DNA of 64,000 nt, taken from IMG/VR virus record IMGVR_UViG_3300021255_000042, positions 1 to 64,000 of that record. One strand, written 5' to 3'. The position numbers and the translations under genes were made by a program. Below are positions 1 through 64,000 of this stretch, piece by piece. The DNA comes from a virus (taxonomy: Duplodnaviria; Caudoviricetes). The notes beneath the pieces are model-generated. The model did not search any database. It was given only the letters and a program-made list of their open reading frames with translations, and had not been told where the DNA came from. Numbering within the stretch: the first letter of the stretch is position 1; the number at the start of each line of letters is the position of its first letter.

Positions 1-40
1 CAAGCTCAAAAAGCTCCACTTCTCCAGGTTCATAGGAAGG

Positions 41-301
41 GTGCCTGAAGGGATGGATATACCAGACACGGGCGTATTCATTGCGATGAGCACCTTCAAG
101 CGTATCGAGAAAAAGGAGAACTACCAGTGCCGGGCAATCGGTTGCTACGACCGGTATCACTGCCTCTATTACGATGCGGCCAAAATGGAACCTAACGGCC
201 CCTGGAACAAGGTGCCGGAGCGTCACAAAGTAGGTTCAGAAAAATGCCCCACTTTCATCAACAAGCAAAGAATATTCACCAATAAAAACACAGAACAATG
301 A
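41..301 (+). CDS. hypothetical protein (may begin upstream of the window)
   Basis: ORF track; its stop overlaps the next ATG. Confidence 0.5.
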   Translation: MPEGMDIPDTGVFIAMSTFKRIEKKENYQCRAIGCYDRYHCLYYDAAKMEPNGPWNKVPERHKVGSEKCPTFINKQRIFTNKNTEQ

Positions 302-492
302 AAGTATTAGCTATTATCGCGTTACTGCTACTCGCGCTTATTGTAATCGCGTTTTTTGGAGCTATCGTTGCCGTTGCCCTTAAAGCCAGGTGCGATTCCT
401 GCCCGTATAAGGACAAGTGCGATGAAAACTTCGAGTGTCCTTATGACCACATCTCTTTCCACGACAACAACCAAATCAACCCTGGGTTCTAA
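298..492 (+). CDS. small membrane-anchored Cys-rich protein
   Basis: N-terminal hydrophobic helix followed by CxxC..C..C. Confidence 0.55.
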   Translation: MKVLAIIALLLLALIVIAFFGAIVAVALKARCDSCPYKDKCDENFECPYDHISFHDNNQINPGF

Positions 493-649
493 TGGCTGGA
501 TGTCTATTTAATCACACAAAGAAAGAGCTGGAAGGTGGTTGCTGCCAGTTCTGCTCAGTAATGTTCTGTGACGTGCGCTACGAGAACAAGCAAATCGCCC
601 GCACAGACAACAAGGTCATCGAGAAACAAAAGAAAATGGGAGGTGTGAT

Positions 650-919
650 ATGACGCACGAATTCATTGACCCGTACACTAAGCGTTGCGACATCTTTTCC
701 ATCAATATGGAGGAACGCCGCAGCATTGATAAGAAGATGGAGGAAGAGTGCGGCCTTATCGCCGGAACCGACTATTTCTGGCGCGGGGACGACATGGTTA
801 TGATCTCTGGGAAGGGTGTTGATAAAATGCAAGACCTTTGGTTCAAGTGCATCAAAGAACTGAAGTGGAGGAAACTCCCTAAACAGAAAACACTATTTGG
901 AAAGAATTTATTTTATTAA
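650..919 (+). CDS. hypothetical protein
   Basis: ORF within a co-directional gene string. Confidence 0.6.
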   Translation: MTHEFIDPYTKRCDIFSINMEERRSIDKKMEEECGLIAGTDYFWRGDDMVMISGKGVDKMQDLWFKCIKELKWRKLPKQKTLFGKNLFY

Positions 920-938
920 CTCATTAACTATCAAAGAA

Positions 939-1535
939 ATGCAAAAGTTATCTAAAGAAACGATGGAGGCCGCGCTGAGAAAACACATCCTCAACTGTAC
1001 CGAAGACGAAATCCGTTTTGTCTTCCACCTGCTCAATTTCGACCTGAAGGAATACAAACAGGAGATGGGCCGGATCACGTTCGAAGTCCACTTCACGCGG
1101 TTCTACATCATCAAGATCACCGTCACGCCCGAACTGCTGGTCTTCAGCAACGAGTGGATAGTCTTCAATGACGACAAGACCAACCACAGCCTGGAGTGCG
1201 CTACCCCTCCGATGTTCTTCAGCGTCCTGAACATGATGATGAACTTCTTCGGCGAGGCCCTGCTGAATCCGACTGGATGGAAGCCCACCTACATCGAGGG
1301 TTACAGCATCTTCGAGGACGGCAAAGAGGCCAAGAGCTACTTCGACCTCTTCCAGAAAACTGCGGATGCCATCATCAAGGAGATTGAGGCACTGACACCG
1401 GCAGAGGAAGGCAAGAAGAAGACTGGGAAGAGCAGCAAGAAGGCTCCGGCCAAGAAAGCGGCACCGGCTAAAAAGAGCGCGAAGGTCATCAAGCTCCCGA
1501 TGCCCAGCGGGAAGGGTAAGAAGCTACCGAATTAG
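939..1535 (+). CDS. hypothetical protein with Lys/Ala-rich basic C-terminal tail
   Basis: ATG 939 follows an AT-rich leader; KKAPAKKAAPAKK tail. Confidence 0.7.
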   Translation: MQKLSKETMEAALRKHILNCTEDEIRFVFHLLNFDLKEYKQEMGRITFEVHFTRFYIIKITVTPELLVFSNEWIVFNDDKTNHSLECATPPMFFSVLNMMMNFFGEALLNPTGWKPTYIEGYSIFEDGKEAKSYFDLFQKTADAIIKEIEALTPAEEGKKKTGKSSKKAPAKKAAPAKKSAKVIKLPMPSGKGKKLPN

Positions 1536-1647
1536 CCAGGCGAAAGCTCAGATATTCCCTGGATAAATTTCTGGGGAATATCTGAAACTTTCTCGTACTT
1601 TCACAAACTATCGCATACTTTCTCGTCTATTATTAATCAGAAAGGTA

Positions 1648-1836
1648 ATGAAAACTAAACAAATGCTTAATCCGCGAATGTCATACGCAGAGATGGCCAA
1701 GGCTTATGAAGAGGCCAATCCATCGTTCGAAGCAAATCCGAACCGGGTGGGCCGCTTCGCCAAGAAGATTGGTTATTACCGCGCCCGGCAGATAAAGGAC
1801 GGCGTTGCACATTACTTCTACGCTAAGAAACAGTAA
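1648..1836 (+). CDS. small basic hypothetical protein
   Basis: ORF ends 1 nt before the next start. Confidence 0.65.
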   Translation: MKTKQMLNPRMSYAEMAKAYEEANPSFEANPNRVGRFAKKIGYYRARQIKDGVAHYFYAKKQ

Positions 1837-1837
1837 T

Positions 1838-3652
1838 ATGAAAGAAAAGCCATACGATCTTGGGTACTACAACCCGATTTACAGAGAGGTGTTAGAGCTT
1901 CTGCCGAATAATACCGATGTGGTGATATTCGACAAGTTCTGGCACGAGTACGTTGCGCGTGTACGTGGCAACCGGTCTCTGTATTTCCAACTCAGCGCAA
2001 GGGACATTGAGCGGAGAACTGAGATCGGGCACAACCACGCATCCAAGCACATCAAACGTATGGTGGAAATCGGAATCCTCCTTCAAGACGGAAAGAATTT
2101 TTCAGTCGCTGGGGATTACGTTCTTTCGCTCCTCAATACGTATCGCTCCATCGATGATTGCGACCGGGAAGATTTCAGGGCTGCCGTCAACACGCACGAT
2201 ATTGATGCCCTGGAAGGATTTGGGTTCGTACAATATGATGGGATCACGTCAGAACTTAAATACCTGTCCGCAAAAACAGAGGGTGGGTTAAATTTAACCC
2301 AGGTGGGTGAAAATTCACCCGAACGGGTTAAAAATAATCCAAGTGGATTAAAAATAACCCAGTTGGATTCAATTGCACCCACCATCATTAATAATTACCG
2401 TGCGCGTGTACATGAAAATTACACAGTGACACAGGTTGTAGAGGCAATTTGCGGCATAAGTGGGTTAAATTTAACCCAGGTGGATATAATTTCACCCGCC
2501 GCAGAGATATTTTCCGATGCTGAAACCATTAGCCGGGATGCCGAATTCATCCTTTTCATCCTCGCCACACAAATTTCGCCTGAGGGTGGGTTAAATTTAA
2601 TCCACCCGGTGGGTCAAAATTCACCCACCTCCGGGTTAAAATTAACCCACAGAAATATAATAAAAGAAAATAATGATGAAAATGATGGGATGCCTTCGGC
2701 ATCCTATATAGGGGGTGAAAATGATTTGAAGGATAAAAAGGTTGAAGAACTTCCCAGTGATGAATTCAAAAACATTGACATGGCAGGTTACTCCCAGGCA
2801 AAATTAAAATCTCAATTGCCACTGTACACTTCCCAGGAAATCCAAGAAATCTTGAACAATCCCCAGGAAGCAATCACATCAAACGACAAACTTTTCATCC
2901 GGGTTCTCTGGAACATCGCCAAGGAGCAGGCCGCACTTGATTACGATGATCAGGAAATCGAGGTAGATGTTGAGGGGTACAAATTCCCAGCTGAAAGATT
3001 TCAAAGAGACATCCTTTCACAGGCACTGGAGGAAACGAACGAAATCATCGAGCAAGGCTTGTTATCAACCGGCAAGGAAAACCTTCCAGTAGAATTGGAA
3101 GAATTACAGCCGGATCAGGTTTCGCTCATTGTTGATTGGGAGACCGGAAAGGACAGCGAAGGTTCTTATATCGTTGGCTCCACTTCCAGGTTCCACAAGA
3201 TTTATTCGGAGGCGGTTGAGGCTCCCAGGCGCAAGCGCGGTAGAGGAAACGCAGAAGAGCGCGACAAGGCGAAGGCATATTTCCGATACATCCTCAAATG
3301 CACCGATGAAGAGTATGACCAGCTTTCCGACATTGAGGCCGCAATCTACAATTTTGCGCATGACTTCCTGGAAGTGAATTACGATGAGGGTGAAGTTACC
3401 GGCCTCCAAGATTCAGAAGACCTCCAGCAGAAGTTCATATCACCTGAGAGATACACGGCCTTCATAGCCTCACTAAGCGAAAGCGGCATCAACATCACCA
3501 AGGAGGACTTCGAATCGGTTCTCAACCAGGCAGAGCGTTCGATGACCGGCTCCCTGGAGCATATCGGAGAGACGATGTATTCGATTTTCTCATACGAGAA
3601 GATTCAGGCGTGGATTCAAAAGCACGGCCTCCAGTCACCGATTAACATTTAA
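1838..3652 (+). CDS. putative replication initiator (N-terminal wHTH, internal iterons)
   Basis: LSARDIERRTEIGHNHASKHIKRMVEIGIL resembles a wHTH; iteron cluster inside the gene, as in lambda O-type initiators. Confidence 0.6.
   Translation: MKEKPYDLGYYNPIYREVLELLPNNTDVVIFDKFWHEYVARVRGNRSLYFQLSARDIERRTEIGHNHASKHIKRMVEIGILLQDGKNFSVAGDYVLSLLNTYRSIDDCDREDFRAAVNTHDIDALEGFGFVQYDGITSELKYLSAKTEGGLNLTQVGENSPERVKNNPSGLKITQLDSIAPTIINNYRARVHENYTVTQVVEAICGISGLNLTQVDIISPAAEIFSDAETISRDAEFILFILATQISPEGGLNLIHPVGQNSPTSGLKLTHRNIIKENNDENDGMPSASYIGGENDLKDKKVEELPSDEFKNIDMAGYSQAKLKSQLPLYTSQEIQEILNNPQEAITSNDKLFIRVLWNIAKEQAALDYDDQEIEVDVEGYKFPAERFQRDILSQALEETNEIIEQGLLSTGKENLPVELEELQPDQVSLIVDWETGKDSEGSYIVGSTSRFHKIYSEAVEAPRRKRGRGNAEERDKAKAYFRYILKCTDEEYDQLSDIEAAIYNFAHDFLEVNYDEGEVTGLQDSEDLQQKFISPERYTAFIASLSESGINITKEDFESVLNQAERSMTGSLEHIGETMYSIFSYEKIQAWIQKHGLQSPINI
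2285..2648. repeat. ten 16-bp palindromic iterons (consensus GGGTTAAATTTAACCC), candidate origin
   Basis: Copies at 2285, 2305, 2325, 2345, 2365 (20-nt period), 2462, 2482, 2588, 2611 and 2633. Confidence 0.85.
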
Positions 3653-3673
3653 CATATCACATCACACATCATT

Positions 3674-4018
3674 ATGGGCTGTTACAGACACGGTAAATTT
3701 TGGAAAGATGAAACTATCTGGAGGGCAGTTAAAGGTATGATGCCAACACCAGTTCGCGTTTCCGATCTTATACATCAGGATTTGGTCTGGAATATGGGAA
3801 ACCTCCAGGACTATGCTGAAGAAATGAGAAAGGTACAGGATGCAGACCTCAGCTATCCAATAGTTCTTTCTACAGACTACGGCATCATTGACGGAGCCCA
3901 CAGAACAGTAAAGGCATATCTGGAAGGTAAAGCAATCATATTTGCCGTTATCCTTGACATCGAGCAGATACCTCCAGATTATGATGAGTATGAAGCTGTT
4001 CACGGTAAAAAGCAATAG
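3674..4018 (+). CDS. ParB/Srx N-terminal-like protein
   Basis: DLSYPIVL...IIDGAHRTVKA motif. Confidence 0.7.
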   Translation: MGCYRHGKFWKDETIWRAVKGMMPTPVRVSDLIHQDLVWNMGNLQDYAEEMRKVQDADLSYPIVLSTDYGIIDGAHRTVKAYLEGKAIIFAVILDIEQIPPDYDEYEAVHGKKQ

Positions 4019-4021
4019 TTT

Positions 4022-4291
4022 ATGCCGCGCCAACAATCACCAGTCCTGATTAAAGGAGACACGAGGCACTATTCAATGATCAGTGCTTATGGAAAGGATT
4101 ACTATGTATTTATCGATGGGTATTTTGCCCAGATGCGTTTTATAAAGTACGAGACAGCTTTTAGGACACAGTTCTTCTTCAAACTAAACCGGCGTTATCC
4201 AATGGATAGTGATTTTGCGTTCAAGGTTATAAAAAGACTGTATCGTTTAAGAAAGGTTAAAAGAAAACTAACATTAAAGACTAATCATTAA
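4022..4291 (+). CDS. hypothetical protein
   Basis: ORF, AT-rich. Confidence 0.5.
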   Translation: MPRQQSPVLIKGDTRHYSMISAYGKDYYVFIDGYFAQMRFIKYETAFRTQFFFKLNRRYPMDSDFAFKVIKRLYRLRKVKRKLTLKTNH

Positions 4292-4308
4292 CTCTTACAG
4301 CTAACATT

Positions 4309-4563
4309 ATGAAAAGAAGCGAGTATGAAATTGGCCAGTACTTATTCGATGGCCAGCACGCATTCATCCACGATGGCTACATTAACGCAGACGGTTACGG
4401 CGTTGTCATCGGTTACTACGAGCACGAGCTGCGCAAGAACTCCGGCTATGGCAATTGGCAGAAGGACTGCGAAGTACGTCCAGCAACTGAAGTCGAAATC
4501 AGAAACCTGATTTGCGACATTATGAACTTCCAGGGTAGAATCAAATGTTATAGCGAACCGTAG
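4309..4563 (+). CDS. hypothetical protein
   Basis: ORF in gene string. Confidence 0.6.
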   Translation: MKRSEYEIGQYLFDGQHAFIHDGYINADGYGVVIGYYEHELRKNSGYGNWQKDCEVRPATEVEIRNLICDIMNFQGRIKCYSEP

Positions 4564-4564
4564 T

Positions 4565-4789
4565 ATGAAAATGAAACTTTCCGTTCAGATGATTTACCGC
4601 GCCAGCATCGAGATAGATGTTGACCAGGAGACATTTGACCTTCTTGAACAATTCGATGGACGCGTTCTCACTCCAGACGATAATGGAGACGCTGGCAAGG
4701 CTTGGGACTGGATTGCTGACAATATCCACGAATCAGATGGCTACGACTTTGAAGCTGAAATAGAGGACATTTACGAAATCGTAAAATAG
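4565..4789 (+). CDS. small acidic hypothetical protein
   Basis: ORF in gene string. Confidence 0.65.
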   Translation: MKMKLSVQMIYRASIEIDVDQETFDLLEQFDGRVLTPDDNGDAGKAWDWIADNIHESDGYDFEAEIEDIYEIVK

Positions 4790-4791
4790 GT

Positions 4792-4998
4792 ATGGACGGG
4801 CCAGTAAGACCAATTCGCCCAGGAGAAACCTTCTACTTGTTTGGCAGGAAGATACACTATGTTGGGTGTGTCGAGAGCCACGAGGCAAAGGTTCATGTTT
4901 TCTGGGGATGGAATAAGTGCAGACATCAGAGGTATTATCAAGCGTTCCCAGACGAGTTGTTTGATATTGATTGGGAATTTATGAGAAAAACAAAGTAG
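4792..4998 (+). CDS. hypothetical protein
   Basis: ORF in gene string. Confidence 0.55.
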   Translation: MDGPVRPIRPGETFYLFGRKIHYVGCVESHEAKVHVFWGWNKCRHQRYYQAFPDELFDIDWEFMRKTK

Positions 4999-5255
4999 CT
5001 ATGCACTTCTTTTCTGTAATAAGACGCAAGCTTGAAGAAAGAAAATTCAAGAAGGAGCTGGACGAGCTAATGAAAAACGAGGCCGTCAGAATGTTGAAAG
5101 AGTATGTTGGTGATTATTTGTTACCATCGTTTAGCGATACTTCAGCTTCCTTCCAGGAATTATGTAAATGCGGAGGCGTACTTCTAAATGGGGTTCCACT
5201 TGTTGACCCCAGTAAAATCAAAACAATATATTTTTTAACAACAAACCATCAATCT

Positions 5256-5546
5256 ATGCACAAATTACTTACTTTCGGTGAAGCCATCGAAGCTCTGAAG
5301 CAGGGCAAGAAGGTGGCACGTGAAGGATGGAACGGCAAGGGTATGTTCCTTTGGCTCAAACCGGCCACAACAATCAAATCGGATTGGTGCAAAGACCCGA
5401 TCCTGAAGTCTATCGTAGATGCAAACGGCGGTGAGACCGAGGCCCTTGGAACCATCTGTATGAAGACAGCGGACGGCAAGGTTCTCACCGGCTGGCTCGC
5501 TTCCCAGACCGATATGCTCCTGGAAGACTGGGTGATAATCGAGTAG
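5256..5546 (+). CDS. DUF2829 / Tad2-like anti-Thoeris sponge family protein (frame is open back to 4971)
   Basis: TFGEAIEALKQGKKVAREGWNGKGMFL...GWLASQTDMLLEDW signature. Confidence 0.75.
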   Translation: MHKLLTFGEAIEALKQGKKVAREGWNGKGMFLWLKPATTIKSDWCKDPILKSIVDANGGETEALGTICMKTADGKVLTGWLASQTDMLLEDWVIIE

Positions 5547-5549
5547 GCA

Positions 5550-5795
5550 ATGGGAGAAAAGTTATTACTCACTAAAGAAGAACATCTTCCAGCTATCGGC
5601 CTTTCGCTTATCGGCATCGGTCTCCCTCAGGAATATGCGCTCCGTGTTTACAGGCTTATCGGACTGGCAAAGGAGAAGGGCCTGGGGAACATCACAACCG
5701 ATGATGCCGTCACCATTGTTCACGAATGCGCGGAAGAGTTCGCCCGCCGCGAGAAAGCCGCCGCGCAGAGTGTGACAATAATAGATCACGATTAG
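5550..5795 (+). CDS. hypothetical protein
   Basis: ORF in gene string. Confidence 0.6.
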   Translation: MGEKLLLTKEEHLPAIGLSLIGIGLPQEYALRVYRLIGLAKEKGLGNITTDDAVTIVHECAEEFARREKAAAQSVTIIDHD

Positions 5796-6095
5796 TCATA
5801 GGGCGGGAACTGGGATAATATGTTAAACATAAAAATAAATATTGATACGGTAGCCCTGATAACCCGCCCTTTGAAAGATAACGAACGTCACTGTAACCAA
5901 CATCAAAGTGTCGCACAATGAAAACAAAGTGCTTCAAGGTCACAATCACCTTCCCAGATTCTGACGACTGCTCCGATGCCTATGCAAAAGAGATGCGTCA
6001 GGTTCTCTACCAGGAATTAAACAGCCCTGACGATTTGCCAGGAGAGCCCTGGGAAGTTGAAGTGACACCAATGTAACTAAGTTCACATTGCCATC

Positions 6096-6125
6096 AGCCC
6101 CGCGTCATAACCGTGGGGCTTTTTT
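6096..6125 (+). terminator. intrinsic terminator between convergent genes
   Basis: AGCCCCGCG...CGTGGGGCT stem followed by a T-run. Confidence 0.6.
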
Positions 6126-7014
6126 ATTTGGCAAGGCGGTCGCGTAGCAATTCCACAACGTCACACAAAGCTTCCAGGGCCTCTTCATGGGACTGGAAAT
6201 AGTTACCGGCGATATAGCGTTGCTGGGAGGTTGGTGTACCACGCTCAATGTTCTTGACCACCTTCAGCTTGTCATTGATACTCCAGTACGGCTGGCCCAC
6301 TTCAACTTTTACTTTAATTGGCTCGATCCGGTGCAGCTTGTCATACCACACCTTCCCGCACTTCTCCAGTTCACGGTTCATTCTTCGCTGGGCCACTATC
6401 GTCATCGGCTCAAAGTGGAATTCGTGAAAGGTACAGGCGTTCCATTCGTGCATCGAGTAGCCGCAGGTTTTGTTGGTGTATGAGTAGTAGCAGTAGAGTT
6501 CGATTTTGTTCTCGGCTGGAAGAATTGACCGTACCACACCCAGACCGGCCTCATTTTGGTTGTGGTAAAGGATTCGTTCGTTGATGGGGGGAATGTACTT
6601 CTCAGTCAATATGCCGCGCCTACGGTCGAATTCGAGGCCCTGTCTGGAAAGTTCAACGTGCAGTCGGAATTGTTCTTCTTCAGGAAGCGTGACAAGATCG
6701 GCTGTTTTTACGGCTTTGTTGGAAATTTTCAACGGATTCGTGGAAATTTCGGCACATATCTGGGAAACTTCCAGGCCACTTTCGGAAATTATGACATGGT
6801 GGCAGTCAAGTAGCGCAATGTCTCCACGTGCGGGCGTATGCGCGTACCATTTAATGAATTGGTCGCCGGTAAGTCCGGCCTTGGAGTATGATGGTCGGAA
6901 GGTGCCTATTCTGATGTGGCGTTTCTGGCAGTATGATTGTATGATTTCCCAGTCGGTCGGCGAAGAAAACACCTTGGAGAAGAGGAAGTGCTGGACTTGG
7001 TATTCAGTCTTCAT
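6124..7014 (-). CDS. hypothetical protein (296 aa)
   Basis: Long ORF; TTTG / TTCCTTTG promoter-like elements upstream. Confidence 0.75.
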   Translation of the reverse strand: MKTEYQVQHFLFSKVFSSPTDWEIIQSYCQKRHIRIGTFRPSYSKAGLTGDQFIKWYAHTPARGDIALLDCHHVIISESGLEVSQICAEISTNPLKISNKAVKTADLVTLPEEEQFRLHVELSRQGLEFDRRRGILTEKYIPPINERILYHNQNEAGLGVVRSILPAENKIELYCYYSYTNKTCGYSMHEWNACTFHEFHFEPMTIVAQRRMNRELEKCGKVWYDKLHRIEPIKVKVEVGQPYWSINDKLKVVKNIERGTPTSQQRYIAGNYFQSHEEALEALCDVVELLRDRLAK

Positions 7015-7599
7015 AAGCTGGAATTTGCAAAGGGTTCAACTAAGTGTCTGCAAAGGAAAGCATATTTTTGATGATGTGCAAATGAAATATCAATTTGGCC
7101 GGAATTTCGGATTCGTTTCGGAGGGTCGGGGAAAATTTTGGGATTTTGCATGGAAAGGGTTATTAAACGGCGAAAGGTAGTTTGTGGTTAATGACGGGAT
7201 CAGGCTGGAAGGGTTGTTACTTCATACTACGTATGAAACTTATTTGCGTCATCAAAAATTCGCCTTTAATGGTTGATGGCCGGAAAATTTTTGGGAATTG
7301 GGTAATGGCCGGTCTATAACTGGGAGGGTGGAACTATGAGGTGATTCCCAGGGCATCAAAATTCGTTTTCAGTAGCCGGGCCGGAATTTACAGATGGCAT
7401 TCGCACCACAAGGCACACCCACCTTTCCATTTTTCGTTTGTTAACTTATTGCTACGCAATAAGTTAGCAAGGTTCACTTTTGGGATTAGTGAAACTGCCT
7501 CGTGCGCCCACGCGTTATAAACCCTTCCTTAGAGGTTTCCCTTTTTGGGTAACAATTTTGTTACATTTTGGCCGATTTTTGCTTGTTTGCACAAAGACT

Positions 7600-10365
7600 C
7601 CCGTCTTTGTGCAACGTATGTGCGCACACATATCGTATGCGCCCACACATCACACACGTCAAGGCCACACGCGATTCTGCGCCCACGTCAACAACGCCCA
7701 CGGAATCGCGTGTGGCCTTGACGCACAATGCGTTGCGTAAGGGCCTGCACACTCCCAGCACGGCCACAAGGCCGTCACGAAACTCGCACGTAACTTTCCT
7801 GCGCATTATGCCCTCGTAAGTCACACACAAGTTTCCCAGCGGCCTCCAACGTGCGCGTGCATCGTCCGTGACGCGTGTTGTCCGGTGCGCAGAACTGCGT
7901 GTGGGACATCGTGTGTGTATGTGTGGGCCTTGCGTGCGATCGCGTGAGGCTCTGCGTAGAACTGCACGTGGCCTTGACGCACGTGTCGGGCAGGCCGTCC
8001 GTATGCTTGGGCACCCAAAGCCGTGCGTGGAACTACGCGTAGCTTTCCGTGGGCGTATCTGGGCGTTCACGTGAGCCCGCCTGGATGTGCATCCGTGAGT
8101 CCATGTGTGCCCACGCCAGTGTACGTGGAGGCGTGTAGGTGCGCCCAGGTGGACGTGTGTATGTGCCCACGTGCTTAGGTGTGGGCGTGCACACACAAGG
8201 CCACGGACAGGCGAAACTGGCACGGACGCCCAGGACAGGGCGCGTGATTTTCCTGGGCGCGAGGGTGTTTTGAGCGTAGCTCAAAAGGTGCGTGACGCAC
8301 GCCCTAAACAGGCGTGACTGACGGGCCGTAGCCTGCGCCGTTTTGGGCCAACTTTGCATCGGCAGCCAGCCAAGACCGACCTCGGCGGTCTGAAACAAAG
8401 TTTCAGCAAGCAAGTTTCCGAGGGCTTGTTTGCAAAGCAAACAAAACATCGCATTATGTCACACAACACCAACACCGCCGCCAAGAACGTAGTTCTTGCC
8501 AACACCAAGTCCAACACCGTTGCTAACGAAGTTAGCAAGCAGACCGAGACCAAGACCGAGCCTAAAACCCAAAGGGTTTTAGAGAGCCGTGACGATTGGG
8601 AGCGCATCTTCGGCCACACCTGCAAGCTGGTCGTTAGCGTAGCTAACGGGGAGTCGCTTGAATCGGACTGCCGTGACGGTTTTAGCTTCGCTAAAGTTGC
8701 CGTTGCTCCCCACAGCCGAGCCTACGCACAGAGCCTGCTTGCTGGCTTTGCCAGCAAGAAAGCCGACAAGTTCACTCTCGGCTCTGCTCTTTCAGAGCAG
8801 GACACCAGACGCAAGATAGCTTTAGCTATCTTGAAGGCCACGAAACTCGGTGGCAAGGATGCACAGGCGATGCTCAGCAAAGCTGAGCCGAAACAAGCCA
8901 AGTCCTTCTGCGAGGCCGTTCTTGCTACCCTTTAGGGTAGCAAAACACCTCGTTTTTCACTCCCATCGCTCTCGTAACCCTCTCTTTCAGAGAGGGTTAA
9001 ATTTTGCTCTCCTTACGCGTGGGCCCACATACGCGCACGCAATTATCGCGTCCATCCGTGCCCACGTGTATCGCGTGGGATTCCATTCCGTGCGCACGTC
9101 GGCCCACGTTTTGCGTTGCACGCCCGTAACACGTGCCTGGGAGCGCACACAACACCCACGCCCGCGCACTATATACGCGTGGCCACCTGCACAACACACC
9201 CACGCTCCCAGCACAGGCCCTGGCCACGCCGACAACGTGCACCACCGCAACGTGCAACGTGGGCCTCCAGAGCTGGCCACTAAACGCGTGAGGTTTGCCA
9301 CATATCCCCAGAGGTGGCCAGGCCCAAACGTGTGGTCGCCCACAAGCAAACGAGCCGACCTCGTGGATGCCCAACATTCCAGCGTGGCCACATTTTCGTG
9401 GCAGTCCAACCCGATGAGGTGGCCAGCCGTTGTGGTTGCCCAAAGCGTGACTTTTGGCCACCCAACTGCCGGTGTGTGGGCATCCAAGTCGCCCTGCATT
9501 GGCCGTCCACGTAAGTTGCGTGAGCGTACATCCGTTGCGTTGGGCATCCACGTGCGATCATGTGGGCATCCATCCAGTACGTGTGACTATCCACGTGTGT
9601 TGCCTGGGAGACCACTCGCGTCCATCCGGGTTGCGTGGCCGTCCAACGTGTAGGCGTGAAAGTCCACGGCGTGTATGTGGGAGCCCATAGCGTGAGGCTG
9701 GAGGCGTGATGGCCGTCCACCTGCGTAACGTGGGCCTCCATCCAGCATAGTTGGGCGAGCATTGGACGTGCGTGGGCCTCCAAGACGGCTTGCTATGGAC
9801 TCCCACGCGGATTACGTGGCCGTCCAACAATATGCCGTGGTCGCCCAAGACGATGCCGCTATGGGCCTCCATCCCAGTCCACAACCCAAACGCGTGGCTT
9901 TCCACCCGTGTTTGTGGGCCTCCACGTAAGGAGCTTCGTGGGTGCCCATCAGTATGCGTGGCCGCCCAATGTTGCCGAGCTTTGGCCGTCCATACGCGTC
10001 CACGTCTGGCAACGCGAGGCATTTCGTGGGTGCGCCTGGAATGACGTGGGCCTCCGTATCAGGACGCGTGGACGCAGAGTGGCCGTGCAATTTGCCTTGC
10101 GTGGGCACCCATATCCCAGGCATTGTGGCCGTCCACCCGCAATCACGTGACCGCCCACAAAGGCACGTGGACGTTTCGTGGGAGTGTCGTGGAGGTGTGG
10201 TGGGCATACGTGGACGTGCTGTGGCCACGCCTGGATGCAGATGGGCGCAGCGTGGACTTGTGTGTGGGCCCACATCGCCTATACGTGGACGCTCGCCGTG
10301 GGCCAGTATGATGTACCCGTCCAGGCCGGAGAGCGTGGGCGATTGTCTGGGCAGGCGTTCCTTGA
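7600..10365. repeat. degenerate palindrome-rich, purine-pyrimidine-alternating non-coding region (interrupted by gene 8456-8935)
   Basis: Recurring TGGCCGTCCA, TGGGCCTCC, TGGGCATCCA, CACGTG and ACGCGT; perfect 21-bp inverted repeat 7657-7677/7703-7723. Confidence 0.75.
8456..8935 (+). CDS. hypothetical protein whose coding DNA is saturated with perfect hairpins
   Basis: ATG 8456 after an A-rich leader; 159-aa frame with natural composition; stop lies in a hairpin. Confidence 0.6.
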   Translation: MSHNTNTAAKNVVLANTKSNTVANEVSKQTETKTEPKTQRVLESRDDWERIFGHTCKLVVSVANGESLESDCRDGFSFAKVAVAPHSRAYAQSLLAGFASKKADKFTLGSALSEQDTRRKIALAILKATKLGGKDAQAMLSKAEPKQAKSFCEAVLATL

Positions 10366-10419
10366 CATTCAATAACCAAAGAAAGACTTGACAGAAAGAA
10401 AAACTTTTTTTGCAATTTA

Positions 10420-10451
10420 TTTGCATACACAAAAAAGTTGCACTACCTTTG
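10420..10451 (+). promoter_or_regulatory. Bacteroidetes primary-sigma promoter
   Basis: TTTG (10420) then 20 nt then TACCTTTG (10444), matching the -33/-7 consensus. Confidence 0.7.
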
Positions 10452-10932
10452 TGTCAGATTTCGGTTGCAAATCGATGCAAAGGTTTCAGCACGAAATTTA
10501 TGAAAGGTTTTCATACGGCAACGTTCACACAATGTGCGATTTACGAGCAAGTGTATGTGTCTGACACTGCACACGCAAGAGTTGAGCTAAACCGAGTAAT
10601 CAAGTTCTTTGACATACGGAGTTGTTCCACAAGCACGAGATACACCTGCATCTGATGCGTTACATAGGCCAAGGCGTGCGAGCAACACGGACACTGCGAG
10701 TAAGCAAGTTCTGAACTTTCCGAAAACTTTTTCCAAACGAACAACAAAGGTTTGATGCTCTAATGCACCTGTGCATTACAGGCGGTTGCAAGTCCGCAAT
10801 CATTAGCCCAAATAGGCTTTTGACAAGTCAGAGCAGAGCAACAAAATTTTCATCACAAACACACAAACACACGGAAGGCGGTGTGTGGGTGTTAACAAGC
10901 AGGCGAGGAAAGGTCGCCAAGTCGAAACAATT

Positions 10933-11571
10933 ATGGCAAAGAATAACGCCACCAACAACAACGTCAAGTTCAACGTTACCTACGGCATCCTCGGCACGGA
11001 CAATGTACCCGCAAATGCAGCTGTGCTCCTGAACGAGCGTAAGATGCGCATTGAGGGCGACCTCGTATCAGCCACCGAATTCCTCGCAATTGACGGTGTG
11101 AAATCCACCAAGGCCGAGGACATCGTGATGCCCGTACTCGCCGTGATGCTGGCAGACCTCCGTGAGCGTGAGGGATTCGCCAACGAGTTCAAGGTCGTCG
11201 TCCTCAACGGCACGGAGACGGACAGCCGCATCCGTGCGAAGAGCTACTTCACGAAGTACCTCAAGGGCAACGTCATCTACAAGTCCAACTCCGAGGGCAA
11301 TCTGAACAAGGCCGTCATTCTGGACGAGGGCCTGCGCCTGAGCGGAACCTGCATCAAGCCGACCGCCAAACAGCCCATCTTCACGGCCAAGGGCAATGAC
11401 CTGCGTGTGATTATGCACCAGACCGCCCTCGCCTTCATCAAGCAGGCATCGATGTTCAGCGGAATCATCAGCAAGGCTCGCGCAATCTTCGAGTGCGCTT
11501 ACACCGAGGAGCAGAAAGTTGCTCCCAAGCCGACCAAGACCGAGACCGCACAGGCCGTTGCAGCTGCCTAA
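10933..11571 (+). CDS. hypothetical protein, codon usage suggests high expression
   Basis: ATG 10933; strong C-ending codon bias. Confidence 0.8.
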   Translation: MAKNNATNNNVKFNVTYGILGTDNVPANAAVLLNERKMRIEGDLVSATEFLAIDGVKSTKAEDIVMPVLAVMLADLREREGFANEFKVVVLNGTETDSRIRAKSYFTKYLKGNVIYKSNSEGNLNKAVILDEGLRLSGTCIKPTAKQPIFTAKGNDLRVIMHQTALAFIKQASMFSGIISKARAIFECAYTEEQKVAPKPTKTETAQAVAAA

Positions 11572-11795
11572 GGACACCCACATACACCACGGACAAGCAC
11601 CCAGCCCACAAGGTTGGGTGCTCGTTTATACACGTGTACGTGCCCACGCATAAATACGCGTCCACGTTTACGCATTACACATACGTTCGCATACACAGGC
11701 GGGCGTATGTGTAACGTATCGTGTGGAAGCTCTAAACGCGTGACAAATCTGCATTTCCCCCAGACAAACAAAGCCAAAAATAGGAGAATTTTATT

Positions 11796-12377
11796 ATGAA
11801 ACTCGCAGAAGCATTATCCATCAATCCCGTGACGCTCACGATGCAGTTATACGCCCAGCCGTATGGGTTGGAAATCACGACCAAAATGCGTGACAGAATC
11901 AAAAATTTGCAGGAGAAGAATGCCACGTTCTTTGTGTTCGTGGGTAAGCTCGGCCTGGACGTGTTGGAAACGGCTGAGAGAAGCGTGCGTATTGCCCAGA
12001 TAGTGGGCGGTCGTGTGCGTGATGGAATTGCGCTGTACTTCCTGAAGGGCGGCGATATGAACGTGATTGATTTTTCCAACTGGAAGGAATATTGGTCACG
12101 CATCATAAGCGGACAGGTAGGTGCAGAACTGCGGGAATCAAGAGCCCAGGAGCGCGAGGACAGACGCGAACTCTCGGAAAGGCGTAAACTTCTGTCCGAA
12201 ATGGGCCGTCAAAATCGGTTCAAAGAAGCCGCTGAAGTGACCACCTACAAGAAGATGGGCAAACGTGGCTACAATATGAGCTTCGATGAGATGCGCAGAA
12301 AGCGTCAAATCGAGGAATTCGATGCGCAGTTCAAGCGCACGGAGACACGAGCAAGGCAAATAGCGTCCGTGCTATAA
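11796..12377 (+). CDS. hypothetical protein
   Basis: ORF followed by a terminator-like hairpin at about 12404-12440. Confidence 0.75.
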   Translation: MKLAEALSINPVTLTMQLYAQPYGLEITTKMRDRIKNLQEKNATFFVFVGKLGLDVLETAERSVRIAQIVGGRVRDGIALYFLKGGDMNVIDFSNWKEYWSRIISGQVGAELRESRAQEREDRRELSERRKLLSEMGRQNRFKEAAEVTTYKKMGKRGYNMSFDEMRRKRQIEEFDAQFKRTETRARQIASVL

Positions 12378-12519
12378 TGCGAAAATTTTGTGCTTTGTTT
12401 GCGGTGCCCCGTAGGAAATAGAAACCTGCGGGGCATTTTTATATCCAAATGCGTGAACAAAGCGGCAAAATACGGACTATTCATATACAGACGACACAAA
12501 CATCAAATAGCACAAAACA

Positions 12520-12750
12520 ATGAAAGCATTCGTATTCATCCTGAAGGGCATCGTGAATCTGGCCCTTGTCATCACAGGAACGCTCGCCCTTATGGTTGTC
12601 CTGGGCGAAGAAGCACCCGGCCACGAAATGTCCGCATGGGCGTTCTTCGGCGAAAAGATTCTCGCAGGTTTAGTAATCTGGCTTTGCTGGAAGATTGGCT
12701 GCTGGCTCAATCCCCAGTGGGCCGCTGAAATGCGTGAAGAAGCAAAATAA
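12520..12750 (+). CDS. small two-TM membrane protein
   Basis: Two hydrophobic segments. Confidence 0.65.
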   Translation: MKAFVFILKGIVNLALVITGTLALMVVLGEEAPGHEMSAWAFFGEKILAGLVIWLCWKIGCWLNPQWAAEMREEAK

Positions 12751-12833
12751 TCCCCGACATCCACATATCGGTCAGGCGAGGCTCTATCCACCAGGGCCTC
12801 GCCTTTTTCGTAGGACATTCAAAACACAAAACA

Positions 12834-13154
12834 ATGGCACACATCAAATTCGCCTCGGAAGAGGCATGGAGGCGTTATCTGGAATGCAAGGATATGAGCC
12901 GCGATCTGGGAGCAAACTCCCTCTCTTGCAGAATTTCCCAGCTCATCAATTGGGGGCCTTGGGATTCTACTATCTACATCAGCACGGACTATGACGAATT
13001 ATCCTTCTACTTCTGGCAGGAGTACGCTGATGGTTCTCGTGGCATCAACGGAGGCATAATCTTCCACGGTAAGCGTGATGGTTTCGGCTCTGGTCAGGGG
13101 CCTACCTTCAGCGTATGCCTGGAGCCTACCGATGGCTATTCAATTCACACTTAA
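12834..13154 (+). CDS. DUF4120-like protein
   Basis: DYDELSFYF...NGGIIFHG...GYSIHT resembles this Bacteroidetes mobile-element family. Confidence 0.6.
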   Translation: MAHIKFASEEAWRRYLECKDMSRDLGANSLSCRISQLINWGPWDSTIYISTDYDELSFYFWQEYADGSRGINGGIIFHGKRDGFGSGQGPTFSVCLEPTDGYSIHT

Positions 13155-13169
13155 TCGGAGGACAAAGCA

Positions 13170-13418
13170 ATGACAAAGACCGAATTTGAACAGACGATTG
13201 CCGCCCTCGCAACGAAAGCGTGCGACCTGCGGTGTGATCTCGAAGAACTCAACCAGGAAGTACAGGACGAAGCCCTTTACGCTGAGCGTAAGGACGATGA
13301 AGAAATGTGGAGCAACTGGGACGAAATTCTGGAAGAGTTTGCCGCAAAGGTTGGTGAGGTCGAAGAAATGTTCTTCAACATCAAAACCGGCCAGAAGTCA
13401 ATCTATTGCCCGGCATAG
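13170..13418 (+). CDS. acidic hypothetical protein
   Basis: ORF in gene string. Confidence 0.65.
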   Translation: MTKTEFEQTIAALATKACDLRCDLEELNQEVQDEALYAERKDDEEMWSNWDEILEEFAAKVGEVEEMFFNIKTGQKSIYCPA

Positions 13419-13430
13419 GAGTAAAGCACA

Positions 13431-13670
13431 ATGTTACTCGGATTCTACTCTATCGACAATGACCGTGGATATACCCGCGATTCATTCTTGCACAGCACTC
13501 CCAGTGAAATCGTTGAAGCCCTTAAAAAGCTCCCGGACGAACAGTGGTATTGCTATGACCTTTCGCTGAAGCCCTCAGGAAGTTACCCGGCCCTCAATGC
13601 TTTTGTTGAAGATTACAACGATGAAAAGCTTGACCTTGGTTGGTGGTGCGTCCTGATCCAGACGGACTAA
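13431..13670 (+). CDS. hypothetical protein
   Basis: ORF in gene string. Confidence 0.6.
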   Translation: MLLGFYSIDNDRGYTRDSFLHSTPSEIVEALKKLPDEQWYCYDLSLKPSGSYPALNAFVEDYNDEKLDLGWWCVLIQTD

Positions 13671-13698
13671 ATGCGAAAATTTCAAAAATTTTTCACGG

Positions 13699-13718
13699 AG
13701 TGGTCAACTTTTCACTCC
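13699..13718 (+). promoter_or_regulatory. 20-bp element AGTGGTCAACTTTTCACTCC, copy 1
   Basis: Identical copy at 23417-23436; both intergenic and followed by CTATTCTT. Confidence 0.6.
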
Positions 13719-13756
13719 ACAGCTCTCTATTCTTGATTTAGACAACACACAAAATT

Positions 13757-14662
13757 ATGCAAACTAAAGCTTTCTTTGGCACTGAAGGTCTCACTTCGAC
13801 CTCGGCCAACCACATCGCCAATCTTGCAAAAGAGGCGAACCGCGAGCATCAGAATTATCTCGCCAGCATCCAGTTCTATTCCGAGCGTATCGGCATTATC
13901 GGAACACCTGAGCGTGTTCTTGCACAGGAAGGTGTCAACCTTGAAGGTCTCAGCAAGATTAAGACCGCCATCGAATCCATCGCTGAGAACAACGCCCTCA
14001 TCGCTTTCATCCGTGAGGCCATCAAAGAGAAGGAACGCCTTGAAAAAGAGGCGAAATCCTGGAAGAATGAGGTGGCCCGCGAAGCACTCGAACTTCGCCG
14101 CAAGGAAAACGTAGCTCCTTCCAAGCCGGTTCCCGTGACAGAAGAGGATATGTTCGCCCGGCTCTCGATCGGCCAGGTTGAGCATTACCTTACGCTGGAA
14201 GCGCAGTGCTCCGTCATCGGCAAGTACATCCACGAGGGCGGCGCATTAAGCAATGCCCGTATAGATGCGATGCAGAAAGTCACGCACCCCAGAACCGTCA
14301 AGGAGAATGGCCGTGACACCATCGTAACGGAGTATGAACTGACCGTTTCCACCGATAATATCGATTCGGTGTACTTCGACTTCCAGGCTCTTCATCGCAG
14401 CTATCAGTCCGAGCTTAACGGAATGAAGAAGGCGATGATTGACGATGCCCAGGCGATCAACCTCAAAATGGACGAAGACTACCGCTTTGCCCGCACCCAG
14501 TATCTTCATGTCAATGCGGAGCTCGACCGCGAAGAGCAGAAGATTGAGATGGACGAGCGTGAGAAGCGTCAGGAACTTCTGCGTGAGGTTCAGAACCTCA
14601 AAATCGTTATCCCTAACCGCCTGAAGGGTGCTTATACAGCCCTAATGAAATCTGGCAAGTAA
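13757..14662 (+). CDS. coiled-coil hypothetical protein (301 aa)
   Basis: Long ORF with heptad-rich segments. Confidence 0.8.
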   Translation: MQTKAFFGTEGLTSTSANHIANLAKEANREHQNYLASIQFYSERIGIIGTPERVLAQEGVNLEGLSKIKTAIESIAENNALIAFIREAIKEKERLEKEAKSWKNEVAREALELRRKENVAPSKPVPVTEEDMFARLSIGQVEHYLTLEAQCSVIGKYIHEGGALSNARIDAMQKVTHPRTVKENGRDTIVTEYELTVSTDNIDSVYFDFQALHRSYQSELNGMKKAMIDDAQAINLKMDEDYRFARTQYLHVNAELDREEQKIEMDEREKRQELLREVQNLKIVIPNRLKGAYTALMKSGK

Positions 14663-14668
14663 TCCACC

Positions 14669-14915
14669 AGGGCCTTCTAAATGCGTGACTGATTGCCTGC
14701 ATGAAACCGCATTGAATGCCTGGTTAGGTTGTGTACTTTATATTAACAAAATTAATTCATCAAAAATGTCTCAGGCCACAAAAGCTTAGTTCCCAATGAT
14801 GGATGACATAATCCGGAGGGTTTTGCTCTTGTTCTCGCCAGTGGTTCTGAGGTTCTTGCTTTTGATATTGGTTTTGTTGCATCGCACAACCTTTCCAGGC
14901 AAGTTGGCCCTTTTT
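14669..14915 (+). ncRNA. candidate structured ncRNA with hexamer-periodic core
   Basis: Nested stems AGGGCC/GGCCCT and TGCCTGG..AGGTTGTG/CACAACCT..CCAGGCA, followed by a T-run. Confidence 0.5.
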
Positions 14916-14927
14916 ATATCTACAGCC

Positions 14928-15620
14928 ATGATCACAACTTTAGAGGAAATCATCGCCTGCCCTGAGTTCCAGAAACTGGACGGTATCGGTGGGCATAAGA
15001 CGTATCATCTGGAAGGTTCTGCACTCACGCACACGATGATGGTAATCGCGGAAGCAAAGAAAATGTTCCCCGATGAACCGCTGATGTGGCGTGTGGCTGC
15101 TCTCCACGACATCGGGAAAATCTATTGTTCTATTGAGAACGGCCCGGACGACTGGAGTTACCCCGACCACTCAATCGTAGGGAGCCTCAAAGGAATCTTG
15201 GGTAAGTTCATCTCCCTCCAGGACGAAAACTTCGACCAGATTCAGTGGTATATCCGCAACCATATCAAGCCGATGCACTGGTTGTATGACGGCGACAAGG
15301 TAGCGCGTGACATTGTTGAAATGAAAGCCAATATGCCTACTCGGTGCTCTATTGACAACCTCCTTAAGCTTGTCATTTGTGACATCAGGGGCTCAAAAAG
15401 CGCGGTTGAACAGACCGAACTCATCAATTATCTGGAAGGCATCATCTCCCAGCGCAATCTCAGAAAGAATCTCACCAATCAGCTCGAACAACTTCTTTAT
15501 GAAATGATGGGTGACGGTATGGATTGCATACGTTACGATGAGGACTATTCCGAGGACTATGCAAAGCGTTGCGATGAGCTCGCCAAAATCCTCGAAAAGT
15601 ACAACATCACATTAAAATAG
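14928..15620 (+). CDS. HD-domain phosphohydrolase
   Basis: YHLEGSALTHT...ALHDIGK...HS...NH...CD motifs. Confidence 0.8.
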   Translation: MITTLEEIIACPEFQKLDGIGGHKTYHLEGSALTHTMMVIAEAKKMFPDEPLMWRVAALHDIGKIYCSIENGPDDWSYPDHSIVGSLKGILGKFISLQDENFDQIQWYIRNHIKPMHWLYDGDKVARDIVEMKANMPTRCSIDNLLKLVICDIRGSKSAVEQTELINYLEGIISQRNLRKNLTNQLEQLLYEMMGDGMDCIRYDEDYSEDYAKRCDELAKILEKYNITLK

Positions 15621-15627
15621 TACGGCA

Positions 15628-15831
15628 ATGAAAGGAGCATATCTCGTTTACCTCGACATCTGCGTCCGTGTTGAAGTGGATGTCCCCGCCGATATTTTGT
15701 ACGGCTCTTCCATCAGCGACAGGGATGAGTTTGAAGGAATCATTGGAAACGCGGCCATCGAGAAAATTATGGCCGACCCTTCCCAGGTCATCCATCGTGA
15801 GAACATCGTTAAAATCAAGGAGGACTTATAA
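15628..15831 (+). CDS. hypothetical protein
   Basis: ORF in gene string. Confidence 0.6.
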   Translation: MKGAYLVYLDICVRVEVDVPADILYGSSISDRDEFEGIIGNAAIEKIMADPSQVIHRENIVKIKEDL

Positions 15832-16145
15832 TGAAGCAGCTGAAAAAGAAAATCCGCAGCCTTATCCTCAAATGGGTTGCCAAGCACTTCGGTTACGAAA
15901 TCGTAAACCAGTGGGTGTATTTCGGTTACAACTACGGCTCCAGCGACAATATCATTCGTGAGTGCTGGGGTGACTACTCTCAACATTGCACGATGGCCGA
16001 GCATTTCTACCAGAAGTTCGATGCCCTGTACGACCGTTATGGTTCGAACGCGGTAATGAACCGTTTTTGGGTGGAACTTGGCTCTGAGCATCGCGCAAAG
16101 CTCTACAAGTATTTCCTGAAGGATTACGCTAATAGACACTTTTAG
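15831..16145 (+). CDS. hypothetical protein
   Basis: TAATG-coupled ORF. Confidence 0.65.
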   Translation: MKQLKKKIRSLILKWVAKHFGYEIVNQWVYFGYNYGSSDNIIRECWGDYSQHCTMAEHFYQKFDALYDRYGSNAVMNRFWVELGSEHRAKLYKYFLKDYANRHF

Positions 16146-16146
16146 T

Positions 16147-16395
16147 ATGGAACTCACTGACCTTCAAATCAAACATCAAATCGAACTCGTCACGCACGCT
16201 ACCGTGAACGTCATAACCGGTGGCCTGGAAGTGGTTTTCTCGGAAGACAACGCCCAGGAAATGCCTGAGGTTCTGCATGAAATCGCGGCGATGTTCTCTT
16301 ACTACTGGGCTGGAGAAGAATGGTGTCTCACCTACGAATGCCTTCCAGAAGACGGTCGATATGTCATCAGGGTTGGTGACGAAAGAATCAAATAG
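16147..16395 (+). CDS. hypothetical protein
   Basis: ORF in gene string. Confidence 0.6.
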   Translation: MELTDLQIKHQIELVTHATVNVITGGLEVVFSEDNAQEMPEVLHEIAAMFSYYWAGEEWCLTYECLPEDGRYVIRVGDERIK

Positions 16396-16397
16396 CT

Positions 16398-16622
16398 ATG
16401 GAACATACAGACGGAGGAACCTATAACGGAAGGTCTTATGTACTGACCGTTTGGTGGAAGCATTACACCTACATCACCGGCCCATACAAAAGCTATGGAA
16501 CCGCATATTATAAGGATGCCGCCTGCACCCAGCTCTATGCCAAAGACCCGTATCACGTTAAGCATAAAACAAGTGTTGTAACGCTGGACGGAGTTCCTAT
16601 GCTTGCAATCAAAGCGCAATAA
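16398..16622 (+). CDS. hypothetical protein
   Basis: ORF in gene string. Confidence 0.55.
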   Translation: MEHTDGGTYNGRSYVLTVWWKHYTYITGPYKSYGTAYYKDAACTQLYAKDPYHVKHKTSVVTLDGVPMLAIKAQ

Positions 16623-16646
16623 CAAACAACAAAGATAAGCACGGAT

Positions 16647-17768
16647 ATGAAAAAGATTTACAATGTCTTGAACGCTGAGGGAGACCAGCTCAACGACAGT
16701 GCTTTTGACTCCCGCGAAGAGGCCGAGAACTTCTTGGCCGAATACAATCACACGCTCTTCCCAGAAAGCGGTCTGGAAGTCAAAGAAGTGGAGGTTAAAA
16801 CCTGGGAAGATTATATGCCCAGTCACGTTGATCTCTACTACATTGATTATCGTGACGATCTGTCCGAGCAGCCGAAACTGCTGAATGAGTGCATCGCTAA
16901 GAACAACTTCTATCCTATTTCCGAAAAGCTGGATGAGTGGTGGGATTTCCCGGAGAAATACTATCTCGATGAAATCCGCAAGGAGATGATCAGTGATGAT
17001 ATGGAGGAAGAGTTTGATGAGCATTATGATGAAATCCGCGATTGGCTGTGGGAACACGATGAAAGCGATCCGGTGCATGACCTCATCAGAAACACCAGTA
17101 CTCTCGCCTGCTACTATGACCTCGGTTATGACGCTGACGGCTGGCATGAGGCTTTCCTTTGCAATCCCTGGAGGAACACATCGGAAGCGCAGGAGGTTGC
17201 CAATATTCGCCGGAAGCTTGGAATCAAGAAGGGCAGCAAGCAGGACAAGCAACTCGAATCTGTTGTTGCAAATGCCAGCTACGGTGGCAACCTGCGCATC
17301 TATTTCACGCTCGATCTGGAGAACTTCGTGAACTGCAAGGAACCGAAGGACGACTTCAAGACCATCATTTTTAAGGGAACGTTCGCCGTTGGCATTATTG
17401 ACACGGTTCAGGGCTCCGGTGATTTCGAGAACATCGAGATTGACTGCAAGTTCCCGTTTAAGCGTGAAAACCTCATCGTTTCTGCGTGCGACCACTACAG
17501 TCTGGAAGGCATTTTCGGAATGTACAGCGACTTCACCAGGAACCTTGACGAACCTGAATTCTCCTACAAGAACGAAACGCGTAAAAGGGTGAAGGTTTCC
17601 ACGGCTGCCGCCCAACTTGCTTTGCAGGCCGAATACGACCGTGTGTTCAAGGCTGGAGGCTGCACCTGTGGCGACACCGACTTCAAACGCCACCGTGACG
17701 TTTACTACAAAAACGAAATCCCGTGTGGTTGGCATTGTCCTCATTGCGGACAGTTCTGGATTGACTAA
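16647..17768 (+). CDS. acidic hypothetical protein with C-terminal Cys/His cluster
   Basis: 373-aa ORF ending in CGWHCPHCGQFWID. Confidence 0.8.
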   Translation: MKKIYNVLNAEGDQLNDSAFDSREEAENFLAEYNHTLFPESGLEVKEVEVKTWEDYMPSHVDLYYIDYRDDLSEQPKLLNECIAKNNFYPISEKLDEWWDFPEKYYLDEIRKEMISDDMEEEFDEHYDEIRDWLWEHDESDPVHDLIRNTSTLACYYDLGYDADGWHEAFLCNPWRNTSEAQEVANIRRKLGIKKGSKQDKQLESVVANASYGGNLRIYFTLDLENFVNCKEPKDDFKTIIFKGTFAVGIIDTVQGSGDFENIEIDCKFPFKRENLIVSACDHYSLEGIFGMYSDFTRNLDEPEFSYKNETRKRVKVSTAAAQLALQAEYDRVFKAGGCTCGDTDFKRHRDVYYKNEIPCGWHCPHCGQFWID

Positions 17769-17779
17769 AATTCTGACCT

Positions 17780-18499
17780 ATGACACAGATAAAAGACATC
17801 CAAATACCTTGCTTCTCAGGGTTCTATGAATCCATCTGGGAAAGCAGCGATATTGATGACGGTTTCCTGCAAGATTGCCGGGAACGCGGAATCACCCGTA
17901 CAGACGAGTGGGAGCTGAACTATAAGGACTACGAGCGTGACGTGGCCGAAAACTACGTTGACTGGTACGAATCCATAGTTAAGCGCGAACTAAACTTGTC
18001 CGACTTCAAACTCATTTTCGCCGAGGTTGTATCTCCCAGAGAGTACAATTTTTCTACAGACCGCATTTTCTGCACCCTGGAAGTGGAGAATCTATCCGAA
18101 TTCCTGGGGAAATTGGTCAAGCTTGCTGTCCCCGTTCGGGATAAACTCGCGGAAATGATCAGGCGCAACCATACGTCCCGTGACGGTTTCATTTCCTTTA
18201 TGGATAATGACCTGGAGGATTGGTTGCGCCGCCTGACCGTTGAAGCTGTGGAGAACGATAGTAAAATCGACCTCTACCTCAGCTATCTGATATGCTACCT
18301 GACAACCCTTCACGGCGATTACGACTACGACCACAGTATCGACCACGAGATTTACGAATTCTGTGAGGTCTATCAAGGTTCGTATTATGAACCTCAGACC
18401 GATGCTGCGAGAGAGGAGCTGGAAGAGATTGAACGCCGTGAGGAAGAGCGCAGGTGGGACGAGAAACACCAACTTAAAATACCGTTTCCAGACCTATGA
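17780..18499 (+). CDS. acidic hypothetical protein
   Basis: 239-aa ORF. Confidence 0.75.
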   Translation: MTQIKDIQIPCFSGFYESIWESSDIDDGFLQDCRERGITRTDEWELNYKDYERDVAENYVDWYESIVKRELNLSDFKLIFAEVVSPREYNFSTDRIFCTLEVENLSEFLGKLVKLAVPVRDKLAEMIRRNHTSRDGFISFMDNDLEDWLRRLTVEAVENDSKIDLYLSYLICYLTTLHGDYDYDHSIDHEIYEFCEVYQGSYYEPQTDAAREELEEIERREEERRWDEKHQLKIPFPDL

Positions 18500-19146
18500 A
18501 ACGCGAAGACTTAATCAAAAAAGTGGCATCGTTCCTTGAAGGGGCGGCACACGATGCGATTGCGGATTCCCAGACCAAGAATGGCCCGTCCGCAACATTC
18601 TACCTCAACATAACCGAGTACATTTCGGTCGTTGTTGCCTGGATTGATGGGTTTGAACCGGAAGAGAACAACCCTTACATCTGGAAGACTTATGGCCTTG
18701 AAGTTTCGGTTCGTCTCAGAGATTCCAGCTACTTCGTAGAGGACTGGGATTACGTCAACGAGGGGTGCTTCTGTTCTCTCTACAAAGAGGATGAGGAAGA
18801 CGGTTTCAAAACAACGGCTCAATGGGTTGTTGATATAATGTATGCCTGTCACTACTTGAATCCGAGCGTGATAGTAATTCTCCCAAGAAACCGCAAGGTT
18901 GACCTTCTGGAAGACGGCCAATGGGTTGCGCAGAACGATCGCGTGAGAGGAAACCGGTACGACTTAACGCAGGAATGGTGGCATTATCATGGCTGGAATC
19001 GTGATTCCGAATCGCGTAAGAAACTCCAGGTTTGGGCCTCTGAACTTGCTAACTATTACGGAATGGATGACGAAGTGCTCCAGGCCGAAATTCCTTATAG
19101 CGAACTGAAGCAACTCATTCTCAATGCCTTACTGATGGAGGACTAA
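18496..19146 (+). CDS. hypothetical protein
   Basis: ATGA overlap with the upstream gene. Confidence 0.75.
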   Translation: MKREDLIKKVASFLEGAAHDAIADSQTKNGPSATFYLNITEYISVVVAWIDGFEPEENNPYIWKTYGLEVSVRLRDSSYFVEDWDYVNEGCFCSLYKEDEEDGFKTTAQWVVDIMYACHYLNPSVIVILPRNRKVDLLEDGQWVAQNDRVRGNRYDLTQEWWHYHGWNRDSESRKKLQVWASELANYYGMDDEVLQAEIPYSELKQLILNALLMED

Positions 19147-19148
19147 CT

Positions 19149-19616
19149 ATGAATGCAGAAGTAAAGAAACTTGGCCCGCTGGCAGAAATCTGCCGGTTCG
19201 ACAACAATTGCGAGAGCACAGTTTATGGCTATCTGCGCGGTTGCTTTGATTGCGAGAACTCCAAGATTGCCTCTGAAGAAATCGACAACTATGCTTATGA
19301 ATCGTCTCATAAACTCTATGTACCTGACAGCAAGCAAGAGCTTTGGTTCATTGTTGCTGGCGAGTACGTGGTAATCCGTGAGTGGGACGATTCCATCTAC
19401 GATTCATTCGTCATCTGTCGCCAGATCACTGAGGAAGACATCGAGTACATCGTTCATAAGGTTGAAGACCTGGATGAGATTCTGTACAAGACCTTCTTCG
19501 TTGACGGCGAAACTCCGACACAATGGCTGATGCGTGCTCTTGAAGGCGCGGAAAGCCGTAAGTATGACCACGCCTTCTATCCTCTCAGGACGAGGCTGGA
19601 AGCGATTAACTTCTAA
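19149..19616 (+). CDS. hypothetical protein
   Basis: ORF in gene string. Confidence 0.7.
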   Translation: MNAEVKKLGPLAEICRFDNNCESTVYGYLRGCFDCENSKIASEEIDNYAYESSHKLYVPDSKQELWFIVAGEYVVIREWDDSIYDSFVICRQITEEDIEYIVHKVEDLDEILYKTFFVDGETPTQWLMRALEGAESRKYDHAFYPLRTRLEAINF

Positions 19617-19636
19617 ACTAAAAGGAGAAAACTAAA

Positions 19637-20203
19637 ATGACACGAAAAGAATTTTTCCTCGAACAGTGGGGAGAGCTTGAAGTGGAAGATAAAATCCGGC
19701 TCGTGAATGAGCATCTGGAAAACTCCAACAATTACGATGACACCATCTACAACTTTGACGAATCCTTCTGGGAGACGTGGGGTTGTACGGTGGATGAAGC
19801 GATTCGTGCTTGGTCTTATGGCGGTAAGAAGAGGGTGCTTGAAGATGGCACCGAGAAGTGGGAAGAGAACCGCTATATGGATCCGTACATCCGCTTCAAC
19901 GGCTACGCTAACCTGGTCACGATGGACGAGTATGAGGCTGAGGAATACTGCGAGATGTGGCGTGACGAGGTGTACGATGATGACAACTGGGAGGACGTAA
20001 TTGACAAGGACGACTGGGACTACAAGCCCTGGGCGACCGAAGTCCTCACTTCCAGGTTCCCTGACATAAGCGAGGAAGTCATCGAAAAATTCCTGGATGA
20101 GACGCACCTGTATGGCGTTTGGGAAATGGACGATGACGAGCTCGTGGACGAGTTCAACGATTTCCTCAGCAATGAGGATGAAAACGGTGAGGAGGACGAG
20201 TAA
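19637..20203 (+). CDS. very acidic hypothetical protein
   Basis: D/E- and W-rich 188-aa ORF. Confidence 0.75.
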   Translation: MTRKEFFLEQWGELEVEDKIRLVNEHLENSNNYDDTIYNFDESFWETWGCTVDEAIRAWSYGGKKRVLEDGTEKWEENRYMDPYIRFNGYANLVTMDEYEAEEYCEMWRDEVYDDDNWEDVIDKDDWDYKPWATEVLTSRFPDISEEVIEKFLDETHLYGVWEMDDDELVDEFNDFLSNEDENGEEDE

Positions 20204-20616
20204 TGGAAAGCTTTCTTCAATACTGCAAGAACTACATCATCGACCATATCGATGGCTATGTAGGTCAGACCTATTACGGAAGTGATTTTGCTTACGCCCT
20301 TACAGAAGCCCCGAATGTGGACGGCTCCCTGACTTATGACAGATACACCGCTTTCGAATATCTGCGTGAGTGGCTGTGGGAAGCGGATGCGTATTGGGAC
20401 TATTGCAAGGACAACTTCGGAATGGAGAGCCTGCATTGTCCGTTCAGTGACGCTGAAGGCTATATGGTCTGCATGGTAATCGAAGGCGTTGCCGACTTGC
20501 TTTCCCAGTGCTCGGTTATCGAGAAGCATTGGAACGATGATTTCAAGCTAACCGCGAAAGCCGCTGAGAAAATCTGCAAGGAAATCGAAGACCTTGAAAT
20601 CCGTTGGACTAAATAA
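20203..20616 (+). CDS. acidic hypothetical protein
   Basis: TAATG-coupled ORF. Confidence 0.7.
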   Translation: MESFLQYCKNYIIDHIDGYVGQTYYGSDFAYALTEAPNVDGSLTYDRYTAFEYLREWLWEADAYWDYCKDNFGMESLHCPFSDAEGYMVCMVIEGVADLLSQCSVIEKHWNDDFKLTAKAAEKICKEIEDLEIRWTK

Positions 20617-20625
20617 TCACGGCCT

Positions 20626-20907
20626 ATGCAAGTCTATGTAATCACAATGCTCTACGCCGACTACAAGGGCGAGAGCGTCTGGGTTCTCGGTGTCTATCAA
20701 ACGCTGCAAGCGGCTAAGGATGCCCTTGAACTTCACCTCTATGAACGCTTCGAAGACCTTTTCGAAGATGAAGAGAATTGCTGCCAGAAACTGAAGGAAT
20801 ACGTTGAAGGCGGCTATCAGGACGATTTAACCTGGGAAGTTGGCCTCGACCACGATGACGACATCACCAGGTTCGAAATTCATAAAACCGACCTCTATGA
20901 AAGTTGA
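20626..20907 (+). CDS. acidic hypothetical protein
   Basis: ORF in gene string. Confidence 0.65.
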   Translation: MQVYVITMLYADYKGESVWVLGVYQTLQAAKDALELHLYERFEDLFEDEENCCQKLKEYVEGGYQDDLTWEVGLDHDDDITRFEIHKTDLYES

Positions 20908-21370
20908 ATACAAAATCACGGAACTCGACCACGAAAACCTGGTTGACTTCCTCAGCACCGCCACCTATGGCGACAACACTTTCGACATCTTCACCCCTGA
21001 GGAATTCCAGGAACTCCGTGACCAGGGCGAAGGTGACTGCTGGGAAGATAAGCTTGCTAACGTCCTTCTCGCCGGAGGCAAGCTCGACATCGTTGACAAG
21101 GGCGATGACGAGGTAATGCCTGACGAGGTTGCGACCTTCCAGCCCCTCTATCCCAAACACTTCCATCACCTCGAAAAGTACAGCAATGGTTTCGAGGATG
21201 TCGTTTATTACCCGGTCTATCGGATCGGTCTGGAAGACATCATCGAGGCCGCTCAGACCGACGAGGGGTATCGTTACGCAAAGGAGCTGTGGATTGACGA
21301 AATGGGCGACTTCTATACCGCCTGGAATCTTCTCCAGCTCGTAATCTTCGGGGAGGTCGTCTATGGCTAA
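20897..21370 (+). CDS. acidic hypothetical protein
   Basis: ATG 20897 overlaps the end of the upstream gene. Confidence 0.7.
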   Translation: MKVEYKITELDHENLVDFLSTATYGDNTFDIFTPEEFQELRDQGEGDCWEDKLANVLLAGGKLDIVDKGDDEVMPDEVATFQPLYPKHFHHLEKYSNGFEDVVYYPVYRIGLEDIIEAAQTDEGYRYAKELWIDEMGDFYTAWNLLQLVIFGEVVYG

Positions 21371-21543
21371 CGGTTGGCAAAGATACCGGGTCGATGTCAA
21401 TTATGAATACGGCCCGTGGGACACGTTCGTAGTGAATGCGCGATCAGTCCCAGAAGCTCGCAAGATCGCAAAGGAGAAGTATGCCAAGATGTACTTCAAG
21501 AAAGGCTTTATGAAAACCTATGTAGAAAAGGAGAATTACTGAT

Positions 21544-21807
21544 ATGGCAAATTTCACAAAAGTAACGTCCGTTGACCACCTGTTTAAGCTGGTCGCCGAA
21601 GGGCATACCGATTTCTTCATCCAGCTGAATTTCGGTGCCCGTTCAAGCAAGTACATAACGCTTGGAGACGAAGAAGGAACGCTGGAAATCGAGAACCTGA
21701 TTGACGATTCAAGACAGACCTTAACCGCCAAGGAGATAATGGACGAATCTTTCACCAATATCGGTAAGGCCATCAGTTACGGATCGTTCTGGATGGAAGA
21801 AGACTAA
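21544..21807 (+). CDS. hypothetical protein
   Basis: ORF in gene string. Confidence 0.65.
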   Translation: MANFTKVTSVDHLFKLVAEGHTDFFIQLNFGARSSKYITLGDEEGTLEIENLIDDSRQTLTAKEIMDESFTNIGKAISYGSFWMEED

Positions 21808-21835
21808 TCATTAACAATCACAAAATCAGTAAATT

Positions 21836-22363
21836 ATGACACAGGCTGAACTCAACTTCCTGGAGGGCGTACCGAGAACCCTGAAGGAAATCGCAAAGCA
21901 TCTCGGAACCATCGCTGAAGCTTCCGCACACGAGGCGGCTTCCACAAAGAAAGTGGTTGTGGAGAACGCTCCCAGCCAAGAAACCACAGAGGTCAAATTC
22001 GACCTTTCCAACCTGAATCCCACCTGGGACGAGGAACGTCAGGCCGTTTTCATTCCCATCATCAACAAGTATCTGGACGCTAAGCACAGCGAGAAGGAAA
22101 TGACCTGGGATGAGGCTATGGCGTATGCCAAGAAAGCCGGTAAGGAACTCCCCAGCCAGCACGAAATGTTCGCTATCCTGTTCTTCAAGGATAAAATCAA
22201 TGAAATCTTGGAGGAACACGGCGGCGATCTCCTGACCGAATGGGCGTGGGCCTCCACGGAGTACTCGGCCAACATCGCCTGGGTCGTGAACTTCGTTGAT
22301 GGCTACGTGCTCACCACCATCAAGTACTTCTCCTACTATGTGCGTGCTGTTGCGGCCATTTAA
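21836..22363 (+). CDS. DUF1566/CLec-fold protein, probable DGR target
   Basis: TWDEAMAYAK..ELPSQHE..WASTEYSANIAWVVNFVDG..YYVRAV motifs. Confidence 0.8.
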   Translation: MTQAELNFLEGVPRTLKEIAKHLGTIAEASAHEAASTKKVVVENAPSQETTEVKFDLSNLNPTWDEERQAVFIPIINKYLDAKHSEKEMTWDEAMAYAKKAGKELPSQHEMFAILFFKDKINEILEEHGGDLLTEWAWASTEYSANIAWVVNFVDGYVLTTIKYFSYYVRAVAAI

Positions 22364-22417
22364 GCGGCGGTAGCATTGAAGTCGATTTTTCGCCCCGCCG
22401 CTTTGACGCGGCGGGGC
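22241..22417 (+). other. DGR-like variable region plus downstream GC hairpin
   Basis: Run of NNC/NNT codons at typical AAC-derived positions; perfect 10-bp stem 22392-22401/22408-22417. Confidence 0.6.
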
Positions 22418-22427
22418 ATAATTAAAA

Positions 22428-22829
22428 ATGCGTATGAAAACGACAAATACCTGGGAAATATCGCAGCGGCTCAGCGGGCTTGAATACAACCTCCTGAAAA
22501 GAGCCGTGGTTGCGCTCGGCGGTTCAGTAAGCTTCGTCAATGATGACGAGGATGAAAGCGAAATGCCTATCGTCCCCGCAAATCCAAGAAACGATAACTG
22601 TCCGTGCGATTTCTACATCACACGCCTCGAAGTCAACAAGGGCGGCCTATCAATCTACGGCTACCGCAACGATGAGTATTCATCGATAGATGACGAGGTG
22701 GAAATTTGGCCCGGTGACATCTATGCTGGATGGATCAACTACATCTTCGACTATCTCCCTGAGGTTGACGGCTTCAATGCGTTCGCAACCAAGGAAGAAC
22801 TGGAAGCACTCATTAAAGACATTGCCTAA
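22428..22829 (+). CDS. hypothetical protein
   Basis: ORF in gene string. Confidence 0.65.
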   Translation: MRMKTTNTWEISQRLSGLEYNLLKRAVVALGGSVSFVNDDEDESEMPIVPANPRNDNCPCDFYITRLEVNKGGLSIYGYRNDEYSSIDDEVEIWPGDIYAGWINYIFDYLPEVDGFNAFATKEELEALIKDIA

Positions 22830-23161
22830 TGGAAGGAAAGACACAGTTGCGCTCCGACCTTAAGAAGTTCCGGGCGCAGAGGACAAGCCTGAAGATGGCC
22901 GTCCTTGAAACGCTCAACAAACTCGGAAAACACGGCATCGAGTTCACGGACGATTCCAAGCGTCCCTGGGCGATTAACCTGGAGGTTTACCGTGAGTTTC
23001 CGGTGAGAGAAATCCGTATGTATGAAAATAAATTGCAGCTGAAGGATTGGGACGTGGAGCACGCTGAATGGGAAGATGCCAGCTTTGACTGGGATCGTGA
23101 GAACTGGCTGGAGCTCGCTGATGTCGCCACCCTCCTTGTAGATGCAGAAATCTGGGATTGA
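22829..23161 (+). CDS. hypothetical protein
   Basis: TAATG-coupled ORF. Confidence 0.65.
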   Translation: MEGKTQLRSDLKKFRAQRTSLKMAVLETLNKLGKHGIEFTDDSKRPWAINLEVYREFPVREIRMYENKLQLKDWDVEHAEWEDASFDWDRENWLELADVATLLVDAEIWD

Positions 23162-23162
23162 C

Positions 23163-23414
23163 ATGGCTTACAAACTCAAAGTACTGCTTATGAACAGCGT
23201 GGCCCTTTCCGTTTTTGAGGAAGATGGTTTCGCCGGAGTGAAGAAAGCGTACAACGAAACTGGAGAGCTGTGCGGTTGTGACTGCGAGTATATCGAAAAG
23301 ACGTTCCGTACCAAGGCGGCCAAGGAAGCCTTCATTGACGGAATGGCTACAATCGCCGAGCACTTCGAGTTGTGTGAGTATGCCATCCTCGATAATCATT
23401 GTCGTTGGGAGTAA
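23163..23414 (+). CDS. hypothetical protein
   Basis: ATG 23163 directly after the upstream stop. Confidence 0.6.
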   Translation: MAYKLKVLLMNSVALSVFEEDGFAGVKKAYNETGELCGCDCEYIEKTFRTKAAKEAFIDGMATIAEHFELCEYAILDNHCRWE

Positions 23415-23416
23415 TT

Positions 23417-23436
23417 AGTGGTCAACTTTTCACTCC
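23417..23436 (+). promoter_or_regulatory. 20-bp element AGTGGTCAACTTTTCACTCC, copy 2 (upstream of the RT operon)
   Basis: Identical to 13699-13718. Confidence 0.6.
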
Positions 23437-23483
23437 TTTCCTCTCATAAGAAACTATTCTTTTAACAGTAACACATCATTTTT

Positions 23484-24686
23484 ATGGGATATTCAAGAAG
23501 CGATACCGCCCATAAGTGGGCGCATCAACTGAAGGAACGCGTGGCCTTATCAGATAATCTCTGGGCAGAAGGGACACGCCTCTATTCCTATCGCACCGTC
23601 ATCGGCCAAATATTCTTCTTCAAGAACGGCCACCGGTGCTACATCATTCAAAACGGAAGTTTCTCCAGCTCAACTTCCAAGCATCAGGGCTATATGACTT
23701 CCGCTATTCCTGGCAACTACCTGACGCTTCCGCTTTATGTGGATCGCGGCACGAACTGGGGATGGAGCGGATTCGGTTGTTGTCCGAAATGCAACGAGGT
23801 TACGCCAGAGAAAACGCAGATGAGCTTCCTCTTCGACCAGGCCATCGATTTGCTCCAGGCCATTGAGAAATACAAGGATGACAAAACGCTGAAGAGCGAG
23901 AAGGAAAATCTCGTGGTTCGTATCTGGAATAATATGCAGATGTTCTGCGAGATTTCCGGCGAAGTAAGCATCAGCAAGGTCATCAATACCAAGAACGCTG
24001 ATTGGCGTTGCGAGGCACACGACTGGTACCGTGAACTGAAGAAGGAACGCGTGAACAAAATGCGTAAAGCCCTGCGTTGTCTAAAGGCAGGGATGACGAC
24101 CGACCAGGTTGTCGATGCCATTCTCGGCGAGGGCACTTACAAGGCATACATCGACAGAACCGCCAAGATTCGCAGGGGCCTCGCAACTTACCGTGCAAAT
24201 GCGGCGAACCGCCAAGCCGAGCGTGAACGTGTAGCAGCGTTGTCAGAAAAAGAGCGAATCCTTGAAAAGCTCCCCGAACCGCTACGCACAGAAATCTCCG
24301 AGCGCATCGAAGCCGGTGACAGAACCGTCTATCGTGACCTGTACCACCTCGGCTATATCAACAACATTCCCTACTGCTATTCCGACAACTCGGACATCTA
24401 TCGTGGCGGCAATGTTCTGATGCGGCTCCATAAGGGAATCGTTGAAACCAGCAAGGGTATGAAAGTGACCATAGATGAATGTAAGCGTCTGTGGAAGCTC
24501 ATTTGCCGGTGGCACGAGAATCAAAACTCCTTCACGTCTGGAGAAAGGGCAATCACCCAGGGTTACAGCAGCTCTGGCTGGGAAATCCGGGCCTACCTCC
24601 ATGACGTTCTCCACGCAGGTTGCCATTCTATCGCCTATGAGGAAATGCGCGACCTCGCAATCGAACTCAAACTTATAGCAGCATAG
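23484..24686 (+). CDS. hypothetical protein (400 aa), ends 4 nt upstream of the RT
   Basis: Long ORF. Confidence 0.8.
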   Translation: MGYSRSDTAHKWAHQLKERVALSDNLWAEGTRLYSYRTVIGQIFFFKNGHRCYIIQNGSFSSSTSKHQGYMTSAIPGNYLTLPLYVDRGTNWGWSGFGCCPKCNEVTPEKTQMSFLFDQAIDLLQAIEKYKDDKTLKSEKENLVVRIWNNMQMFCEISGEVSISKVINTKNADWRCEAHDWYRELKKERVNKMRKALRCLKAGMTTDQVVDAILGEGTYKAYIDRTAKIRRGLATYRANAANRQAERERVAALSEKERILEKLPEPLRTEISERIEAGDRTVYRDLYHLGYINNIPYCYSDNSDIYRGGNVLMRLHKGIVETSKGMKVTIDECKRLWKLICRWHENQNSFTSGERAITQGYSSSGWEIRAYLHDVLHAGCHSIAYEEMRDLAIELKLIAA

Positions 24687-24690
24687 TTAT

Positions 24691-25956
24691 ATGGAAGACA
24701 AAATTCTATCAATGTTCTTTGAAATGGAACGCTGGCAGTACGCCATCGGAAAGGGCATTGGTAAGGACGTAAGGCGCGATCAGCTCTACCAACTTGCCAA
24801 GCCTGAAGTCCGTGCGGCCATCTACCAGGCCATCAAGGAAGGGCGGTATCAAATTTCACCGCCACACACAGCAAAAATCCCCAAGGATACTCCTGGGGAA
24901 TTCAGAACGGTCTATGTCAACGAACCGATTGACCGCATCGTCCTCAGTATCGCAAACGACCTCCTGTTTGAGTTGTGCCCGGATATGATTCACCCGGCGT
25001 GCAAGTCCTACCAGAAGGGAATCGGATGCGGCAAGGTCGTGCAGCAGGTCAGTCATATCGTTTGTGAGACCAAAGGTAACATTCGTGGCTGGAAGTCAGA
25101 CCTCAGCAAGTATTTCGATTCGGTTCCAATCCGCTTTATTGACGGAGTGTTCGACAAGGTTGAACAGCGTCACGGTAAGTCTGCCGTTATCGATGTTTTG
25201 CGGAAGTACTACCACAGCAACGTCTTCTTCAACGAGGATGGTGTGGTATGTGAAGCTTACCAGTCTCTCAAACAAGGTTGCGCAGTCGCCGCCTTCCTCG
25301 CCGATGCCATCCTGTATCACGTTGACCAGAAGCTTGCCGACCTGGGTGGGTTCTACATTCGCTACTCGGATGATATGCTCTTCTTGGGCGAGAACTACGA
25401 AAAAGCAATGCAGATTCTCCAGGACGAGCTGGGAAAGATGGAAATGAAGCTCAACCCCAAGAAGGTCGAATACCTGACCGCCGACAAGTGGTTCAAGTTC
25501 CTCGGCTATTCCATCAAGGGTGCAGACATTTCATTATCCTCCACACGCATCAAGACCTTCCAGAAAGAGATTGAACACCGCACCATCAAGAATCGCGGGA
25601 TTTCTATGAAGAAGGCCGTGAACGCGGTTAACCGGTATCTGTACAAGGGTAACGGCGAATTCAGCTGGGCCACACAAATCCTTCCAGTCTGCAACGTCCG
25701 CAAGGACATCGACACCTTGAATGTGTTCGTGATGGATTGCCTGCGGGCCGTGGTGACTGGTAAGCGCAAGATCGGTGGCCTCGGTTACGTTGTAAGCGGA
25801 AAGGATGGCTGTATTGCCAGGGGCCGTGGAAGGAACGTGACCGCAAACCGCCAGAAAACCGAGAAAGAAATTGAAGGGTACCTCACGCTGGGATGTATGC
25901 AAAATGCAATAGTCACGCGGAGGGCCGTTTACAATACACTTGTAGCATCACTTTAG
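24691..25956 (+). CDS. reverse transcriptase (stand-alone, array-associated)
   Basis: IPKD..FRTVYV, KSDLSKYFDSV, LKQGCAVAAFLA, YIRYSDDMLF and FKFLGYSI motifs; no endonuclease domain visible. Confidence 0.92.
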   Translation: MEDKILSMFFEMERWQYAIGKGIGKDVRRDQLYQLAKPEVRAAIYQAIKEGRYQISPPHTAKIPKDTPGEFRTVYVNEPIDRIVLSIANDLLFELCPDMIHPACKSYQKGIGCGKVVQQVSHIVCETKGNIRGWKSDLSKYFDSVPIRFIDGVFDKVEQRHGKSAVIDVLRKYYHSNVFFNEDGVVCEAYQSLKQGCAVAAFLADAILYHVDQKLADLGGFYIRYSDDMLFLGENYEKAMQILQDELGKMEMKLNPKKVEYLTADKWFKFLGYSIKGADISLSSTRIKTFQKEIEHRTIKNRGISMKKAVNAVNRYLYKGNGEFSWATQILPVCNVRKDIDTLNVFVMDCLRAVVTGKRKIGGLGYVVSGKDGCIARGRGRNVTANRQKTEKEIEGYLTLGCMQNAIVTRRAVYNTLVASL

Positions 25957-25969
25957 GTTAACGCAAGCC

Positions 25970-26790
25970 GGTAAATGAAAGCTGGAATGTTTAGTTCGCT
26001 GTTGTTCTAACCAGAAGTAAAGAGTCTCCGGCACTGTTTATTCTACAGTGCCCGTGACTCAACTTCTGGCGATAACAGCCAACATCGATTGATTACAGAA
26101 ACGCGTTATACAGCTTGAATTTGCCCCGTAGCACAACGGTTATGTTCCTGTCAACAGAGATTTTCCCGCACGCCGCGCAAACTCCTGAAATACTCGACAC
26201 CAACTCTGTCGATATTGTCAGGATTCGCGGCGTGCTGAATCGCAAGAGTACAGAAGTGTGCCGAAGTTGTGATGGAACGCGATGCGACAATGCAAGAACT
26301 TCCAGTGGAACTGCGCGAATTCAAATGAGACGACTTGGAATAAGCCCCAGGGAACCTGGCTGCGTCTTATCTGACGCTTCCCGGTTCACTTTGGCTTCTC
26401 AGTCGTCCTATATCATTGCAATACAGAAATGCACCCGCAGTTGGCTGGAAGAAAGTGTGATAATGGTGCCCAAGGTTAGATTCGTTTTACAGGATCAGAT
26501 GCTAATATGACGTGTACCTGTATTGCAGAAGACATATCGAGGTTAACGTCTTCTTTCATACAGGTTACGTCATCTGTATCTGATGCTTAATCAAAACCGT
26601 AGAGAAACACACCAGTCTAATGAGGGCATAACGTTGAAGTACATCAACAAACCTGAACAATGAGGTTAGGTTGTCATACGCCGGTTTCGGAAAAGTCGAT
26701 CTTCCAGCTGTAGGTCAGCTGGATGATCATCAGACAACCGGCGTTTCAATCGAACGATTACAGGCTTGTACAACAACCTCTGAGTTCAAT
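25970..26790 (+). ncRNA. structured ncRNA array 1 (5 units)
   Basis: Each unit has an outer stem, a long inner hairpin and ATC-N7-TA[C/G]AG (ATC at 26084, 26239, 26412, 26590, 26749). Confidence 0.8.
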
Positions 26791-26804
26791 AATCTGAAAT
26801 CATT

Positions 26805-27260
26805 ATGCAAAACATCTGGGAAGAAACCATCCAGGCGGTCAATGAAGGCAAACGATTCAAAGTTGACTTCGAGAACCGCAACCTGAAAGTTGACGGCAAG
26901 TTCATCATCGAGAATGGCCAGTACGAAGGTCAGCTCGGTCTTGAACGCGTCAGCTCTGCTGAAATGCTGGAGGAAATTGAAACCCTCTATCAGCATTACA
27001 AGCACTCCATCCCGTCTGAGAGGAGCCAATCTAAGAGCAGAAACTACTTCCGCGCTCTTCCTGAGCCCGAACTGGAAGATGACGATATGCTCTATGGGGA
27101 CAATCGTGAGGTTTCCCAGGCTTCTCTCGAACTCTACATACTCATCTGCATCCTGAACGGTTCGTTCAATGTCAGTGAGGTCTTCACCGCCGGACAGTGG
27201 TTCTGGCAATCAAACAACGACCGCGATTTGGTCATCCTCCGTAAATGGATAGAAAAGTAA
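26805..27260 (+). CDS. hypothetical protein, RT-array partner 1 (151 aa)
   Basis: ORF between the two arrays. Confidence 0.8.
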   Translation: MQNIWEETIQAVNEGKRFKVDFENRNLKVDGKFIIENGQYEGQLGLERVSSAEMLEEIETLYQHYKHSIPSERSQSKSRNYFRALPEPELEDDDMLYGDNREVSQASLELYILICILNGSFNVSEVFTAGQWFWQSNNDRDLVILRKWIEK

Positions 27261-27292
27261 CAAATTATTAACAATTTAATTCATAACGCCTT

Positions 27293-28345
27293 ATGAAAAC
27301 AAACGTAACTTGCCCTACCTGTGGCACCGAACTCACCATCGAAGTCAAGAACGCTCACAAGAAGAACGTTTCTGCAACCGCAACCGCCGCCAACCCGAAC
27401 ACCGCAACTGGTAAGGCTGCATCCCGCATCCAGGCTCTCGCAGCCGCTGGTTATGACGTGACCGGCCTCTTTGCCGTCCAGGGCGCAGCAGGAGAAATCC
27501 TCGTCCGTATGGTAAACGGCGTTCCCACCGCAATCGATGAGAACGATCCCATCTTCGCCAGCATCATGGCTGAGGGTACCGTTCCCGATCGCCGTCTCTT
27601 CAGACGCTGGGTTATGGCCCAGATGTTCCGTATGCTCTCCAGCAAGCACTGGTACGGCGGTGACTACACGAAGGCCATGCACTGCAAGGGTTACGAGTAC
27701 ACCTGGGAAATGACGGTCGAAGAGTTCCGCGTCCAGGCCAAGCTCGCCGCCAACGACCCTGAGAACTTCCTGAAGCGCAACCGTTGGTTCAACCAGACGG
27801 TCGCCGTAAAGATGGCCGAGGACTACTTCAAGGTGCTGAAGCAGTATTTCGATGGCCTGAAGGAGAAACACTGCAAGGGTGTTCCCTACAAGACCATCGG
27901 CGGTACCAACGTCTTCGTGGCCGACTTCTACAAGAAGTTCATCAGCCCGCTCAACCACTACAAGTGGGCCATCGAACGCTCTAAGAATCCCCAGGAGCTG
28001 TACAAGGCCGTAGCCAACTTCAACTACGAGCGCACCAAGCTCCCTTGGGACACCAAGCAGAGCGCAGCCTGGGTTGAAGCCTACAAGGGCTCTGGTGCTT
28101 ACTACACCCTCCAGAACCTCATCCTCTTCCACGGTGCCGTCCTGACCGGCAAGTACAACAAGAAGCTCAACAAGGCCGGTTCCCTCGCATACCTGGAGGA
28201 ACTGGCTGGCGAGTACAGTGCGTCCGGCAGTGACGGATGGCGTATGCTTGCCTGCATGAAGAAGGCCATCGATGACAATGGCATCGACATTGACAAGAAG
28301 CGTGCAGAGTGGGCCGCCAAGAAACGCGCCAAACTTAACAAGTAA
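27293..28345 (+). CDS. hypothetical protein with N-terminal CxxC, RT-array partner 2 (350 aa)
   Basis: CPTCG at the N-terminus; strong codon bias; lies between the two arrays. Confidence 0.85.
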   Translation: MKTNVTCPTCGTELTIEVKNAHKKNVSATATAANPNTATGKAASRIQALAAAGYDVTGLFAVQGAAGEILVRMVNGVPTAIDENDPIFASIMAEGTVPDRRLFRRWVMAQMFRMLSSKHWYGGDYTKAMHCKGYEYTWEMTVEEFRVQAKLAANDPENFLKRNRWFNQTVAVKMAEDYFKVLKQYFDGLKEKHCKGVPYKTIGGTNVFVADFYKKFISPLNHYKWAIERSKNPQELYKAVANFNYERTKLPWDTKQSAAWVEAYKGSGAYYTLQNLILFHGAVLTGKYNKKLNKAGSLAYLEELAGEYSASGSDGWRMLACMKKAIDDNGIDIDKKRAEWAAKKRAKLNK

Positions 28346-28360
28346 TCCGTGGCCGCAAAT

Positions 28361-29585
28361 TGCCATAGATGGTGCCCGGAACGGATTTATACGAGCTGCA
28401 TCCAATACCTGGATTGAACTGGGGCAGTGTCCCAGTTATCCAGGCAGCTCAGCAGCTCGCACATCTGTCAGGTAGAGTAATGCGCCTCCGGGTAGTCTTT
28501 TGGCGAGAGAATACAATGCGCCGTACCAAGATGATTATGTTTTCAGAACGATCACCCCTTAACTCCTGGAAGAACCGTAGATGAGCTCATTCGTAGTACT
28601 CACGAGCTCATCTCCGAACCTTCCAGGATCGCTGTGATCCTTCAATCACAATCGTAGAGTAATGTATCAGAATCTTTGAGGACGGCAATAATAGTGCAAT
28701 GCGTTGTTCAAGATTGGTTTGTTCACATTTAGACGGCCCATATAGCCTTCAGCAGACGAGTAAGGCGACAAACTATGTCGCCTCGCTCGTGCTTGAAGGC
28801 CAAGGCTCCGTCTAATCAATCGGCTTTATACAGGAATGCACCAGTCCAAGTGAGAACAGCGAAGGATAATACAATCAAGATGTCTAAGAGGTGTTCAATT
28901 TATGTTCCTGCGTGGATAAGTTTCTCGTCCAGGCACTCCCTCGTGACCCGCTTTCACAGGTCACAGAGGAGGGCCAGGACGACTATCCCATCACGCAGGC
29001 AGAATCGGAACAATAGAGCTATGTATCACATCTTTGAAGGCATCAAGGTAGTACAACCTCCAGTATCTGGGTGGTCTATATTCAGACAGACATCCAGTAA
29101 TGCGGGGCCATTCCACCTCAGGCGGCCAGCTTATCGACTTGGCGGCCTGAAGATTCCAGGCCCCGCAATTGGATGTCGAACATCGAAGGAATAGAGAAAT
29201 GTACCAGACCATAATGATACTGGAAGCGTGGTAATACGGCCAGGTTGCCAGAGTGCGTTGGAGTTCATAATTCCATCTACACATTCTGTTCGGCATCGCT
29301 TACCCTGACTATCCTCAGGCGAAGCGATGCCCAACAGAATCAAGATGGATTTAATCAAGTTGGTAGAGAATCGTATCACAACGCTGGATGGCAACAATGT
29401 TAAACGGCAATATGGCTTGGGTTCAAAATGGCAGTGTGGTATCATGTGTCCTCCAAAGACACGGGAACCGCGATCTTGATGGCAGGAGGCGGTCACCGTC
29501 CTGCGATGAGATCGCGGGACGCCGTTCTTCGGGAGGTCAGCAATCAATAATGTATAGCGACATATAAAACTGCCTGATTACCCAT
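28361..29585 (+). ncRNA. structured ncRNA array 2 (7 units)
   Basis: Same unit architecture; ATC-N7-TA[C/G/T]AG with ATC at 28463, 28645, 28819, 29004, 29182, 29354, 29543. Confidence 0.8.
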
Positions 29586-29602
29586 TAACATCAACAATTC
29601 AA

Positions 29603-29860
29603 ATGTCAAGAACACGAGAATGGAAAGAAAAACGGCAGAAGGCCGTGCAAGACAGAATGGAGTATGTGCGCTCCAGAATAAATGACATCGGCGGGAGCAT
29701 CCTGGAAGAGAATGACCTGTACGTCACGTTCCGCATGGGTGCGCTCATCATCACCTACTGGCCCTTCACCGGCGGTTATTCCGGCAAGGGCATCGTCTCA
29801 GGCAAGGGTCTAAACAACCTTTGCAAATATCTCGAAACTGGAAAGCAACCTCAAAACTGA
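29603..29860 (+). CDS. hypothetical protein
   Basis: ORF directly after array 2. Confidence 0.7.
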   Translation: MSRTREWKEKRQKAVQDRMEYVRSRINDIGGSILEENDLYVTFRMGALIITYWPFTGGYSGKGIVSGKGLNNLCKYLETGKQPQN

Positions 29861-29870
29861 TTATTATGTA

Positions 29871-30197
29871 ATGCCTTACAAATCCGAGAAGGTCAAGATT
29901 GCAGGCACGCAGTTCGACCTTCGCAGGAAACTGTCACCGGAACAGGTGCGTGCAGTTTCCATCCTGAGTTCCCAGGGTTACAGCCAGCGTCAGTTGGCTA
30001 CGATGTTCGGGTGCAGTAAGAGCACCATCCAGCATATTCTCCACCCTGCCCCCAGGAGAGCCGCGTTTTCTCGTCCGACCGAATACTGGACTGAGGCCAA
30101 GCGGCGTTATCGTGCCAGAAAGCAGCAATTATTCAAATCCGGTGTGCTGTCAAAGAAACGGCGTGCCACAACAAAGAAAGCAGATGAAAAAGTATGA
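29871..30197 (+). CDS. HTH DNA-binding protein
   Basis: GYSQRQLATMFGCSKSTIQHIL. Confidence 0.75.
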   Translation: MPYKSEKVKIAGTQFDLRRKLSPEQVRAVSILSSQGYSQRQLATMFGCSKSTIQHILHPAPRRAAFSRPTEYWTEAKRRYRARKQQLFKSGVLSKKRRATTKKADEKV

Positions 30198-30372
30198 AGT
30201 AACCCTGTATTACCACACCAGTATCGATGTGGTGGTTGAGGCTGAGGACGAGAAAGAAGCCATCAATAAAGCGTATGTCGAGGGCGGTAAATCAAAATAT
30301 GACCAGCAATTTTTGAATAACGCCCAGGAAGACGGTGCTCCGACCGTTTTCGAAGTCAGCGGGGAGGAATAG
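30184..30372 (+). CDS. small hypothetical protein
   Basis: KKYEVTL..VVVEAEDEKEAI, a pattern common in small phage proteins. Confidence 0.65.
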   Translation: MKKYEVTLYYHTSIDVVVEAEDEKEAINKAYVEGGKSKYDQQFLNNAQEDGAPTVFEVSGEE

Positions 30373-30374
30373 CT

Positions 30375-30590
30375 ATGGCTAAGAAAAATAATCCAATCAA
30401 GGAATGGCTGAAGGCCACCTTGGTTCCGTCCGGCTTTAAGAAATCAGAGTTTTCCCTGGGTGATAACTATGTCCTGTTCTACGTGAAGGATATGCCGTTC
30501 TCCAGGAAGAATCGGATAAGCACGTCATTGTCTCAGATTTTCCCATCGTTCAGCTTTGAATGGGATCGCAACAAACTAAGCTGGTACTGA
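30375..30590 (+). CDS. hypothetical protein
   Basis: ORF in gene string. Confidence 0.55.
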   Translation: MAKKNNPIKEWLKATLVPSGFKKSEFSLGDNYVLFYVKDMPFSRKNRISTSLSQIFPSFSFEWDRNKLSWY

Positions 30591-30591
30591 T

Positions 30592-30774
30592 ATGAGAGTG
30601 GAATGCCAGGGATGCTCCAACCTGGAGCGCACTGAAGTAAAAGGCAACTGGGGACAAATCATTCCCGTCTATGATTGCCCGAAGAATAACATAAATCACT
30701 GGGGATGCTGCAAATTCCGCAATCCTCCGTTTGACCTCACTAATATACGGCAGAAGTATGTTGACAAGAAATGA
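30592..30774 (+). CDS. small Cys-rich protein
   Basis: ORF in gene string. Confidence 0.5.
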   Translation: MRVECQGCSNLERTEVKGNWGQIIPVYDCPKNNINHWGCCKFRNPPFDLTNIRQKYVDKK

Positions 30775-30938
30775 ACGAATCCTGGTTGAAGCAATCAGGA
30801 ATTCCCAGTTCATCGAAATCCGTCTCCCGGATTCTACTGGGGGGGGGTATGGACTGCCGCATGAAATTCAGTAGCAAGAACCTGTGCCACGACATTGCAT
30901 TGGCGGCGCAGACACACTTTAATCGCTTAGGAAAATGA
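30758..30938 (+). pseudogene. small ORF frameshifted at a G9 tract
   Basis: Removing one G from 30839-30847 gives a 59-aa ORF ending in an ATGA overlap with the next gene. Confidence 0.5.
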
Positions 30939-31348
30939 AACAGAAAATCTTACAGTTGAAGCGCGAAATAATCGAGAAAATCTACGACTTTCTCGCGCAC
31001 TATGACCTTCAGAAGCTTTATATCTCGAACATCGAGGAAGGCTACTCTCCCGTTCTACAGTATGATACGCTGTGTGAACATACGTTTACGCTCGACAAAA
31101 TCGACCTTCACACTATTGACGGCCAAAAGCATATCTCCCTTGATGGAAGCTCGTCTTACGAGAACTTGACTTGGGATGGTGAGGACTTAAGCGTGGAAAT
31201 CCTTGAAGACATCCTGGAATTCCTGCTTGACCACGAGGACGAAATCGATGAATACGCCTACGTGGATATGTCCGATATGCCCGATCCTGAAGAAGCGTGG
31301 CTCGAACACGAAAGTAACCAATGTGAGCAAGACTATTTTAACCGCTAA
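30935..31348 (+). CDS. acidic hypothetical protein
   Basis: ORF in gene string. Confidence 0.7.
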   Translation: MKQKILQLKREIIEKIYDFLAHYDLQKLYISNIEEGYSPVLQYDTLCEHTFTLDKIDLHTIDGQKHISLDGSSSYENLTWDGEDLSVEILEDILEFLLDHEDEIDEYAYVDMSDMPDPEEAWLEHESNQCEQDYFNR

Positions 31349-31353
31349 TCAAT

Positions 31354-31692
31354 ATGGATTTTCTTGCTTATTTTGGAACAGATGGGATTATTTCAGGACA
31401 CTTTCTCCATGTTCTTGAAAGTGAAAAGCCAATATCATTCGAAGATAACAGACGACTTGCTTATGAGATAGATGGAAATCCGTATCTTATGAGTAATCTG
31501 CCATACAAAACACCTGGGTTACTTTACAGAAATGGGATAACATATTATGGTGTAACCCGCTCTCCTGATGATAAACGTGCTGGTTGTCTTACTGTTCTCA
31601 TTTGGGAAGGAGAGCACACAGAATCAGAGGTTTTGTCAAAGATTAACGAATATCCTTTAACTAAAGAACAATTCAATAAGTTAAACCCCTAA
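31354..31692 (+). CDS. hypothetical protein (AT-rich)
   Basis: ORF with visibly lower GC than its neighbours. Confidence 0.6.
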   Translation: MDFLAYFGTDGIISGHFLHVLESEKPISFEDNRRLAYEIDGNPYLMSNLPYKTPGLLYRNGITYYGVTRSPDDKRAGCLTVLIWEGEHTESEVLSKINEYPLTKEQFNKLNP

Positions 31693-31695
31693 CTG

Positions 31696-32082
31696 ATGCA
31701 GTTCGAATACTATAATCCAAATCCAAAAGGTCTCCACACTAATGATTGTGTAGTGAGGGCCTTGTCTTTCTTTCTTGGGATGTCTTGGCGAGGAGCCTTT
31801 CTCGACATCATAAATTGGTGTGCTGACCACGGAGTAGTTGAGTTTAATCGTCGTACACAGTACAACAAATACCTTGAAGAGAAAGGCTACATACGTCATA
31901 AGCCGCCACGAAAGAATCTAACAGTTGGAGAGTTCTGGGAATACTGGGCTGAATACGGAAAGACCTATATCGTTTCGATGCCGAAACATCTAACGATTAT
32001 CAGTAATCGCAAGATATATGATATTGGAGATTGCTCTAAAAGAAAAATGGATGGATATTGGGAGAGAACTGGAGGAGAATAA
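31696..32082 (+). CDS. hypothetical phage protein (NPNP..DCVVRA type)
   Basis: YNPNPKG..DCVVRAL...HLT..IYD motif pattern. Confidence 0.7.
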   Translation: MQFEYYNPNPKGLHTNDCVVRALSFFLGMSWRGAFLDIINWCADHGVVEFNRRTQYNKYLEEKGYIRHKPPRKNLTVGEFWEYWAEYGKTYIVSMPKHLTIISNRKIYDIGDCSKRKMDGYWERTGGE

Positions 32083-32215
32083 ACCCCTAACGAAGTAACC
32101 GATGTTTTGGACTAATTTATGGCTTGCGATAATAGCTTATATGCTTTACGAAATAGCCAATCAAATTTACAAGTTTCGGAAAGGAGACAAAGATGACTAA
32201 CCTAATTTACTGATT

Positions 32216-32614
32216 ATGTCAAGACAAAATAGCAGGAAGAAAAGACGCGATGCCATAAATATCGCAAAGATGAGCTGGGAAGATGTGTACCAACTTCCAC
32301 TTCATCTCGATCCGTATGGTAGCTATGCGTGGAGCGTAAACGATACTATGTCGTTAATGTTCGAAGACAACCTTTCAGATGAATTTCGTCAAGAGGTGGT
32401 GGACTGCATCAATGGCAAAAATTACGTTGACACAGAAGGATGGACGTATGATGTCGTTGATTTCTATTTCAAGGGAGAATATATGTTCTGCGTTCGTGGT
32501 TGGGGACATCTCACGGGGACAGGTGCTTTGAACCTGCCAGAACACGAAGCAGAGCGAATCCAAGACGGGTTCATCAAATACATCGCAGAACGGTTAAATG
32601 CAAAACCCGACTAA
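32216..32614 (+). CDS. hypothetical protein
   Basis: ORF containing VRGWGHLTG. Confidence 0.7.
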   Translation: MSRQNSRKKRRDAINIAKMSWEDVYQLPLHLDPYGSYAWSVNDTMSLMFEDNLSDEFRQEVVDCINGKNYVDTEGWTYDVVDFYFKGEYMFCVRGWGHLTGTGALNLPEHEAERIQDGFIKYIAERLNAKPD

Positions 32615-32615
32615 T

Positions 32616-33110
32616 ATGAAACAACATTGTTACATTTTACCACTGTTTTGTCTCGGCTTCGTGCTGGGAATCGTTGTCGGCGGCCTATCGAAGCCCGTAG
32701 AGGCCAAGGAAATGCCTGAGCCGGTCGTACAGGTCTATGATACCTTGACGGACTGGAATGTCCTCCAGCTCGCTATTATTATGAAGGAGAGCCGCTTCAA
32801 CCCGGATGCGGTAGGAAAGACCAACGACTATGGCATCTTCCAGATCACGCCCATCTATGTTCTGGAGGCCAACCGCCTTTCGAACCTTGAGTACACTCAC
32901 GATGACGCATTCTCGATTGAGAAGAGCCTGGAAATGTTCAGCATCGTTCAGAACTACCATAACCCTGCACGCTCGATTGATTGTGCCATAACTCTGCATA
33001 ATCCTGGAGCCTCCAGTGCGTATGAGCGTCAAATCAAGAACAACATTACATTCATTCGGCGGTATGAGGCCGTCAGAGAAAACCTGATTGCGTATGAAAG
33101 AGAAAATTAA
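32616..33110 (+). CDS. membrane-anchored lytic transglycosylase (SLT/lysozyme-like)
   Basis: N-terminal TM; IMKESRFNPDAVG...GIFQITP motif. Confidence 0.75.
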   Translation: MKQHCYILPLFCLGFVLGIVVGGLSKPVEAKEMPEPVVQVYDTLTDWNVLQLAIIMKESRFNPDAVGKTNDYGIFQITPIYVLEANRLSNLEYTHDDAFSIEKSLEMFSIVQNYHNPARSIDCAITLHNPGASSAYERQIKNNITFIRRYEAVRENLIAYEREN

Positions 33111-33372
33111 TATCCTGGAAGCTGAGAAGCGTCTGCTTGACACGCTTAATGACAGCTTCGAAGATCGCCTCTATGAATTCGCGCAAGAACTCTTCCAGCG
33201 CGGCATTGCCAAGGTAGAAGAGAATGCGACCGTGGTAGGCGTGAATGATGAAGAATACAGCGATGGCTCCGATGGAGAATGCACCTGGTACGATGCCTTG
33301 TGGCAGGGCTTCTTCGATGAGGTCTATTACAAGACGTTCAACTTCTTAAAGTCTGAGTATGAAGATTCCTAA
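33094..33372 (+). CDS. acidic hypothetical protein
   Basis: ORF in gene string. Confidence 0.6.
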   Translation: MKEKINILEAEKRLLDTLNDSFEDRLYEFAQELFQRGIAKVEENATVVGVNDEEYSDGSDGECTWYDALWQGFFDEVYYKTFNFLKSEYEDS

Positions 33373-33694
33373 GTACATCCAAGAAATGCTGGAGCGTAGA
33401 TGTGAGTGGGCGATTTACTCAACGCATCTCTCGAAGGACGATGATCCGTCCTGCACGATCCTGATTCACAAGCGCAGCCACTATTGTACCACCGACACGT
33501 TGATGAAGGAGGTCAAGAAGTTCATCAAATGGGTGAATTTCCAGAATAAGCTGAACATCATCTGGGGAACTATCAAGTACGTTCCGATGCACACGCATCA
33601 TTGCGACCAGTGGGCGAAAGTCGAGGTCGTTGATCCGGTTCTCCAGCAAATCGAAAAGTTTATCCCTGAAAAGTATTCCTATGCAGTACATTGA
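33359..33694 (+). CDS. hypothetical protein
   Basis: ORF in gene string. Confidence 0.6.
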   Translation: MKIPKYIQEMLERRCEWAIYSTHLSKDDDPSCTILIHKRSHYCTTDTLMKEVKKFIKWVNFQNKLNIIWGTIKYVPMHTHHCDQWAKVEVVDPVLQQIEKFIPEKYSYAVH

Positions 33695-33932
33695 ATTAAT
33701 TTCCGAACGCGCCAAGAAGCGCGGTGCTGAGATGGTAGATTGCGTCAACCAGCATAACTATAATACTGGCTACTACTGGTATTGCAATGGAGATAAAATC
33801 TACTATTGCGCGTCTGATGAACATGAGATTCCAGCTGGCACAATGTTGCAGAAGCTTCGTTGGTTTGTTTCCGGCTTCATTGCTGAAGAGATGAAGAACG
33901 AGGTGGACTGGAAGATCGTGAGTGAAAATTAA
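33681..33932 (+). CDS. hypothetical protein
   Basis: ATG 33681. Confidence 0.55.
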   Translation: MQYIELISERAKKRGAEMVDCVNQHNYNTGYYWYCNGDKIYYCASDEHEIPAGTMLQKLRWFVSGFIAEEMKNEVDWKIVSEN

Positions 33933-33943
33933 ACCTTTCAAAT

Positions 33944-34195
33944 ATGACTTATCAGATTTCATATTTTGCTGTTCACGATTTATCAAGGATAACTCTGAAT
34001 TATGCGCTTGGAGACCTTTGGCCCACGAAGCGAGAAGCTTGCAATGAAATGCGTAACCTTGGAATTAGCCTTTACCATATTATCTGTGTATGTGAAGTTA
34101 TAGATGACAGTGGAGAGAATTCTATTGATTTCGGTTACGGACGCGATCGCAAGGAGGCTAAAAATAATGTGTTACCAAAATATAATCTCAAATGA
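33944..34195 (+). CDS. hypothetical protein (AT-rich)
   Basis: ATGA-coupled to the next ORF. Confidence 0.55.
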   Translation: MTYQISYFAVHDLSRITLNYALGDLWPTKREACNEMRNLGISLYHIICVCEVIDDSGENSIDFGYGRDRKEAKNNVLPKYNLK

Positions 34196-34452
34196 ATAAG
34201 GAAAGACGCGAAGAACTCATTGAAGTGGTCGATTTGCTGGGAGATGCAAGTGACCGGCTGCGCGAAATCATTGATGACGAGCAGCAAGCCTATGACGACC
34301 TGTCCGAAGGGTTGCAGTACTCCAGGACTGGGGAAAGTATGCTCAACGCCATCGATCAGATGGAGACCTTTGACGACCATATTCACAAGGTAAGTGATGA
34401 GGTCGAAGACTTTATCAAACCTAAGAAAAAGAAGAAAGATGTCAAAAAGTGA
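34192..34452 (+). CDS. hypothetical protein
   Basis: MNKERR..DEQQAYDDLSEGLQ pattern. Confidence 0.65.
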   Translation: MNKERREELIEVVDLLGDASDRLREIIDDEQQAYDDLSEGLQYSRTGESMLNAIDQMETFDDHIHKVSDEVEDFIKPKKKKKDVKK

Positions 34453-34687
34453 CGAACTCATAGCAAAAATCGCTAAACGTGTCGCGCCCATAGTTGGGTG
34501 TGATACCATCACGATAATGATGGATTTGACATACTGCATTCAGGGCGGTTGCAACCTTCGCCTGGAAGATATGCTGAATGCCAGAGAAATTGACCTTATG
34601 CACGACATTTACGGCATCAACCGGCACCTGAACCATAACACTTTCGAGCTTGAAGGCGGGTTCTGGCCGAGGTTTGCCGGAAAATGA
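34439..34687 (+). CDS. DUF6874-like protein
   Basis: MDL...HDIYGINRHL...FWPRFA motif. Confidence 0.55.
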   Translation: MSKSDELIAKIAKRVAPIVGCDTITIMMDLTYCIQGGCNLRLEDMLNAREIDLMHDIYGINRHLNHNTFELEGGFWPRFAGK

Positions 34688-34742
34688 AAAATTATTTGTG
34701 TATTACAAATAGTTTGCATACCTTTGTCAAAATTCAAATTCT

Positions 34743-35156
34743 ATGGATAGGACTAAGTTCTGTAAAATGCTCGCTATCGCAAAGAAGCGGTCGAAGAAAT
34801 CCACATCGGACATCTGTTTCGATATGAGGTGCCTTCCGACCGCACTGCGCCGTATAGAGCTGGGTGAAACCAACTTCCAGGTTGTGAAATGCCTGGAATA
34901 CTTGGCCGTTATTGGGAACCACATCGAGCTCTCTGACAACACCCAGGATTACGTGATTCGAACCGGCGAGGATTTGTCTGCCTATATTGAGGAATGCCTG
35001 AAGGGACGGTCAATCGGCCAGGTGTCGGTTGACGTTGGGTGCAATCGCAATTACTTCAGGCTCATCCTCAATGGTACGCACGACATTCCAATCGACCAGT
35101 TCCTCAAATTCAATGAGATAGTGGGCTGTAATCTATATCTGGTGAAGAATGGGTAA
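34743..35156 (+). CDS. tandem XRE-like HTH regulator
   Basis: Two HTH-like halves; own TACCTTTG promoter at 34719. Confidence 0.6.
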   Translation: MDRTKFCKMLAIAKKRSKKSTSDICFDMRCLPTALRRIELGETNFQVVKCLEYLAVIGNHIELSDNTQDYVIRTGEDLSAYIEECLKGRSIGQVSVDVGCNRNYFRLILNGTHDIPIDQFLKFNEIVGCNLYLVKNG

Positions 35157-35946
35157 ATATATGCTACTTTCTAACGGCCCGAAACGGGTTCAACTTATTT
35201 CGGACAACGGCCAATTCCAGACAGTATTGGCCGGTAAGCAAGTCGTGTATCAGGAATCCACCGAACGGTACTGGGTTTACCTTCTCTTCCAGAAAGAGGA
35301 TCGCGCCGAGTTTATACGTGAGCTTCGTGGCTCGGTTAAGCTGGAGCTGTCGCCTATGGAAGTGGATCAGTTCACCCAGGACTTCATCGATGCTCACTTT
35401 GTGCAACGTGTGAACGAATACACGTTCGATATGCTGCCGCGCCAGGCAGATGCGCAAGGTGGCCTGATACTGCCAATTCCAGGATATACCTGTACCATAT
35501 CTTCCGAACACGAGGACGCACTTCTAAGCCTGCTCGTGAGTTATCCTAATGCGGGAGTCAAATCAAAAATTGCCGGATGGTTCAAGACCTTCTGTACAAA
35601 CTATGGCTACGATTTCCAGAAGAAGTGCAAGGGGCTTCAATATGATTACCTCGCCCAGTCGTTCTTGGAGCAGGAGGGAATCGACCCTGACAGTTTGCCA
35701 CCAGCACCTCAGACGGACAATGATACCGGCGGCCTTTCCGATGCCGCAATTGGTACGATCCTGGGGGTGTTGGTGCCGATAGTTCTTGGGCCGCTTCTCT
35801 TTGTGGCCGGGGTAAAAATATGCGACATCTTCCCCAGCTTCTTTGGGATAACGCTTGGTGTGCTCGTGTCTGGAGTTGGCATTCTACTGTTTGGTTTTGC
35901 TATCGGAGTGTACAACTACGATGATATATTTGGAAACAAACAATGA
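35149..35946 (+). CDS. membrane protein (two C-terminal TMs)
   Basis: Hydrophobic C-terminal segments. Confidence 0.7.
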   Translation: MGKYMLLSNGPKRVQLISDNGQFQTVLAGKQVVYQESTERYWVYLLFQKEDRAEFIRELRGSVKLELSPMEVDQFTQDFIDAHFVQRVNEYTFDMLPRQADAQGGLILPIPGYTCTISSEHEDALLSLLVSYPNAGVKSKIAGWFKTFCTNYGYDFQKKCKGLQYDYLAQSFLEQEGIDPDSLPPAPQTDNDTGGLSDAAIGTILGVLVPIVLGPLLFVAGVKICDIFPSFFGITLGVLVSGVGILLFGFAIGVYNYDDIFGNKQ

Positions 35947-36305
35947 TAGTCAGATTAACCGAAAAGCATTTCAAGAAGCTCGCCGTCATAACTGACCTTC
36001 CACTGGAAGAAGTTATCAAGCTGAACTCTATGGGCCTTATCGATTGCGACAGGGCCGTTGCGTTGCTGATGAAATATGACTGGAAGTTACTCCTCTCAAA
36101 TGCCTCAGCGTACTCTGCCCAGCAGCGGATCGAGGCCATTATGAACGAGTACAATGTTACGGAACATCGCGTCCGGGAAACCGTCTATGGCAACCGCAGC
36201 ATGGAGTACTACTGTAAGGAATGTGGACGAAAAATCACTAAGACCGAAAGCCTAAAGAATCGAGGGTATTGCCACAAATGTACTGTAAAACAAATTAAAC
36301 TTTAG
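35943..36305 (+). CDS. hypothetical protein with C-terminal Zn finger
   Basis: CKECG...CHKC. Confidence 0.7.
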   Translation: MIVRLTEKHFKKLAVITDLPLEEVIKLNSMGLIDCDRAVALLMKYDWKLLLSNASAYSAQQRIEAIMNEYNVTEHRVRETVYGNRSMEYYCKECGRKITKTESLKNRGYCHKCTVKQIKL

Positions 36306-36310
36306 GTGTT

Positions 36311-36622
36311 ATGAACCAAATCGAAATTGAGGCGTATGGTTATTACAAGAAGCTCTATGCGCCACTTATCATCTTCTTCAGGACAGGCAATCTATGCAAG
36401 GCGTTCAAGGAGGACGCAAGCATGGTTGCCGGTGCGTTAAACCTTCCAGTTGAAAATGACAGCGTGTCCCTGGAAGCTGATGGGATTCTTGATGTTGTCG
36501 GAGAGCTTGCCGGTCTTGGTTTTCAGGCCAAGGTTATCGAAATGCGTGGCGAATCCGGCGACTTCGAGGTGCCTGACGTACAAAAATTACGGGAGGAACA
36601 GGAACTGGACGAAAATTTTTAG
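36311..36622 (+). CDS. stand-alone MutS domain I-like protein
   Basis: YKKLYAPLIIFFRTGNLCKAFKEDASMVAGAL resembles the MutS N-terminus. Confidence 0.55.
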   Translation: MNQIEIEAYGYYKKLYAPLIIFFRTGNLCKAFKEDASMVAGALNLPVENDSVSLEADGILDVVGELAGLGFQAKVIEMRGESGDFEVPDVQKLREEQELDENF

Positions 36623-36837
36623 ACTTAACGGTAACATTTTAGTTACATACGCGGGTTAACAGCCTGAACTACAACTCATAACGCTGGGAATCAAGCGAAT
36701 TTAGCCTTAACGGTTAAGTTGCTGATTCCCAGCGTATTACGTCTAATTTTGTGCCAAAATTTCTTGGTTTGAATAGGGTATTATGCTACCTTTGTAGAAC
36801 CCGCTTGGGGCATTAGTTGAAATAATCCATATTGCAA

Positions 36838-37377
36838 ATGAATAGTGTATCTATCATCTCAAACGAACCTCAGAAGAGGATTTACACGAAGCTCAAATTC
36901 ACAGCATCGGACAAGACAAATGCGACTGTCGGCTTCGTTTCCCAGAACTCTAAAACCGGTGAAATCCGTGGCGTGCGCCAGGACGATCCACACCCGAAGA
37001 AAATATGTGTGGTTGACCGGAAGCTCTCTTGTGACATTCTTCACAACACTCTCTACAACGTTACCTTGATTCCTATGAAGGACAAGGACGGCTACGTGGT
37101 AATCGAAGCAACGCCGGTACAGTTCCGGGCCGTCATCGAGACCACCTATGTCCCCAAGGCAATCTACCATATCGATGTCAAATTCGGCAATAAGAAACTC
37201 CAGTTCGACCCTAAGGATGGCCGTAAGGAATCCGTGAAACGGCTCGACCTTTGCCGCCGCGTCCTGGAAACCCGCGTTGACGTTCGTGATCTTCCCCAGG
37301 TGATGGAAGACTTTGACATCGCAGTTCGCAACCTCTTAAGAAAATACGAAAACGATGGCTTTATCTACAGGAACTAA
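36838..37377 (+). CDS. hypothetical protein
   Basis: ORF with upstream TACCTTTG (36787). Confidence 0.7.
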   Translation: MNSVSIISNEPQKRIYTKLKFTASDKTNATVGFVSQNSKTGEIRGVRQDDPHPKKICVVDRKLSCDILHNTLYNVTLIPMKDKDGYVVIEATPVQFRAVIETTYVPKAIYHIDVKFGNKKLQFDPKDGRKESVKRLDLCRRVLETRVDVRDLPQVMEDFDIAVRNLLRKYENDGFIYRN

Positions 37378-37606
37378 TATCGAATTCAAGCGGGCCAAGC
37401 TTCCCAGGAAGAGGAAGAAGGCCGCTATCAAGGCCCAGGGCCGCAAGTGGTACTTTGACACCATCAGGCTTCACGAAATCTGTGTCAAGAACGGCACCTG
37501 CACGGAGCGCGTTTGCAAGTTCTGGAAGAATGATTCAATCAAAGCACGTCCTTTCATTGTCGGCGGCCAGCCCCGTATGATTCCCGTAGCAACACGATTC
37601 TGGTAG
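37355..37606 (+). CDS. small basic protein
   Basis: K/R-rich ORF. Confidence 0.6.
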   Translation: MALSTGTNIEFKRAKLPRKRKKAAIKAQGRKWYFDTIRLHEICVKNGTCTERVCKFWKNDSIKARPFIVGGQPRMIPVATRFW

Positions 37607-37845
37607 AACAATGGGCAATCAAAGCCCTGGTGAGAACCACGGCCTTGGGACATTGCTACAGGTAGTCTCATTCAAATGCACACTCAGTCCCAGTTGCCCA
37701 TTTTATTATAAATAGGCGGTTAAATTTAGGTGTGAGCTTAAAAAGTGAAGCACGTTATTACTTAAGTTTAACAAAATAAGAGTAGTTTCAATCCCTACAG
37801 CCTTTATGACCATTTGCTTCACGCCGCCTATTTTATATTTTGCTT

Positions 37846-38241
37846 ATGGAACGACCTACACGCGGCATCGCAACTGATGCGGCCCACTCAACAAAGAACG
37901 GCGTTACCGAGTATCAGGGAATTGACCTGGAAACCGGTGAACGCATTTTTTATCGGAACCTGGGAAATCAGACCGTGAACATCGGTGAGTTCCTGGGAGT
38001 TGTTGAGGCTGTGAAGTACATCATCGAGAACGACTTCCAGCCTCGGATCATCTATACCGACAGTACAACCGCAATCTCGTGGTTCAATGCGAAACAGACC
38101 GCCAGCAACAAGAAGAACAAGGAACTGAAGAAGGCCGAAATCTTCCTGAAGGCGTTGGCGTATGACGTTGACACAATTGAAGTAAAGCATTGGGATAACA
38201 GAAAATGGGGCGAAACCCCGGCAGACTTTGGAAATAAATGA
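37846..38241 (+). CDS. rnhA: ribonuclease HI
   Basis: IATDAA, TVNIGEFLGVV, IYTDSTTAISW and WGETPADFG motifs. Confidence 0.85.
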   Translation: MERPTRGIATDAAHSTKNGVTEYQGIDLETGERIFYRNLGNQTVNIGEFLGVVEAVKYIIENDFQPRIIYTDSTTAISWFNAKQTASNKKNKELKKAEIFLKALAYDVDTIEVKHWDNRKWGETPADFGNK

Positions 38242-38289
38242 CCATTTCGTGCCCCGCTTCTCCAGCTAACGTTCTATTCTATAATAGAT

Positions 38290-38361
38290 CGCGGGATGGA
38301 GAAGCGGTATCTCGTTGGGCCCATTACCCAAAGACCGGGGGTTCGAATCCCTCTCCCGCTA
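38290..38361 (+). tRNA. tRNA-Met(CAT), initiator-type
   Basis: Full cloverleaf; C1/T72 mismatch; GGG/CCC anticodon stem; loop CCCATTA. Confidence 0.85.
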
Positions 38362-38392
38362 CAACTTAAGTCAAACAAAATTCATAACAGTT

Positions 38393-38644
38393 ATGACCGT
38401 CTTTCTCATTATCGCTATGGTGGTTCTCACCCTCCTCAGCATTCTCTTCGCTTTTATGGCTGGCTACGGCGCAGCCCTGAAGGATCGCTTGGAAAAGACC
38501 GAAAAGTCCAAGGAAGCTCTTAAGGCTCTCCTGGAATTCGCTAAGGGTTTCATCGAGTATATGAACTCGCATGAGGACGACCCTGAGCATCCTGAATCCA
38601 CCCAGGAACCCGAACCTGGAAAGGAAGAGGCCGCTGAAAAGTAA
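38393..38644 (+). CDS. small membrane-anchored protein
   Basis: N-terminal TM; ATG 38393. Confidence 0.65.
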   Translation: MTVFLIIAMVVLTLLSILFAFMAGYGAALKDRLEKTEKSKEALKALLEFAKGFIEYMNSHEDDPEHPESTQEPEPGKEEAAEK

Positions 38645-38653
38645 GCAGCTGAT

Positions 38654-38725
38654 TGAAGTGTGATGTAACGGCAAGCATCTGGGATTTTGGTTCCCATCGT
38701 CCTGGTTCGAATCCGGGCACTTCAA
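38654..38725 (+). tRNA. tRNA-Gln(TTG)
   Basis: TGAAGTG/CACTTCA acceptor; TGGGA-TTTTGGT-TCCCA anticodon arm; TTCGAAT T-loop. Confidence 0.9.
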
Positions 38726-38753
38726 CTATGATTCAATTCAAACTCAAAGCACA

Positions 38754-39359
38754 ATGAAGAAATCCATTTTTGCTCTGGCACTCGTTGCCATGATAGGAGC
38801 CGCACTTTGTAGCTCCTGCAAATGCGTTGGGCCGAAGCCCGAAGCAAGTCTCGAAATCGTTCCGATGGTAGAACTTTCCTTAGAGAACACCGTAGCCGCC
38901 GACCGCGAATATATGTTCGTCCACTATGGCAGCAGCTACCGGTGGTACGAATCCTGCATCATCCTGGACGAATACATGGACGCTGAGGAATGCACCGGCA
39001 GTATCGCAGGAATTTCCAACGTCTTCCAGTCCATTGAAGGCGAGGCACCTTCCTTCGATACTCACGTCATTCTGTTCTCCTACACCCGTGAAGCACATAA
39101 TATGGAAGTTAAGCACGCCTTCTGGGTTGAGGATTGTCCGTTGAATGAGGAAGTTATCAATATTAGCTACAAGGAAGCCTACGAGAAAATGATGGAGGCC
39201 AATTACCCTAAACCGCATTCGAAACACTGTGTGCTGCGGAAGGAGGTCGGCCCCTATGATTGCAACGCTCAGTATATTTTCGGTAACATCGAAGCTCAGA
39301 TTTACGTTGACGCTGTTACCGGCGCGGTAAGCGATCAAAGTCCGGCATTTAACAAGTAA
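38754..39359 (+). CDS. putative lipoprotein
   Basis: Signal peptide with lipobox-like CSSC; C-terminal IYVDAVTGAV. Confidence 0.65.
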   Translation: MKKSIFALALVAMIGAALCSSCKCVGPKPEASLEIVPMVELSLENTVAADREYMFVHYGSSYRWYESCIILDEYMDAEECTGSIAGISNVFQSIEGEAPSFDTHVILFSYTREAHNMEVKHAFWVEDCPLNEEVINISYKEAYEKMMEANYPKPHSKHCVLRKEVGPYDCNAQYIFGNIEAQIYVDAVTGAVSDQSPAFNK

Positions 39360-39365
39360 CGCCCA

Positions 39366-39647
39366 ATGAAAGAGTTCTTCAAAAAGATATTCGGCTGGCT
39401 CGGTGAAAGCAACCGCCTCAAACACCTAATCTGCGGTTTCATCATCGGTCTCAGCTGCGGCCTGGATGCCGGTCTCGTTGCCGGTTTTGCAGTCGAATAT
39501 AAGGACTGGGCATATCAGGGCTATTCCAAAGGCCTCAATCCCTTCCAGAAGGGAAGCGGCTGGGATTGGCTCGATGTGGCCGCAACCTCGCTCGGTGCCG
39601 TGCTTGGCTCACTCGTCAGGCTCCTGGTTATCGGGCGCATTCTGTAA
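39366..39647 (+). CDS. small membrane protein
   Basis: KHLICGF...WDWLDVAATSLG hydrophobic pattern. Confidence 0.65.
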   Translation: MKEFFKKIFGWLGESNRLKHLICGFIIGLSCGLDAGLVAGFAVEYKDWAYQGYSKGLNPFQKGSGWDWLDVAATSLGAVLGSLVRLLVIGRIL

Positions 39648-39738
39648 TGAGCTCCAAAGCTTCTGCCTCTCTTTATATTCTTGCCCATCTTCTCCCCGCC
39701 CCGCAGTAATGCGGGGCAATTTTTTGTATATTTGCCTT

Positions 39739-39999
39739 ATGAAAAAGTTCCTTCTCACCCTTTTCATCGTGTTATCGGCATCAACAATGGTGCTGATCTG
39801 CCTGATGAACTACCAATGTATCAGGCAAAAGAGTAATACCCTGGAATGCCTTCAGGAAGAGTTGGATAGCTTGAAATCCGTGAATGACAGCCTTACTGTA
39901 CGCGTGCGTGCGCTTGAACAAGAATGCGCCTCCAGTACGAAGGAATTGGAGGACGAGCTGGATGAGGTTGTGGGTTTTCTGAGCGGCCTTGGGTATTGA
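39739..39999 (+). CDS. TM-anchored coiled-coil protein
   Basis: ATG 39739 after TATATTTG. Confidence 0.6.
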   Translation: MKKFLLTLFIVLSASTMVLICLMNYQCIRQKSNTLECLQEELDSLKSVNDSLTVRVRALEQECASSTKELEDELDEVVGFLSGLGY

Positions 40000-40012
40000 T
40001 TTGAAACACATT

Positions 40013-40503
40013 TGTGTCGTTGGAATTCGGCTTTTATGTGTCATCCAGCACCGTTAAGTCGAATTTATGGAAGCATAGTCTTTATGTGTCGTAAAAACAG
40101 AGTGTTATTTTTGTTTTGAATTTCGATTTTTCTATTATATCTTTGCTGACGATAAACTGAGAATTGCGATTGCACTTTCGTGTTCGAAGTGTATTCTTTG
40201 ACATAAAATTATGCACTTAACTTGGTGATTATCAAGTAGTTATAGATTTGCTGAGAGCTCCCTTCCCAGCACCACTTTTTTGACTACTTCGTGCCACTTC
40301 GGTGGCACTTTTCGTTAAGTTAAATCTGAATTTTTATGACGATGTAATACGCTGAAAATGAGTTCGTTAATTGAGCCACCTAAACAAAAGGTTTGGCATT
40401 GAACCGTTAAGTCGAATCCTTGCAATCGAGCTCGAAAAAATTTTGATGACACATAGTTTTTAGACACCACAATGTGTCGATGTGTCGGCGACAAAATGTG
40501 TCG
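40013..40503. other. candidate attP region
   Basis: Repeated ATGTGTC(G/A) motifs on both sides of a tRNA-3'-end-like core (40255-40274, ends in ACCA) with a terminator-like hairpin; adjacent to the integrase. Confidence 0.55.
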
Positions 40504-40556
40504 CAATCTGCAATTCGTTGGTTCATCATATTCGTTTATCTAATAAAGTACACGTT

Positions 40557-41852
40557 ATGGTGAGACTAAAATTCGTCATCCGGCAAGGATTTCTCGCTCT
40601 TAGAATCAGCGAAGGAACAGAAAGATTCTACAAATCCGCAATGCCCTATCTCCTGGGCAACATCAATCTCTCCAGGCAATGGGACGATAAAAAAGAACGG
40701 TTCATCCGCACGTCCCCTTACGCCAAAGAAAACAACGCCGCCCTCCAGGAATTCAAAGCGACCTTCTCGAAGCTTCTCCTGGAACACCCAGATTTCACTG
40801 CGCGGCAAATTTCCAACTACTACATCGAGCAAAAGGACAAGGCACGAAAGGAAGCGATCGCGGCTGAGAAGAAGCTTGATGTCAAAATCGTCACTCCCAC
40901 GGAATATTCCAACAACGTTGAGAAGTTCCTGGAGAAAATCATCCAGCGCGAGAAAGTAAAGACCGGATGCAATTTCGAGGTCTATGCAAAGGCCCTGTCG
41001 AAATTCCGCAAAATCATCCCGGACTTCAGCTCGCTCAAATTCACAGACCTTGACTACGACCGGATGATTGAGATCGCCGGTTACATCGCCCAGCATAAGG
41101 GTTACGCTGGAAGCGCAAAGGCTTTCCGTAATTTGCTGGGAAAGGCCAGCCGAGACCGTGACGTGAAGTTCCACCTCTACCAGATCGGTGATTTCCGCTT
41201 CCAGGACTACGACCCCGACAAGGACGAGCTTCACGATGAGAAACCGGACGTGCTCACCCCGAATCAGGTGCGCAACTTCCTTTCCCTGGACGTTGGCCGC
41301 ATCACGCCGACCTATCACGATCGCACCCAGGTCGAGTTGTACTACGACTTCTGTATCTTTATGCTCAACTCGTTCCTGGCTCCGTGCGATGTCATTAACC
41401 TCAAACGAAAGAATCTCTCTGGAAGAGGAACAATCATCACCAAGCGCAAGAAAACCCATCGTCAGATCGAACTCCCAGTAACGCCTGCAATGGAAGAAAT
41501 TATGGCGAAGTACGAAGGTCAATCCAAATGCGGCTACCTGTTCCCTATCATGGATGACAGCAAGATTAAGGAATACCGCACCAGGGACTACCAGTACAAG
41601 AAGTTCCGGGAATATCTGAATGTGTGGCTGAAGGAAATCGGCAAGGAACTTGGCCTGAGCTTCGACTTGTATGCCTACGTGTTCCGGCACACGGCCATAA
41701 GCCTTGCGATTGACGATGGGCTGCCAATTTCATACGTTGCGTCCGTGGCCGGTACAAGCACGGACATTATCGAGCAGCACTACTACAACGGCAACAATGA
41801 ACAGAACTCCCAGCGGCTCCTGTCGTCCTTCTCAAAGCTGTCTCCAAGATAA
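40557..41852 (+). CDS. int: tyrosine integrase/recombinase
   Basis: RKKT, YVFRHTAIS, ISYVASVAGTS and EQHYY motifs. Confidence 0.85.
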   Translation: MVRLKFVIRQGFLALRISEGTERFYKSAMPYLLGNINLSRQWDDKKERFIRTSPYAKENNAALQEFKATFSKLLLEHPDFTARQISNYYIEQKDKARKEAIAAEKKLDVKIVTPTEYSNNVEKFLEKIIQREKVKTGCNFEVYAKALSKFRKIIPDFSSLKFTDLDYDRMIEIAGYIAQHKGYAGSAKAFRNLLGKASRDRDVKFHLYQIGDFRFQDYDPDKDELHDEKPDVLTPNQVRNFLSLDVGRITPTYHDRTQVELYYDFCIFMLNSFLAPCDVINLKRKNLSGRGTIITKRKKTHRQIELPVTPAMEEIMAKYEGQSKCGYLFPIMDDSKIKEYRTRDYQYKKFREYLNVWLKEIGKELGLSFDLYAYVFRHTAISLAIDDGLPISYVASVAGTSTDIIEQHYYNGNNEQNSQRLLSSFSKLSPR

Positions 41853-41949
41853 TGCGAAACCCGGCCAGACGGTCGGGTTCCTCCTTTCTCGGATGGCCGA
41901 ATCTCACGACCAGGCCAGCACTGTAACACATCACATCAAAAAGTACAGA

Positions 41950-42975
41950 TTAAATCTGCCAGGGGTTCTTGTTCGGGTCATAGTCGCGTGCAAAGGTTGC
42001 AATCGCGTACTCTGCTACCGGCTTGTTGTCATCATCATCGATCCTGCGAGGTATTTTCGGGTTGATCTTCAACCTGGAAGCGTCACGGAGCCAAGTGATT
42101 GATGTCTCGTAGTCGGTAATGCGGGCCGAACTTATGTTGTTTGGCGAAATGAGCTTGTGGAGCTCGTAGATCGCCAGTCTGAGCAGATGTTTCTTGACGT
42201 TGGCATTCCTGGGGTCGTCCAGCTTGATGTTCACGCCTTCCTCAATGGTATCGGCGTTGACGTTCATAACCGGGTAGAACAGCCGGTCTTCCACAACTAC
42301 ATACTCGTGGTCGGAAACCTCGTACTGGTAATCCGGCGTGTAGTTTCCGATAAGTCCCCAATTGTCAGATTCTGCCGGGTTGACGGTAAGGTCGATGTCA
42401 TCGAGCTTTATGAGGGCGTAGAACTTGCCTTCGTGTTTAACCGGTGCCCACAGGTCATACTCCACGTTGGCCTCCCAGCTGGGAACGTTCTCAACCTCCA
42501 CCCAGGCATCGATACCAGGAATGCGGATGTTTCCGTAGGAAAAGCCGTTGTAAGCTTTGCAGAGGAAGAAATTGTCGCCGTATTTTGTGATGTCTCCGGG
42601 TGCCCAGTCAAGAATCTGGGAATAGGGCCTTGCCTCTTCCTCTTCTACGATACGGTCTTCAATTAGCTCCCAGTACACTATCAGTGCAGGAGTTTTGTAG
42701 CCGTTGATGGGTTTGAGGGCCATATAGACCTTCCCATTTTCGATGAAGTGGGAACCTGGAGGGTAAGTGATGCCTTTGTTGTGCTCCATCAGGTTCTTGC
42801 CGACCGCCAACACCTCCTCGATCTTGTAGTTGTCGATAAGGTATTCGATGATGGATTCCTCAGCGGCTTCCTCGGCCTGGGCAAGACGGTCTTCGTTGCC
42901 ACGGGTAAGCTGAGACATGGCCTCTTCCGTGACAATGCTCAGGTAATCGCTGTTAAGTAAAAATCTCTTATACAT
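41950..42975 (-). CDS. DUF1320/Mu gp36-like head-tail protein with inserted aromatic repeats
   Basis: AEEAAEESIIEYL at the N-terminus and LAIYELH..DYETSITWL at the C-terminus; W..Y..V..G..Y repeats between them. Confidence 0.55.
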   Translation of the reverse strand: MYKRFLLNSDYLSIVTEEAMSQLTRGNEDRLAQAEEAAEESIIEYLIDNYKIEEVLAVGKNLMEHNKGITYPPGSHFIENGKVYMALKPINGYKTPALIVYWELIEDRIVEEEEARPYSQILDWAPGDITKYGDNFFLCKAYNGFSYGNIRIPGIDAWVEVENVPSWEANVEYDLWAPVKHEGKFYALIKLDDIDLTVNPAESDNWGLIGNYTPDYQYEVSDHEYVVVEDRLFYPVMNVNADTIEEGVNIKLDDPRNANVKKHLLRLAIYELHKLISPNNISSARITDYETSITWLRDASRLKINPKIPRRIDDDDNKPVAEYAIATFARDYDPNKNPWQI

Positions 42976-42980
42976 TGTCG

Positions 42981-44561
42981 TTAATATTCAAAGCCGGTGT
43001 AAATCGGCGCAGCTGTCGTTTGTATGCCGGTTCCACCCTTCCTGTTGAACTTCTGCCACACGTCTGGAAGGAACAGAACCAGGGCGTAGTCAAGGCAGTC
43101 TGATAGGTGTCCGTATTTCTCGTATTTCACGCCGCTCTTGGAATCCACCACTTTCTTCTTGCACTTCGTTCCATCCGAGTTCTTCGTCTGGTAAACGAGG
43201 TCTTCCGTGAGCTTGCGGCACTTCATATCTATCTCTATCTTCCAGCCATCGTAACCATTGAAAAGAGCGTTCACGAAATCCAAGCGGGCCGTCTGGGAAG
43301 GTTGCTTTGAAAGCAGCTTCTTCCGGGCGTTCAGGATCGGACTGCTCATATTGCCGAGGATAATCGTGTAGTTGTTCACGCCCTCTTCGGTCTGCGTAGA
43401 ACGGGCCAATCCTGATGGGTCTCCAGTAACTAATAGCCCGCCGAGATGACCTTCGTTTAAGTATTTGGCCTCCAGCTTCCTTGCGAGCTTCGGAGTATTG
43501 TTCTCCTTGTTCTCTGGTTTACCGAGGATTTCTTCAATCACATAGACCGCCTTATTCTCAAAATCAATCTGAAGGGCTATGGTGCTCATAAATGGCATCA
43601 CGTTAAAGTCCCAGCTGATGATGAGCGGCTTGGTCGGATCATACTTGGAATCCTTCAGGCCGGTCGTCAAATGCTTGCTACCGTCAAAATTCCAGTAGGC
43701 GGCGGCTTCGTTTGTATCAACCCAGTTCCAGTTACCGTATTTCAGTCGTTCTTTGGTGGCCTTGTCCTTGATGTTATCCAAGGCGACAAGGTATGCTCTA
43801 CGGAATGCGGCATCGGGGTTGTCGAACACAGAGAACGGGATATACCGGTCGTGCTTCTGGAGAACTACATCGTTGCCGTCCTCGTCCATCACGAACCGGT
43901 CACGCACCCAACCAAGGCACGGGTTCGTTGACATCAGGAGCTTGGGAACGACCGTGGTGCTTTCGACTTTCCAACGGAGACGGGAACCGAGAACGTCAAT
44001 GGCCTTCTGGGAAATCTGACCGACCTCATCGACAAATGCGCCGGAGTATTCGGACGAACCGAGACGCTGGAACTCAGGGTCGATCAGGGTGTCGGCCAAC
44101 TCCTTCATAATGATTTTCGAGTTGTTCCAGAAAATCATCTCGCCGTGGAGGTTGTCAATGCGGTAGTTTTCCTCTTCTTCCAGGCCCCAATCGCGCACAA
44201 TGGAGCAGATGGTATTCCAGGTCGATTCACGGAGCGATTTGAGTGTTAGACGGGCCACTACCATACGCATATCCTCCCAACGCAGGCAACTCGATATGAG
44301 CCAGCAAGAGCCAAGGTAGCTCTTTCCACCTCCAGCCGCCCCTCCTTCAAGGATAACCTGGGGAATGTCTTCGTTTCCGCAGTTTGCGCAGACGGCCTTG
44401 TAAAGCGGCTGGCCGTTACGGTCGATTCCGCATTCTACCTGGGTAACTCTACCCCCGCACAACGGGCACTCCGGCTGCAAGCACTTCCAGACCTCATACT
44501 GTCGCTCGGACGGTTTGAAGTCTATGTGCAGGTTGCGCGGTGCTTTCAGTCTTTTTCCCAT
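42981..44561 (-). CDS. terL: terminase large subunit
   Basis: GGAAGGGKS Walker A, FVDE Walker B, STNP coupling motif; nuclease WDFN...HLSDCLDY. Confidence 0.9.
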   Translation of the reverse strand: MGKRLKAPRNLHIDFKPSERQYEVWKCLQPECPLCGGRVTQVECGIDRNGQPLYKAVCANCGNEDIPQVILEGGAAGGGKSYLGSCWLISSCLRWEDMRMVVARLTLKSLRESTWNTICSIVRDWGLEEEENYRIDNLHGEMIFWNNSKIIMKELADTLIDPEFQRLGSSEYSGAFVDEVGQISQKAIDVLGSRLRWKVESTTVVPKLLMSTNPCLGWVRDRFVMDEDGNDVVLQKHDRYIPFSVFDNPDAAFRRAYLVALDNIKDKATKERLKYGNWNWVDTNEAAAYWNFDGSKHLTTGLKDSKYDPTKPLIISWDFNVMPFMSTIALQIDFENKAVYVIEEILGKPENKENNTPKLARKLEAKYLNEGHLGGLLVTGDPSGLARSTQTEEGVNNYTIILGNMSSPILNARKKLLSKQPSQTARLDFVNALFNGYDGWKIEIDMKCRKLTEDLVYQTKNSDGTKCKKKVVDSKSGVKYEKYGHLSDCLDYALVLFLPDVWQKFNRKGGTGIQTTAAPIYTGFEY

Positions 44562-44623
44562 TCTTTAATAATTGAGCCAGGTGGTTTGCCTGGCTCCTTG
44601 AACAATGAAATATAATCAGAGTG

Positions 44624-44962
44624 CTACTGTTTCTTTTCTCCGATGGCCTCGTTGTAGATTTTCTCTACAAACACCCAGAAGTCGTCCGGGTAGGCCGAGG
44701 ATGAGAGAGCTTCGCAGCCTTTCTTCAGATAAGCGATTTCCTGCTCGGTGAAGGTGATTTCGAGGGGGTTCTTCTGGTCTTTCTCAGCGTCCCAAGTAAT
44801 GCGACCGTTTTCACGATCTTCCTGGATGCCGAATTCTTCACGGTCTTTCTCCTTCAGGCCGACCTTTTCAAGCAGGGCCTTTTTGAGATTGAAGTCCATA
44901 AAGTTGTTCTCTTTGGGGAGAATCTGGGGGAAATAAATCCTGTCTTTGATGTGCAGTTTCAT
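44624..44962 (-). CDS. hypothetical protein
   Basis: ORF. Confidence 0.7.
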   Translation of the reverse strand: MKLHIKDRIYFPQILPKENNFMDFNLKKALLEKVGLKEKDREEFGIQEDRENGRITWDAEKDQKNPLEITFTEQEIAYLKKGCEALSSSAYPDDFWVFVEKIYNEAIGEKKQ

Positions 44963-45019
44963 AATGCGTTACTGTTTATGTTACATTAAAGAATAGGCCG
45001 GAGACCGGCCCATTGGTTG

Positions 45020-45565
45020 CTATTTTTTGAAGATTTTTCGAAGCGGAACGCCAATTGTCACGCCCACGCCAACGTAAGGGGCATAATTGTTCTGGCCCAT
45101 CCAGCCCATTCCAGCCTGAATTCCGATCGTCACATCAATCCAGGGAGACTTCTCGGTCTTGGTGTTTACGGTAGTGGGCGCAAACACATTGATACTATCC
45201 AGCTTCGGCTTGTAACCACTTACCCATGCTTCGTATTCCGTCTCCTTGTAATACTTCTGGGTGATTGGAATAACAACCTGAACGGAATCAGGCTTTGCGG
45301 TTGACGTGGAATCAACGACTGGAAGCGTGGCCGTGGTGTCCTTTTCAGGCTTTACCGGGTCGGCTGACGGTGCAACCGGAAGCGTCTCCGTGACATAACG
45401 TATAACGACACTATCTCTTGGTATCGGCTTATAGTATGGAATAGTGTCGATATACGTTTCTGACGATATGGAATCGAGCGACCTCTTGTAATGAAAGTTG
45501 AATCCGATCGAAACAAGGAGGCCAACGAGGACGAGGCTGAACAATATTTTTTCAAACGTGTGCAT
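45020..45565 (-). CDS. lysis-associated membrane protein (possible spanin)
   Basis: N-terminal TM and C-terminal beta-rich YVGVGVTIG; follows the amidase. Confidence 0.55.
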   Translation of the reverse strand: MHTFEKILFSLVLVGLLVSIGFNFHYKRSLDSISSETYIDTIPYYKPIPRDSVVIRYVTETLPVAPSADPVKPEKDTTATLPVVDSTSTAKPDSVQVVIPITQKYYKETEYEAWVSGYKPKLDSINVFAPTTVNTKTEKSPWIDVTIGIQAGMGWMGQNNYAPYVGVGVTIGVPLRKIFKK

Positions 45566-45567
45566 GA

Positions 45568-46272
45568 CTATAAGGTTGCCACGTAATTCTTGATGGCTTC
45601 AACGTGGGTTCTTACGATTGCATCCTTGCCCTCTTCGGAAAGCAGGAATGCCACGTCAGAACGGTTGTCCTGGAAGAAGTTCTCAGAGAGACACGCAGCA
45701 CAATTAGTGTTACGAAGCACATAGAAGTTTGCCTCCATATCGGCATCGCCATCGGAATAGTCGGTACGGTACGGCTTCTGGTATTTGTCGTAGATGCCCT
45801 TTTTCTTCCCTTGCTCCATAATCTTCTCGTATGCCTTGAAATTGAGCTTCGCGGCATCGTAAAGGAACGCGGAAAGAACGTCAGCACGCGTCTTACCTTC
45901 GCTGGTGTAGCAACACCAACCACCGGCACTCATCCAGTTTTTACCTGAACCGGCAGCGTTGACGTGAATTGACATATAGAGGCATTTCTTTGCACCAACC
46001 TTCTTACAGATTGCGTTTACGAAGTTGACACGATACGCCAGTTCGCGGTTCTGCTCGGCCTTGGAGGAAGCGGCCTTGATGTCGGTGTTTGGGATCAACG
46101 GCTCATAGTCCACGACTACGTTAAAACCGTCAGCTTCCAGATCGGCCTTGACTCTGGAAACTATCTCACGGGAATACACAGCTTCACGAAGGGTGCCGTC
46201 CGGCGAACGTTTGCCGGGCGTTGTCTGGAGATGTGCTGTGCCAAGGATAACTGTAAAGTCTGCTTTATTCAT
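45568..46272 (-). CDS. N-acetylmuramoyl-L-alanine amidase (endolysin, Amidase_3)
   Basis: ILGTAH, LRE, SIHVNAA and FYVLRNT..ACLSENFF motifs. Confidence 0.88.
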   Translation of the reverse strand: MNKADFTVILGTAHLQTTPGKRSPDGTLREAVYSREIVSRVKADLEADGFNVVVDYEPLIPNTDIKAASSKAEQNRELAYRVNFVNAICKKVGAKKCLYMSIHVNAAGSGKNWMSAGGWCCYTSEGKTRADVLSAFLYDAAKLNFKAYEKIMEQGKKKGIYDKYQKPYRTDYSDGDADMEANFYVLRNTNCAACLSENFFQDNRSDVAFLLSEEGKDAIVRTHVEAIKNYVATL

Positions 46273-46471
46273 AATCTATTGATACGATTGGTATAAACCA
46301 CTCTTTTTCATCAAGGAACGGTTCGCCTTCCAATTCAATCCAGGCACCGAAAATGCCCATCCAGTTCCTTCTGACTTCAACGATTTTGCCGCTTCTAAAA
46401 GCAAGCTCCATCAATTGCATTTCCGCAAGCTCCTCGGAGGGCAGGATAAGAATGGTATCTCCAATCTTCAT
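46265..46471 (-). CDS. hypothetical protein
   Basis: Coupled ORF. Confidence 0.6.
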   Translation of the reverse strand: MKIGDTILILPSEELAEMQLMELAFRSGKIVEVRRNWMGIFGAWIELEGEPFLDEKEWFIPIVSIDYE

Positions 46472-46758
46472 TACTCTTCTTCAGCTTTGCTTTCATTGAA
46501 AGGTTCGTCTGAGCCTGGATTCATGCGCATCCGATACCTATCAACAAGTTCTCTCGTTTTGTATTCGTATTTGAGGTCGAGCCCCCAGACTGCTCCTACG
46601 AATCCAAGGAACAAACCAAAGGCTGTTATGACGGACGGGTCAATAACGCCTCTGGGCGGGATGAACAGAGAAATAAATACAAGAGCGATTCCTGCAATAA
46701 GAACAACTCCGGCAAGAGCGAATTGAATGGCTTCTTTTGTGCCTTTACTCAGCTTCAT
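46471..46758 (-). CDS. putative holin (2 TM)
   Basis: Two TMs and a charged C-terminus, upstream of the endolysin. Confidence 0.6.
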   Translation of the reverse strand: MKLSKGTKEAIQFALAGVVLIAGIALVFISLFIPPRGVIDPSVITAFGLFLGFVGAVWGLDLKYEYKTRELVDRYRMRMNPGSDEPFNESKAEEE

Positions 46759-47245
46759 TAGGCGTATCGGTTTGAGATTTTTGTTCAGGAACGATGACAT
46801 TGAAGGTTATACCCGATTCACCACCGCCGTTGATCTCAAACTTATTGACCTGCGATTCTTTCACCGGGTACATCTCCATCAGGGCTTTACTTGCGCTAAC
46901 TGCTACGCTTCTCAATGCTGCTGGAGACAATGCTTTCCCACGGCGATCATAGTATATATCCCTGGAAGTCTCTTCAATGATGTGCTTAAGGTTAGCTGTG
47001 AGGAAACGCTTCATATTCTTCGCATCCTCAATTGACAGCTCTTCAAGCTCCTTGACGTACTCGGTAATACGAGGTTCCTGTAACAGAACCGCCGCCTTTT
47101 GGTTATTGAACATCTCGTCTTCCTTGCTTGTGTGGAAGACATCGGCGTAGCATTTAGCGGCATTGCCCGCGTAAGGGGCGCACCCATTCACGAACAACTC
47201 GCAAAAGATGCGCTCCTCCTTGGATATTTTGGATGCCACTGACAT
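46745..47245 (-). CDS. terS: putative terminase small subunit
   Basis: ERIFCELFV..NAAKCY..AVLLQEPRITEYVKEL resembles the TerS HTH. Confidence 0.65.
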   Translation of the reverse strand: MSVASKISKEERIFCELFVNGCAPYAGNAAKCYADVFHTSKEDEMFNNQKAAVLLQEPRITEYVKELEELSIEDAKNMKRFLTANLKHIIEETSRDIYYDRRGKALSPAALRSVAVSASKALMEMYPVKESQVNKFEINGGGESGITFNVIVPEQKSQTDTPNEAE

Positions 47246-47282
47246 TGCTATATCTTTTCTTTTACTAAATAATAGCCGTTAC

Positions 47283-47546
47283 CTATTCTTTTTGTTCATT
47301 CTTGGCACCGAGCAACTGGCTCATAATAATCTTACGCCAAATCTCCCCCATACCCTCTATCGCGGCCTCAACATCTTCGATCGTTTTGATGAAGTCCATG
47401 TTGAAATTTATCTGGAGATCATAGCCGCTAATCTCCACCAGATTCTGACCTATATCCGGGTTGGAAACCACGAACACATCCCTGTCAGACACGGATTTGA
47501 AGACCACCTTTGGTTCTTCCTGCATTTCAGGTAATTTGCTTTCCAT
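47283..47546 (-). CDS. hypothetical protein
   Basis: ATG 47546. Confidence 0.6.
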   Translation of the reverse strand: MESKLPEMQEEPKVVFKSVSDRDVFVVSNPDIGQNLVEISGYDLQINFNMDFIKTIEDVEAAIEGMGEIWRKIIMSQLLGAKNEQKE

Positions 47547-47550
47547 TGTA

Positions 47551-48333
47551 TCAGATTTTGAAGTGTTTACGTGTCTTTTCGGTCTTGCTGACGGCAAGGG
47601 CTTCACCGCCTTCTCCAGAAGCATTCCTCATACGCTGGGTGAGAACGGCAACTACGTTCGTGGTGGCCGATACGTCCGCGTCCGCATCGTGGGCATCGTC
47701 CAGTTCAATTCCAAGCTTCTCGCAAATCAGCTCCAGCTTGTAGGAAACGATGTCGTCACGGTTACAGAGAGCGAGCTGTGCCAGAGGAATCGTGTCAACC
47801 AGGTCAGGATGCCAGTTGCCATAGAAGTCCTCGTGGCCGCGAACAACCTTTGAAAACTCCTTCATCAGACCGGCGTATTCCATCATCTGGCAAAGGAACC
47901 CCTCATCAAAAGGAATGTTCTGGCCGATGATGAACGGCTTGTTGCTCTTGCCGACCTTAGGGCAAACGTCCGTGATGAACTGGATGAGGTCTGCCGCTAC
48001 GGTTTCAAGAGGTTCACCTTTCTCTTCCAGGATTTCCATTGAAAGCCCGGAAACTTCGAAGGCCCTCTCGCCATAGCCCATCATTTCTTTCTCTTCCACC
48101 TCGTACTTGGTCTTAAGTACCTTCTTTTTCTTGCCGGTGGAAACTCCTTTGATTTCTTTCTTCTCGTAAGGCTTGATGTAGCGCACGAACGTTCCAATGC
48201 GTTCAAATGTATCAAGCCTGGTAGCGTGTACTGCAATCTGAGTGCAAGCATCTGTCTGGCAACTCAGGCCGCCGGTTTCAAAATCCAAAGTGAGTGCTAC
48301 GATTATCGGTTTTTCTTGTTTCGGTGCTGCCAT
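47551..48333 (-). CDS. DEDDh 3'-5' exonuclease (DnaQ/epsilon-like)
   Basis: LDFETGG, GQNIPFD and AHDADADV motifs. Confidence 0.88.
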   Translation of the reverse strand: MAAPKQEKPIIVALTLDFETGGLSCQTDACTQIAVHATRLDTFERIGTFVRYIKPYEKKEIKGVSTGKKKKVLKTKYEVEEKEMMGYGERAFEVSGLSMEILEEKGEPLETVAADLIQFITDVCPKVGKSNKPFIIGQNIPFDEGFLCQMMEYAGLMKEFSKVVRGHEDFYGNWHPDLVDTIPLAQLALCNRDDIVSYKLELICEKLGIELDDAHDADADVSATTNVVAVLTQRMRNASGEGGEALAVSKTEKTRKHFKI

Positions 48334-48337
48334 AATG

Positions 48338-48844
48338 TTAGTCGTTTAATGAATTAAAAATCTTTGCTGCTTCATAAAAGAATTCCTCCAGGGTACCATT
48401 ATTGACAATTATGGCCTTGTAGAAATCCCTTGGGAGGATTGTGCGCTTATTGTCACGTTCGATACGGTCTGCGCCAATAGCCGGATCGTACTCACGGTCA
48501 ACGTAGATTGGAACGATGTCATACCGGTCGCCGAATTTCTCAATCATTTCGACCAGTGCATCCTCATCTATGATATAGGTGCAGACATCATATTCGTCAA
48601 GCTGGGAAAGAGCCACCCAGTAATGGAAACCGCCAAAGAGTGCGTATGCCAACATCTTTTCACGTGCTGGTACGCAAACATCTTCATCGAACCAATGCTC
48701 ACGGCCCTGTTCTTCACCGGCACGCATCGGCCTGGTGGTATGGGACACAAGCTGGGGAATGTCAAGTTCTTCTTCCAAGAAGCGGACGAGAGTTGATTTA
48801 CCGCTTCCAGAAGGCCCCACGATTGCATAAATCTTCGTTTTCAT
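48338..48844 (-). CDS. guanylate kinase-like protein
   Basis: GPSGSGKS and VSHTTRPMRAGE motifs. Confidence 0.85.
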   Translation of the reverse strand: MKTKIYAIVGPSGSGKSTLVRFLEEELDIPQLVSHTTRPMRAGEEQGREHWFDEDVCVPAREKMLAYALFGGFHYWVALSQLDEYDVCTYIIDEDALVEMIEKFGDRYDIVPIYVDREYDPAIGADRIERDNKRTILPRDFYKAIIVNNGTLEEFFYEAAKIFNSLND

Positions 48845-51012
48845 AATACTTCCAATACACTTTTACGATAGAACTGTAAGTTATTCTTTCCCTGGTAGTC
48901 GCTGTATTTTACGGCGGCAGAGCAGACGATCAATTTGTCTTTTGCTGCGAGAAGTTGCGGCCTGAGCTCGTTGTATTCCTCAGACCACACGATACACTCG
49001 CAGCTGTCATTGTTTTGCTGGAGGAGGAGTTTGCAGAACACCTTCTTGTCACCGGTACGTTTGTCTTCGTACTTCTTTTCCTCCACATCCACGACCGTGG
49101 CGCATATCGCCACCTTCTTGTCCTCCATTTCTGACGGAACAATATCTCCCAGGGTAACGTATGTTGCCTTACCCTTAATGAGCGTCTTGGCCTCGGAATT
49201 GTCATAGATGCGCTTGTAGTCGATGGCACCCATGCCAGACACGGCGATTTGCTGCTGCGACCACCAATAATGTTTTCCACGCATTTCTGACGGCACGTCC
49301 TTCTCGGTGATTTCGAATCCGAGACGGGCGGCAGCTTTTTCCAGGATTGCAAAACGCTCCACTACGGATTCTGCACGCTCAATCTTGTCGAAGCAACCGG
49401 CGAAGATGAGATTGCGGATATGCCTTGCATTGACTGGGCATTTGGTAGCTTCCTCTTCATTGTCGGGGTCATCCCAGTATTCGTACTTCTTCAACTTGTA
49501 CTTGAAGATACGGTCGATAAAGTTCTCTATACTTGTAAATTCGCCGTTCTTGTTGCGCTCATTGATAATCCAGTCAACCGCCTTTGTGCCGAGCATCTTA
49601 ATCCTGGAAAGAGACCAGAAGATAGAATTGGTTTCGTAGTCAGTGTAGAAAATCTGGCCGCTTACATTGATGTCAGGAGCAACAACGTGTGCCTGACTGC
49701 AAGCGTCCATTTCGCCCATAAGAGACACGATTTCCTTGTCATCGGCCCACTGGAGAGCAACAGTATAAAAAGCGGTCGGATAGGCCACCTTCAGGTATGC
49801 TCCTGCGTAGGCAGTTGCGGCGTATGCGGTGGCGTGTGACTTGTTGAAGCAGTAGGTACCGGCGGCCTCGATCTGCGCCCAAATCTTATCGCGGTCTTCT
49901 GCCGGGCAACCATTCTTGTCGGCACCGGCCATGAACTTGTCACGCATTGCCTGGATTTTCTCGGTCTTCTTCTTGGAGACGAACTTCACAAGCTTCACAC
50001 CGTCACCAAGGCTGAATCCACCAATCTCACGGGCAAGGCTCACAATCTGCTCCTGGTACACCACAACACCGTAAGTATTTTTCAAGGAATTGTACGTTCC
50101 CCAGAGATAAACCGGCGCGATAAGGCCGTTCTTACAATCCACGAACTCATCGATATTTCCCATCGTGGCCGGGCGATAGATTGCGTTGGCGGCGATAAGG
50201 TGCTCGATGCAGGTAGGCTTCAGGTCGATAAGGAACTTCGTGATACCACGTGAGCCAAACTGGAAGACGTTCTGCGTGAATCCACGGCCAAGAATGTCGT
50301 AAACGCGAGGATCATCCATCGGGCCGGTTACAATCGATTCCAGGCTCACGTCTTCGTGGTAATGCTCTTTTACAAGGTCGAATACTTCGTGGAGCTTTGA
50401 CAACTCCTTCGTGGCAAGGCAGTCGTTCTTAAGAAGGCCCAATTCATCGAGTTCATAGCCATCGTTTTCGCTCACCAGGAGGCCGTCAACTTTCTTGATG
50501 GGAACGAAATCGAAGCATTCAACATCCTCGCCGTCCATATAGTCTGGAGTAACCAGGAGGGCAGATGCGTGAACGGAGCCAGAACGAGGCTGGAACATCA
50601 GCGTGCGGATGGATTCGAATAGCTGCGGATAGTCGTTGATGAACTTGGCAATTTTCTTCTCGGTTGCGGCCAGCTTGAAAATGCCTGTGAAATCGCACTT
50701 GTCATCGTCAAAAATGGCGGTGATATAGTTGACGATATTGACGGGAATCTTCATCGTTCTGGCCACATCCTTGATAACGGCTTTGACCTTCAGCGTGGTA
50801 AGAGTACCGGCTGAGAAAACGCGCTGCTTCCCATCGTGGTTGTAGCGTTCTTCAATATATGCCTTTACGTCCTGACGGCGGTCGCTTTGATAGTCCTGAT
50901 CCACGTCCGGCAAGCTGCCACCGGGCCCTTGGAGATAGCCATCACCGACAAACGTATCTATTGTCTGCACAGGCGCGTTGCTATGAACGCGTTTTACACT
51001 CGTTACTTTCAT
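48841..51012 (-). CDS. dnaE: DNA polymerase III alpha, C-terminal half (palm/fingers/OB)
   Basis: LPDVDQD, GLLKNDCL, VYQEQ and CFNKSHATAY motifs. Confidence 0.9.
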   Translation of the reverse strand: MKVTSVKRVHSNAPVQTIDTFVGDGYLQGPGGSLPDVDQDYQSDRRQDVKAYIEERYNHDGKQRVFSAGTLTTLKVKAVIKDVARTMKIPVNIVNYITAIFDDDKCDFTGIFKLAATEKKIAKFINDYPQLFESIRTLMFQPRSGSVHASALLVTPDYMDGEDVECFDFVPIKKVDGLLVSENDGYELDELGLLKNDCLATKELSKLHEVFDLVKEHYHEDVSLESIVTGPMDDPRVYDILGRGFTQNVFQFGSRGITKFLIDLKPTCIEHLIAANAIYRPATMGNIDEFVDCKNGLIAPVYLWGTYNSLKNTYGVVVYQEQIVSLAREIGGFSLGDGVKLVKFVSKKKTEKIQAMRDKFMAGADKNGCPAEDRDKIWAQIEAAGTYCFNKSHATAYAATAYAGAYLKVAYPTAFYTVALQWADDKEIVSLMGEMDACSQAHVVAPDINVSGQIFYTDYETNSIFWSLSRIKMLGTKAVDWIINERNKNGEFTSIENFIDRIFKYKLKKYEYWDDPDNEEEATKCPVNARHIRNLIFAGCFDKIERAESVVERFAILEKAAARLGFEITEKDVPSEMRGKHYWWSQQQIAVSGMGAIDYKRIYDNSEAKTLIKGKATYVTLGDIVPSEMEDKKVAICATVVDVEEKKYEDKRTGDKKVFCKLLLQQNNDSCECIVWSEEYNELRPQLLAAKDKLIVCSAAVKYSDYQGKNNLQFYRKSVLEVL

Positions 51013-52349
51013 ATTGACATCGTGTGATAAGCGTGACGGTCAAAGATGTTATTGTTAGCCTTGTAAGCCTTCTCAAATGCGGTCAATTCGTAGTCTGGGA
51101 AGATCATCCGCTTCGTGATAAAGCTCTCGGATGCGATTCCTTCCAGCGTCCTACAACGGCTCAGGGCAACGTAAAGCTGTCCGGGACAGAACATACCCTT
51201 TGAGTGGATGACGATGTTGTCAAAAGTCAACCCCTGGCTCTTATGGATGGTAATTGCCCAGGCAAGTGCAAGCGGGAATTGTTCACACGTTCCCTTTACA
51301 ACTCGCTCAATCTTCTTCACTGGCAAGCCATTCTCAACGGTATCTACGGCCTTGTACTCGCATTGCTCCCAGATGTACGGGCCGATTTCCACGAGGTAGC
51401 CGTTGTCAAGCTGGACGAGAATGCTCTTCTCACCAAGCTCTTCCACAACTCCGAGAGAGCCGTTATAGTAATGACCTTCCTTATCGTTGACAAGCGTCAT
51501 TACACGGGCACCGACACGAAGGCTGAGGGTTGTGTCACAAGGCGCGTTGGCCTCTGGGAAGTCGCCCTTTATCTTGCAATCGTAATTGTGTGTCGGTATG
51601 CCAAGCAGTTCCCGGTTGATATTCGCAACGTCCTGACGGTGGGAGCAGATATGAATGTGCTTGCTATCGAAATTGGTACTCAGTTCCTTGTTACGCAGCT
51701 CAGAAAGAATCTGCAAATCGTCAAACGTAAGTTGGTAGTTGCGGATATGGTTCAGGATCGTGATGAAGTTTTCATCGGTCTGCCTGAAGATATGGGTGAG
51801 CTCAATAACACGGAACCCCTTCTCACGGAACACTGATGCGTTGAAGAAATAAGGGCCACGATACATACTTTCGATGAACTCGCGCTCATCGGCCTTGACA
51901 ACCGGCGGGAGCTGATGAAGGTCTCCGAACATAACGAGCTGGATACCTCCAAACGGTTCTGCATTCTGCCGGTACATCCTCAGCTTTTTGTCGATGAAGT
52001 CCATCACATCGGCACGCACCATACTGATTTCGTCTATGATAAGGACATCGATGCAGTTTGCCAGGTACTTCTTGTTGGCAAAGAACTTGGAATCCGATGC
52101 AGCCGTAGGCCCAAGCGGGCCGAACGGGATATTGAGGAAGCTATGAAGCGTGATTCCACCGGCATTTACTGCGGCCACGCCGGTAGGTGCCGTGATGATG
52201 AATCGCTTATTGATGTTTTCAACAAGGTATTTTAGAAAAGTGGTCTTACCCGTACCAGCCTTACCAGTGATATAGATGGATTCGTTGGTATTCTGAACGA
52301 TTTCAAGGGCCGTGGCCATTTCATTCGTTATCGTGATGTTAGGTGTCAT
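51009..52349 (-). CDS. Pif1/RecD-like SF1B helicase
   Basis: GKAGTGKT, DEISM, FGDLHQLPP, TIHKSQG and YVALSR motifs. Confidence 0.9.
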   Translation of the reverse strand: MTPNITITNEMATALEIVQNTNESIYITGKAGTGKTTFLKYLVENINKRFIITAPTGVAAVNAGGITLHSFLNIPFGPLGPTAASDSKFFANKKYLANCIDVLIIDEISMVRADVMDFIDKKLRMYRQNAEPFGGIQLVMFGDLHQLPPVVKADEREFIESMYRGPYFFNASVFREKGFRVIELTHIFRQTDENFITILNHIRNYQLTFDDLQILSELRNKELSTNFDSKHIHICSHRQDVANINRELLGIPTHNYDCKIKGDFPEANAPCDTTLSLRVGARVMTLVNDKEGHYYNGSLGVVEELGEKSILVQLDNGYLVEIGPYIWEQCEYKAVDTVENGLPVKKIERVVKGTCEQFPLALAWAITIHKSQGLTFDNIVIHSKGMFCPGQLYVALSRCRTLEGIASESFITKRMIFPDYELTAFEKAYKANNNIFDRHAYHTMSI

Positions 52350-54067
52350 AGCTCGTCAATTGTAAACAGTTCATCTTTGTTGTCGAAAAGGATGTCATCA
52401 CCTTCCTCTATTTCATCTGCATAAATTGTTATCGGCTCTTCCTCGCCGTCCCTGCGGACATAAAGCTGTGCATCACGGTCGATCTTCAAGGTCTTGCCAT
52501 TTCCCAGGGTGACTTCAACATAGTCGCTGGAATCGATGTCTTCACCGATTATTGTGGTACTGGAAGGATAGAGCCCGGCCCTTTCGGGAAGTAGGAACCG
52601 CTCGAAGATGAGGTCATAACGAAGCGGATCAATGAGGGTGATGCCAAGGAGGTACAACAGCAACGAACCCGCCGCCGAGCCTCGTCCACACCCAACGAGA
52701 ATGTTGTTTCTACGGCTCCAATTACAGGTGTCGTACTGAACGAGAAGATAGTCAACATTGTTGGTAGATTCTATTATGTACTTTTCATACTCCATCTGCT
52801 TGCGGTACTTCTCCTGGCTTTCAGCGTCCTTCGGAACAAGCCGGTCGAAACCTTCTTCAAGAAGCTGGATAAACATATTGTGCGTGGTGCCGTACTTCTC
52901 TGCCTCTTCCGGTGTCATGGTGTATTTCGGCATAAAGTTGCGGTCGTTCTCAAACCTGGCGGTGGCGTGTTCCGCAATGAAAACTGCGTTGGAAGCGCAC
53001 TCTTCGAACAAGGCTTCAATATCCCAGGCTTCTTCATCAAAGAGCTGGGTGAATAATGCGTAATGTTCGTCAACATCCTTAAAGTATTGCTCATCGCTCT
53101 GCTCATGCGCCGCGCCGGAAGCAATCTTGTTTAGGATAATCTTGTTCTTCGAATCGGTCTTGTCAAGATAATAGGCATCGGTGAGAAGAACCGGATCAAC
53201 CGCATAGTCGGCATTGTCGTAAACCTTGTCGAAATACAGCTTGGCCGCTTCCAGGACACGGATGTCAATGCGCTCAGCCTTGTACTCAGTCAGATCAACC
53301 TGGAAGAAGATGTCGTCATAGCTTTCCTTCAGCTCTCTGACGGCCTTAGGATTGGCGATAATCCACTCGGACGAATACTTATCCAGGACGATAAAATTGC
53401 CCTCTCCACGGCGTTTTAATTCATCAAACGTAATGGTCTGGTCTTCGCTGTCAACCATAACGGCCTTTTGAATGCGGAGTAGGTTTCTCAGGCCCTTCTG
53501 GGTACTGACATAGACCTTTGCGCCAACCAAATCCTCTCCGTAGTGGAAAGAAAGCGAATATCCGAATACGAACTTTAGGCCCTCTTCATCACAGCATTTT
53601 TGGAGATTGTAGCAGGCAGCCATCGTGTTCCGGTCGCAGATTCCGATTGCCTTGTGGCCGAGGAACTTCGCCTTCTTCACCCACATCTCAGGCATAAAGC
53701 TTCCGTTTAGGAGTTCGAACGGCGTGTGTACGCCCAGGTTGACAATCTCAACATCGTTCTTGGCCGGTTCAACCCTGGTGCCGACATACTTCAGGATGTT
53801 CAGCGCGAAGCCTTTTCTAAGGTCGAAGTAATACCAGTTGTCACCGAACTTGAACGTGATGTAGTTGATGTCCTCTGCCATAAGAATCGCCGGTTCCTCC
53901 ATACTGTTGAAGATTACCTCGTTGTCCTTATTGAGCCTGAAGATGGAGTTGAGTTCACTCATATCTTCATAGTACACCTTGCCAAGACCTGGAAGCTCGA
54001 CAACCTCATTGTCAACGACAGTGTATTGTATTTTGTTGGCTTCAAGCCATTCAAGTAATTCGTTCAT
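52346..54067 (-). CDS. dnaE: DNA polymerase III alpha, N-terminal half (PHP domain)
   Basis: LGVHTPFELLNGS, GCGRGSAAGS and LIFERFL motifs. Confidence 0.9.
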   Translation of the reverse strand: MNELLEWLEANKIQYTVVDNEVVELPGLGKVYYEDMSELNSIFRLNKDNEVIFNSMEEPAILMAEDINYITFKFGDNWYYFDLRKGFALNILKYVGTRVEPAKNDVEIVNLGVHTPFELLNGSFMPEMWVKKAKFLGHKAIGICDRNTMAACYNLQKCCDEEGLKFVFGYSLSFHYGEDLVGAKVYVSTQKGLRNLLRIQKAVMVDSEDQTITFDELKRRGEGNFIVLDKYSSEWIIANPKAVRELKESYDDIFFQVDLTEYKAERIDIRVLEAAKLYFDKVYDNADYAVDPVLLTDAYYLDKTDSKNKIILNKIASGAAHEQSDEQYFKDVDEHYALFTQLFDEEAWDIEALFEECASNAVFIAEHATARFENDRNFMPKYTMTPEEAEKYGTTHNMFIQLLEEGFDRLVPKDAESQEKYRKQMEYEKYIIESTNNVDYLLVQYDTCNWSRRNNILVGCGRGSAAGSLLLYLLGITLIDPLRYDLIFERFLLPERAGLYPSSTTIIGEDIDSSDYVEVTLGNGKTLKIDRDAQLYVRRDGEEEPITIYADEIEEGDDILFDNKDELFTIDEL

Positions 54068-55119
54068 AATCTGTTATCTAAGGTTGTCAATTTGAATTCT
54101 ACTGGAGTTTTGATGTTTAGTGAGAAGGTGTCGAAGATTTCCCAGAAGTCCATTTCATCCCAGTCTTTTCCGTCACTCTCGATCCTTGCAATGTAGCAGT
54201 CGAAGTATTCGTTCAAGTCCATAGCGGCCTTGTTGATTGCCTCAGTTGCATCAGAATCATACCCTATCACAACCGTCCGCACGCCCTTGGATTGGAGCTT
54301 ATAAATCTGGGTGTCTGAAATCTTCTTCCCAAACGTGGCAACGGCTGCAATCCTTGTGTTGTCGTACAGATTGAGTTTCCTGGTGAGGGCAATCACATCG
54401 AACACACCCTCACAAAGAATCACGGTGTCGGTCTCGTCCTCTATCACAGAATCATAGTTGTAGAGCAGCTTGACGAAATCGTTCTCACCCTCCTTGGAGC
54501 CGCTGTTGTTGTACCGGCGAATCTCGAACTTTCCCTTCAGACGGGCCTGGCGATTGTATGCGTCAATCTTCTCCTTTGGCCACGTATGCCTGCTGATGTA
54601 GCCTACAACGTCACCACCGTCAATGATGGGAAACACCACATAATCGTCAAACTTGAAGTTCAGGCCGCGAGTGGTTCCAACTGGGAAGTACTCATAGTCG
54701 TCTGCCGTGAAGCCACGCGACTTAAGGTACGGATTCCGAAAGCAACGCTTCCATCCTTCAGGCATATCGACCACGTTCAGTTCATCGTCAATCTCTTCCT
54801 CGTCTATGGTAGCGAACTGTGGAATTTCAAGCGGCTGGAAGGAAGCTGTCTCTTGAATCTTCAGATCAGACCGGCCAATATCTTCCAGGAGCTGATTGAC
54901 ATCGGTTGTCGTGTGGCCGCAGGAGAAGCAGTGGGCCATAAAGAGTTTCTTCTTGGCCGTCTCTTTCCCGATATAAATGCCGAACTTGCCACCTGCGTGA
55001 CCACAATACGGGCAGTAAGGAACGATGAGGTTCTTGCGCCCGCCGTCCGGTTTGGCGTGAAGTTCGTTGGTGAGTTCCTGAATTAGAAACTCACGTTGTT
55101 CCCTATCGATATACATCAC
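54064..55119 (-). CDS. DNA primase (Zn finger + TOPRIM)
   Basis: CPYCG..HCFSCG; LCEGVFD; GYDSD. Confidence 0.85.
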   Translation of the reverse strand: MMYIDREQREFLIQELTNELHAKPDGGRKNLIVPYCPYCGHAGGKFGIYIGKETAKKKLFMAHCFSCGHTTTDVNQLLEDIGRSDLKIQETASFQPLEIPQFATIDEEEIDDELNVVDMPEGWKRCFRNPYLKSRGFTADDYEYFPVGTTRGLNFKFDDYVVFPIIDGGDVVGYISRHTWPKEKIDAYNRQARLKGKFEIRRYNNSGSKEGENDFVKLLYNYDSVIEDETDTVILCEGVFDVIALTRKLNLYDNTRIAAVATFGKKISDTQIYKLQSKGVRTVVIGYDSDATEAINKAAMDLNEYFDCYIARIESDGKDWDEMDFWEIFDTFSLNIKTPVEFKLTTLDNRL

Positions 55120-56471
55120 GCAGCCTTGTTAATGTTCATTGTACGAACACGGTCATAGAACTGCTCGTGTTGGTAATCGGTAGCAATGCGGAACGGTTCG
55201 CCCTTCTTGAACCAACGGGCCTTTGCAACGTGGATGCGCATCGTCTCTTCCTTCGCCTCACGGTCGGACTGGTTGAGCGTGATGAGGTGAGTAAGCGGCC
55301 TGGAAAGACCTTTGGCCTCGGAAGTATTGTACTCCGTCAGCACGTTCTTCTCATCATTGATCCACTCACGGTTCTCGATAGTGGCCTGGTAGGTAACAAC
55401 CATCCAGACATCCTCATCGGCGGCCAGGTCTTTTAGGTCGTTGGCAACGGCAATTCTCTTGTGACGTTCGCCGTTCTCGCCCCATTGCCTTCCAGAAGAA
55501 TCCGTAAGCAAGTCCATCGAATCCACTATAACAACGTCAGGATTCACGCCGTAGCGTTTCTTGAACTCCGTGATGCCGTTCTTGATGTCGATGGTCGATA
55601 CGTGGCAGTTGAACTTTGGATAGGATTTCACATAGAGCTTTCCAGATACACTCTTAAGCTCTTCCTCCATCTTTTCCAGTTCTGCGTCACGGATCGTGCC
55701 GGTCTCATACCTGAAGACATCACAGGCCGTAATAGCCGCCGAATAAGCGTTCACGGTCTCAGCCTTACTGCCCTCCAGCGAGAAATGAAGTACGTTCAAT
55801 CCGTCACGGCAGGCGTTGGCTCCGATATGACGGGCAACGTGGCTCTTTCCTACGCCGGTAGCGGCCATGAAGCAGGTAAGCTGGGTACGGAGGTCATGTG
55901 CTCCGTTGCGTTCGTCCAGCTCATCAATATAGAACCTGGTGATGGCACGCTTGCGGCCAACGGAGTTATGTTTCTGCCGGTTCTCCTTGAAGCGTGAACC
56001 AAACGTATCAATGACGTTCACATAGTCGGATTCGCGCAGGCTGAAGTTCTGAGACCAAGTAGCATAATCGTTCAGTTTGGTCTGGGCCTTCTCGTGTTCC
56101 TGCTTGTTGTAAAGCTCGCCTACCTCTTTGTAGGTTTTCTGGAAGCGGACTTGCTTTATGTACTGTTCAAGCTGTTCCAGGATTTCGTTTGTGCCGGTGA
56201 CGTTGGCAGTATCGTATATGTCTTCTGCAAGGGTAACGGCACCGCGATCACTCGCAATCGACTGTTTGAGGATGCTGAATGATGGGCAATGCTTGTACTC
56301 CTTGTAGTAATTTGATAGGGCCGTGTGGATTTTGATGAAGTCCTTGTCCGGCAGATAGTCCTTCTTGATGTTATCCACCACAACAGCCAGGATATACTCA
56401 TTATCCAAGCAGGTGCGGTAAACATCCATCAAGAATTCTTCCGTCAGGACATTATTTGTTTGATTCGCCAT
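55116..56471 (-). CDS. DnaB-like replicative helicase
   Basis: AATGVGKS, FSLEG, VIVDSMD and TYQ motifs; ATG 56471. Confidence 0.85.
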   Translation of the reverse strand: MANQTNNVLTEEFLMDVYRTCLDNEYILAVVVDNIKKDYLPDKDFIKIHTALSNYYKEYKHCPSFSILKQSIASDRGAVTLAEDIYDTANVTGTNEILEQLEQYIKQVRFQKTYKEVGELYNKQEHEKAQTKLNDYATWSQNFSLRESDYVNVIDTFGSRFKENRQKHNSVGRKRAITRFYIDELDERNGAHDLRTQLTCFMAATGVGKSHVARHIGANACRDGLNVLHFSLEGSKAETVNAYSAAITACDVFRYETGTIRDAELEKMEEELKSVSGKLYVKSYPKFNCHVSTIDIKNGITEFKKRYGVNPDVVIVDSMDLLTDSSGRQWGENGERHKRIAVANDLKDLAADEDVWMVVTYQATIENREWINDEKNVLTEYNTSEAKGLSRPLTHLITLNQSDREAKEETMRIHVAKARWFKKGEPFRIATDYQHEQFYDRVRTMNINKAA

Positions 56472-57045
56472 ATTCCACTCTGATTCTGAAGAGTTCGGGA
56501 TATTTCTTATCCGTCTCTCGTTTACATTGTTCAATAAAATTACAATCGCCGCAAGATTCTGAAAGTGGGCTCCAGCCAAGCGTAGATGATTGACAAATTG
56601 CAAATCCGACAGGACGGTTCAGTAGCCTTTTCTTCGTCTGTTCCTCGGATTGCAGATAGATGTAGCGTGCAAGGGGGTGTTCGCTCCGGTCAGCTATGAG
56701 TTGAATCAATGCGTCCCTCGTAAGCCCTCCCTCTTCCAGCCATTTATCTTCGTAGTACCGTGCGCCTCGCTTGGATTCTTTCAGCCTCTTGATTGAAGAC
56801 GGGCCGAATGCCTGGTTTACCGTCCAGGATTCACGGTTCTTATAAGCGTGCGCCGTGCAGATGCAAAAGTCAACCAGTCTTTCCTTAGTGACTGCGCCGA
56901 ACTCTTTCTCGAACAATCCTATGAATTTGGTCAAGACCCTGGCTGTCGAACCTCCCTGGGAAAACCGGAAGGAAGAATCAACCAGTTTCTTCTCGATCTC
57001 GCTAAAGACCTTCATTGTCTTCTTGACCCACTTTTCGCTCTCCAT
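56452..57045 (-). CDS. hypothetical protein
   Basis: ORF in the replication operon. Confidence 0.7.
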   Translation of the reverse strand: MESEKWVKKTMKVFSEIEKKLVDSSFRFSQGGSTARVLTKFIGLFEKEFGAVTKERLVDFCICTAHAYKNRESWTVNQAFGPSSIKRLKESKRGARYYEDKWLEEGGLTRDALIQLIADRSEHPLARYIYLQSEEQTKKRLLNRPVGFAICQSSTLGWSPLSESCGDCNFIEQCKRETDKKYPELFRIRVEYGESNK

Positions 57046-57649
57046 CTCGCGTTAAGTACTTTTTCATAAATTGTCGAGCCAGGTACAGGCGGCTCTTGAC
57101 GGTTTCTATGTTGTGGGACTTAAGTGTCCCTCGTTTGAATTCAATATCGGCTATCTCCTTAAGGGAATAACCGGCCTGTTGTAAGAGAAGTGCGTCCCGA
57201 TGAATCGGCTTCATCATATCGAGCACCTGAAGAATGTCATCGTTGTAATAGTCACGGTAATTATCGATCGACATAAACTTGTGAGAAGGTTTCTCAGTGT
57301 CGGGTATATTATCTTGGCAAGTATCGATGTTGTCGCAAAATTGCTCACTCTCTTCCTCCTCGGCCCTCTTCTTCTCCAGCTCGAAAACGCAACGTTTGGT
57401 GCAGATGTGTAGCCAAGTCTTGATCGAACGGGACGGATCGTAAGTTTCGATGCCCCGGTAGAAATTAATCAAGACCTCGTTATAGTTTTCACGGACGTTG
57501 CGCATACTTGTGGAGTACTGCATCACAAGCTTATAAATCATATTCTTGTAAGGCATAACATACTCCTGGAAGAGTTCGTTTCGTCTCTTTATGACTTCTG
57601 GCTCACGCTCTCGCTTTTCTCTTTCTTGATTGCGTACACTGTCCACCAT
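57002..57649 (-). CDS. ECF-type sigma factor
   Basis: YDPSRSIKTWLHICTKR (region 2); GYSLKEIA..ETVKSRLYLAR (region 4). Confidence 0.85.
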   Translation of the reverse strand: MVDSVRNQEREKREREPEVIKRRNELFQEYVMPYKNMIYKLVMQYSTSMRNVRENYNEVLINFYRGIETYDPSRSIKTWLHICTKRCVFELEKKRAEEEESEQFCDNIDTCQDNIPDTEKPSHKFMSIDNYRDYYNDDILQVLDMMKPIHRDALLLQQAGYSLKEIADIEFKRGTLKSHNIETVKSRLYLARQFMKKYLTRDGERKVGQEDNEGL

Positions 57650-57858
57650 TCGGTCGCAACTTCCTTGTTAAACATTAAAGTTGCTTTGTCAGTCAATTTG
57701 CGGGCAGCGCAGTATTTCCTCCAGCGGTTCTGAAGTGATAAGAACTTCAAGCGAACCTCATCATCGGAGGGTTTGGGACGCTTGTCAAGAAAGTCACAGA
57801 ATTCAGTAAGAAGCTCCTGACACTTGTCCTTATCTGATTGGTAAATTCTGTTACTCAT
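57589..57858 (-). CDS. hypothetical protein
   Basis: Coupled ORF. Confidence 0.55.
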   Translation of the reverse strand: MSNRIYQSDKDKCQELLTEFCDFLDKRPKPSDDEVRLKFLSLQNRWRKYCAARKLTDKATLMFNKEVATEWWTVYAIKKEKSESVSQKS

Positions 57859-58352
57859 TAGATATGAAATTTATGGATGTAGTATTGCCAGATATGCAAG
57901 GCATCGGCCTCGTTGTCATCGATGCACTCAACCTTCCAGCGAAGCTTGGCGAACTTTATCATGGTCGCCTTGTCTGCGTTTCCATCGCCGGTCGCCCAGC
58001 TCTTTACTACCTTCACGTTGATGAAGGCCGGTTCTGGAAGGTCAAGTGTGTCGCATACCTCCAGTAGAATGCCCCTGAATTCAGAAAGCTTGCGTTGGTC
58101 GATGAAGTGGTTGTTCACGTTCACATCCTCTGCTACAATCTGTCTAATGTCGTACTTCGTAATGAAGTCAATAAGGGTGTCTCTGAAAGCCTTATGCTGC
58201 TTATTATTATTGCGGCGCATCGATTCCTCAAAGTTCCAGGTGCCACTCTCGTGGGTCGAATAGAACCCGCAATGGGTGGCAATATCAAGTCCTAAAACCT
58301 GATCCCTGGTTGGCTTCTGAGCCGATGCCTGTGTCATATCCTTTGTTGCCAT
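57858..58352 (-). CDS. RuvC-like Holliday junction resolvase
   Basis: VLGLDIA, VAED, ATGDGNADK and DDNEADAL motifs. Confidence 0.8.
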   Translation of the reverse strand: MATKDMTQASAQKPTRDQVLGLDIATHCGFYSTHESGTWNFEESMRRNNNKQHKAFRDTLIDFITKYDIRQIVAEDVNVNNHFIDQRKLSEFRGILLEVCDTLDLPEPAFINVKVVKSWATGDGNADKATMIKFAKLRWKVECIDDNEADALHIWQYYIHKFHI

Positions 58353-60673
58353 TAAATGAATGAAATTCCGTTACGTTTATTTACCACCAGCTTGTAGGGA
58401 TAGTTCTCGGCGATGTTTCCGTGGCTCACGATCAAACTGGTAATCTGGAGGGAGTTCAAGGATTCGAAGATGTTTGCAAGGCCGGTTTCATCGGTCGCAT
58501 CCAATATCTCATCCAGGATAAGGAGATCAAGCCCCTTACCTTCCGCGCAGCTTACATTGGTGAGTTTGTGCATTGCCAGGATGTTCGCCAGATTTACACG
58601 CGCCTTCTCGCCTTCGGAGAACTTATCGAACGAGCCGCAGTTCACACCGTCACGAAGAAGGGAAATGGAAATCTTGTCACGAACCTTCCCTGATTTAAGA
58701 ATAGTGAAACCGGAGAAGGAAATGCGTATATCAGAGCCAATCTTCTCCAGGAACTCGTTCGTGATATGTGCAAGGGCCTCAATCTTGGAGTTGGCAAGGT
58801 GGGTCTTGAACTCTACAAACGTGGTTTCCTGGGAACGATACTTAGCCAGTTCCTTTTCGACCTTCTCCTTGGCTGTGACGGCCTTTTCGTAGTCCTTCTG
58901 ATACTTAACCTTACTCTGCTTCAAGTTGTCGATTACATCGTTCTCCAGGGCCTTCTCCGCGTCCGCAATGGATTCTTCAAAGGACTGGATGGAACCTTCG
59001 GCATTGGAGATGGCGCGTTCAGCATCCCTCTGGGCGTTTTCAGCCGTATCAGTCTCGCTATCGATGAACTGGAAAGCATCATCGAACATATCCGAGCGCA
59101 GGTCTTCGATGTCACGCTGAACATCGTCAATCTGGTTCTCTATGTCCTGACGGTCGTTCTTATGGCTTGATTCGATACGGATAAGCCGGTCAAGTTCAAG
59201 CTGGGAATCCGACACGCGCTTCGACCAGTCACTCTGCTTGGTGTTAAGAACGGTCTGCTTTTCGCGGGCCTTCTTACCGTCCTCGATGGTATTGTCGATG
59301 TCCTTCTGGGTGGCCTCGATGCGTTCCTCGTTCTCGGACTTGACACCTTCCAGATCGGCGAGGGAATCGCGCACCTGTTCAATATCAATGTCTTCTGAGA
59401 GGGAGAATTCATGGCCGCACTTAGGGCAGGTAATAACACCGGCAAGCTGCTTGTTGAGAGCCGCTATCTGACGGTCGAAATGGATGTTGTCGGAACGATT
59501 CTGGGCGATCTCTGCCTCCATCTTTCGTACCTTTGCGGTAAGCGTGCGAATGGTTTCTTCAACCTCCGGCATTTCCGCATCGTACTCTTCCTTGAAGGCG
59601 TTGAATTCTTTAACCAGGGAATCGTGCTTGGTCTTGGCGGCTTTAACCGCATCGGCGCGTTGCTTGTCCTGGGCGGCCTGCTCTGCCAAATCACGTTCGA
59701 GTTCCTTCAGCTTGTTTTTCAGTGATGCAAGGCGGGTCATATAATCAGAGAACTGAAAGCCGTATTTAGCGAACAGTTCCTTGATGGCCTTATTGTCATC
59801 CTCGATACTGCCAGAGGCATTTTCGATTTCGGTGAGTTTGGTGTACACAGCATCCAGGTCGGCAAGGCGCGTCTCATAGTTGGTGATTGCTTCCTTGCGC
59901 TTACGAATAAGTGCGCGCTTGTCGGCAATGAGCTGGCGAAGATTGGCGATGCGTTCCTCACGAGACTTTGCGCGTTCCTCGTTGGAAGAGACGGCCTTCT
60001 CAATCTGCTCTTCTATGGCCTCAATACGGCCCTGGCAAGTGGAGACATTCTTCTCAGCCTCATATACGCTATCCTGGATGGGTTTCATATCTTCCTGAAG
60101 GGCAGCTATGGATTCGTCCACCAGAATACCGTTTGAGAATCGGTTGATGATTTCCTTCTTGTCCTTGTCGGAGCTGGAAAGGAATGAAGAATACTTGTGC
60201 TTGCAGAGGATATAGTTGGCATAGATGTCGTCCTTGGTGATACCGATAAGGTCAAGAACGTACTTGTTGTAATCGAGAACGGATGCCTGAGATACCGGCT
60301 CCCAGTCAAATTCGCCATCCTCCTTCTGGCCGTTGGAAAGAAGCACAGTAATTGCCTGCGGGTTCTTCCTGGAAATGACACGGCTGATGGTGGCGTATTG
60401 GCCGGTGAAGTCGTTGGAAAGCAGCAGTGAAACGGTGGCCTCATCCGCGTTATCGTTGATGATCTCGTCTATCTTGATGTTGCGGAGAGTTGCACCGGTA
60501 AGACCGACCGCAATGGCTTCAATAAGGGCAGACTTCCCAGACCCGTTCGAGAGCTGAGAATCGTTATCCATATTGTTGCCGAAAATCAGCGTGGCGTGGC
60601 TCTGCTGGATGGCATAGTCAAGCTCCTTAAATGCGCTGAAGTCTTTGGCGTGTATTTGTTGTAATCTCCACAT
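58352..60673 (-). CDS. SbcC/Rad50-like ATPase
   Basis: NGSGKS, coiled coil with CPKC hook, FSEGEK, LILDE. Confidence 0.9.
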   Translation of the reverse strand: MWRLQQIHAKDFSAFKELDYAIQQSHATLIFGNNMDNDSQLSNGSGKSALIEAIAVGLTGATLRNIKIDEIINDNADEATVSLLLSNDFTGQYATISRVISRKNPQAITVLLSNGQKEDGEFDWEPVSQASVLDYNKYVLDLIGITKDDIYANYILCKHKYSSFLSSSDKDKKEIINRFSNGILVDESIAALQEDMKPIQDSVYEAEKNVSTCQGRIEAIEEQIEKAVSSNEERAKSREERIANLRQLIADKRALIRKRKEAITNYETRLADLDAVYTKLTEIENASGSIEDDNKAIKELFAKYGFQFSDYMTRLASLKNKLKELERDLAEQAAQDKQRADAVKAAKTKHDSLVKEFNAFKEEYDAEMPEVEETIRTLTAKVRKMEAEIAQNRSDNIHFDRQIAALNKQLAGVITCPKCGHEFSLSEDIDIEQVRDSLADLEGVKSENEERIEATQKDIDNTIEDGKKAREKQTVLNTKQSDWSKRVSDSQLELDRLIRIESSHKNDRQDIENQIDDVQRDIEDLRSDMFDDAFQFIDSETDTAENAQRDAERAISNAEGSIQSFEESIADAEKALENDVIDNLKQSKVKYQKDYEKAVTAKEKVEKELAKYRSQETTFVEFKTHLANSKIEALAHITNEFLEKIGSDIRISFSGFTILKSGKVRDKISISLLRDGVNCGSFDKFSEGEKARVNLANILAMHKLTNVSCAEGKGLDLLILDEILDATDETGLANIFESLNSLQITSLIVSHGNIAENYPYKLVVNKRNGISFI

Positions 60674-60675
60674 AA

Positions 60676-61722
60676 TCAGTTGATTTTATCAAGATACTGA
60701 AGCCCCATTTCACTGTCGATTTCCTTCTGGGAGCAGAAATTGGTGTACTCGTCCTTGATGCCGGACTTGTCGAACTTCTGGTCGAGGGCGTGTGATTCGA
60801 TTTCAGTCACTTCGGTCTGCTCGGTCACTATCTCAACCTTTGTAGCACCGGCATCGATAAGCTTCTGCTTGTCAACGTTCGGGGCCTCATCGGAATAGCA
60901 GGAGACCTTGACTTTGACCTTGTAACGTTCATCAGATTTAACCTCTTCCAGCTGCTCTATGAAGTTGTTGTCGAGCTTGGTGTAATCCACCTCCATATTC
61001 TTGTAGCGGATATTCACCTGGTTCTTGACAAATTCATAGGAGCCGTCATCGTACAGGACTGTGTAACCCTTTTCCTCGTCCTCGCCGAACGTGTGCTGGC
61101 GCGATGAACCGATGTACTCGATCTTGGTGCCTGGGATGAGCTTGCGGTCATGGTAATGGCCGACAAGAACCGCATCGAAAGCCTTGAAGATTTTCGTAGG
61201 GAGTTCATCTTCGCCCGGCTGGGCGAGGCCACCGCGAATTCCCTGGTGGCAGTAGAGGATATTGATATAGTCGTTGTCGCCTACCTCGTACTCCTTGATG
61301 ATACCTTCCAGTCGCTTTGTGAAAGAGCCGTTCTCTGGGAAGTAACTCATAACATAAAGATTGACCTTCTGGTACTCCAGGACGGTGCATTCATCGGCAA
61401 CAGTAACGCCATCATAACCATCGAAAATGTGGCTGTAGCCAAGAAGTGATTCCTGATCAACCAAATCGTGGTTTCCCTCCGCAATCGTGACGAACACGTC
61501 TGCTTCACGCGCTTTCATAATGGCCTGGCGCACCGCAAGGAGCACATCAAGCGTCTGGGAAGAACGTGACTGCCAAAGGTCGCCTCCAATAACAAGGTCG
61601 TCAATGTCACGTTCCTTGCAGATTGAAAGGGCCTCGTCCCAATTTTTATGGAATTCTGGAATGTTGTCCTTACTGATATGGATGTCGTTCATCAGTAAGG
61701 CGCAGGGGCGTTTCTGATTCAT
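60676..61722 (-). CDS. SbcD/Mre11-like nuclease
   Basis: DIH, GGD, GNHD and GHYH motifs. Confidence 0.9.
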   Translation of the reverse strand: MNQKRPCALLMNDIHISKDNIPEFHKNWDEALSICKERDIDDLVIGGDLWQSRSSQTLDVLLAVRQAIMKAREADVFVTIAEGNHDLVDQESLLGYSHIFDGYDGVTVADECTVLEYQKVNLYVMSYFPENGSFTKRLEGIIKEYEVGDNDYINILYCHQGIRGGLAQPGEDELPTKIFKAFDAVLVGHYHDRKLIPGTKIEYIGSSRQHTFGEDEEKGYTVLYDDGSYEFVKNQVNIRYKNMEVDYTKLDNNFIEQLEEVKSDERYKVKVKVSCYSDEAPNVDKQKLIDAGATKVEIVTEQTEVTEIESHALDQKFDKSGIKDEYTNFCSQKEIDSEMGLQYLDKIN

Positions 61723-61780
61723 AGTAAGAGGTTATAAAGGGGCACACAAACCTAATCGTGTGCCCCACCGTTACACATCA

Positions 61781-63109
61781 TTAACGCCTTCTTGCGGGAC
61801 GACCTGCGCGGCGGCCTGCCGCCGGTTCGTTGGTGTCGTCATTTCTTTCTTCACGGGCCCTACGTGCAGGACGCTCTTCTGGCTCCGGTTCCGGTTCGGG
61901 TTCTTTCTCCTTCTCAGGCTCCGACTTCTCGGCTTCCTTGGCGGGCTTGCCAGCCTTCTCACCGGCCTCTGCTGCCTCGTCCATGATGTCCTGGATGTCG
62001 TTCAGGAGGTCTTGGTTGGTGTCGCGGCGGCTCGGCTTGATGTCAAGGCCGTTGGCCTCGATGAACTCCATGATGGAAGCACGAAGGTCTTGACCTTCCT
62101 CGGACTTGTCGTCCAGACCAGCCTCGGTAATCTGCTCGTATGTGTCCCAGAGCGTATCGAGGGTGGTAGCACCTTCACCAGCCTTGTCGTTGCCGTCACC
62201 ACCGTTCATGGTGAAATGGCTGTTGTCGTCTGAAGGCAGGGAAAGCTTGATCTGGTCGATGCAGTCCTTGATGTCGTCGTCTTCCATAACATCGATGTCA
62301 AACTGCTCTTCGTACTGCTTCAGGAAAGCGATGGTTGCCTCCAGATGGAAGCGGGTGTAGCGATAGATGACCTCCGGCAGACGGGGAGCATCGAATAGGG
62401 CCTGGAGTTCAGCATCGGTAAGGGCGGCATCATCACCACCGAGCATATCGATGTTGAAGGAGTAGCTGGTCTTGTTGTTCTCAGTGGAACGCGTGATTTC
62501 CAGCGGGTAGGCTTCATCGATGGAAGAGATAGGGCAAGGTGCCTTGGGGTCTTTCTTGCGAAGCTTCTCCCACAGAGCGAGCTTGCGTTCCTCCAGTTCC
62601 TTGTACTGGGCGAAGGAGAGTTTGAGAATCTGGAGACCGTCACTGCGCTTGTCGATGTCGAGGACGTACATACAACGCTTCGAATCGTAGCGGAGGCCAC
62701 CGTTGAAGCTTGTGCTGCGAACCTTCTTGATGAGGGCTTCGTCATCGGAGTACTTCTCGCACACCTTGTCAACGAAGAGATCGATAAGGTCGTTCTCCAG
62801 CTTGGGAAAACGCTTCTTGGCATTGCAGACACTCACCATAGTGGTCTTTTCCTTACCCTTGGCATCGGTGCCCTTGATCTTCAAAAGAAGCTCCTTGGTG
62901 TCGTACTCGTAGCCGAGGCGTTCCATCACGGGTTCGCCGTTAGCATCGATAACCGGAGCGAGAGGGAGAATACGAACTGCAACAGTTCCGTCCTGATTGA
63001 ATCTCAGGTACTTGGTAGTTTTCCTCGATTCCTGGGAAAACTTTTTCTTGGCATCCTCTAAGGATTCCTGGTTCTGGAGGAATAGATTCCTCAAATTTTC
63101 TGTACTCAT
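61781..63109 (-). CDS. putative ssDNA-binding protein (T4 gp32-like)
   Basis: GTVAVRILP resembles the gp32 N-terminus; acidic flexible C-terminus; replication context. Confidence 0.55.
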   Translation of the reverse strand: MSTENLRNLFLQNQESLEDAKKKFSQESRKTTKYLRFNQDGTVAVRILPLAPVIDANGEPVMERLGYEYDTKELLLKIKGTDAKGKEKTTMVSVCNAKKRFPKLENDLIDLFVDKVCEKYSDDEALIKKVRSTSFNGGLRYDSKRCMYVLDIDKRSDGLQILKLSFAQYKELEERKLALWEKLRKKDPKAPCPISSIDEAYPLEITRSTENNKTSYSFNIDMLGGDDAALTDAELQALFDAPRLPEVIYRYTRFHLEATIAFLKQYEEQFDIDVMEDDDIKDCIDQIKLSLPSDDNSHFTMNGGDGNDKAGEGATTLDTLWDTYEQITEAGLDDKSEEGQDLRASIMEFIEANGLDIKPSRRDTNQDLLNDIQDIMDEAAEAGEKAGKPAKEAEKSEPEKEKEPEPEPEPEERPARRAREERNDDTNEPAAGRRAGRPARRR

Positions 63110-63123
63110 TGAGCGTAATGATG

Positions 63124-63594
63124 TTATTTGTTACGGAAGTGAAGTTTCCACATCTCAGCCTGCGCATCAGCATAATATCCTTGGGCCTCTTTGGAAGAGA
63201 GTTCTTCCCTGGACGGTATTTTGATGCCCCACTGGGAGGCGGCGTGATGAATGATCATTCCAATAACATCATCCATCTCAATTGACTTTTCATTTTTCAG
63301 GTCGAAGTATTCGTACTTCTCCCCGTTGATATAGGCGGTATGAATCGGGGCGTAAACCTCTTCAAAGTACCTATATAAAGATTCTACGCTTGGGTGATCC
63401 GGGAGTTGGTCTGAGATCAGCTTCAAGACCGTTCCAAACAAGTATTTCAATTGAGGTAGAGGGCGATTCCTTGTATCATCGTACAAATAGAAGAGAAAAG
63501 TACCTTCTTTTGGCAGATGTGCCACCGAATCTAATAGCTCTCTGGTGTCAGCGTTACCATTGTGGACTTCGATAACGCCTTGTTTCTTCATCAT
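63124..63594 (-). CDS. NinB/YbcN-like protein
   Basis: RPLPQLKYLFG...EMDDVI..AASQWGIKIP pattern. Confidence 0.45.
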   Translation of the reverse strand: MMKKQGVIEVHNGNADTRELLDSVAHLPKEGTFLFYLYDDTRNRPLPQLKYLFGTVLKLISDQLPDHPSVESLYRYFEEVYAPIHTAYINGEKYEYFDLKNEKSIEMDDVIGMIIHHAASQWGIKIPSREELSSKEAQGYYADAQAEMWKLHFRNK

Positions 63595-63630
63595 TTCTTC
63601 ATAAGGCGATTATATTTAATTGTTCGAATG

Positions 63631-63638
63631 CAAAGTTA
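63631..63638 (-). promoter_or_regulatory. Bacteroidetes -7 promoter element for the replication operon
   Basis: TAACTTTG on the - strand upstream of 63594. Confidence 0.55.
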
Positions 63639-64000
63639 ATGAAAGTATTTTTGAAATATGCAATGAAAATTGAAAATTTCTTGATTATTTTTCAAACCTT
63701 TTTCAAGCTATATTGATTATCAATGATTTACAAATTCACTGCACATATCAAAAAATGTTCTTTTGCCATTAACGCCAAAACTCGCTGGTAATGTCAATTT
63801 TCTCGTACTTGCCCTTCCCGTGCCGCCGGATTTCATAGAGCCGCTGGTTGGTCGTAGGCTTATTCAGAGGTCCTAATTCCTTGACATACGGGCCGACTTT
63901 GATGTAATCAAAAACCCAGTAGCAACGCTTGTCAACCTCGGTCTTACCACTATACAAAGCAACGGCCCGATGATTACCGGCATATACAGCCAGATCAAGC

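Follow-up and report, generated by a model that had tools for sequence, protein, structure and literature searches.

A gene of a large gut Bacteroidales phage is tiled with short perfect hairpins, whose design is maintained by purifying selection on the stem bases, synonymous sites included. Our preferred reading, to which we give a probability of roughly 0.4, is that the tile forms a structure at the DNA level, within a module for replication or control. One and the same stretch of DNA is under two independent and measurable constraints, a folded protein and a row of hairpins of strict design, and the locus is among the clearest such cases known to us. To our knowledge, DNA mini-hairpins of this design are known solely as isolated signals, in the origins of phages and plasmids and in N4 promoters, and coding palindromes have been published for hairworm mitochondria only; in the literature that we searched, we came across no phage gene described as tiled with hairpins within an iteron-like module. 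The existence of a cultured relative, Bacteroides phage BS-TP1, makes the role of the hairpins, be it at the DNA or the RNA level, directly testable.

The gene, its hairpins and its transcription unit

All coordinates refer to the window, i.e. the whole 64,000-nucleotide stretch of phage DNA that was analysed. The first-pass annotation had listed 14 hairpins, and all 14 were verified as perfect Watson-Crick stems at their positions (Table 1), 12 with a 3-nt loop and two with a 2-nt centre. As it had stated, most are inside the open reading frame 8456-8935: nine lie wholly within the frame and a tenth (8922-8943) spans the stop codon. While the hairpins themselves stood, the annotation had overlooked that the gene has a transcription unit of its own in which most of the hairpins are located, that the hairpin at 8975-8999 belongs to a terminator, and that the flanks are iteron-like. 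The centre of the palindrome at 8812-8833 reads AT in a 92%-identical relative. Two hairpins of the tile type (cTACg) are also found further upstream, at 7221-7237 and 7442-7466.

Table 1. Features of the hairpin-tiled locus and its flanks, in window coordinates.
Feature	Coordinates	Strand	Description
Mini-hairpin TTCATAC-TAC-GTATGAA	7221..7237		7 bp, C:G closing pair; upstream, in AT-rich intergenic DNA
Mini-hairpin	7442..7466		11-bp stem, loop TAC (cTACg); upstream; scores terminator-like on the + strand
Left GC-rich non-coding array	7480..8260		Motif GCCCAC(G), mostly inverse to the right array
Mini-hairpin TTTTGAGC-GTA-GCTCAAAA	8268..8286		8 bp; ~80 nt 5' of the promoter -7 box
Bacteroidetes -7 promoter box (predicted)	8350..8357	+	Reads CAACTTTG in the window and TAACTTTG in every relative
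5' leader	8390..8444	+	Carries two mini-hairpins
Leader mini-hairpin	8390..8406		7 bp, loop AAA
Leader mini-hairpin	8426..8444		8 bp, loop AAA
Protein-coding gene	8456..8935	+	159 aa; nine perfect hairpins and one spanning the stop codon
Hairpin CAAGAAC-GTA-GTTCTTG	8482..8498		7 bp; loop is one codon (phase 1)
Hairpin TTGCTAAC-GAA-GTTAGCAA	8520..8538		8 bp; hairpin zone, alignment columns 61-73
Hairpin CTAAAACCC-AAA-GGGTTTTAG	8562..8582		9 bp; found in 30/31 homologues
Hairpin CGTTAGC-GTA-GCTAACG	8632..8648		7 bp; restricted to the window's clade
Hairpin TTTAGC-TTC-GCTAAA	8681..8695		6 bp; alignment columns 244-253
Hairpin CTTGCTGGC-TTT-GCCAGCAAG	8738..8758		9 bp; codes for the invariant peptide LLAGFASK; 30/31 homologues
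Hairpin CTGCTCT-TTC-AGAGCAG	8784..8800		7 bp; T:A closing pair
Palindrome CAAGATAGCT-TT-AGCTATCTTG	8812..8833		10 bp, 2-nt centre
Hairpin GCTCAGC-AAA-GCTGAGC	8872..8888		7 bp; perfect stem of at least 5 bp in 16/31 homologues
Palindrome TTGCTACCCT-TT-AGGGTAGCAA	8922..8943		10 bp, loop TT; across the TAG stop codon
Terminator hairpin	8975..8999		11 bp, loop TTC
Intrinsic terminator	8975..9008	+	11-bp stem, loop TTC, then AAATTTTG
Right GC-rich non-coding array	9010..10340		~45 copies of GTGG(G/C/A)C or its complement, often CGTGGSCNTCCA

The open frame is a real protein-coding gene, as judged by its substitution pattern and its predicted fold. Outside the stems, third codon positions are the most variable, with 6, 3 and 15 differences at codon positions 1, 2 and 3, respectively, between the window and its relative L003, and 13, 9 and 37 between the relatives L011 and L012. 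AlphaFold2 confidently predicts an all-alpha fold (pLDDT >90 for residues 41-160), with the first 34 residues disordered and residues 35-159 forming a seven-helix domain. Some homologues of the protein have lysine-rich tails. Searches against Pfam, PHROGs and NCBIfam returned no match for the protein, nor did Foldseek searches against PDB and BFVD at E ≤0.001; the best Z of VIA-align against 48,161 chains was 5.3, which is the noise level for helical proteins, and the ESM Atlas matches were unnamed viral clusters only. In none of these searches did we detect similarity to an initiator or to a DNA-binding fold.

By its sequence signals, the gene is a monocistronic unit with its own predicted -7 promoter box and terminator. 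The -7 box is the best-conserved block upstream of the gene and places the predicted transcription start at ~8365; the hairpin at 8268-8286, located well upstream of this box, is therefore predicted to be outside the mRNA. The combination that defines a rho-independent terminator, a GC-rich hairpin followed by a T run, is found at 8975-8999 with its AAATTTTG tail only, and the T run is absent from the other 13 hairpins. The corresponding terminator hairpins of the relatives end in a TTTT tail and, alone among the hairpins, contain G:U pairs and have unconstrained loops. An Rfam search of 6500-11500 yielded sub-threshold chance matches only. The sole RNA-library contig on the region spans 10471-10733 and leaves the gene uncovered, and is thus uninformative on its expression either way.

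Hairpin density, design and conservation

Over the 109,728-bp genome, the 8-9 kb bin is the only one in which triloop hairpins (stem ≥6 bp) form a cluster, with 12 in this bin as compared to 3 or fewer in each of the others. Eight of them are in the coding sequence, while the mean is 0.15 when synonymous codons are sampled by genome usage, 0.88 when synonymous codons are permuted and 0.19 when the order of the codons is randomised. None of the 2000 shuffles reached eight, and the observed density does not match the shuffled controls. Folding of the region 8260-9005 as single-stranded DNA gave a z of -11 against dinucleotide shuffles. We rejected a selfish palindromic repeat family (REP/BIME or MITE-like), as the stem sequences are nearly all distinct and nothing comparable is present elsewhere in the genome.

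The design was described on 92 distinct hairpins, a collection restricted to triloop hairpins. In this set, 90% of the stems are 6-8 bp long (mode 7) and 85% are closed by C:G; the loop ends in A (3' base) in 97% and starts (5' base) with G in 59% and with A in 38%. The AAA loops deviate from the strict GNA rule (sheared G:A), and the sheared pair is absent from the 38% of loops that start with A instead of G. Six loops, making up three reverse-complement pairs, account for 79 of the 92 hairpins, with the two orientations represented 56:36; the loop consensus, read on either of the two strands, is R-W-A (GAA, AAA or GTA). The base pairs at which the intragenic stems end comprise 19 G:T, 19 A:C and 55 other mismatches, i.e. 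there is no excess of G:U. In a position matrix of the 92 hairpins the information is confined to five central positions, with none in the flanks.

All 31 distinct homologues (35-100% protein identity) have 7-11 hairpins per coding sequence, and several sites are deeply conserved, with a hairpin in 30-31 of the 31. Every homologue has a hairpin in the zone that corresponds to 8520-8538 in the window, at alignment column 61, 67 or 73, and likewise either at the position of 8681-8695 or one to three codons upstream of it. Other sites turn over: the hairpin at 8632-8648 is clade-specific, being shifted by 3 or 12 nt in other clades, and the position of the hairpin varies by clade among columns 202, 205 and 214. 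Hairpins are all-or-none, either perfect or absent, with few single-mismatch intermediates. Among the members examined, all except a few show an imprint of the palindromes at the amino-acid level, and these include the most distant ones, for which the palindromes were assessed indirectly, from protein sequences. Viral contigs scanned for the DNA of these distant homologues (P0085, P0082 and P0076) gave no match, and blastn of the region against phage records gave no DNA-level match.

While the homologues keep the hairpins, the stems differ between lineages, and paired changes are present: in the hairpin at 8562-8582, four of the nine pairs have changed on both sides, and none of 500 shuffles reached the observed covariation. 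Changes at synonymous sites number 10/246 in the stems as compared to 127/578 outside (Fisher p = 5e-12), an approximately six-fold suppression of substitutions in the stems. This pattern shows purifying selection acting on the stem bases down to their synonymous sites. The earlier proposal that the segment is selected to fold while encoding a protein is supported on both counts, the density being far above that of the shuffles and the hairpins being retained in homologues with compensatory changes.

Near-identical relatives can differ by an inverted loop on identical stems (GACCCC with AAA/TTT, TATAGC with TTT/AAA and TAAGCC with TAC/GTA), and template switching during replication probably contributes to the pattern by restoring perfect arms and sometimes inverting the loop. 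Could conversion then be the whole explanation? Palindromes without function would be kept by it if the locus were single-stranded or supercoiled for unusually long, e.g. because an origin is located there or because proteins occupy the arrays on its two sides: chance quasi-palindromes would then be made perfect by template switching, and a palindrome within coding sequence could not be lost by deletion. The all-or-none state of the hairpins, the turnover of sites between clades at columns 202, 205 and 214 and the loop inversions all agree with this, as does the preference for loop phase 1, which is shared with the coding palindromes of hairworm mitochondria (PMC6649704). However, conversion alone does not account for the narrow design (7-bp mode, C:G closure and R-W-A loops), which extends to the non-coding hairpins, nor for the near-constant 7-11 hairpins per gene over 35-100% protein identity or the sites present in 30-31 of 31 homologues. 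Furthermore, conversion in random direction would at most halve the synonymous changes in stems, as compared to the six-fold suppression observed, and the rest of the 110-kb genome is without such hairpins. We consider this explanation unlikely.

Loop inversion could also be read as a programmed amino-acid switch, in which most loops being exactly one codon, with codon-aligned arms, would allow reversible variants (Glu/Lys to Phe or Val to Tyr, and back) with the frame unchanged. The loop is in codon phase at 11 of ~20 hairpin sites, and one natural inversion (TATAGC-TTT/AAA) alters the penultimate residue of the protein, ...AVIALL versus ...AVIAKL. Orientation is nonetheless fixed at the conserved sites (F at columns 172, 253 and 349; E or K at column 214), and the terminator and the extreme C-terminus account for most of the observed inversions, making such a switch very improbable. 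In the window, loops are purine first and pyrimidine later in the gene; this mid-gene strand switch was rejected as a feature, as it is not kept in relatives and loop orientation tracks the encoded residue.

Level of action, flanking arrays and possible role

We think that the hairpins act on DNA and not on the mRNA. Four observations point in this direction. First, the loops are reverse-complement-symmetric and occur in both orientations, with C:G closure, in agreement with the features on which hairpin extrusion and stability are reported to depend at N4 promoters (PMC4496689) and in the mini-hairpins of G4, St-1 and RSF1010 ssiA (PMC13037366), and which render DNA mini-hairpins unusually stable. 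Second, the intragenic stems do not use G:U pairs while the terminator of the same transcript does. These two features support the earlier suggestion that GNA-type loops closed by C:G indicate a DNA-level role. Third, hairpins of the tile type occur upstream of the predicted promoter, both in this phage and in BS-TP1. Fourth, loops invert on unchanged stems, a trace of template switching at DNA hairpins. One point against the DNA reading is that 6-8 bp makes a short stem for a cruciform; another is the lack of a sheared G:A pair in those 38% of the loops that start with A.

By their location, the hairpins would fit a role in RNA, or one coupled to transcription, no less well. Among the 15 loci scanned, each has 8-12 design-matching hairpins inside the predicted transcript and 0-3 upstream of it, and downstream of the transcript we found a single hairpin across the whole set (in L004, ~1.5 kb past the stop). 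The structure might accordingly act in the gene's mRNA, by providing stability against single-strand-specific RNases, slowing or tuning translation, or binding a protein; the RNases in question may include those of host defence, or Cas13-type targeting in Bacteroidales, and DNA template switching would be no more than the mutational process by which the stems stay perfect. Such a role is in line with the position of nearly all hairpins, at each of the 15 loci, downstream of the predicted start (~8365) and ahead of the terminator (8975-9008), with the gene being a transcription unit by itself, in a region that harbours a Tad2-like anti-defence gene (5001-5546) as well, and with template switching being documented as a process that both makes and maintains RNA hairpins (PMC8794818). 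On the other hand, a loop repertoire that is symmetric under reverse complement (56:36) is unexpected for a single sense strand; the loops are DNA-type R-W-A triloops and not RNA tetraloops; G:U is not in excess at the ends of intragenic stems, yet is used by the terminator of the same RNA; and certain hairpins of the tile type are upstream of the promoter. Protection from RNases would also be partial, as the 15-50 nt linkers remain single-stranded. On balance we regard action in the mRNA as possible, if somewhat doubtful.

The gene is bracketed by two GC-rich non-coding arrays with a motif density of ~20 per kb, as compared to 1.1 per kb elsewhere. The spacing of TGG within them is 10-11, 20-22 and 31-33 nt, consistent with helical phasing, and the same is seen in relatives; the left array also contains alternating purine-pyrimidine runs. 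Judging by motif density and phasing, both conserved GTGGSC arrays (~21-bp phasing) look like iterons, with repeats that are short and degenerate. VIPR guide-RNA arrays, defined as tandem YNNGG (GGY/NN) repeats with a 5-nt period (bioRxiv 10.64898/2026.04.26.720920), were rejected for the flanks, the GGY autocorrelation at lag 5 being 0-3 on either strand and the dominant periods being 10-11 and 20-22 nt. The order of genes and arrays is conserved in all relatives, which include Muribaculaceae, Prevotella and Palleniella assembly contigs and phage BS-TP1 (PQ571274.1; host B. salyersiae BG8), where the locus (gp57, 66083-66565) is at 66 kb of the 111.7-kb linear record.

The phage belongs to a group that is common in human, mouse and ruminant guts (Prevotella, Muribaculaceae, Bacteroides). 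It encodes a DnaB-like helicase, a Toprim primase, a PIF1 helicase and a split DnaE polymerase, with no recognisable initiator among its encoded proteins; its large ORFs include a DGR-target fibre, a tape-measure protein and similar. The neighbouring genes at 1838-3652 and 6124-7014 had no matches in the searches either. GC skew tracks gene orientation and does not locate an origin. The 107-bp terminal repeat of the genome looks like an assembly overlap, and the genome coordinates are therefore arbitrary; they lend no support to the suggestion in the first-pass annotation that the locus is first-entering DNA. The roles as origin, packaging site or recombination site that it also offered are hypothetical.

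The most likely role of the tile would be that of the structure-forming core of a replication-origin or control module. Unwinding or negative supercoiling of the region would extrude the hairpins; once extruded, these could withstand SSB and so offer entry or priming sites to the phage DnaB-like helicase and Toprim primase. The all-alpha protein, with its disordered N-terminus and, in some homologues, lysine-rich tails, may be a putative array-binding partner. A more specific proposal, which we hold to be rather improbable, is a phage origin of an undescribed kind, where the arrays load a protein (possibly the gene's own) and the ensuing torsion extrudes about a dozen SSB-resistant hairpins for use by helicase and primase.

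Comparison with known systems

In the P1 incC-repA-incA region and in the lambda ori, which lies in gene O, iterons flank the initiator gene or are located inside it. The locus resembles these replicons in being a small gene that is bracketed by helically phased repeats or carries a DNA element inside. It differs from them in that neither a winged-helix Rep fold nor any other DNA-binding fold is recognisable in its protein, its arrays have short, degenerate motifs, and the intragenic element is structural, consisting of many different palindromes and not of sequence-specific binding sites.

The promoters of the N4 virion RNA polymerase are hairpins with a 5-7 bp stem and a 3-nt loop, in which C:G closure and a 5'-purine...A-3' loop permit extrusion at physiological supercoiling; three such hairpins lie upstream of the early genes, and the polymerase reads conserved bases at -11, -10, -8 and +1 (PMC4496689). 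The short stem, 3-nt loop, C:G closing pair and purine...A loop are shared with the hairpins described here. Unlike in N4, there are 12-14 hairpins per locus, mostly within coding sequence, with no conserved flanking sequence, and a virion RNA polymerase gene was not detected. A PF00940 search for single-subunit RNA polymerase was silent on this genome, but it was silent on the control genomes too. The role as a single-stranded DNA promoter that the first-pass annotation had entertained is thus unlikely, given that no conserved sequence accompanies the hairpins and no phage RNA polymerase was found.

In the mitochondria of hairworms (Nematomorpha), palindromes occur in coding sequence, and the authors of that study favour conversion without function (PMC6649704). 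As in our locus, these are perfect inverted repeats in conserved, functional coding sequence that are either perfect or absent, are gained and lost by lineage and prefer loop phase 1, and template switching or conversion has been invoked for them. While hairworm arms reach up to 284 bp and most genes are affected, here the arms measure 6-11 bp, loop and closing pair follow a fixed design, and the repeats are restricted, within a phage genome of 110 kb, to a single gene and its vicinity; several of the sites are family-wide, and the gene sits between iteron-like arrays. Template-switch mutations have also been shown to generate and maintain hairpins in RNA genes (Monttinen and Loytynoja 2022, PMC8794818). 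Perfect stems, multi-base compensatory changes and loops that invert on identical stems are in common with our locus, but template switching is a mutational mechanism and gives no account of a constant number of hairpins of a single design in one phage gene.

Finally, the single-strand initiation signals ssiA and ssiB of the RSF1010 oriV and the complementary-strand origins of phages G4, St-1 and alpha3 contain C-GAA-G or GCGNAGC mini-hairpins that are SSB-resistant and used by primase, and the RSF1010 ssi hairpins adjoin iterons and are on opposite strands (PMC13037366). These origins have one to three hairpins of defined sequence in non-coding DNA, with priming shown, and in these respects they are unlike the tile. 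They share with it the type of mini-hairpin and, in the case of RSF1010, the adjoining iterons, which in our locus correspond to iteron-like arrays; it is on RSF1010 ssiA/ssiB beside the iterons and on the origin hairpins of phage G4 that the priming role proposed above is modelled.

Dual selection for protein and hairpins of one design

Reading of positions 8100–9200 together with an inverted-repeat scan recovered every hairpin that the first-pass annotation had listed: 14 perfect Watson–Crick stems of 6–11 bp, 12 of them enclosing a 3-nt loop and two a 2-nt centre. Genome-wide, the 8–9 kb bin holds 12 triloop hairpins of stem length ≥6 bp, as compared to three or fewer in every other bin, and only at this cluster are the loops limited to AAA/GAA/GTA and the complements of these, closed by C:G. 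Eight triloop hairpins of this stem length lie in the ORF at 8456–8935. This density is far above that of shuffled controls – the expected number is 0.15 with synonymous codons drawn from the phage’s own usage, 0.88 with synonymous codons permuted and 0.19 with codon order shuffled – and 0 of 2000 shuffles reach the observed count. As single-stranded DNA, the segment has a stability 11 standard deviations beyond dinucleotide shuffles. The virus record is 109,728 bp long, of which the window covers the first 64 kb, and has a 107-bp terminal repeat that looks like an assembly overlap; the coordinates are therefore uninformative on genome ends. In the linear record of the cultured relative BS-TP1 the locus is mid-genome.

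The ORF is a genuine gene that forms a transcription unit of its own. Its 159-aa product has 56 homologues (96–36% identity) in a collection of 5.8 billion proteins, and the family is small, since only 37 clusters were matched when 1.8 billion representatives were searched with a profile. The alignment looks like that of a protein family: gaps are whole codons, invariant residues including W48, F52, P85 and Y90 fall between hairpins and, where close pairs are aligned by codon, non-stem differences are biased towards third positions (codon positions 1/2/3: 6/3/15 for the window versus homologous locus L003, 11/11/33 for L006 versus L012, and 13/9/37 for L011 versus L012). The AlphaFold2 model has a disordered 34-residue N-terminus and a seven-helix domain with pLDDT >90 over residues 41–160; family and fold searches with the product gave no match. 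Upstream, conservation among eight diverse relatives is highest in the block TAACTTTGCA, a -7 promoter box of the Bacteroidetes type; the predicted box in the window is CAACTTTG at 8350–8357, ~100 nt 5' of the ATG. Hairpin 8975–8999 and the downstream AAATTTTG were scored as an intrinsic terminator.

Design statistics were compiled for 92 distinct hairpins from 13 diverse loci. Stems are 6–8 bp in 90% of cases (mode 7), and the closing pair is C:G in 85%. With each hairpin oriented to its purine-rich strand, the first loop base is G in 59% and A in 38% (R), the second is A in 67% and T in 25% (W), and the third is A in 97%; GAA, AAA, GTA, TTC, TTT or TAC make up the loop in 79 of the 92, and orientation relative to the coding strand is split 56:36. 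The 25 nt on each side carry no sequence information. Codon usage fails to explain the loop set because non-coding hairpins (8268, 8390, 8426, 7221 and 7442 in the window, and others in relatives) have the same loops.

Paired changes and frozen stems among homologues

Loci from 13 viral, 30 metagenome and five genome contigs yielded 31 distinct coding sequences, all of which keep triloop hairpins of stem length ≥6 bp (7–11 each, mean 8.7; 11–15 per locus when leader and trailer are counted). A hairpin is present in 31/31 sequences at alignment columns 61–73 and 244–253 and in 30/31 at columns 134 and 349, and clade-specific sites are displaced by a few codons among clades (column 202, 205 or 214). 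At the 8562–8582 site the left arm is AAAACCC, ACTACCC, ACTACAC or AAAACTC and the right arm matches every time: both-sided changes affect 4/9 pairs, in 17 cells, and 0/500 shuffles attain the observed covariation score. The hairpins are conserved as structure rather than sequence, via paired changes.

Among close relatives, third-position substitutions number 10/246 in stems versus 127/578 elsewhere (Fisher p = 5e-12). The constraint is also strong enough to have left its mark on the proteins. Pentapeptides that could be encoded by a palindrome in phase 1, centred on a codon for E, K, V, F or Y, number 5–10 in most members, as compared to 0.4–1.0 in shuffles, with only 2–4 in four members and 6–8, read from protein sequence only, in the most distant ones (27–32% identity). 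By this test the hairpin gene is the top outlier among the phage’s 141 ORFs. The first-pass proposal of a segment selected to fold while still encoding a protein is borne out by the density above shuffles, the frozen stem sites and the compensatory evolution. Neither of the outcomes it named as refuting, a density like that of shuffled controls or homologues with the protein but no hairpins, was seen.

DNA or RNA as the level of action

We put the probability that the hairpins function at the DNA level at roughly 40%. Several observations were counted in this direction: the reverse complement of each loop in the set is itself in the set, and both orientations are common; the first mismatch at intragenic stem ends is G:T in 19, A:C in 19 and other in 55 cases, matching random expectation; and a handful of hairpins with this design are located 5' of the predicted promoter. 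The terminator hairpin, present on the same transcripts and used as an internal control, has unconstrained loops and accounts for 9/9 cases of G:U pairs inside an extended stem, and both features were again counted towards DNA. So were loop inversions on identical stems in near-identical relatives (GACCCC-AAA/TTT, TATAGC-TTT/AAA and TAAGCC-TAC/GTA). It is very improbable that these inversions constitute an amino-acid switch; the terminator loop itself differs between near-identical phages by a clean three-base inversion (CGACCCC-AAA-GGGGTCG versus CGACCCC-TTT-GGGGTCG).

Compensatory evolution and loop inversion both occur at the hairpins. Template switching at DNA hairpins leaves loop inversion as its trace, and also explains why stems are perfect and why compensatory changes span several bases (PMC8794818). 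Palindromes in hairworm mitochondria have been proposed to be conversion-maintained and functionless (PMC6649704); we consider such maintenance without function improbable for the phage hairpins.

The distribution of hairpins, in contrast, is at least equally compatible with a role at the RNA level or one coupled to transcription: at 15/15 loci, 8–12 design-matching hairpins lie within the predicted transcript and 0–3 upstream, and downstream there is a single one across the 15 (locus L004, ~1.5 kb past the stop). We regard function at the RNA level, as a structure in the mRNA, as only somewhat less likely than function at the DNA level.

Flanking arrays, gene neighbourhood and known systems

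The hairpin gene, with its promoter and terminator signals, is the sole coding sequence within ~3 kb and is set between conserved phased arrays. GTGG(G/C/A)C occurs at ~20 per kb in the arrays versus 1.1 per kb in the remaining genome, with opposite prevailing orientations left and right. TGG spacing in the right array is 10–11, 20–22 and 31–33 nt, and the 20–22 nt period recurs in relatives. Across all relatives the arrays are kept in position, not in sequence; they look like helically phased, iteron-like protein-binding sites. VIPR guide-RNA arrays were excluded as the identity of the flanks by the 20–22 nt phasing and the absence of a 5-nt period. Where AT-rich intergenic DNA meets the left array, the hairpin at 7587–7614 has a perfect stem of 12 bp and a loop of 4 nt (TTGCACAAAGAC-TCCC-GTCTTTGTGCAA), a design unlike that of the triloop hairpins.

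Features of the module and phage genome (L-numbers, homologous loci; L054, BS-TP1)
Feature	Sequence	Position	Strand
Left GC-rich array, GTGG(G/C/A)C	window	7480–8260	
Right GC-rich array, GTGG(G/C/A)C	window	9010–10340	
Tad2-like gene	window	5001–5546	
Reverse transcriptase (RVT_1)	window	24691–25956	
Toprim primase with DnaB-like helicase	window	54064–56471	
ECF-type sigma factor	window	57002–57649	
gp56 ORF	L054	5277–5657	
gp56 counterpart	L006	3331–3711	
Terminator-loop inversion (sequence comparison)	L006/L009/L012	~4504–4520	
Terminator-loop inversion (sequence comparison)	L054	6512	
Conserved order 1: ~630-aa gene			+
Conserved order 2: ~325-aa gene			-
Conserved order 3: AT-rich stretch, then array			
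Conserved order 4: hairpin gene			
Conserved order 5: array, 1.3–1.7 kb			
Conserved order 6: genes of ~210 and ~206 aa			+

All relatives share this gene order, including contigs of Muribaculaceae, Prevotella and Palleniella genome assemblies and BS-TP1, a cultured temperate Bacteroides phage in which gp54–gp59 form this module (PMC12694917). In the BS-TP1 clade, the three upstream mini-hairpins are contained in a left-flank ORF annotated as gp56 (126 aa), which may be either another gene with hairpins or a spurious call. ORF 1838–3652 contains repeated AT-centred palindromes (TGGGTTAAATTTAACCCA twice, GGGTTAAAATTAACCC and GGGTGAAAATTCACCC; 2284–2301, 2461–2478, 2633–2648 and 2305–2320) that look like operator or binding sites inside a gene. 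A Tad2-like (Thoeris anti-defence 2) gene 3 kb upstream of the hairpin gene (PF11195, E = 3e-24) suggests an anti-defence or early region beside the module. On the other side, a canonical Bacteroidetes promoter (TTTG...TACCTTTG) is predicted at 10420–10451, and 3' of it the 263-nt stretch 10471–10733 matches, at 100% identity, a contig from a bovine gut metatranscriptome run. This stretch, the only part of the region matched by an RNA-library contig, is probably transcribed, as a leader or as a small RNA preceding the gene at 10885/10933; a twister-P1 match at 10757–10839 is weak and sub-threshold.

The phage encodes a DnaB-like helicase, Toprim primase, PIF1 helicase, split DnaE polymerase and exonuclease and, outside the window, NrdD, an NAD-dependent ligase, a ClpP-like protease and a 2103-aa protein that ends in an Lcl_C lectin domain and is likely a DGR target. 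Neither an initiator nor a phage RNA polymerase was recognised in its annotation.

Mini-hairpins, template switching and the coding palindromes of one animal mitochondrial lineage are already known; the literature searched describes neither a mini-hairpin-tiled protein gene in a phage nor a hairpin gene flanked by iteron-like arrays in this way. A mini-hairpin motif like that of the phage gene is present at the G4, St-1 and alpha3 complementary-strand origins and RSF1010 ssiA, and such mini-hairpins bind SSB poorly (PMC13037366). The phage hairpins may similarly act on DNA as extrudable, SSB-resistant structures, and could belong to a replication-origin or control module whose arrays might be bound by the hairpin-gene product. 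RSF1010 oriV, with its iterons and ssi hairpins, and the phage G4 origin offer analogies for such a module.
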